Positions 1 to 6,816 of a stretch of 6,816 nucleotides of DNA are shown here, one piece after another. The stretch is from a virus. The position numbers and the translations under genes are program-made. The notes beneath the pieces are model-generated. The model saw only the letters and a program-made list of their open reading frames with translations, made no database searches and was not told where the DNA came from. How positions within the stretch are numbered: the stretch's first letter is position 1; the number at the start of each line of letters is the position of its first letter. Location of the stretch: the UHGV virus genome UHGV-0373539; one strand, written 5' to 3'.

Positions 1-126
1 GCAAAGGGAAAAATCTATTACTCATTTGATCTAATGAAATTTGGCTATGCCGTAGATATTAAGGATTCCTGTCATATAACATTGCGTAAACGAAACTACA
101 TTCAGCAAGTCACCTGTGAAGGCTAA
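1..126 (+). CDS. I: 3' end of gene I (pI assembly protein), partial; continues the ORF that runs off the window's 3' end
   Basis: Frame 1 is open from position 1 to TAA at 124-126 and translates AKGKIYYSFDLMKFGYAVDIKDSCHITLRKRNYIQQVTCEG*. This resembles the M13 pI C-terminus as recalled (..FKDSKGKLINSDDLQKQGYSLTYIDLCTVSIKKGNSNEIVKCN). The window's last codons (..NVNFKD) join it in frame. Confidence 0.8.
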   Translation, partial: AKGKIYYSFDLMKFGYAVDIKDSCHITLRKRNYIQQVTCEG

Positions 127-128
127 TT

Positions 129-1415
129 ATGAAAACTATTTTTGCTAAATTCATCGTCGCTTTATTTGCTTTTACTTATTTCTCTGCATTCGCGGAGCCT
201 GTTACTTTAAACAATTCCCCTGTGCGCTCATTCGTTCAATGGTATTCATCCAAAACAGGCAAATCAGTTATTGTTAACCCTGATGTTAAGGGGAATATCA
301 CCGTATTTAATGCTGATGTTAACAACGCAAATATTGATGACTTTTTTAAGTCTGTCCTTAATGCTAACGGCCTTGTAGTTGTCGCTGGCAATCCTGCCGT
401 TGTTTCGACACCTTCAACTAAGCTCGCGTCGCAGCCGTCAAATGAAGAAACCTATGATGATGAAAGTGACGGCGTAGCGTATGAGGCAGTACCGCAGTCG
501 GCTGCGCCTGCTGTACCTGCCGATCTCACGGTACGTAATTTCAAGCTGACGCGCGTTCGTTCTTCTGACGTTCTGCCGCTGGCTAAGATTTTCGTTGATT
601 CAAATGGCGGCGGTAATGTCGTCGATTACCCAGGCAATAACAGTCTTGTTGTTTCCGGCTCAGCTCAGGTTATGCCTGCTTTATCCGATTTCATTACGTC
701 AATTGACGTTGCCCGCGAACAGGTTCTGATTCAGTCCCTGATGTTTGAAACCAGTGTTTCTAACGGCGTGGATCTTTCTTTTGCCGCTGGCTCAGCTTCT
801 GGCGGTAAAGTTGCAGGCGGCTTTAATACTTCAGCTCTCGGCACTGCTCTTTCTACTGCTGGCGGTAGCTTCGGTATCTTTAACGGTAATGTTCTGGCGT
901 TATCTCTCCAGGCTGTTCAGAGTGATTCTAACTCTAAGGTTATCTCTACCCCTCGCATCCTCACGCAGTCCGGCCAGAGTGGTTATATTTCAGTTGGCCA
1001 GAATGTTCCCTTTGTGACAGGTAAAGTCACTGGCGAGGCTGCAAGCGTTAATAATCCTTTCCAGACCATCGAGCGCCGCGACGTAGGCGTATCACTCAAG
1101 GTAACGCCGGTTGTTATGGGAAATGGTCAGTTAGTTCTGACCATCGATACTAAAGCCGACTCTCTCAGCAATCAGGCGACGGCCTCTGACATCATTACCA
1201 ATCAGCGCCAGATACAGACCACCGTTCAGATTAAAGACGGTCAGACCCTGCTTTTAGGCGGCCTCATTAGCTCTAACCAGTTCGACAACGATCGGTCTGT
1301 GCCTTTCATGTCGAAGATTCCTTTAATCGGCTGGCTTTTCCGCAGCCATTCAGACTCGAAAGATGATCGCACTATGTTCGTTTTGCTTACTGCTCACGTT
1401 ATCAGGGCGCTTTGA
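129..1415 (+). CDS. IV: Gene IV protein, outer-membrane secretin for phage export
   Basis: 428-aa ORF with N-terminal signal peptide (MKTIFAKFIVALFAFTYFSAFA). Long stretches match the M13 pIV pattern as recalled (NNSP.R.FV.WYS...SVIV.PDVKG; GGSFGIFNG; PRILT.SGQ.G.ISVGQNVPF.TG.VTGE.A.VNNPFQTIER; GQTLLLGGL; SKIPLIG.LF.S.SDS). SD GAAGG at 118-122. Confidence 0.95.
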   Translation: MKTIFAKFIVALFAFTYFSAFAEPVTLNNSPVRSFVQWYSSKTGKSVIVNPDVKGNITVFNADVNNANIDDFFKSVLNANGLVVVAGNPAVVSTPSTKLASQPSNEETYDDESDGVAYEAVPQSAAPAVPADLTVRNFKLTRVRSSDVLPLAKIFVDSNGGGNVVDYPGNNSLVVSGSAQVMPALSDFITSIDVAREQVLIQSLMFETSVSNGVDLSFAAGSASGGKVAGGFNTSALGTALSTAGGSFGIFNGNVLALSLQAVQSDSNSKVISTPRILTQSGQSGYISVGQNVPFVTGKVTGEAASVNNPFQTIERRDVGVSLKVTPVVMGNGQLVLTIDTKADSLSNQATASDIITNQRQIQTTVQIKDGQTLLLGGLISSNQFDNDRSVPFMSKIPLIGWLFRSHSDSKDDRTMFVLLTAHVIRAL

Positions 1416-1420
1416 GGGTG

Positions 1421-1447
1421 CGGGGTAGGTGCGTCAGCCCTGCCCCG
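1421..1447 (+). other. GC-rich stem-loop immediately after gene IV stop (possible terminator or packaging-signal element)
   Basis: CGGGGTAGG (1421-1429) pairs with CCTGCCCCG (1439-1447): 9-bp stem with one G-T pair, 9-nt loop. No T-run follows, so it is not a classical intrinsic terminator. Confidence 0.35.
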
Positions 1448-1532
1448 TATCCTCACAGCGTCCCCTGACCCGTATCATTCGCCTATCGCCGTATGTGCTT
1501 CCCTGTCTTGTCCCTATGGCTACGTATTGCCT

Positions 1533-1657
1533 CCCCGTTTAAATCGTCAAGCTATAAATCGTGGGGGCCCCTCTGGGGTTCCGATTTATTGCTTTACGAC
1601 TCTCCCCCCCAATAACCTTGTATCGGGTGATGGTTCACGTAGTGGGCCATCGCCCTG
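1533..1657 (+). promoter_or_regulatory. Minus-strand (complementary-strand) replication origin, Ff-like hairpins B/C region
   Basis: Extended similarity to the f1 origin as recalled from f1-ori phagemids. It includes a 33-nt stretch GGGTGATGGTTCACGTAGTGGGCCATCGCCCTG (1625-1657) that matches f1 exactly, and upstream CCCCGT..AAATCG..GGGTTCCGATTTA.TGCTTTACG similarity. The 33-mer folds as a hairpin (1625-1633 / 1647-1655). Confidence 0.7.
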
Positions 1658-1744
1658 TTAAGCGCCTTTTTTCCTGCGATCCTCCCGCCTCTCTGCTGTC
1701 TGACGGTCGCAGACGAAAGGACGTTACAGCCATTGTTTTTCGTT

Positions 1745-1800
1745 CTGCCGGCTTCTTTTTTTTGGGGGTGTACTCTTGTTGCAAAATCGCAACGCAGCGG
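1745..1800 (+). promoter_or_regulatory. Candidate plus-strand origin core (pII nick/binding region), diverged from Ff
   Basis: TACTCTTGTTGCAAAATCGCAAC resembles f1 GACTCTTGTTCCAAACTGGAACAAC. Small hairpin GTTGC/GCAAC at 1778-1793, preceded by a T-run (TTCTTTTTTTT). The upstream Ff hairpin D inverted repeat is not recognisable, so the nick site is uncertain. Confidence 0.4.
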
Positions 1801-1934
1801 GGGTTAAATCATGCTGCACGAAAGTCTCACTTTCGGGATTTTGGTTTTTGGTTTTCTGCTGCGGAGTCAGGCGGGGCGGGGTGACGTGCAGTGTATGTAA
1901 TACTGCACGTTTGTCTCAATCTGATACCTCTCTA

Positions 1935-2132
1935 CTAAACGTCTCCTTTCTTTTTAAGCTCTTTTATCATTTTCTTTTCTGCTAATTCTGTATAGTTTTC
2001 AATGACATAGTTAAGTAAATCTGTCCATGTGACCTGTACGCCTGTACTTGCACTAATCCTGATCGCAGTATCACTCAGGTTTTTCTTTTTCTCGGTGGTG
2101 ATACTGGCTGTTGTCCTAACTGGTTTTTTCAT
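1935..2132 (-). CDS. Hypothetical small basic protein (65 aa) encoded antisense in the intergenic region; possible ribbon-helix-helix-like DNA-binding regulator
   Basis: Minus-strand ORF MKKPVRTTASITTEKKKNLSDTAIRISASTGVQVTWTDLLNYVIENYTELAEKKMIKELKKKGDV. ATG at 2132-2130 has an AAAGG SD about 8 nt upstream on the minus strand. The 87-aa form in the ORF track starts at a TTG with no SD. Lys-rich; the strand / helix / G-x-T turn / helix pattern is loosely CopG/Arc-like (inference only). Confidence 0.4.
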   Translation of the reverse strand: MKKPVRTTASITTEKKKNLSDTAIRISASTGVQVTWTDLLNYVIENYTELAEKKMIKELKKKGDV

Positions 2133-2264
2133 TTTATGCCTTTGAAAAATATAAAGTTTCAACCGAAAACAGGTTTTTAAGCGTAATCTTATTGTCAATA
2201 GATGTAAAAATTTTTGTTGCGCACGTTATTTTTCACGCTATCATGCCTGCATTGGATTTCACCT

Positions 2265-2286
2265 GTATACGTGTATACACGTATAC
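2265..2286. repeat. Perfect 22-bp palindrome GTATACGTGTATACACGTATAC; candidate operator or 5'-leader hairpin for gene II
   Basis: The sequence equals its own reverse complement (checked base by base). It sits 6 nt upstream of the AAGGG SD of gene II, in the 171-bp region between the divergent minus-strand ORF and gene II. Confidence 0.6.
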
Positions 2287-2303
2287 ATCACTAAGGGATG
2301 CGT

Positions 2304-3338
2304 ATGATTGATTGGGTTACAGCCGTCTTGCCTTGTCTGCATGTGCCTGTTGATGCTGGTCGCGTCCTCTCTGTTGCGCCGGATGGCTCTGTAGAATGGG
2401 AATCAGTAAAGTTTTCCCGCGTTACTGGCTCCTTTGAAAGCTCCATCAGTGTACGTTCGCAGGGTTCTGACGGTAATGGGAAAGCCACTCATTTATACGT
2501 TGATGGTAACCCGTCAAAGTGGTTGCAGGGTCACAATATCGTTGGAAGCGACGATCTCAACGGCCTTATGATTGCTTTTTACGCTCGTATGTTGTCACTA
2601 CTCAACATACCTCACCATCTGGAATCGTATCGCCAGGTGCTTTCTGGTCAGTACGAGTTAAAGCGCGTTGACGTTAACTACATGTTTGAGCTTCCTACGC
2701 TCATTGATGTACGGTCATGGTTACATGCTGCTGAGTTCAAGGCTAAGACTCGCCACGGGCGCCCGGCAACTGCAAAGGGCACTCTGTACTTTGGTAAAAA
2801 TTCTCGCCGTTGGTCTATTAAGGCTTACAGCAAATATGATGAAGTTAATTGCGGGAAAAAAGCTCATGGCGTTCCCGAAGAAATTAAGAAAACTGGCCTT
2901 GTTGAATGGTCTAAAAATAAATTACGTCTAGAATTAACATTACGCGCATTGCAGCTTACTGATATTAATTTAAACTTTGCTAAAAACTGGTCTACTGAAA
3001 CTGCATATACTGTTTTTAAAGAATATATGGGGCGTATCGAAATGAGCGGAAATACTTTACTTACTGATACTCAAGTTATTAATTTACCGTCTGCGCTACG
3101 TATGACTTATGTGTGCTGGAAACAGGGTATTCGTGTAACCGATATGGTTTCTCGCGCCACTTATTTTCGTCACCGCAAGGCTTTAAAAGAATTCGGTATT
3201 GATATTGCTGTTACTGTTGATCGTGTTGATAATAGCAACGTTGTTCCGTTAATCCGTGTCTTAGAGGCTAAACCTGCCTCTATTCCTTCTCAATATGATA
3301 ATTTAATATTTTCATCTAATCGTGTATCAAGTTTCTAA
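2304..3338 (+). CDS. II: Gene II protein, rolling-circle replication initiator (nickase); alternative start ATG 2298
   Basis: ORF ends TAA 3336-3338. MIDWV.. start matches M13 pII MIDML.. and has SD AAGGG at 2293-2297 with 6-nt spacing; the ATG at 2298 abuts the SD. Motifs shared with M13 pII as recalled: KWLQGHNIVGSDDL (M13 KVLQGHNVFGTTDL) and NVVPLIRV (M13 NVVPLVRF). About 344 aa versus about 410 aa in Ff. Confidence 0.88.
   Translation: MIDWVTAVLPCLHVPVDAGRVLSVAPDGSVEWESVKFSRVTGSFESSISVRSQGSDGNGKATHLYVDGNPSKWLQGHNIVGSDDLNGLMIAFYARMLSLLNIPHHLESYRQVLSGQYELKRVDVNYMFELPTLIDVRSWLHAAEFKAKTRHGRPATAKGTLYFGKNSRRWSIKAYSKYDEVNCGKKAHGVPEEIKKTGLVEWSKNKLRLELTLRALQLTDINLNFAKNWSTETAYTVFKEYMGRIEMSGNTLLTDTQVINLPSALRMTYVCWKQGIRVTDMVSRATYFRHRKALKEFGIDIAVTVDRVDNSNVVPLIRVLEAKPASIPSQYDNLIFSSNRVSSF
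3027..3338 (+). CDS. X: Candidate gene X (in-frame internal restart within gene II, C-terminal ~100 aa); start uncertain
   Basis: By analogy with Ff, where pX is the C-terminal ~111 aa of pII. In-frame ATGs at 3027, 3042, 3102 and 3144; none has a strong SD. 3027 was chosen because it gives a size closest to Ff pX. Confidence 0.3.
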   Translation: MGRIEMSGNTLLTDTQVINLPSALRMTYVCWKQGIRVTDMVSRATYFRHRKALKEFGIDIAVTVDRVDNSNVVPLIRVLEAKPASIPSQYDNLIFSSNRVSSF

Positions 3339-3348
3339 GGGGTTTTAA

Positions 3349-3660
3349 ATGCACTCAGGTATTCTTATTCGTGGTCGTATTCTCGGTTCTCGCACTGCAA
3401 ACCGTGATAATAATTCGCCTCAACATATTTTAGGCGTTGGCATTCAGAAAGCTGACGGTTTTGGCGGTACGACTCAGGATGTTGAGCAGGTTAAAATCCC
3501 TGACCAGCTTGTGCAAAGCGGCGTTGTTAATCAGATTAACTCGCTTATTGGCAAACTTTGCGAAGTTCCGATTAATGTTCGTTCTTGGTCTATGAACGGC
3601 AAAAACGGCACTTCTTACACTCTGTCTTTTGATTCCGGTATTCAGGAGATTAAAAGCTGA
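3349..3660 (+). CDS. ORF in the gene V position (103 aa); putative ssDNA-binding protein by position only
   Basis: Only ORF in any frame between gene II and gene VII. Good SD AAGGGG at 3337-3342, 6 nt before the ATG. Protein MHSGILIRGRILGSRTANRDNNSPQHILGVGIQKADGFGGTTQDVEQVKIPDQLVQSGVVNQINSLIGKLCEVPINVRSWSMNGKNGTSYTLSFDSGIQEIKS. No similarity I can see to M13 gVp as recalled; at most a weak C-terminal resemblance to Pf3 gVp (VP.INV..NG...L.FD). Confidence 0.65.
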   Translation: MHSGILIRGRILGSRTANRDNNSPQHILGVGIQKADGFGGTTQDVEQVKIPDQLVQSGVVNQINSLIGKLCEVPINVRSWSMNGKNGTSYTLSFDSGIQEIKS

Positions 3661-3663
3661 TTT

Positions 3664-3753
3664 ATGTCAGATGAACTAATTCACGTAGTAATAGCTCTCG
3701 GCCTCGTTATTTCCTTCGGTTTGGGTGCTATTACTGCTGGGGTACACCGATGA
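3664..3753 (+). CDS. VII: Gene VII minor coat protein (29 aa)
   Basis: MSDELIHVVIALGLVISFGLGAITAGVHR*. Small hydrophobic protein in the expected position; C-terminus resembles M13 pVII (..LGIIAGGQR). Stop TGA overlaps the next ATG. Confidence 0.75.
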   Translation: MSDELIHVVIALGLVISFGLGAITAGVHR

Positions 3754-3851
3754 TTGACTATGTTGGTTTATTCATTGGCGCTTATATAATGGGCTTCGCC
3801 CTTTTCTATGGCATAGGATTCTTTAAATCCATTGCTGAACGCATCGTTTAA
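3750..3851 (+). CDS. IX: Gene IX minor coat protein (33 aa)
   Basis: ATG at 3750 overlaps the gene VII stop in an ATGA arrangement, as in Ff. MIDYVGLFIGAYIMGFALFYGIGFFKSIAERIV*. Small hydrophobic protein; assignment by position and size. Confidence 0.7.
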   Translation: MIDYVGLFIGAYIMGFALFYGIGFFKSIAERIV

Positions 3852-3864
3852 TTAAGGACTACAC

Positions 3865-4119
3865 ATGAGCGTTATTACTAAAGTTGCTGCCGCTAAAAAC
3901 AAAATCGTTGTTGGTGCTGGCCTGATGATGGCTTCTGCTGGCGCGTTCGCTGTTGATGACGGTACTACTACCGCTACCAGCTACGCTACTGAAGCAATGA
4001 ACAGCCTGAAATCTCAGGCAACTGATCTCATTGCTCAGACGTGGCCTGTTGTTACTGTCGTTGTCGGTGCTGGTCTGGCAATTCGTCTTTTCAAGAAGTT
4101 TTCTTCCAAAGCTGTTTAA
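3865..4119 (+). CDS. VIII: Gene VIII major coat protein precursor
   Basis: 84-aa ORF with SD AAGGA 8 nt upstream. Signal peptide ends ..SAGAFA. Mature part has an acidic N-terminus, a hydrophobic core and the basic C-terminus RLFKKFSSKAV, closely resembling IKe-type pVIII as recalled (..YATEAM.SLK.QA.DLI.QTWPVV...LFKKFSSKAV). Confidence 0.93.
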   Translation: MSVITKVAAAKNKIVVGAGLMMASAGAFAVDDGTTTATSYATEAMNSLKSQATDLIAQTWPVVTVVVGAGLAIRLFKKFSSKAV

Positions 4120-4138
4120 TTCCACAGCGTTGTATTTT

Positions 4139-4164
4139 GGGGCGCTATTGCGCCCTTTTTTTTT
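4139..4164 (+). terminator. Rho-independent terminator downstream of gene VIII
   Basis: GGGGCGC (4139-4145), loop TATT, GCGCCC (4150-4155), followed by a run of 9 T (4156-4164). Same position as the strong central terminator of Ff phages. Confidence 0.85.
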
Positions 4165-4188
4165 AACTATATTCAGCAAGGCTTATCC

Positions 4189-5493
4189 GTGAAAAGAAAA
4201 ATAATAGCCATATCTTTATTTTTATATATCCCTTTGTCTAATGCTGATAATTGGGAGTCTATTACTAAAAGTTATTATACTGGCTTCGCTATGTCTAATA
4301 CTGTTGAATCAAAAGATCAGGATGGTAAAACAGTTCGTAAAGAGGTTATAACTCCGGCTGATTTAACTACCGCTTGCAATGATGCTAAAGCCTCTGCGCA
4401 AGATGTATTTAATAGTATTAAGCTAACATATTCTGGTATTTGGCCTGATTCTCAGTTTCGCCTTGTAACTGGTGATACCTGTGATTACAACGGCTCGCCT
4501 GGTGAAAAAACTGAAAGCTGGTCTATTCGCGCTCAGGTTGAAGGTGATATTCAGCGTACCGTTCCCGATGAAAAACCCGCAGAACAGACACCAGAAGAAA
4601 TCTGTGAGGCAAAACCTCCAATTGATAACACTTTTAATAATGTCTCTCGCGGTGAAGATGGCAATTATTATATTAACTATAATGGCTGCGAATATTCCGC
4701 TACTGGTGTAACTGTCTGTCAATCTGATGGAACTGTCTGTTCCTCCTCTGCTTGGAAGCCAACTGGTTACGTCCCCGAATCTGGAGAATCTCAATCATCT
4801 CCTGTTAACGGTGGTGGCTCTGGTGAAACTGGCGGCGAAACTGGCGGCGGTGAAACTGGCGGCGAAACAGGTGGCGGTTCTTCTGGCGGTGATTCCGGTG
4901 GATCTACTGGCGGTGGTTCTACTGGCGGCGGTTCCTCCGGTGGTTCCTCTGGCGGTTCTGGTAATTCTCTCACCAAAGAGGATGTAACCGCAGCTATTCA
5001 TGATGCCTCCCCTTCTATTGCTGATGCTGTAAAGGATTCTCTGACAGAAGAAAATGACCAGTACGACAATCAGAATCAAGCCGATGAACAATCCGCTAAA
5101 GCGTCTGCATCTGTCTCTAATGCTCTCTCAGATGGTATGCGCGGCGTTGGTAATTTCGTTGACGATCTTGGCGGTGAATCTTCTCAGTACGGTACTGGTA
5201 ATTCAGAAATGGATCTCTCTGTCAGCATGGCTAAAGGTCAACTTGGTATTGATCGCGAAGGTCATGGTTCTGCTTGGGAAGCCTTTTTAAGCGATGGTGC
5301 TTTACGTCCCTCCATTCCTACTGGTCATGGCTGTACTGATTTTGTCATGTTTCAGGGTTCTGTTTATCAGCTTGATATTGGCTGCGATAAATTAGGCGAT
5401 ATTAAGTCTGTATTATCTTGGGTTATGTATTGCCTTACCTTCTGGTATGTATTCCAGTCTGCTACTTCATTACTTCGTAAAGGTGAACAATAA
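4189..5493 (+). CDS. III: Gene III adsorption protein (pIII), GTG start
   Basis: 434-aa ORF starting at GTG (Ff gene III also starts with GTG). Signal peptide [19 protein letters not shown]. Internal segment [16 protein letters not shown]...[24 protein letters not shown] resembles the Ff N1 (TolA-binding) domain as recalled (ESCLAKPHTENSFTNV...YANYEGCLWNATGVVVCTGDETQC). Gly-rich linker follows; C-terminal ..[26 protein letters not shown].. resembles the Ff pIII C-terminal domain. Confidence 0.93.
4811..4962 (+). repeat. Glycine-rich linker of pIII encoded by imperfect tandem repeats (GGTGAAACTGGCGGC units, then GGT/GGC-TCT/TCC units)
   Basis: Protein [51 protein letters not shown]. Repeated GAAACTGGCGGC units at 4825-4860 are visible in the DNA. 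Confidence 0.85.
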
Positions 5494-5843
5494 TGCCAGC
5501 TTTATTAGGTATTCCGGCTTTAATTCGTTTCATAATGGGGCTTGTGCCTCTTGCTATTGGTTATTTTGCTAAGTTCTTAGGCAAAATTATTACCCGTAAT
5601 GGCTTGATGGCTGCTGCCTTAATTGGTGCGATCCTTTCATTTGTCACCTTAGCAATTCAGCTTTTAGGCGATGCTTTATCTTCTGCAATGGGCGGAATGC
5701 CTGCTGATTTTGGCAATTTAATGTCCTCTGTATTACCTGATGGCACAACAACTTGTATTACAGTAATTATGACTACAAGAATAGCGGTCTTTGTTTTCGA
5801 TATTAAAGATCGCTTACTCGGCATTGCCAATAAGGTAATTTGA
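5493..5843 (+). CDS. VI: Gene VI minor coat protein
   Basis: 116-aa hydrophobic protein [13 protein letters not shown].. resembling M13 pVI (MPVLLGIPLLLRF..., ..FIFDVK..) as recalled. ATG overlaps the gene III stop (TAATG). SD AAAGGTGA upstream. Confidence 0.92.
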
Positions 5844-5844
5844 T

Positions 5845-6816
5845 ATGGCTGTTTATGTTGTTACCGGAAAATTAGGCGCAGGCAAGACGCTTGTAGCTGT
5901 ATCGCGTATACAAAGGACTTTAGCTAAAGGTGGTATTGTTGCCACCAATCTAAATTTAAAGCTTCATCATTTCCCGCAGGTAGGCAGATATGCAAAACAA
6001 TGTCGTGTTATGCGCATTGCAGACAAGCCCACTTTAGAGGATTTAGAGGCCATTGGTCGCGGCAATCTTTCTTATGATGAATCAAAAAACGGCCTTATTG
6101 TTTTAGATGAGTGTGGTACGTGGTTTAATTCCCGTAACTGGAGTGATAAAAGTCGCCAGCCTGTTATAGACTGGTTTTTACATGCCCGTAAATTAGGCTG
6201 GGATGTAATTTTTATTATTCAGGATATTTCCCTGATGGATAAGCAGGCACGCGAGGCTTTAGCCGAGCATGTTGTTTATTGCCGTCGATTAGATAAATTA
6301 AATATACCTATCATTGGTGGTTTAATATCGGTTCTTTCAGGTGGTAGATTGCCATTACCAAAAATTCACTTTGGTATTGTTAAATATGGTGATAATCCTC
6401 AGTCATTAACTGTAGATAAATGGATTTATACTGGTACAGATTTATATGCTGCTTACGATACTAAGCAGATATTTACCAGTGACCGTGAATTAAGCCCGCC
6501 ATTCTGCCCGCTTTCGCCTTATTACACTCATGGCATATTTGCCGTTAAAAGGGATGCTAAATATTATATGCGTATGACAAAAATCTATTTTAAGAAGATG
6601 AATCGTGTTTGGTTAATGGCTTCCTTTCTTGCTCTTGGTGCTGGCGTAGGGTTTTTTTATAAATCTCGCCAGATAAATGAGCAACTAGCAAATATGCCTG
6701 TAGCGTCTGCTCAGGCTAATACCACTAAAACAGATCACACCCTTGATGAATTGCCACGATTATCGATCAACTCATTTGCACAAATGGGTTATGATGTGAA
6801 TGTAAATTTCAAAGAT
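5845..6816 (+). CDS. I: Gene I assembly ATPase (pI), 5' portion; ORF runs off the window end and continues at 1-126
   Basis: ATG at 5845, 1 nt after the gene VI stop, with AAGG SD. N-terminus MAVYVVTGKLGAGKTLVAVSRIQ carries a Walker A motif (GKLGAGKT) and closely matches M13 pI (MAVYFVTGKLGSGKTLVSVGKIQ). Open to the last base of the window. Confidence 0.93.
   Translation, partial: MAVYVVTGKLGAGKTLVAVSRIQRTLAKGGIVATNLNLKLHHFPQVGRYAKQCRVMRIADKPTLEDLEAIGRGNLSYDESKNGLIVLDECGTWFNSRNWSDKSRQPVIDWFLHARKLGWDVIFIIQDISLMDKQAREALAEHVVYCRRLDKLNIPIIGGLISVLSGGRLPLPKIHFGIVKYGDNPQSLTVDKWIYTGTDLYAAYDTKQIFTSDRELSPPFCPLSPYYTHGIFAVKRDAKYYMRMTKIYFKKMNRVWLMASFLALGAGVGFFYKSRQINEQLANMPVASAQANTTKTDHTLDELPRLSINSFAQMGYDVNVNFKD
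6568..6816 (+). CDS. XI: Candidate gene XI (in-frame internal start within gene I), partial
   Basis: In-frame ATGs at 6568 and 6574 giving MRMTKIYFKKMNRVW.. align with the M13 pXI start (MKLTKIYLKK..) as recalled. AAGGG about 14 nt upstream. Followed by a hydrophobic membrane segment. Confidence 0.45.
   Translation, partial: MRMTKIYFKKMNRVWLMASFLALGAGVGFFYKSRQINEQLANMPVASAQANTTKTDHTLDELPRLSINSFAQMGYDVNVNFKD

Follow-up and report, generated by a model that had tools for sequence, protein, structure and literature searches.

The intergenic region of the genome studied here is very probably a mosaic of three parts, namely an IKe-like backbone with an intact minus-strand origin, a decayed plus origin of IKe type, and a foreign replication module with a plus origin of its own. 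A sequence-only reading of positions 1533-1800 had likewise described the origin region as mosaic, and in this respect it was right, the minus origin being of backbone type and the replication module foreign. The cause of the change in the plus origin appears from the comparisons below to be replacement of the module and not co-divergence of origin and initiator.

The window (i.e., the whole stretch of 6,816 nt that was analysed) is a complete, circularly permuted genome of an I2-2-like filamentous phage with the gene order IV, intergenic region, II/X, V, VII, IX, VIII, III, VI, I. It exhibits 95.4% nucleotide identity to I2-2 (Lineavirus I22, X14336 / NC_001332) across 99% of its length. I2-2 possesses the same gene order and the same mosaic of IKe backbone and foreign replication module, and its pII is 98.8% identical to that of the window; gene III is the most divergent gene between the two. 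Both the remnant origin and the core at 1884-1927, described below, are present in the I2-2 record too. Near-identical genomes are found in PLSDB (Klebsiella pneumoniae 'plasmid p4', NZ_CP132687, 6814 nt, 95.1%) and in IMG/VR (UViG_3300007507_000033, hereafter L015). Matching to IKe (X02139) reaches about 82% identity and is confined to the structural genes, which in IKe and the Erwinia PEar phages are 72-84% identical (nucleotides) to those of the window; packaging signal, minus origin, and the spacer block 1700-1724 are also common to these phages and the window. With Ff phages, a single stretch of 113-116 nt in the window matches. Concerning the packaging hairpin, the fold has -25.8 kcal/mol (z = -6.96), and the IKe homology around it extends to 1445. 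The features are listed in Table 1.

Table 1. Features in and around the intergenic region of the window
Feature	Position	Strand	Basis or remark
Packaging (morphogenetic) signal hairpin, IKe/I2-2 type	1402-1468	+	maps to I2-2 'morphogenetic signal' 2260-2330
Minus-strand origin, hairpin B	1544-1599	+	inverted repeat; fold as in f1
Hairpin C stem-loop (1625-1655) plus two bases = 33-mer	1625-1657	+	exact f1 match
T-rich unpaired stretch 3' of hairpin C	1658-1680	+	presumed primer-start template, by position only
IKe-collinear segment between both origins (TGACGGTCGCAGACGAAAGGACGT)	1700-1724	+	end of blastn homology to IKe
T8G5 run where IKe has its nick loop	1756-1768	+	IKe GTTTAATAG, window TTTTGGGGG
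Putative fossil 3' half of IKe-type plus origin: GTGTACTC, TTGT, palindrome	1768-1794	+	IKe match
Junction of IKe-like backbone and swapped replication module	1797-1812		three comparisons
7-bp hairpin with T-rich tail, terminator-like	1819-1835	+	kept only among close module relatives
Predicted nick-site hairpin ACGTGCAGT / GTATGTAAT / ACTGCACGT	1884-1910	+	perfect 9-bp inverted repeat
TTGT and imperfect palindrome GTCTC (1913-1917)-AATCT-GATAC (1923-1927), predicted pII binding site	1911-1927	+
65-aa reverse ORF of the swapped module, possible regulator	1935-2135	-	phrog_2503, E = 3e-16
Gene II (pII, 344 aa; gene X nested), putative cognate initiator of 1884-1927	2304-3338	+	Pfam
Gene V of the swapped module	3349-3660	+	PF17426 Putative_G5P; 12-17% identical to IKe/f1 pV

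The minus-strand origin of the backbone

The 33-mer at 1625-1657 (GGGTGATGGTTCACGTAGTGGGCCATCGCCCTG) had been claimed to be identical to f1, and it does match f1 (V00606) exactly at 5705-5737, where it constitutes hairpin C, the second hairpin of the Ff minus origin. It is the longest exact match between the window and f1 genomes and lies beyond chance expectation for two genomes of about 6.5 kb. The same 33-mer is found unaltered in L015 and L147 (both I2-2-like) and in Erwinia phage PEar1, whereas one base is different in IKe. Around it, 1545-1660 (116 nt) is 84.6% identical to the homologous f1 range 5625-5740, and identity to IKe 6333-6438 is 81-83%; no f1 alignment was obtained for the rest of the intergenic region outside 1545-1660. 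The genes common to the window and f1, in contrast, exhibit only 46-61% nucleotide identity and, in the six genes read in frame, 16-48% amino acid identity, such that the proteins are substantially diverged from Ff, as had been stated, and the region is not uniformly as diverged as the genes.

Hairpin C possesses 14 bp and a 3-nt loop in the window and in f1 alike, and hairpins B and C together reproduce the two-hairpin fold of f1 (z ~ -3.9 in both phages). The region thus consists of two adjacent imperfect plus-strand hairpins situated between the packaging signal and the plus origin, with homology to f1 and IKe, as is characteristic of the Ff/IKe-type minus origin; in the IKe record, the homologous stem-loops (including 6410-6438) are annotated as minus-strand origin. 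Comparing the window, L015, PEar1, IKe, and f1, compensatory changes are found in three pairs of hairpin B, whereas all 14 pairs of hairpin C are invariant. Hairpin C therefore appears to be under very strong constraint on its sequence and not merely on its structure, which would fit recognition by a host protein. A Rfam scan of 1380-2320 at permissive E-values returned only two chance-level matches (a microRNA and a snoRNA). A terminator-like match at 1564-1582 is merely the tip of hairpin B, and the counts of promoter and terminator sites are at shuffle level.

In Ff phages, according to Higashitani and Horiuchi, hairpins B and C are said to be the recognition site of RNA polymerase, and the primer is reportedly made from the single-stranded stretch 3' of C. 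The strong selection previously proposed on a 'primer-RNA hairpin' is borne out as far as the constraint is concerned (hairpin C is invariant but for the one change in IKe); the primer-RNA label is loose. Downstream of hairpin C, the unpaired stretch has its aligned counterpart in f1 5738-5760, yet differs from it and is not conserved in sequence. Minus-strand synthesis of filamentous phages is primed by the sigma-70 RNA polymerase holoenzyme, which recognises the origin on SSB-coated single strands and makes a short primer (PMC3411601, citing Higashitani 1996/1997 and Horiuchi 1997). By analogy, we infer that, once the single strand has entered the cell, the host sigma-70 RNA polymerase would recognise hairpins B and C (1544-1655) of the backbone minus origin on it and would there lay the primer for complementary-strand synthesis. 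Hairpin C may be frozen at the sequence level because the host enzyme that reads it serves all these coliphages alike, and this would explain the 33-nt identity to f1.

The same identity might also have arisen by recent horizontal transfer of a minus-origin cassette from Ff, without long-term purifying selection. Filamentous phages do recombine in modules, as the window itself shows, and the minus origin is far closer to f1 than anything else in the genome; a recent transfer should, however, have left a near-identical block, whereas the 84.6% identity over 116 nt comes with differences scattered through hairpin B and the spacer. Moreover, IKe, PEar1, and L015, all of the IKe lineage, have the same hairpin C within flanks of their own lineage, and the compensatory substitutions in hairpin B imply long divergence under structural constraint. 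We regard such a transfer as very unlikely and take long-standing constraint on hairpin C to be the origin of the identity.

The published I2-2 record lacks 77 nt corresponding to window 1570-1646, such that hairpin B is without its 3' half there, hairpin C without its 5' arm, and the spacer is absent altogether; for this reason the 33-mer is missing from the record. This indel makes up nearly all of the 72-nt length difference between the window and I2-2. The minus origin is intact in the window, L015, and L147, and the gap in I2-2 may be a real deletion or an artefact of cloning or sequencing; the I2-2 record also differs from the window by indels of one base, in the nick hairpin as well as the reverse ORF. 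If the deletion were real, the minus origin would be non-essential in this lineage. In either case, the gap explains why the minus origin of I2-2 went unrecognised as backbone-type: in the abstract of Stassen et al. 1992, both I2-2 origins were reportedly placed in the non-homologous module, whereas the minus origin of the window is clearly of the backbone type.

The module boundary and the remnant of an IKe-type plus origin

Similarity to IKe stops at 1794-1796 and resumes at 3677. Homology to L004 (NZ_CP098188, pZ0117EC0117-1), an E. coli 'plasmid' which is the RF of a filamentous phage with structural genes different from those of the window, begins at 1813-1815 and runs to 3642 with 85.6% identity, and nothing is shared leftward. 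L147 agrees with the window at about 99% as far as about 1805, and from about 1806 on the identity drops to about 80-85%. These three independent comparisons place the recombination boundary at 1797-1812. The swapped module (about 1813-3660) comprises its own plus origin, the 65-aa reverse ORF, gene II/X, and gene V. The terminator-like hairpin at its left end is conserved in L004 and L015 and not in distant relatives; the protein of the reverse ORF is conserved in L015, L004, L016, and L147 and broken in the I2-2 record.

Concerning gene II, the window protein matches Pfam Phage_CRI PF05144 (1e-77, 261 bits) and G2P_X_C PF05155 (77 bits), above the gathering score. Its Tyr175 aligns with Tyr197 of f1, the catalytic tyrosine of f1 pII (PMC5405960), with Tyr198 of IKe, and with Tyr175 and Tyr170 of the related loci L005 and L007. 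The pII of Ff belongs to the same Pfam family, with the catalytic tyrosine aligned, but that of the window is 66 aa shorter and only about 19-20% identical to the pII of f1 and IKe; gene V of Ff belongs to a Pfam family other than that of the window. By sequence, the window pII can be placed as a Phage_CRI protein of the Ypf/CUS/UP-phi/pTAUp-like lineage. E. coli prophages of the Ypf-phi/CUS-phi/UP-phi type and the pZ0117EC0117-1 phage resemble the window in the lineage of their pII and pV and in the origin core, and they too have a gene in reverse orientation between the origin and gene II. They differ from it in their structural modules, many of them integrate at dif, and leftward of the module an Ff-type minus origin is lacking. 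This group is reported to share its genes II and V with Ypf-phi in a modular manner (PMC7307601).

The idea that the plus origin had co-diverged with a shortened gene II protein does not agree with these relationships. A pII of 344 aa is normal for its own clade, in which about 345 aa are usual (350 aa in L005, and similar in the plasmid Reps). While pIV, pVIII, pIII, and pVI, read in frame, are 68-91% identical to IKe, pII is only about 19% identical; it arrived with its own origin in the swapped module 1813-3660, which the unrelated phage L004 shares at 85.6%.

To the left of the boundary, the window still follows IKe. Within the segment 1700-1724, positions 1711-1724 are a collinear 14-nt exact match to IKe 6498-6511, and further on 1772-1783 (ACTCTTGTTGCA) is a 12-nt exact match to IKe 6577-6588, which lies within the annotated viral-strand origin of IKe (matching part, 6577-6600). 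The palindrome GTTGC (1778-1782)/GCAAC (1789-1793) corresponds to the hairpin-E/pII-binding repeat, and these repeats stand downstream of the nick position (window GTGTACTCTTGTTGCAAAATCGCAACG, IKe GTGGACTCTTGTTGCATTTTGCAACG). Aligned over the core origin, IKe reads GAGTCCAC-TATGTTTAATA-GTGGACTC-TTGT-TGCATTTTGCA, and the window, in which the 5' arm is absent, reads TTCTTTTTTTTGGGG-GTGTACTC-TTGT-TGCAAAATCGCA. The nick loop is destroyed, TTTAATAG having become TTTGGGGG, with GGGG in the window where IKe reads AATA. Correspondingly, the Ff/IKe nick TTCTTT^AATAGTGG in the loop of hairpin D with its 5' arm GAGTCCAC was not found at 1748-1796. The sequence TTTAATAGTGGACTC has no match in the intergenic region at up to three mismatches; the only match at this threshold lies on the minus strand within gene III and is at chance level.

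IKe possesses an intact nick hairpin (GAGTCCAC...TTTAATAGTGGACTC) together with an Ff-type pII and pV, whereas the window has neither: a cognate Ff/IKe-type pII for the element at 1748-1796 is not encoded, as the low identity of the window pII indicates. The fold of the region is not significant (z = 0.34). The segment is present in L147 and I2-2, and the sister phage L015 is devoid of it entirely (roughly 1752-1806), which marks the element as dispensable and thus as a fossil. Positions 1756-1794 accordingly look like a decayed, non-functional remnant of the displaced IKe-type plus origin and not like a working origin. The hairpin-E-like element pointed out earlier is therefore real (1768-1794), but it is closer to IKe than to Ff, and CTCTTGTT as a working origin does not hold, since it is absent from L015. 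The plus origin of PEar1 exhibits no match to the IKe nick pattern within five substitutions, and so PEar phages were used for the minus origin only.

A chimera by strand exchange exactly at a nick site was also considered. It was rejected because the window has retained the post-nick half of the IKe origin, followed by a complete foreign one; the junction is situated about 17 nt beyond the IKe hairpin E, at neither of the nicks.

The candidate plus origin of the incoming module

A nick-site hairpin had been described as unrecognisable, and this is true within 1533-1800; about 110 nt beyond that interval, a perfect 9-bp hairpin is found at 1884-1910, the loop of which ends in GTAATA and the 3' arm of which starts at C. 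Directly 3' of it follow TTNGTCTC and a short palindrome with one mismatch in its right arm (GATAC for GAGAC). Aligned on TAATA, the spacing equals that of f1 (GAGTCCAC-GTTCTTTAATA-GTGGACTC, TTGT, TCCAAACTGGA). The layout of the Ff core origin (domain A) is thus as in the window, with stem, loop ending in TAATA, stem, TTGT, and palindrome, but the sequences of stem and palindrome are unrelated in the two. There is no room for an enhancer like domain B of Ff because the reverse ORF begins 8 nt past the core. The origin at 1884 and gene II at 2304 are both on the plus strand.

The stretch 1884-1927 is 100% conserved in L004, L015, and L016, its hairpin half also in L147, and conservation is still 86-92% in prophages and MAG loci with a pII of no more than 42-47% identity. 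The pattern GTAATACTGCACNTTNGTCTC occurs once in the window against 0.01 expected by chance, and scans of viral contigs and metagenomes returned it in 23 and 105 stretches, respectively. These scans demanded exact GTAATAC...GTCTC, such that the conservation of these bases is partly built into the sample of 134 sites, 120 of them with the hairpin; about 10 unique matches without hairpin lie in GC-rich coding sequence and were set aside as chance. A pII homologue (identity 30-100%, in 38 cases below 50%) was detectable at 97 sites, and at every one of these it lies on the strand of the motif; at 28 other hairpin-bearing sites, mostly on short contigs, no pII was detected in the locus. Among 91 unique hairpin-bearing sequences, the free stem position covaries (C-G in 37, A-T in 22, T-A in 22, G-C in 3), and 73 possess GTCTC-N-GAGAC or a one-mismatch variant of it. 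In L147, both arms of the palindrome are altered together (GTGCC/GTCAC), as expected for a symmetric protein-binding site, and joint changes of the arms are also found in Xanthomonas and Acinetobacter replicons.

The same arrangement exists in plasmids of 1.8-2.0 kb with a Rep of the II/X family, in which the loop GT(A/G)ATAC, TTTGT, and the palindrome are kept while stems and arms are wholly different and still complementary. The small plasmids pTAUp (Psychrobacter/Moraxella TA144), pXAG2 (Xanthomonas), and pC9_10 (Acinetobacter) encode a Rep 38-40% identical to the window pII and carry the origin core on the rep strand, like the window on the strand of gene II. They differ from the window in their length of 1.8-2.7 kb, in the absence of phage structural genes, and in stems and palindrome arms, which exhibit compensatory changes. 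pTAUp is a rolling-circle plasmid (PMC11858219). Altogether, more than 100 sequences from phages, prophages, and small plasmids have kept this core. From this comparative evidence, 1884-1927 is likely the working plus origin of the window.

As for the position of the nick, pII of M13/f1 cleaves between T5780 and A5781 (PMC5405960), and the same register predicts T1898^A1899 in the window. The pII would bind the GTCTC...GATAC palindrome on supercoiled RF and would nick the plus strand in the loop of 1884-1910 at GT^AATAC, presumably through Tyr175; rolling-circle synthesis would start and end there, as with Ff pII at TTCTTT^AATAGTGG. Two tandem duplications among the related loci are compatible with this. 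In L073, the unit comprises 2419 nt with the junction ...CATCAAGT|AATACTGCAC, the natural downstream site being CATCAAGT|GGTG; in L023, it comprises 754 nt with the junction ACAGTAA|TACTGCAC, the natural site being ACAGTAA|AACGG. The left ends of both are situated in the loop, and the crossovers are confined to GT (L073) and GTAA (L023), as GT^AATAC would allow. As footprints of nicking these junctions are suggestive and not proof, for they could be assembly artefacts. The nick position is thus predicted from the f1 register and two duplication junctions, with an ambiguity of 2 nt.

In the literature searched, no paper maps the origin of I2-2, Ypf, or CUS or reports a nick-site or origin experiment for this pII clade, and a full-text search for GTAATACTGCAC returned only unrelated primer sequences. 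The plus origin of the I2-2/Ypf/CUS/pTAUp type is accordingly defined here by comparison and is not a curated family. We slightly favour the view that the 1884-1927 core represents the so far unmapped plus origin of a large II/X-family clade, comprising I2-2-like phages, the Ypf/CUS/UP-phi prophages of E. coli and Yersinia, environmental inoviruses, and Rep-only plasmids of 1.8 kb.

Two other assignments have to be weighed against this placement. According to one, the plus origin would be situated at about 1770-1800 and be a diverged Ff-type origin that kept only hairpin E, its nick site having changed past recognition together with a shortened gene II protein. In its favour, the homology of 1768-1794 to the Ff/IKe core origin is real, and this element occupies the place downstream of the minus origin at which the plus origin of Ff and IKe lies. 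Yet L015, which is I2-2-like and possesses a 97% identical pII, lacks the segment, which largely refutes the model; nor is the segment found in L004 or L016, both of which have this gene II module. It further resembles the origin of IKe, the pII of which is only 19% identical to that of the window, it adjoins no hairpin or nick sequence, and a conserved, pII-linked origin core is present elsewhere, such that this placement is extremely improbable. According to the other, 1884-1927 would have a regulatory role, for example as an operator or as the promoter or terminator of the reverse ORF, or would be a further minus-strand origin that the module brings with it. A weak sigma-70-like match on the minus strand (1919-1890), the situation of the hairpin just beyond the stop codon of the reverse ORF, and the need of L004-type phages, which have no Ff-type minus origin, for such an origin speak in its favour. 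But the promoter-like count is at chance level, and the hairpin is not followed by a T-run on the minus strand and is hence no intrinsic terminator. Moreover, Rep-only plasmids of 1.8-2.0 kb without a reverse ORF retain the element, its position relative to gene II varies between upstream and downstream, it agrees with the core plus origin of f1 in register, in the loop ending TAATA, in TTGT, and in the palindrome, and the duplication junctions within the loop fit a nick site. A regulatory or minus-origin role is therefore very improbable, and we retain 1884-1927 as the likely plus origin.

Relation to I2-2 and significance

Modular evolution of filamentous phages has a textbook example in the replication-module swap of I2-2. 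The mosaic as such is largely known already from that phage (Stassen 1992), and the additions made here are modest: an intact minus origin of backbone type, a boundary of about 16 nt, a fossil half-origin, and a definition of the incoming origin from comparison, together with a prediction of its nick. The gap in the I2-2 reference had hidden that the minus origin stayed with the backbone, whereas three intact relatives set the boundary of the exchange between both origins, within about 16 nt, with the half-erased old origin beside the new one. The known principles of a minus origin primed by RNA polymerase and a plus origin nicked by pII are left unchanged.

If the reading is true, the window preserves both the origin that came in and, about 100 nt away, the decaying scar of the IKe origin that was displaced, and the boundary at 1797-1812 would have been used repeatedly, in at least three independent exchanges of modules. 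In that case the nick would be at T1898^A1899, and the tandem duplications starting there might constitute in vivo footprints of aberrant termination by pII. The predicted nick site would apply to a widespread clade of initiators, found in prophages of pathogenic E. coli and Yersinia as well as in very small plasmids, and the definition of the origin would aid the construction of vectors, phagemids, and helper systems from IncI-specific phages.

Comparison with the published I2-2 genome

Part of the minus-strand origin, 77 nt corresponding to window 1570-1646, is missing from the published I2-2 record (X14336) at its position 2429/2430, and is present in three other I2-2-like genomes. Furthermore, single bases are inserted at six non-coding sites of the record; two of these insertions fall within the plus-origin hairpin. 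Gap and insertions may constitute errors of this old record; alternatively, the laboratory stock may have undergone a deletion. The substitutions that distinguish the window from I2-2 are mostly found in gene III (window 4200-5400), which also contains two 9-nt indels in its Gly/Ser-rich linker; outside this gene, both sequences are about 98-99% identical. The divergence of gene III may represent adaptation to a receptor or pilus.

Elements around the plus origin

Concerning the swapped replication module, the terminator-like element at its left end, together with the G-rich block behind it (see table), is kept in an I2-2-like sister phage (L015) and in a filamentous phage with other structural genes but the same module (L004, NZ_CP098188), and partly in L016, which possesses the same gene II module; no conservation is found in distant relatives of the module. 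It could act as terminator of gene IV transcripts or as an accessory site of the origin.

The 65-aa ORF, in antisense orientation, is situated between the plus origin and gene II, and its protein is kept in L015 (94%), L004 (89%), the Klebsiella replicon L147 (86%), and L016 (79%); in the published I2-2 record, the ORF is disrupted by a 1-nt indel and unannotated. Judged by eye only, the product looks like a ribbon-helix-helix regulator. In Ypf/CUS-type prophages, the same position is taken by a reverse-oriented HTH gene. The palindrome upstream of gene II, mostly kept in L004, is a candidate operator for the product of this reverse ORF or for gene V translational control.

Features of the replication module in the window, and tandem duplications in two contigs
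Feature	Sequence or family	Location	Strand	Remarks
7-bp hairpin with T-rich tail (terminator-like), then G-rich block	GGAGTCAGGCGGGGCGGGG (G-rich block)	window 1819-1880
65-aa ORF	MKKPVRTTASITTEKKK...; phrog_2503	window 1935-2135	minus
Perfect 24-nt palindrome	TGTATACGTGTATACACGTATACA	window 2264-2287		~15 nt upstream of gene II start
Tandem duplication, 2419 nt		L073 1821-6660
Tandem duplication, 754 nt		L023 (reverse complement) 985-2499

The origin core in other replicons

Both tandem duplications have their start in the GTAATAC origin loop, and their end at pseudo-sites with GT or GTAA in common; they resemble products of aberrant rolling-circle termination. The metagenome contigs L065 (1980 nt) and L135 (2398 nt), which have terminal repeats of 127 nt, represent circular replicons, 1853 and 2271 nt in length, respectively; they possess the same origin core and, in addition to this core, only a II/X-family Rep. 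Many plasmids of this Rep-only kind, 1.8-2.7 kb in length, are contained in PLSDB (L148, L149, and L150 fall into the same group), with Xanthomonas, Acinetobacter, Vibrio, Psychrobacter, Klebsiella, and Corynebacterium as hosts. For a replicon of proteobacterial type, Corynebacterium is an unusual host.

A possible second exchange at the module boundary

The 6814-nt 'plasmid p4' of Klebsiella pneumoniae (L147, NZ_CP132687) is the RF of an I2-2-like phage. It is ~99% identical to the window as far as ~1805, whereas identity drops through the replication module (compared over 1806-2556) to 93.7% in the blast piece, and locally to 80-85%. Its origin palindrome is changed as well (GTGCC-ATTTT-GTCAC). 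The drop in identity and the altered palindrome thus suggest that an exchange took place at this boundary for a second time, and that initiator specificity was shifted.

Follow-up and report, generated by a model that had tools for sequence, protein, structure and literature searches.

Plus-strand origins of filamentous phages and related replicons

In the Ff phages, the viral strand is nicked in the loop of the first hairpin of the origin, at CTTT^AATA (PMC11765958). In the GenBank record of phage IKe (X02139, positions 6554-6599), the viral-strand origin stem-loops are given as GAGTCCACTATGTTTAATAGTGGACTC and TTGTTGCATTTTGCAAC, and they end 2 nt before a 65-aa antisense ORF that is divergent from gII. 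The ori(+) of CTXphi, located in ig-1 beside rstR, is a multi-hairpin region of more than 100 bp in which accessory DNA flanks the cleavage site, with the nick in the loop of the second hairpin and a dependence on HU, and the origin of plasmid pKYM is bipartite, consisting of an initiator-binding core and an HU-bound enhancer (PMC4439123).

An origin core is an element of the kind expected in the intergenic region of a filamentous phage, and it had not previously been located in the I2-2-like phage group, for which the GenBank records annotate only the morphogenetic signal in this region. The original I2-2 paper reportedly found no homology to the Ff and IKe origins. The present analysis assigns a location to the plus-strand origin of the replication module that I2-2 has in common with the UPphi-type phages; we consider it likely that positions 1814-1927 of the analysed DNA are the plus-strand (viral-strand) origin of the I2-2-type replication module.

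Genome context of the locus and related genomes

The whole stretch of DNA analysed (hereafter the window) has a length of 6816 nt and is the complete genome of an I2-2-like (Lineavirus) filamentous phage with the Ff gene order, sharing 97% identity with I2-2 in the intergenic region. The following features surround the locus:

Gene IV: end at 1415
1416-1934: non-coding DNA
1935-2132 (-): conserved antisense gene of 65 aa (phrog_2503 match, E 2.7e-16)
2298-3338 (+): gII, the rolling-circle initiator expected to act on the origin (Pfam Phage_CRI 1e-77, G2P_X_C 2.3e-21)

The Phage_CRI and G2P_X_C domains form a two-domain architecture common to the pII proteins of the window, IKe and the UPphi-type prophages, with the window and IKe proteins being only about 24% identical over 159 aa. 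When the window gII was searched by tblastn against the annotated phage collection, the only matches were I2-2 and one distant virus; CTXphi was not among them, and the matches supplied no annotated origin for comparison.

The antisense gene is divergent from gII and its 3′ end abuts the origin core. It is intact at 65-66 aa in five lineages, and PGAP annotates it in relatives. This gene, whose family (phrog_2503) is of unknown function, is frameshifted in the published I2-2 sequence and therefore unannotated there. An unannotated 65-aa ORF occupies the same position in IKe (X02139 6601-6798, minus strand), and by eye the products of both genes look ribbon-helix-helix-like. Both are divergent from gII, an arrangement also seen for rstR and rstA in CTXphi. 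Between the divergent promoters, just 5′ of the gII ribosome-binding site, there is a perfect palindrome of 24 nt, TGTATACGTGTATACACGTATACA (2264-2287), which is probably an operator; other repeat units are found at this site in relatives, those in Klebsiella being of the GCATGC type.

Farther upstream, the 77 nt at 1570-1646 of the window, flanked by GGGGGCC/GTGGGCC repeats, are missing from the published I2-2 sequence (X14336). This segment holds most of an Ff-like minus-origin hairpin, with 84.6% identity to f1 5625-5740, so the published I2-2 sequence may carry a deletion or a sequencing compression. An Rfam scan of 1400-2320 gave only sub-threshold spurious matches, located on the packaging hairpin.

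Several more diverged genomes of the I2-2 class were found, namely the viral contigs L046 and L050 and two records deposited as plasmids. The 6814-bp Klebsiella record NZ_CP132687.1 (L003) is the replicative form of an I2-2-like filamentous phage, and the 14.4-kb E. coli record NZ_CP098188.1 (L004) is a filamentous-phage replicative form present as a head-to-tail dimer, in one copy of which the reading frames of gII, gI and gIV are split or truncated. The gII of L046 is 97% identical to that of the window, and identity in the region of interest is about 82% across five lineages.

A homologue of the Ff/IKe origin core

Two small hairpins, here referred to as hairpins 1 and 2, had been noticed between a plus-origin candidate and the antisense gene in an earlier reading of the window (hereafter the original prediction). 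Three features concern hairpin 2 and its 3′ flank:

1880-1931 (+): match to the covariance model of the Ff/IKe origin core (28.4 bits, E 5.9e-6, model positions 1-52 of 52)
1884-1910 (+): hairpin 2, predicted nick hairpin D′ (stem 1884-1892/1902-1910, loop GTATGTAAT)
1913-1927 (+): E′, imperfect inverted repeat GTCTCA-ATC-TGATAC, predicted pII-binding repeat and counterpart of Ff hairpin E

Hairpin 2 lies exactly where it had been placed, with arms GTGCAGT (1886-1892) and ACTGCAC (1902-1908) followed by GTTTGTCTC, and it extends to a perfect 9-bp stem, ACGTGCAGT/ACTGCACGT (1884-1910), with a folding energy of -10.1 kcal/mol as single-stranded DNA. Only 0.27 perfect 9-bp hairpins are expected in the window under dinucleotide shuffling, compared to three raw occurrences observed, which represent two distinct elements.

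About 30 distinct natural cores of the Ff/IKe type were collected and a covariance model was built from 16 D/E cores, the training set containing no hairpin-2 sequence. When the whole window was searched on both strands with the filters off, the best match on either strand was 1880-1931(+), which covers the model in full length without indels and in which 8 of the 8 D pairs and 5 of the 6 E pairs form. The combined alignment was assembled explicitly because the search with default filters missed the UPphi-type copies. In this MAFFT alignment, made from sequence alone and comprising 21 cores of the Ff/IKe, I2-2, UPphi and plasmid kinds, gaps are confined to the E loop, and the TAATA, TG.AC and T.GT columns are invariant. 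Pairing is possible in 94.2% of its cells, versus 76.9% in shuffled alignments and 24-45% when the partners are slid. Between the origin classes, changes on both sides of a pair affect four of the eight D pairs and three of the six E pairs; the swaps in the D stem amount to few independent events and are therefore support rather than proof. With compensatory changes in the stem and a constant TAATA in the loop, the origin core and its initiator have diverged together.

When AATA is used as the anchor, hairpin 2 and its flank can be aligned position by position to the Ff and IKe cores. Like domain A of the Ff origin, the window has, on the viral (coding) strand, a stem of about 8 bp whose 11-nt loop ends with T^AATA just before the 3′ arm, then a 2-nt spacer and a second inverted repeat of the form TTGT-nnCA...TGnnAC, E′ starting 2 nt after hairpin 2. 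The genome also encodes a cognate initiator of the Phage_CRI/G2P family, and the initiators of Ff and of the window belong to the same Pfam families. The differences consist in the four swapped stem pairs (GTCCAC/GTGGAC in Ff, GTGCAG/CTGCAC in the window), in the sequence of E and in the absence of the AT-rich, IHF-binding domain B that follows the Ff core; in the window a gene ends at that place and the additional conserved DNA is found upstream instead. IKe has the same core architecture, and the order core, 65-aa antisense ORF, divergent promoters and gII is common to both phages, although the functional core of the window is of the hairpin-2 type and its IKe-type copy, described below, has lost the nick loop. 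CTXphi resembles the window in having a multi-hairpin origin next to a reverse-oriented regulator gene; it depends on HU and UvrD, and the likeness is one of analogy only and not of family membership.

It is therefore very probable that hairpin 2 is the nick hairpin of the rolling-circle plus-strand origin of this phage. The core at about 1880-1931, formed by hairpin 2 and the GTCTCA-ATC-TGATAC repeat, is a diverged homologue of the Ff/IKe origin core, hairpin 2 and its 3′ flank (to 1927) corresponding to the nick hairpin D and the initiator-binding repeat E. The original prediction regarded hairpin 2 as an accessory element beside an origin located elsewhere, a view that has to be replaced by one in which hairpin 2 with its flank is the core itself. 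The nick is predicted between T1898 and A1899 by homology to CTTT^AATA of Ff. By the same analogy, pII, an HUH nickase of the Phage_CRI/G2P family, would bind the inverted repeat on supercoiled replicative-form DNA, whereupon the hairpin-2 region would melt or be extruded and the plus strand would be nicked in the loop at T1898/A1899. The 3′-OH left by the nick would prime rolling-circle synthesis, and one round later pII would cut the regenerated hairpin and re-ligate the ends, releasing a single-stranded circle.

Conservation of the core and its association with gII

The 31-nt block ACGTGCAGTGTATGTAATACTGCACGTTTGT, within which hairpin 2 lies, shows no variation among five diverged lineages, and the 3′ flank of the hairpin is likewise unchanged, with the surrounding DNA being about 82% identical. 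It is conservation and not folding energy that tells hairpin 2 from hairpin 1: a lack of conservation, named beforehand as speaking against both hairpins, was indeed observed for hairpin 1 (see below), and the opposite is strongly the case for hairpin 2.

The same hairpin 2 is present in the UPphi-type prophages, whose gII is only 57% identical to that of the window. In all 36 phage or prophage loci that carry it (36/36), a gII of the I2-2/UPphi type is located 397-674 nt downstream on the same strand; in the window the distance from the hairpin 2 core to gII is 419 nt, both being on the plus strand. The hairpin-2 pattern was missing from eight loci with a gII of 42-44% identity when the genome contigs were scanned by gII. 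In the UPphi class, hairpin 2 is followed after 3-4 nt by a second small hairpin reading GTCTCAttccTGAGAC or GTACCAttcgTGGTAC. The E′ variants GTCTCAttccTGAGAC, GTACCAttcgTGGTAC and GTGCCAtttTGTCAC track the subgroups of gII, and UPphi-class relatives include fully paired, covarying versions, E′ of the window having one mismatched pair. The element offers a short sequence signature by which origins could be annotated in UPphi-type prophages, a group common among clinical Enterobacterales.

The inner arms of the recombination sites dif, cer and psi are ATAA/TTAT. Hairpin 2 was considered as an XerCD/dif-like site and rejected, as by eye it has no such inner arms and occurs once per tandem prophage copy, within the phage and beside gII. 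UPphi relatives do integrate at dif (PMC7307601).

The R1 repeat, the spacer and hairpin 1

Four further features lie upstream of the core:

1814-1829 (+): R1, direct repeat CTGCACGAAAGTCTCA, which repeats CTGCACGTTTGTCTCA (1903-1918)
1819-1835 (+): hairpin 1, CGAAAGT/CTC/ACTTTCG, real in the window but not maintained in relatives
1836-1858 (+): T-rich tract, (T4-5 G2) x 3, segment of the spacer of constant length that separates R1 from the nick hairpin
1859-1883 (+): G-rich part of the spacer, with CAGGCGGG (1868-1875) invariant in the five-lineage alignment

R1 is a copy of the right half of the core, that is, of the 3′ arm of the nick hairpin and the 5′ half of E′, the shared motif being CTGCACGnnnGTCTCA (at 1814 and 1903). 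These are the only two occurrences of the pattern CTGCACGNNNGTCTCA in the window, where 0.01 would be expected. In L050 the two repeat copies are identical at 16 of 17 nt, and in the Klebsiella phage L003 both copies are changed (GTGTCA and GTGCCA). The start-to-start distance between the two copies is 89, 89, 89 and 88 bp in the window, L050, L004 and L003, respectively, with spacers that differ in sequence, although in four lineages of about 80% identity this constancy could partly reflect a plain lack of indels. A metagenome scan with the I2-2-class hairpin sequence added only one duplicate and one small element, so the sample for the spacing stays at four lineages.

Homology among the five lineages starts abruptly at about 1815, that is, at R1, and this position can therefore be taken as the left edge of the replication module of the I2-2-class lineages. 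The T-rich tract is located where the original prediction had put it; the T fraction over 1838-1858 is 0.67, and the T-richness is kept among the lineages while the sequence varies.

R1 is missing from the UPphi-class phages and from the small plasmids described below, though both possess hairpin 2 and E′, and therefore it is not required for a working core. We infer that R1 and the spacer are an accessory upstream part of the origin, in the simplest case a second pII site at a fixed distance. R1 would then act like an enhancer located 5′ of the core, and a host architectural protein might bind the spacer. Such a combination of core and accessory region resembles pKYM, with the differences that the pKYM enhancer is downstream of the core and that its Rep belongs to Rep_1 and not to Phage_CRI.

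Hairpin 1 overlaps R1 and was found as originally drawn, with CGAAAGT (1819-1825), loop CTC and ACTTTCG (1829-1835) followed by GGATTTTGGTTTTTGGTTTTCT (1836-1857) and a folding energy of -6.1 kcal/mol as single-stranded DNA. A hairpin of this size is at chance level, since about 3.9 perfect 7-bp hairpins are obtained per dinucleotide shuffle against 13 raw ones in the window, several of them nested. In relatives ATTCTTG, ACTATCG or ATTTCCG stands in place of its 3′ arm, without any compensating change. The 5′ arm is invariant in three lineages, which is explained by its position inside R1 rather than by any role of hairpin 1, itself an incidental structure.

L004 also contains, at 7767-7800, a sequence nearly identical to the R1 motif (ACGAAAGTCTCAcatTTGAGACTTTTTTT), 234 bp upstream of the R1 of that phage (8001-8028).

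A relic of an IKe-type origin

One more feature lies to the left of the replication module:

1762-1797 (+): relic IKe-type origin, the second-best match of the covariance model (12.4 bits, E 0.056)

This element keeps the hairpin-E-like sequence ACTCTTGTTGCAAAATCGCAAC, and 19 model positions, corresponding to the nick loop, are missing. It is wholly absent from L046, L004 and L050, which are close relatives with the same gII. As homology among the lineages begins abruptly only at about 1815, the relic belongs to the IKe-like backbone. The plus-origin candidate of the original prediction, at about 1762-1797, coincides with this element and turned out to be an IKe-type hairpin-E remnant that has no nick loop and is not shared by L046, L004 and L050. 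A relic IKe-type half-origin beside a working core of another type bears physical witness to the exchange of replication modules that has been proposed for I2-2.

Alternative functions of the hairpins and the spacer

The original prediction was right in treating this region as replication-origin DNA rather than as a good terminator for the antisense ORF, while the geometry and the identity of the parts proved to be different. In particular, the two hairpins and the T-rich tract had been likened to the Ff domain B, i.e. to an IHF-binding enhancer beside a plus origin at about 1750-1800. The region does adjoin an Ff/IKe-like hairpin-E sequence (1772-1793) and a T-rich tract is present, but the element at 1762-1797 has no nick loop and is absent from the three relatives with the same gII, and hairpin 2 itself matches the origin core. 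Moreover, domain B is found 3′ of the core, whereas the tract of the window is 5′ of it and is G+T-rich rather than A+T-rich, with only 43% A+T over 1836-1884; the AT-rich stretch of about 100 bp expected directly 3′ of the core is not there, as the end of the antisense gene occupies this place. A scan for the IHF consensus WATCAANNNNTTR with at most one mismatch, which was a consensus scan only, gave no match in the intergenic region (1416-2297). A domain-B-like function is thus highly improbable. A better, though still low, probability can be given to a weak intrinsic terminator on the plus strand, made up of hairpin 1 (or of the stem AAAGUCUC/GGGAUUUU) and the U-rich tail, which would prevent transcription of gene IV from reading through into the origin and on, in antisense, into the reverse gene. 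The consensus scan does flag 1819-1835 and its tail as terminator-like, as had been suggested originally; some small hairpin followed by a U-rich stretch is found at R1 in every lineage, and the near-copy ACGAAAGTCTCAcatTTGAGACTTTTTTT of L004 forms a canonical terminator-like hairpin just after gene IV. Against this, the number of terminator-like sites (2 found versus 1.5 expected in shuffles) and the RNA fold (z -0.8 to -1.4) are no better than in shuffled sequence, the stem is AU-rich, contains wobble pairs and consumes part of the U-tract, and neither the identity of R1 with the core motif nor the fixed 88-89-bp spacing would be explained. Such a terminator is not exclusive of an origin at the same locus.

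Termination of transcripts on the other strand has to be weighed as well. Neither hairpin had been regarded originally as a convincing intrinsic terminator of the minus-strand ORF, and this is borne out by the minus strand reading UCACCCC after hairpin 2. With no intrinsic terminator available there for the antisense gene, the G/T-rich tract, C/A-rich in the minus-strand RNA, might serve as a Rho-utilisation site ending the antisense transcript just past the origin, with hairpin 2 being at most a pause or stability element. The minus-strand RNA of 1820-1897 has a rut-like composition (C 0.38, G 0.15) and lies directly downstream of the antisense stop codon at 1935. In addition, hairpin 2 of the UPphi class is followed on the minus strand by UUCUUUAUU and is intrinsic-terminator-like (-22 kcal/mol, z -3.75), which makes some termination function at this position plausible. 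The evidence from the window is one of composition only, and the invariance of hairpin 2, its presence in plasmids without such a gene and its homology to the Ff/IKe nick hairpins are left unexplained, so that we regard this account as rather unlikely to be the main one; as a secondary role, Rho-dependent termination of the antisense transcript is compatible with the locus being an origin. Far less credible is the idea that hairpin 2 is primarily a terminator or operator of the reverse regulator gene and not an origin element. Hairpin 2 is always just 3′ of a reverse gene and is followed by a minus-strand T-run in the UPphi class, but the window and the other I2-2-class phages have no U-tract there, a terminator would not keep the loop sequence invariant, and the hairpin is present in small plasmids without any gene of this kind. 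The reverse gene of the UPphi class encodes a 148-aa HTH_3 protein unrelated to the 65-aa phrog_2503 protein of the window, and as the hairpin is nevertheless identical, its reading as an operator of these regulators was rejected. The plus-strand origin therefore remains the preferred reading of hairpin 2 and its flank.

In L007 (4488-4529) and other UPphi-class loci, both hairpins and then a minus-strand T-run are located directly after an HTH repressor-like gene, and the origin core of this class may double as the terminator of that gene.

Copies of the core in small plasmids

Sequences 91-97% identical to 1885-1932 of the window were found in about 30 plasmids of E. coli, Salmonella and Klebsiella, with sizes of 1.4-2.3 kb. 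Two of them were examined in detail: L005 (NZ_CP041446.1, 2137 bp), a Rep_1 plasmid of the general pKYM type with a copy of hairpin 2, and L006 (NZ_CP028467.2, 1532 bp), which encodes a REP_ORF2-G2P protein unrelated to the Rep of L005. Only three segments are common to the small plasmids and the window, each of them a cis-acting site: the tip of the packaging signal (1419-1445), the minus origin (1542-1674) and hairpin 2 with E′ (1885-1932). Such a pattern is expected of elements that exploit phage functions. In both L005 and L006, a complete D/E core of the IKe type is located about 12 nt upstream of hairpin 2. These "non-mobilizable" plasmids, L107 among them, combine a single rep gene with four sites of phage type, namely the tip of a packaging signal, a minus origin resembling that of Ff/IKe, the complete IKe-type core and the hairpin-2-type core. 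No consistent clustering of GTATRC repeats was seen in the small plasmids.

In Shewanella, a rolling-circle plasmid has been demonstrated to behave as a satellite of an inovirus (bioRxiv 10.1101/2023.11.28.569023). The small plasmids described here look like natural phagemids or inovirus satellites, possibly usable by two helper families, and the hairpin-2 element thus also flags small plasmids that may hitch-hike on filamentous phages. As a tentative and rather speculative proposal, the I2-2-type origin may be bipartite in a way for which Ff-like phages offer no described precedent, the nickless R1, kept 88-89 bp upstream of the nick hairpin by the T/G-rich spacer, serving as a second initiator site with an upstream enhancing or looping function. 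Linked to this, the small plasmids, with their IKe-type and hairpin-2-type cores in tandem, may be natural phagemids that two families of filamentous phages can mobilise.

In the viral contigs L076, L079, L096-L098, L105 and L106, which carry loci of the Ff/IKe type, the similarity to the other cores ends precisely at the nick loop, with TTTAATAGTGGAC being kept and the left arm GTCCAC being replaced. Such endpoints would fit junctions made at the nick site.

Follow-up and report, generated by a model that had tools for sequence, protein, structure and literature searches.

Organisation of the locus

The window (the whole stretch of DNA that was analysed, 6,816 nt, UHGV-0373539) represents a complete inovirus genome, to which phage I2-2 is 95.4% identical. 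Among plasmid and E. coli records the closest sequences reach 87-88% identity. Its intergenic region extends from the end of gene IV (1415) to the start of gene II (2298 or 2304) and comprises 882-888 nt depending on the gene II start chosen, in agreement with the ~880 nt given in an earlier note on this DNA. That note had also described a minus-strand ORF of 65 aa at 1935-2132, which is present in the window and is called the small gene below. The features of the locus are as follows.

1866..1920, no strand assigned: invariant block directly downstream of the small gene, with a hairpin (1884-1892/1902-1910)
1935..2132, minus strand: rstR-like gene, 65 aa (MKKPVRTT...KKKGDV), ATG 2132->2130, stop codon 1937->1935
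2139..2142, minus strand: Shine-Dalgarno-like AAGG of the small gene (2142->2139), 6 nt 5' of the ATG, read from the sequence
2180..2208, minus strand: candidate small-gene promoter, -35 TTTACA 2208->2203, 17-nt spacer, -10 TACGCT 2185->2180, by eye
2217..2244, plus strand: candidate gene II promoter, -35 TTGCGC 2217-2222, 16-nt spacer, -10 TATCAT 2239-2244, by eye
2264..2287, no strand assigned: candidate operator, a perfect palindrome of 24 bp made up of the 8-bp boxes TGTATACG/TGTATACA/CGTATACA in tandem
2293..2297, plus strand: gene II Shine-Dalgarno AAGGG; likely start ATG 2304, as in the I2-2 annotation
2304..3338, plus strand: gene II, replication initiator and presumed target of regulation (Phage_CRI 1e-77 and G2P_X_C 2.3e-21; TIGR01629)
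3349..3660, plus strand: gene V, ssDNA-binding protein, last gene of the replication module (Pfam Putative_G5P 3.8e-26)

Gene II homologues start at MIDW in most relatives, and gene X is nested in gene II in the I2-2 annotation. The Shine-Dalgarno-like AAGG, which had been proposed before as the ORF's own, is kept in relatives together with the block ATGCCTTTGA at this site. Between the small gene and gene II lies a spacer of 171 bp (2133-2303) with a GC content of ~0.34-0.36. It is thus as AT-rich as previously stated, and the perfect palindrome claimed for it is found at 2264-2287 with a length of 24 nt.

Both promoters in the spacer were inferred by eye. A scan of the spacer for sigma-70 consensus promoters and terminators returned nothing usable and found neither candidate, that of gene II being below the scan threshold. 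A gathering-threshold scan of the window against Rfam gave no RNA family. The hexamers of the small-gene promoter are situated within blocks conserved among relatives (with TAAGAT as the -10 in locus L064), and TTGC..TATNAT of the gene II promoter is kept in all relatives. A minus-strand TTGACA mentioned in the earlier note had been placed one position off and is located at 2198->2193; that it has no good -10 was correct.

Coding potential of the minus-strand ORF

Antisense ORFs of 98-123 aa arise by chance elsewhere in the window and hence the length of the 65-aa ORF alone is not significant. The 13 related loci that were fetched all preserve its frame, and dN/dS in this frame amounts to 0.06-0.21 (pairs with dS 0.3-2.4). 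Among the other five frames omega exceeds 1 in four, the antisense frame rc1 having a value of 0.25, and each contains 1-8 stops. The comparison with related inovirus loci proposed earlier therefore speaks for a coding function (13/13 intact at the dN/dS given above). Judged by this pattern of substitutions, the minus-strand ORF is a real gene under purifying selection. A TTG-start version of 87 aa (to 2198) exists mechanically and was rejected: the region 5' of the ATG lacks the conservation of a coding sequence, and the database homologues all have 65-66 aa, which argues against the longer version.

The intergenic region of phage I2-2 (Lineavirus I22) shows the same layout as the window at 95-97% DNA identity. 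The I2-2 record carries an additional T inside the ORF, resulting in unannotated fragments of 44 aa and 46 aa, and the reference is without an annotated gene because of this 1-nt insertion. The region is termed intergenic in the literature (PMC7307601). Moreover, where gene V ends the record contains an additional base common to no relative, and it lacks 77 nt of an f1-like segment. The 1-nt insertion in the small gene is probably a sequencing error; if the frameshift is real, the small gene is dispensable for growth.

The conservation data already contradict a chance ORF in the T-rich DNA flanking the origin, and this explanation, or that of an antisense RNA without protein product, is extremely improbable. 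Such an explanation could draw on the ease with which minus-strand ORFs of this length arise, on the frameshifted and unannotated ORF of the I2-2 reference and on the strong promoter that was not found. Against it stand the low dN/dS at high dS with a frame intact in all relatives other than the I2-2 reference, a large protein family with conserved synteny and named RstR homologues, and the confident fold prediction for the 65-aa protein (see below). The additional base in gene V likewise points to errors in the reference.

Protein family and gene neighbourhood

The 65-aa protein matches PHROG 2503 over its full length (E 2.7e-16). Close full-length homologues (n=28) are located on contigs of 7.1-7.3 kb; a profile search recovered 324 homologue clusters and an exhaustive search at least 160 clusters at 50% identity. 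Searching genome contigs with the 65-aa protein gave no confirmed relative.

In 57 of 60 fetched family loci the start of a divergently oriented ORF (at least 150 aa long, mostly 350-640 aa) lies 70-720 bp upstream. The initiators belong to the G2P/CRI type in 16-17 of 24 representatives and to the Rep_trans type in seven. The arrangement suggested in the earlier note, a small regulator divergent from the replication initiator as in rstR/rstA, is therefore family-wide. Small gene, gII and gV co-occur beside different structural modules. The small gene thus belongs to an exchangeable replication module consisting of an origin-like block, the small gene, the spacer, gII and gV.

Ten genomes with dS >1 in their genes share the core of the block downstream of the small gene (~30 nt, ACGTGCAGTGTATGTAATACTGCACGTTTGT) at 100% identity. 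The block presumably sits where ig-1 with the plus-strand origin lies in CTXphi, and may represent a plus-strand origin or a terminator.

Predicted structure of the 65-aa protein

The AF2 model of the 65-aa protein (pLDDT 92) consists of an extended segment (1-12) followed by two helices (13-30 and 36-64). The predicted topology is strand-helix-helix, i.e. ribbon-helix-helix, in line with the loose resemblance to this fold noted earlier, and the residue conservation pattern of the family fits a strand and two helices. A natural tandem member of the family (P0176, pLDDT 85) was modelled as strand-helix-helix twice, with strands at 14-20 and 76-82 only. Structurally it is best matched by BFVD proteins that bear the name ribbon-helix-helix (prob 1.00, TM 0.55/0.63) and by chains E and G of the F-plasmid relaxosome (prob 0.92, Foldseek E 0.3), which we take to be TraY; the Foldseek E-values of the tandem-member matches range from 0.01 to 0.3. 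The monomer model gave nothing meaningful against the PDB (E >4), as expected for a two-helix monomer.

At the level of curated families the window protein is without match in Pfam and NCBIfam, and helix-turn-helix families are absent at E up to 1. ParG (PF09274) is matched by 16 of 54 family members with a best E of 0.0041, which is below the gathering score, and the PDB entry of ParG (1p94) gives a weak in-register match (E 0.063). None of the curated ribbon-helix-helix sequence models was matched above threshold. The profile search that had been suggested thus succeeded for PHROG 2503 and failed to reach the threshold for the curated models, with ParG as the best of them.

MetJ, CopG, ParG and Arc resemble the window protein in the strand-helix-helix topology predicted for it, the strands being formed in the tandem member P0176, and ParG additionally shows the weak in-register sequence match. 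MetJ operators are built from tandem 8-bp met boxes, which the tandem 8-bp palindromic boxes of the window recall. CopG controls a rolling-circle initiator, and the layout of the window is reminiscent of this CopG-RepB pair; unlike copG, which is co-transcribed with repB, the small gene runs divergently from gene II. Features particular to the window family are its long C-terminal helix (36-64) and a WTD motif. In comparison with ribbon-helix-helix repressors such as MetJ, a corepressor is not implied for the small gene.

It is very unlikely that the protein binds centromeres like ParG and acts in segregation of the episomal replicative form. ParG provides the sole recurrent matches to a curated family, and ParG operators consist of tandem short boxes, of which those in the spacer are reminiscent. 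These matches remain below threshold, however, a ParA/ParF-type ATPase is absent from the 6.8-kb genome and from related loci, and the CTXphi members of the family are repressors.

Candidate operator boxes in the spacer

The 24-bp palindrome lies within the predicted gene II leader directly 5' of the gene II Shine-Dalgarno sequence. Relatives carry 3-4 boxes at an 8-bp period in their spacers. Among distant members of the family, too, spacers contain TG-N4-CA boxes of identical or related sequence. The subfamilies defined by the N-terminal strand each go with a box: RKNLGVP with GCTCACAA, RTTISI with TGAATTCA and RTTYNVT with TGAACTCA, while the strands RTTASIT, RTTMAI and YTSLRV go with TGTATACA boxes. 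The latter are found with both Rep_trans and G2P initiators. Across the sequences compared, box type tracks the N-terminal strand of the protein and not the Rep type.

In 26 spacers 58 TGNNNNCA 8-mers were observed against 11 expected. This and the other shuffle statistics on the boxes are optimistic, as motifs were picked post hoc and many loci are related. Genome-wide, TGTATACA with up to one mismatch is not enriched (4 observed, 2.98 expected); only the tandem clustering is unusual. The boxes are situated downstream of the putative gene II -10; with respect to the small gene they lie upstream, ~55-80 bp from its putative -35, a position that does not explain autoregulation.

Relation to RstR of CTXphi

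The RstR of pre-CTX ('environmental' RstR) aligns with the family profile in hhalign (prob 99.1, E 1.6e-18) and is found by BLASTP with the window protein (38% identity over 56 aa, E 1e-11). A second member, P0283 (63 aa), was identified as RstR-6 by both of its primer-encoded termini; it matches the family profile with prob 99.8 (E 1.1e-27) and the window protein in BLASTP with 32% identity (E 8e-8). No viral contig contained an exact match to the rstR-6 primer. RstR-calc (59 aa, L079) was rejected as a member owing to its weak match to the family profile (prob 47). Based on these alignments, the window protein is homologous, beyond mere analogy, to the short RstR alleles of CTXphi and pre-CTXphi.

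The short RstR proteins (RstR-6 and the 'environmental' RstR of GQ466611/KR063268) belong to the same size class with 63-65 aa, and the 'environmental' type also occurs in V. anguillarum VAI1/VAI2. In pre-CTX and VAI2 rstR is divergent and directly upstream of the initiator, followed by a gene for an ssDNA-binding protein, as in the window, and the spacers of the short RstR genes also hold repeated 8-bp TG-N4-CA boxes. The systems differ in their hosts, which are Vibrio for the short RstR, whereas the window is an I2-2-like coliphage. Moreover, the initiator beside the short RstR is annotated as RstA and the other Vibrio-type loci scanned have Rep_trans, in contrast to G2P/CRI in the window. 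CTXphi-type phages integrate via XerCD and are lysogenic, whereas the window is without a dif-like site and resembles the non-integrating I2-2. Since the N-terminal strand and the box sequence differ from those of the short RstR, cross-immunity with the window phage is not expected. Repression of ig-2/rstA promoters was found to be allele-specific in lux reporter assays, alleles 5 and 6 included, and for RstR-6 repression of the cognate rstA promoter is reported (PMC11509585, section 3.3 and Fig. 3). Repression was thus assayed for RstR-6, while for the window protein it is predicted.

The classical RstR (El Tor and classical alleles) occupies the same genetic slot, a divergent spacer by the initiator promoter, and presumably does the same job as the window protein, allele-specific repression of the initiator promoter (PMC11509585). 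The coding lengths of El Tor and classical rstR are 339 and 336 bp (~112 aa). These longer alleles, probably the ones meant in the earlier note, are helix-turn-helix proteins and hence have a different fold. In contrast, the window protein of 65 aa with its predicted strand and two long helices has no ~110-aa helix-turn-helix domain. Its likeness to the classical RstR is therefore seemingly one of analogy, not homology. Our full-text literature search returned no paper pairing RstR with ribbon-helix-helix, and the comparison suggests that several "RstR" alleles used in cholera phage typing are ribbon-helix-helix rather than helix-turn-helix proteins.

Proposed function and alternative explanations

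The locus is probably best explained if the small gene encodes a repressor of gene II of the RstR type, with control over copy number and immunity. As a protein of the short RstR type, the ORF product would bind DNA as a small ribbon-helix-helix dimer, its gene and gene II being transcribed divergently from back-to-back promoters within the 171-bp spacer. Dimers would occupy the three tandem TGTATACA boxes (2264-2287), which are flanked by the putative promoter and the ribosome binding site of gene II, and thereby lower transcription of gene II and of the genes behind it. Less pII would limit the copy number of the replicative form and the phage output, and a carrier cell would gain immunity against infecting phages of that operator type. 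DNA binding by the window protein, repression of gene II and the outcome for copy number and immunity in the phage are inferred.

A regulator of replication or copy number rather than a lysogeny switch, the more conservative view taken in the earlier note, is thereby favoured. As that note had observed, neither an integrase nor a recombinase is encoded in the window and lysogeny by integration is unsupported. No dif-like site was detected in the window either, the best match to E. coli dif covering 17 of 28 positions, which indicates a repressor without an obvious lysogenic role.

Two other roles have to be weighed against repression at the boxes. The regulator may be real while the palindrome is not its operator but serves translational control as a hairpin of the gene II leader RNA, or else forms part of the plus-strand origin, as a cruciform or as a site bound by the initiator. 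We regard this as improbable, if still worth serious consideration. Ff pV represses gene II translation and could be the user of a leader hairpin, and the plus-strand origin of Ff lies directly upstream of gene II. The palindrome is indeed part of the predicted gII leader next to the Shine-Dalgarno sequence, and a hairpin of 10 bp is predicted for it (-15.8 kcal/mol for 2250-2312). Yet the leader fold is not significant (z = -1.41). Relatives keep hexamer boxes at an 8-bp period and not the perfect palindrome, the middle box varies without compensating changes, and the same box is present in phages whose initiators are of the Rep_trans type and whose gene V equivalents differ. With regard to an origin, the hairpin at 1884-1910 is far better conserved and the stronger candidate.

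A smaller chance still is given to an accessory factor of the rolling-circle initiator, a ribbon-helix-helix protein like TraY or NikA that bends DNA near the origin and aids nicking by pII, instead of or besides repression. The resemblance of tandem members to chains E and G of the F-plasmid relaxosome, one member named 'Relaxosome protein TraY' in UniRef, the constant proximity of the small gene to a nicking initiator and the adjoining invariant hairpin block as a possible origin would all be consistent with it. TraY itself is a tandem protein acting with a conjugative relaxase at oriT, while the window protein is a single repeat outside any relaxase/oriT context. The same box type goes with two unrelated initiator families, which fits promoter control better than partnership with a single nickase. 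Furthermore, repression of the rstA promoter is reported for RstR-6, itself a family member, boxes elsewhere overlap -35-like TTGTAT/TTGCAT hexamers as seen by eye, and I2-2, if its reference is correct, grows with the gene broken.

Implications

While the gene is newly found in an I2-2-type phage, this kind of regulator is already known. The gene map of the I2-2 lineage, with a region called intergenic and all genes placed on one strand, is corrected accordingly, and errors in the I2-2 reference are indicated as having hidden a gene. The replication module of an enterobacterial, plasmid-pilus-specific phage is linked to the rstR-rstA-rstB arrangement of CTXphi. Protein and 24-bp operator candidate together offer a handle on how episomal filamentous phages set their copy number and exclude relatives.

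As a wider interpretation, possible rather than probable, the short RstR and the enterobacterial family may form one class of ribbon-helix-helix repressors that accompanies inovirus replication modules of two initiator types, uses an 8-bp TG-N4-CA operator code, and acts in a non-integrating coliphage as governor of copy number and determinant of homo-immunity. If true, I2-2-type phages would not be purely 'constitutive' like Ff. Under such a code the boxes are tandem or dispersed, with inner bases set by the N-terminal strand, and the non-integrating Ff-like coliphage is one that sheds chronically.

A small gene between genes IV and II

The window is a complete circular inovirus genome (6816 nt). 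It shares 95.4% identity with phage I2-2 (Lineavirus I22, 6744 nt) over 99% of its length, and IKe and the PEar phages match it at about 81-83% identity in the structural half only. The I2-2 records list ten genes, all on the plus strand, with a "morphogenetic signal" as the sole mark between genes IV and II. For I2-2, IKe and M13 this region was still termed intergenic in 2020 (PMC7307601). An earlier note had proposed a minus-strand ORF with its own Shine-Dalgarno (SD) sequence here, which we find as described:

up to 1415: gene IV (end)
1935-2132, minus strand: small gene, 65 aa with 13 Lys, AAGG 6 nt before the ATG
2298/2304-3338: gene II (Pfam Phage_CRI 1e-77 and G2P_X_C; TIGR01629)
3349-3660: gene V (Putative_G5P)

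The length of the ORF alone proves nothing because chance antisense ORFs elsewhere in the window reach 98-123 aa. Its product matches PHROG 2503, a 65-position family of unknown function, over the full length (E 2.7e-16). A database search yielded 28 close homologues (78-95% identity), nearly all of them 65 aa long and encoded on contigs of 7.1-7.3 kb. These contigs come from E. coli, Citrobacter, Cronobacter, Enterobacter and Klebsiella. In all 13 related genomes fetched the frame is intact. Its dN/dS (Nei-Gojobori) is 0.06-0.21 in comparisons whose dS ranges from 0.3 to more than 2; gene II of these genomes has a value of about 0.05. The five alternative frames of this DNA contain 1-8 stops each, and omega exceeds 1 in four of them. 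The remaining antisense frame, rc1, shows an omega of 0.25, which we attribute to its third positions coinciding with those of the true frame. Judged from these comparisons the ORF is a gene, and the chance ORF considered in the earlier note is not supported.

Among the closest relatives (L065, L069 and L070) small-gene dN is about equal to or larger than dS, e.g. 6 non-synonymous and 0 synonymous differences, counts too small to claim diversifying selection. These differences look clustered in the C-terminal tail.

The only broken copy is that of the I2-2 reference, where one extra T (CATAG-TTAAG to CATAGTTTAAG) splits the ORF into pieces of 44 and 46 aa. The same record carries five further single-base insertions in the intergenic region and, close to where gene V ends, an extra G (about 4440-4462, corresponding to 3655-3660 of the window). 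With it the common stop codon is lost and pV grows to 108 aa, whereas the window and all relatives have a pV of 103 aa. The extra G and the six intergenic insertions suggest errors in the old reference. Hence the small-gene frameshift is most likely a reference error as well, and if so, this explains why the gene was never annotated. The small gene revises the gene map of I2-2.

Homology to short RstR alleles

Using family members as queries, tblastn retrieved the rstR genes of CTXphi strain IB1617 and of the pre-CTX phage as well as the "RstR-like" gene of V. anguillarum VAI1/VAI2. In pre-CTX and VAI2, rstR is divergent from rstA-rstB. Pre-CTX RstR, taken from an internal Met start, matches the family profile with hhalign probability 99.1 (E 1.6e-18) and the window protein with 38% identity over 56 residues. 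The published rstR-6 primers encode MKKKYTSLRVS... and ...LIHKKTDLKR, exactly the termini of the 63-aa family member P0283 (probability 99.8, E 1.1e-27; 32% identity to the window protein). The rstR-5 primers encode MDVSKTSL; RstR-5 is thus probably a member, too. RstR-calc matches the profile weakly. The cloned rstR alleles, 5 and 6 among them, are each reported to repress specifically the reporter of their own ig-2, the rstA promoter region (PMC11509585, section 3.3, Fig. 3).

The profile matches and the allele data turn the analogy to rstR/rstA of CTXphi, drawn in the earlier note, into true homology, but with the short alleles (RstR-6 and pre-CTX, 32-38% identity) and not with the classical ones. 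The El Tor and classical-biotype alleles (339 and 336 bp) are much longer and encode helix-turn-helix proteins. The short RstR alleles and the enterobacterial family, of probable ribbon-helix-helix fold, are hereby unified.

Distribution and genomic context of the family

The profile search returned 324 clusters, and an exhaustive search of 1.84 billion representatives (E up to 1e-3) 160 family clusters. Members are found in Vibrio phages and Dulem viruses, on a 7.9-kb Salmonella plasmid, on Klebsiella and Yersinia plasmids and in many chromosomal prophages. Phage If1 encodes one of 67 aa (2489-2692), unannotated within its "major intergenic region". The If1 stretch 725-2692, which includes this gene, also harbours an IS200/IS605-type element. 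Here a Y1 transposase (Pfam Y1_Tnp 1.2e-27) adjoins 'ORF348', a TnpB (OrfB_IS605 and Cas12f1-like TNB) recorded only as 'homologous to eryA'.

In 57 of 60 loci a divergent ORF with a minimum length of 150 aa (for the most part 350-640 aa) starts 70-720 bp upstream of the family gene. Among 24 representatives the divergent initiators are G2P/CRI-type in 16-17 and Rep_trans-type in 7. The proposed layout of a small regulator divergent from a replication initiator hence holds across both initiator families. In six Rep_trans-type loci (L011, L018, L022, L036, L059, L062) an apparent extra reading frame (MxI(I/V)YFDY..., length uncertain) was seen by eye. It has the orientation of the initiator and separates it from the box region; the L018 copy has no Pfam match.

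Across the window and loci L063-L074 the same replication unit (conserved block, small gene, gene II, gene V) is joined to two quite different structural modules. The first, I2-2/IKe-like, comprises DUF5455 and a secretin of 429 aa; the second combines DUF2523 with a 410-aa secretin and a pIII of about 590 aa. The comparison clearly points to modular recombination, with the small gene as part of an exchangeable replication module. "Module evolution" has reportedly been proposed for I2-2 by Stassen and colleagues, in agreement with such a module. The 16.9-kb ENA contig L066 shows two small-gene copies about 1.65 kb apart with a truncated secretin ORF in between, which reflects either rearrangement of a multimer or faulty assembly.

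Predicted fold

The AlphaFold2 model of the window protein (pLDDT 92, 54-sequence alignment) consists of an extended segment (1-12), a helix (13-30), a short loop and a second helix (36-64). It looks like a ribbon-helix-helix subunit as modelled without its partner. Natural tandem duplications of 122-149 aa exist in the family (P0157, P0163, P0173, P0176, P0199, P0211, P0227, P0237, P0252), and TraY likewise has a tandem domain duplication in one polypeptide. The model of P0176 (pLDDT 85) shows strand-helix-helix twice, the two strands being its sole beta structure. Its best BFVD matches are tandem "Ribbon-helix-helix domain"/"CopG domain" proteins (probability 1.00, TM 0.55/0.63, E about 0.01-0.1); in the PDB it matches chains E and G of the F-plasmid relaxosome (probability 0.92, TM 0.49/0.54, E 0.3), which we take to be TraY. 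By sequence profile, ParG is the top PDB match, weak but in register (E 0.063), and the Pfam family matched most often (by 16 of 54 members; the best hit, with E 0.0041, does not reach the threshold). The profile search proposed earlier thus led to PHROG 2503 and to weak ribbon-helix-helix matches. The suspected ribbon-helix-helix fold agrees with the models, with curated families reached only below threshold, and is probable but not proven.

A candidate operator in the spacer

The spacer is 171 bp long and AT-rich (GC about 0.35) and contains the perfect palindrome, as the earlier note had it. The minus-strand TTGACA without a usable -10 is likewise present, but at 2198 to 2193, one base off the position given.

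2203-2208, minus strand: TTTACA of the candidate small-gene promoter; 17 nt; TACGCT at 2185 to 2180
2217-2222, plus strand: TTGCGC of the candidate gene II promoter; 16 nt; TATCAT at 2239-2244
2264-2287: candidate operator, three tandem 8-bp boxes (TGTATACG, TGTATACA, CGTATACA) forming a perfect 24-nt palindrome
2293-2297: SD of gene II

The promoter candidates were found by eye, are arranged back-to-back and conserved among relatives; none passes the promoter scan tool. On this reading the boxes would occupy roughly +13 to +36 of the gene II leader and directly precede the SD.

Close relatives carry 3-4 boxes at an 8-bp period, of which boxes 1 and 3 are best conserved; the palindrome is not always perfect. 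Distant members show repeated TG-N4-CA boxes in their spacers, whose inner bases track the N-terminal strand of the protein. RKNLGVP goes with GCTCACAA (complement of TTGTGAGC), RTTISI with TGAATTCA, RTTYNVT with TGAACTCA, and RTTASIT, RTTMAI and YTSLRV with TGTATACA. Rep_trans as well as G2P initiators are represented in the TGTATACA group; the boxes therefore follow the small protein, not the initiator. In 26 spacers, TGNNNNCA 8-mers occur about five times as often as expected (58 observed, 11 expected), which is only indicative because the motifs were defined post hoc and many loci are related. The boxes provide a concrete operator hypothesis for the small protein.

Proposed function

The small gene adds a new, hitherto unannotated member to a known class of regulators, and the interpretation in the earlier note is essentially right. 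Dimers of the 65-aa protein would occupy the tandem boxes and thereby lower transcription of gene II; in Ff phages, transcription from the gene II promoter reaches downstream genes too. A shortage of pII would limit both the replicative-form copy number and the phage output, and immunity against phages of the same operator type would be a further outcome. Neither a recombinase, whose absence had been stated before, nor a dif-like site was found in the window, which argues for episome control rather than classical lysogeny.

A role as TraY-like origin-accessory factor is possible but less likely, since the family pairs with two initiator families and RstR-6 is reported to be a repressor (PMC11509585). 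The palindrome could act as an RNA hairpin or origin element instead; its fold however is unexceptional (z = -1.41), and conservation concerns the boxes, not a stem.

Origin-like sequences

A better candidate for the plus-strand origin than the palindrome is a conserved non-coding block that adjoins the small gene on its downstream side:

about 1866-1920: conserved block with hairpin 1884-1892/1902-1910
1811-1829 and 1900-1918: direct repeat, motif CTGCACG(A/T)3GTCTCA

Ten genomes with gene dS >1 share its core (about 30 nt) at 100% identity; the hairpin has a stem of 9 bp, and its 9-nt loop is invariant. The block presumably occupies the same position as ig-1 of CTXphi.

Window positions 1545-1657 (and about 1570-1646) are about 85% identical to f1/M13 positions 5625-5737, which we take to be the minus-strand origin hairpins. 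From the middle of this segment 77 nt are missing in the I2-2 reference. The segment is also found in hundreds of plasmid records.

What the first reader, a model, noticed from the sequence alone, without database searches (positions are those of the whole stretch)
4811..4962. Tandem nucleotide repeats encoding the pIII glycine-rich linker
Near-identical GGTGAAACTGGCGGC and GGTGGTTCYTCTGGCGGT units are repeated several times. Such repeats are prone to slippage or recombination and generate linker-length variants. The antisense ORF here (Pro-rich, 4791-4976) is a mirror-image artefact of the repeats.
Basis: seen in the sequence. Interest (0 to 1): 0.2.

Follow-up and report, generated by a model that had tools for sequence, protein, structure and literature searches.

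The report
Repeat-encoded glycine linker of phage g3p
This is the well-known flexible glycine-rich tether in the attachment protein of an IKe/I2-2-type filamentous phage; it is encoded by short in-frame DNA repeats that gain and lose whole units among relatives, which is real but already documented.

Summary
The window is a complete-size genome (6,816 nt) of an I2-2-like Lineavirus, a filamentous phage. Positions 4810-4962 encode residues 208-258 of the attachment protein g3p (gene III, 4189-5493). This is a Gly/Ser/Thr/Glu tract between the TolA-binding domain and the C-terminal virion-anchor domain.

The repeats are real. There are four GAAACTGGCGGC(GGT) units, two 15-nt units and two 12-nt units. 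However, they are no stronger than the peptide repeat plus its narrow codon set predicts (P=0.18).

Among 62 close g3p relatives the N- and C-terminal parts keep constant length, while the linker ranges from 45 to 86 aa, and the differences fall on whole repeat units. Relatives with the window's own linker type lack 39, 15 or 12 nt at exactly these units. Two otherwise 100%-identical genes differ only by a perfect 39-nt tandem duplication.

The antisense proline-rich ORF is a composition artefact.

Published work already reports this polymorphism in UPΦ phages, and cites a 1997 paper for IKe. Verdict: correct, ordinary and already known.

Side observations: gene III is a recombinational mosaic on a ~98% I2-2 backbone, and linker length has a strong mode at 63 aa.

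The parts
4189..5493 (+). Gene III, encoding attachment protein g3p (434 aa, GTG start)
   Evidence: ORF. Pfam PF21443 (8.9e-66) and PF05357. PDB 4eo0, 4eo1 and 8b3o. 86.7% nt identity to I2-2 gene III and 84.1% to IKe. Lies between gVIII (3865-4119) and gVI (5493-5843), as in IKe.
4189..4245 (+). Signal peptide (19 aa, [19 protein letters not shown])
   Evidence: Identical to residues 1-19 of IKe g3p, which the IKe record annotates as the signal peptide. Inferred by homology.
4249..4563 (+). N-terminal pilus-binding domain (residues 21-125)
   Evidence: PF21443 over residues 21-125. Matches PDB 4eo0 over residues 20-128. pLDDT 82-94.
4576..4785 (+). TolA-binding (N1-type) domain (residues 130-199)
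   Evidence: Matches PDB 4eo1 over residues 130-199, E=3.8e-37. PF05357. pLDDT 81-89.
4810..4962 (+). Glycine-rich linker core (residues 208-258), the finding itself
   Evidence: pLDDT 25-28 and no secondary structure. This is the only part of g3p whose length varies among relatives.
4825..4878 (+). Four tandem ETGG(G) units: GAAACTGGCGGC / GAAACTGGCGGCGGT / GAAACTGGCGGC / GAAACAGGTGGCGGT
   Evidence: TRF period 27 x2.1 at 93%. The relatives P0016, P0019 and P0021 carry a single unit here, a 39-nt difference.
4897..4926 (+). Two 15-nt units GGTGGATCTACTGGC / GGTGGTTCTACTGGC (GGSTG)
   Evidence: TRF period 15 at 94%. P0016 and P0019 lack exactly one unit.
4930..4953 (+). Two 12-nt units GGTTCCTCCGGT / GGTTCCTCTGGC (GSSG)
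   Evidence: P0018 is 12 nt shorter in this part.
4969..5490 (+). C-terminal domain (residues 261-434), which anchors g3p in the virion tip and membrane
   Evidence: Residues 224-433 match f1 pIII (PDB 8b3o) residues 218-405. Constant at 174 aa from LTKED in all relatives.
4791..4976 (-). Antisense Pro-rich ORF (61 aa), a composition artefact and not a gene
   Evidence: Listed. Its stop-free span of 68 codons is below the 77.9 +/- 11.2 seen in synonymous recodings of gene III, and the span tracks linker length in relatives. No promoter-like site serves it.
5020..5040 (.). Approximate recombination breakpoint, about 60-75 nt 3' of the linker
   Evidence: The window is 94-98% identical to prophage gene III (P0016/19/21) over 4585-5034 and 61% over 5035-5124. 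Fine map.

Best explanation
Positions 4810-4962 encode the single glycine-rich linker of an IKe/I2-2-type g3p. It is an unstructured Gly/Ser/Thr/Glu tether joining the two N-terminal receptor-binding domains (pilus-binding, then TolA-binding) to the C-terminal domain embedded in the virion tip. The peptide is a run of 4- and 5-residue units, so the DNA is a run of in-frame 12-, 15- and 27-nt direct repeats. During replication of the phage genome, misalignment between these repeats adds or removes whole units. The misalignment could be strand slippage or unequal homologous exchange. The product stays in frame and still works, because a tether tolerates length change. Shown here: identity of the protein and its domains, disorder of the tract, repeat anatomy, restriction of length differences to this tract, and unit-sized indels in relatives. 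Inferred: the molecular route (slippage versus recombination), and the tolerance of different lengths, which rests on the existence of natural variants and on a paper title cited second-hand.
For: Identity. Disorder: pLDDT 25-28 and coil for ~208-260, against 81-94 for residues 21-200. Repeat anatomy. Length variation confined to the linker: in 62 Lineavirus g3p sequences the N-terminal part (193 aa, or 178 with a later start call) and the C-terminal part (174 aa) are essentially constant (one exception, P0081, at 178 aa), while the linker takes 12 lengths from 45 to 86 aa. Unit-sized indels in the window's own linker type: 39 nt (three ETGG(G) units), 15 nt (one GGSTG unit) and 12 nt. Recent event: the P0072 and P0075 genes are 100% identical apart from one perfect 39-nt tandem duplication, and P0075 differs from IKe by two 15-nt units. 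The short forms recur in independent assemblies: P0016, P0095 and P0019; P0075 in two runs. The more distant UPΦ-like clade carries GGGES in 3-9 copies and GGGDT in up to 5. [quoted passage not shown] The same paper cites Bruno & Bradbury 1997 for a natural longer Gly-rich region in IKe (PMC7307601). In f1, pIII linkers are flexible and invisible by cryo-EM (PMC10175506).
Against: The window's DNA repeats are no more similar than the peptide repeat plus codon usage predicts, so the window sequence alone gives no sign of recent duplication. All 15 members of the window's >=90% cluster share the 63-aa length, and 18 of 31 distinct linkers are 63 aa, so change is infrequent or is filtered. Some length differences between lineages may have arrived by recombination with diverged alleles, since gene III is mosaic, rather than by local slippage. 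No read-level data were available.
Confidence: 0.9

Rival explanations
1. The DNA repetition is only a by-product of selection for a Gly/Ser/Thr-rich peptide written with a few preferred codons. The tract is not especially mutable, and length differences among relatives are rare, old events.
For: The synonymous-shuffle null is not exceeded. There is no length variation among 15 sequences of the window's own cluster. There is a strong 63-aa mode.
Against: Twelve different lengths occur among close relatives, and all differences lie in this tract. Indels match unit boundaries. Two genes identical elsewhere differ by one perfect 39-nt duplication. Copy-number variation was reported among nearly identical UPΦ isolates.
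Confidence: 0.07
2. Linker-length differences are imported mainly by homologous recombination between diverged gene III alleles (module shuffling), not generated locally by slippage.
For: Gene III is a mosaic. The window is ~98% I2-2 elsewhere but 73-88% across 4405-5304. Its N1 domain and linker match prophage alleles at 94-98%, with a sharp break near 5034. The window gene III is an outgroup to I2-2 and IKe: 0.876 and 0.848 identity, against 0.95 between those two.
Against: The P0072/P0075 difference is a clean local duplication with no flanking substitutions. The 39-, 15- and 12-nt differences within the window's linker type lie in otherwise 94-98% identical sequence. The mapped breakpoint is outside the repeats. 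This route is complementary to slippage rather than exclusive of it.
Confidence: 0.2
3. The antisense Pro-rich ORF (4791-4976, minus strand) is a real overlapping gene.
For: The ORF is open for 61 aa from a TTG start. Open antisense spans exist in all relatives.
Against: The open span is shorter than in synonymous recodings of g3p (68 against 77.9 +/- 11.2 codons) and simply scales with linker length. No promoter-like site lies upstream. All annotated genes of IKe and I2-2 are on the plus strand.
Confidence: 0.01
4. The tract is a structured single-stranded DNA or RNA element, with the coding repeat secondary.
For: ssDNA folding z-scores of -3.1 and -3.5 for the window tract.
Against: MFE structures have ensemble frequencies of about 0-0.0005 in five of the six tracts (0.02 in the 96-nt P0016 tract), with centroid energies near -5 kcal/mol in those five. 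Shapes differ in every relative and z ranges from -1.1 to -3.5. There is no Rfam family at gathering score and no terminator-like site. Indels of 12-69 nt are tolerated.
Confidence: 0.02
5. The length variants in public data are short-read assembly artefacts.
For: Most relatives come from short-read assemblies, and repeats can be collapsed or expanded.
Against: The whole tract is about 150-220 nt with units of 39 nt or less, which is within a read length. The same variants recur in independent assemblies. All variants stay in frame. The polymorphism is reported from cultured isolates.
Confidence: 0.04

Closest known systems
Glycine-rich region of phage IKe g3p (P03663; NC_002014 gene III)
   Same: Same protein, same domain order and same position between the TolA-binding and C-terminal domains. 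Same total length (434 aa; 63-aa linker from YVPE to LTKED). Same kind of GGxT/GGGSx units. A longer natural variant is on record, cited second-hand via PMC7307601. An 84-aa form is deposited as 'gene III protein [synthetic construct]' (P0082).
   Different: The internal arrangement differs. The window has four ETGG(G) units and no KDGDTGGTGEGGSDT start. Ungapped identity of the 156-nt core is 43% to the I2-2 core (itself 96% identical to IKe's), against 81% with balanced gaps. Gene III nucleotide identity to IKe is only 84-85%.
Phage I2-2 g3p (NC_001332)
   Same: The genome backbone is ~98% identical to the window outside gene III. g3p is 434 aa with a 63-aa linker.
   Different: The middle of gene III is only 73-88% identical, with the linker lowest at 73%. 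The window's N1 domain and linker are instead 94-98% identical to alleles of integrated Salmonella prophages.
UPΦ prophage g3p with variable GGGES / GGGDT repeats (PMC7307601)
   Same: Homologous g3p at ~50% identity. A Gly-rich repeat lies at the same position. Repeat copy number is the main source of gene III variation.
   Different: The 5-aa units there are much more regular and reach higher copy numbers, 3-9. Those phages integrate at dif, whereas the window is an episomal I2-2-type genome.
Ff (M13/fd/f1) pIII glycine-rich linkers
   Same: Flexible Gly/Ser/Glu repeats tether the receptor-binding domains to the C domain, and they are disordered in cryo-EM (PMC10175506). The N1 and C domains are homologous.
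   Different: Ff has two linkers and the domain order N1-N2-C. IKe-type g3p has the pilus-binding domain first, a short Pro/Glu hinge, then N1 and a single Gly-rich linker.

Membership tests
IKe/I2-2-type (Lineavirus) attachment protein g3p | N-terminal pilus-binding domain (PF21443; fold of PDB 4EO0) | tested here: met
   PF21443, E=8.9e-66, residues 21-125. 4eo0, E=3.1e-60.
IKe/I2-2-type (Lineavirus) attachment protein g3p | TolA-binding N1-type domain following the pilus-binding domain (PF05357; PDB 4EO1) | tested here: met
   4eo1, E=3.8e-37, residues 130-199. PF05357 at 31 bits, above the 20.8 cut-off.
IKe/I2-2-type (Lineavirus) attachment protein g3p | Single glycine-rich linker between N1 and the C-terminal domain | tested here: met
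   Residues 208-258, aligned with the IKe, I2-2 and PEar linkers. Predicted disordered.
IKe/I2-2-type (Lineavirus) attachment protein g3p | C-terminal domain homologous to Ff pIII C domain, with a hydrophobic C-terminal anchor | tested here: met
   8b3o match over residues 224-433. The last ~40 residues are nearly invariant across the family.
IKe/I2-2-type (Lineavirus) attachment protein g3p | Gene order gVIII - gIII - gVI - gI - gIV in a ~6.8-kb inovirus genome | tested here: met
   Window ORFs. 95.4% identity to I2-2 over 99% of the window. Annotated neighbours in relatives.
IKe/I2-2-type (Lineavirus) attachment protein g3p | Mediates adsorption to conjugative pili and TolA-dependent entry | not testable with these tools
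   Function is inferred from homology only.
Repeat-number-polymorphic g3p linkers (as reported for UPΦ and IKe) | In-frame short tandem units at the DNA level | tested here: met
   Periods 12, 15 and 27, all multiples of 3.
Repeat-number-polymorphic g3p linkers (as reported for UPΦ and IKe) | Close relatives differ by whole repeat units in this tract and not elsewhere in the protein | tested here: met
Repeat-number-polymorphic g3p linkers (as reported for UPΦ and IKe) | Length heterogeneity arising within a population or over a few generations | not testable with these tools
   No reads were available. It is stated for IKe only second-hand (PMC7307601), and the primary paper is not held. The window's own >=90% cluster shows none.

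The most novel reading that the evidence does not exclude
Tether length may be under stabilising selection in episomal, conjugative-pilus-specific Lineaviruses. Three linker architectures (window type, IKe/I2-2 type, P0007 type) can only be aligned with balanced insertions and deletions, yet all have exactly the same 156-nt core and 63-aa linker. Integrated prophage alleles with the window's linker type are 45-50 aa. If so, repeat slippage would act as a length-tuning device whose output is filtered to match the reach needed between pilus or TolA and the virion tip. In addition, the linker together with the conserved block just downstream would be the junction at which receptor-binding modules are exchanged.
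Probability: 0.25. Interest if true: 0.35.

Novelty: already known. Interest (0 to 1): 0.13.

Why it matters
It matters little beyond correct annotation. The tract is the textbook flexible tether of the filamentous-phage attachment protein, and its repeat-number polymorphism is published for close relatives. There are two practical points. Gene III length differences between Lineavirus isolates should be read as linker indels, not as frameshifts or new alleles. The antisense ORF should not be annotated. The length mode at 63 aa and the mosaic structure of gene III are modest leads for anyone studying host-range evolution in pilus-specific inoviruses or designing IKe-type display vectors.

Tried and rejected
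(1) Within-sequence evidence for recent DNA duplication: a synonymous-codon shuffle inside the linker gave P=0.18 for the longest repeat, with no excess codon identity at repeat offsets. The claim therefore rests on comparative data only.

(2) Antisense gene: rejected by the recoding null and by the lack of a promoter-like site.

(3) Structured ssDNA/RNA element: z-scores were modest, but the ensembles are diffuse and the folds are not conserved. Rfam found nothing at gathering score.

(4) The genome-contig scan with alignment A1 used only signal-peptide patterns. It returned one irrelevant 39-residue hit in Croceibacterium, so that scan was wasted.

(5) The E. coli complete-genome and plasmid collections added only one distant record and one close record.

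(6) Bruno & Bradbury 1997 could not be read, and a second literature search found no other source. It is cited second-hand only.

(7) My first length table (Lineavirus row) used a faulty anchor pattern and dropped the 60-62-aa and 64-aa forms. It is superseded.

(8) The 419-, 400/401- and 441/442-aa proteins are start-codon or partial-gene calls, not linker variants.

Full report
WHAT THE WINDOW IS
The 6,816-nt window is the size of a whole filamentous-phage genome. It matches phage I2-2 (Lineavirus, Inoviridae) over 99% of its length at 95.4% identity. It matches a 6,814-nt Klebsiella pneumoniae 'plasmid' at 95.1%; that record is evidently a phage replicative form. The ORF at 4189-5493 (GTG start, 434 aa) is gene III. 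It carries Pfam G3P_pilus-bind (residues 21-125, E=8.9e-66) and Phage_Coat_A. It matches the solved IKe g3p pilus-binding domain (4EO0, residues 20-128) and TolA-binding domain (4EO1, residues 130-199), and the f1 pIII C domain (8B3O, residues 224-433). It aligns end to end with g3p of I2-2, IKe and the Erwinia PEar phages.

THE OBSERVATION
In codon register the Gly-rich tract is 4810-4962 (residues 208-258).
- GGTGAAACTGGCGGC occurs exactly twice and once more with one mismatch, against 0.01 expected.
- GGTGGTTCYTCTGGCGGT is exact once, with four looser copies.
- Tandem Repeats Finder reports periods of 27 (x2.1, 93%), 15 (x2.2, 94%) and 12.
- The natural description is four ETGG(G) units at 4825-4878, two GGSTG units at 4897-4926 and two GSSG units at 4930-4953.

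The repeats are well above chance for DNA of this composition. I then held the peptide fixed and shuffled synonymous codons within the tract. Under that null the observed longest exact repeat (20 nt) and the codon identity between copies were not unusual (P=0.18). The DNA repeat is therefore what a repeated peptide written with GGT/GGC, TCT/TCC, ACT and GAA must look like. The window by itself does not show recent duplication.

STRUCTURE AND ROLE
An AlphaFold2 model built from 41 homologues is confident for the two N-terminal domains (pLDDT 81-94, residues 21-200). It gives the tract the lowest confidence in the protein (25-28) with no secondary structure. The C domain is poorly modelled as a monomer, which is expected for a part that folds in the pentameric tip. 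In f1 the equivalent linkers are flexible and invisible in cryo-EM maps (PMC10175506). IKe-type g3p differs from Ff pIII in domain order. It has the pilus-binding domain first, then a short Pro/Glu hinge ([12 protein letters not shown]), then the TolA-binding domain, then this single Gly-rich linker.

THE LENGTH-VARIATION TEST
A search of 5.8 billion proteins found 53 homologues, and cluster look-ups added more. Across 62 Lineavirus g3p sequences:
- The part before YVPE is 193 aa (or 178 where a later start was called).
- The part from LTKED is 174 aa (178 in one sequence, P0081).
- The linker between them takes 12 different lengths from 45 to 86 aa.

At the DNA level, relatives carrying the window's own linker type differ from it by whole units:
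- P0016, P0019 and P0021 have one GAAACTGGCGGT unit where the window has four, a 39-nt difference.
- P0016 and P0019 also lack exactly one 15-nt unit.
- P0018 is 12 nt shorter in the GSSG part.

The cleanest case is in the IKe-type lineage. The gene III sequences encoding P0075 and P0072 are 100% identical except for one 39-nt indel, which is a perfect tandem duplication (a 48-nt exact repeat at offset 39). P0075 in turn differs from IKe by two 15-nt units. The short forms recur in independent assemblies, which argues against assembly error. In the more distant UPΦ-like clade, GGGES occurs in 3-9 copies and GGGDT in up to 5.

The literature already says this. [quoted passage not shown] I could not read the primary paper.

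LIMITS
All 15 sequences in the window's >=90% cluster have the 63-aa linker, and 18 of 31 distinct linkers are 63 aa. Change is therefore either infrequent or filtered. I cannot separate strand slippage from unequal homologous exchange, and I had no read-level data.

THE ANTISENSE ORF
The ORF at 4791-4976 on the minus strand exists. Its stop-free span of 68 codons is below the 77.9 +/- 11.2 obtained when g3p is recoded synonymously. In relatives the span simply tracks linker length. No promoter-like site serves it, and all annotated IKe and I2-2 genes are on the plus strand.

OTHER RIVALS
ssDNA folding gives z of about -3 for the window tract. However, the ensembles are diffuse, the shapes differ in every relative, and z ranges from -1.1 to -3.5. 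There is no Rfam family at gathering score and no terminator-like site.

BEYOND THE FINDING
- Gene III is a mosaic. Outside it the window is ~98% identical to I2-2, but identity falls to 73-88% over 4405-5304 and is lowest in the linker.
- The window's gene III is an outgroup to I2-2 and IKe: 0.876 and 0.848 identity, against 0.95 between those two.
- The TolA-binding domain and linker (4585-5034) are 94-98% identical to gene III of integrated prophages in Salmonella. Identity then drops to 61% from about 5035, roughly 70 nt past the linker, in the conserved start of the C domain.
- The nearest relative (P0001) differs from the window mainly in the pilus-binding domain, at 90-92%.
- The window, IKe/I2-2 and P0007 linker cores are all exactly 156 nt although they align only with balanced gaps. 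Ungapped identity between the window and I2-2 is 43%, against 81% gapped. This hints at selection on tether length, but I did not test it against a null.

VERDICT
The feature is an ordinary, already documented property of this protein family.

Noticed in passing
window 4350-5304 (gene III), breakpoint near 5020-5040: Gene III is a recombinational mosaic on a ~98% I2-2 backbone. The N1 domain and linker are 94-98% identical to integrated Salmonella prophage alleles, then 61% just past the linker. The pilus-binding domain is the main difference from the nearest relative, P0001.
   Followed up: partly
window 4810-4962 versus L001, L002 and L021 linkers: Three different repeat architectures share exactly the same core length (156 nt; 63-aa linker) despite needing balanced indels to align. 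Integrated prophage alleles are 45-50 aa. This may reflect stabilising selection on tether length.
   Followed up: partly
window 1570-1646: The window has 77 nt absent from the I2-2 reference record, in the intergenic region. Window 1545-1657 is ~85% identical to f1 positions 5625-5737, which from memory is the minus-strand origin region. This is either a deletion in I2-2 or an insertion here.
   Followed up: no
L016 1719-3880 and L020 97-2293: Integrated Lineavirus-like prophages in Salmonella (one on a 1.28-Mb contig) carry two HTH_3 repressor-like genes and a TIR-domain gene (PF10137 CAP12-PCTIR_TIR) upstream of gene II. This may be defence cargo on a filamentous prophage.
   Followed up: no
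window 4124-4177, 5770-5780 and several intergenic sites: There are several 1-nt indels relative to the I2-2 record (X14336 / NC_001332), some of them close together. They could be errors in the reference record rather than real differences; this was not checked.
   Followed up: no
NZ_CP183160.1 (E. coli strain 572, 14,488-nt 'plasmid'); NZ_CP132687.1 (Klebsiella pneumoniae, 6,814 nt): Lineavirus replicative forms are deposited as plasmids of clinical isolates. The 14.5-kb record holds two gene III copies and is probably a dimer.
   Followed up: no
P0082 (AAW65363.1, 'gene III protein [synthetic construct]'): This IKe gene III has an 84-aa linker containing a duplicated [24 protein letters not shown] block. 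It also has a 17-residue non-Gly stretch (TVTLRTGKVVLILPVNR) that looks like a frameshifted reading of the linker start.
   Followed up: no
window 4795-5091 (minus strand): A second antisense ORF of 98 aa in another frame also spans the linker. Its stop-free span (110 codons) is within the synonymous-recoding null of 88 +/- 56.
   Followed up: yes
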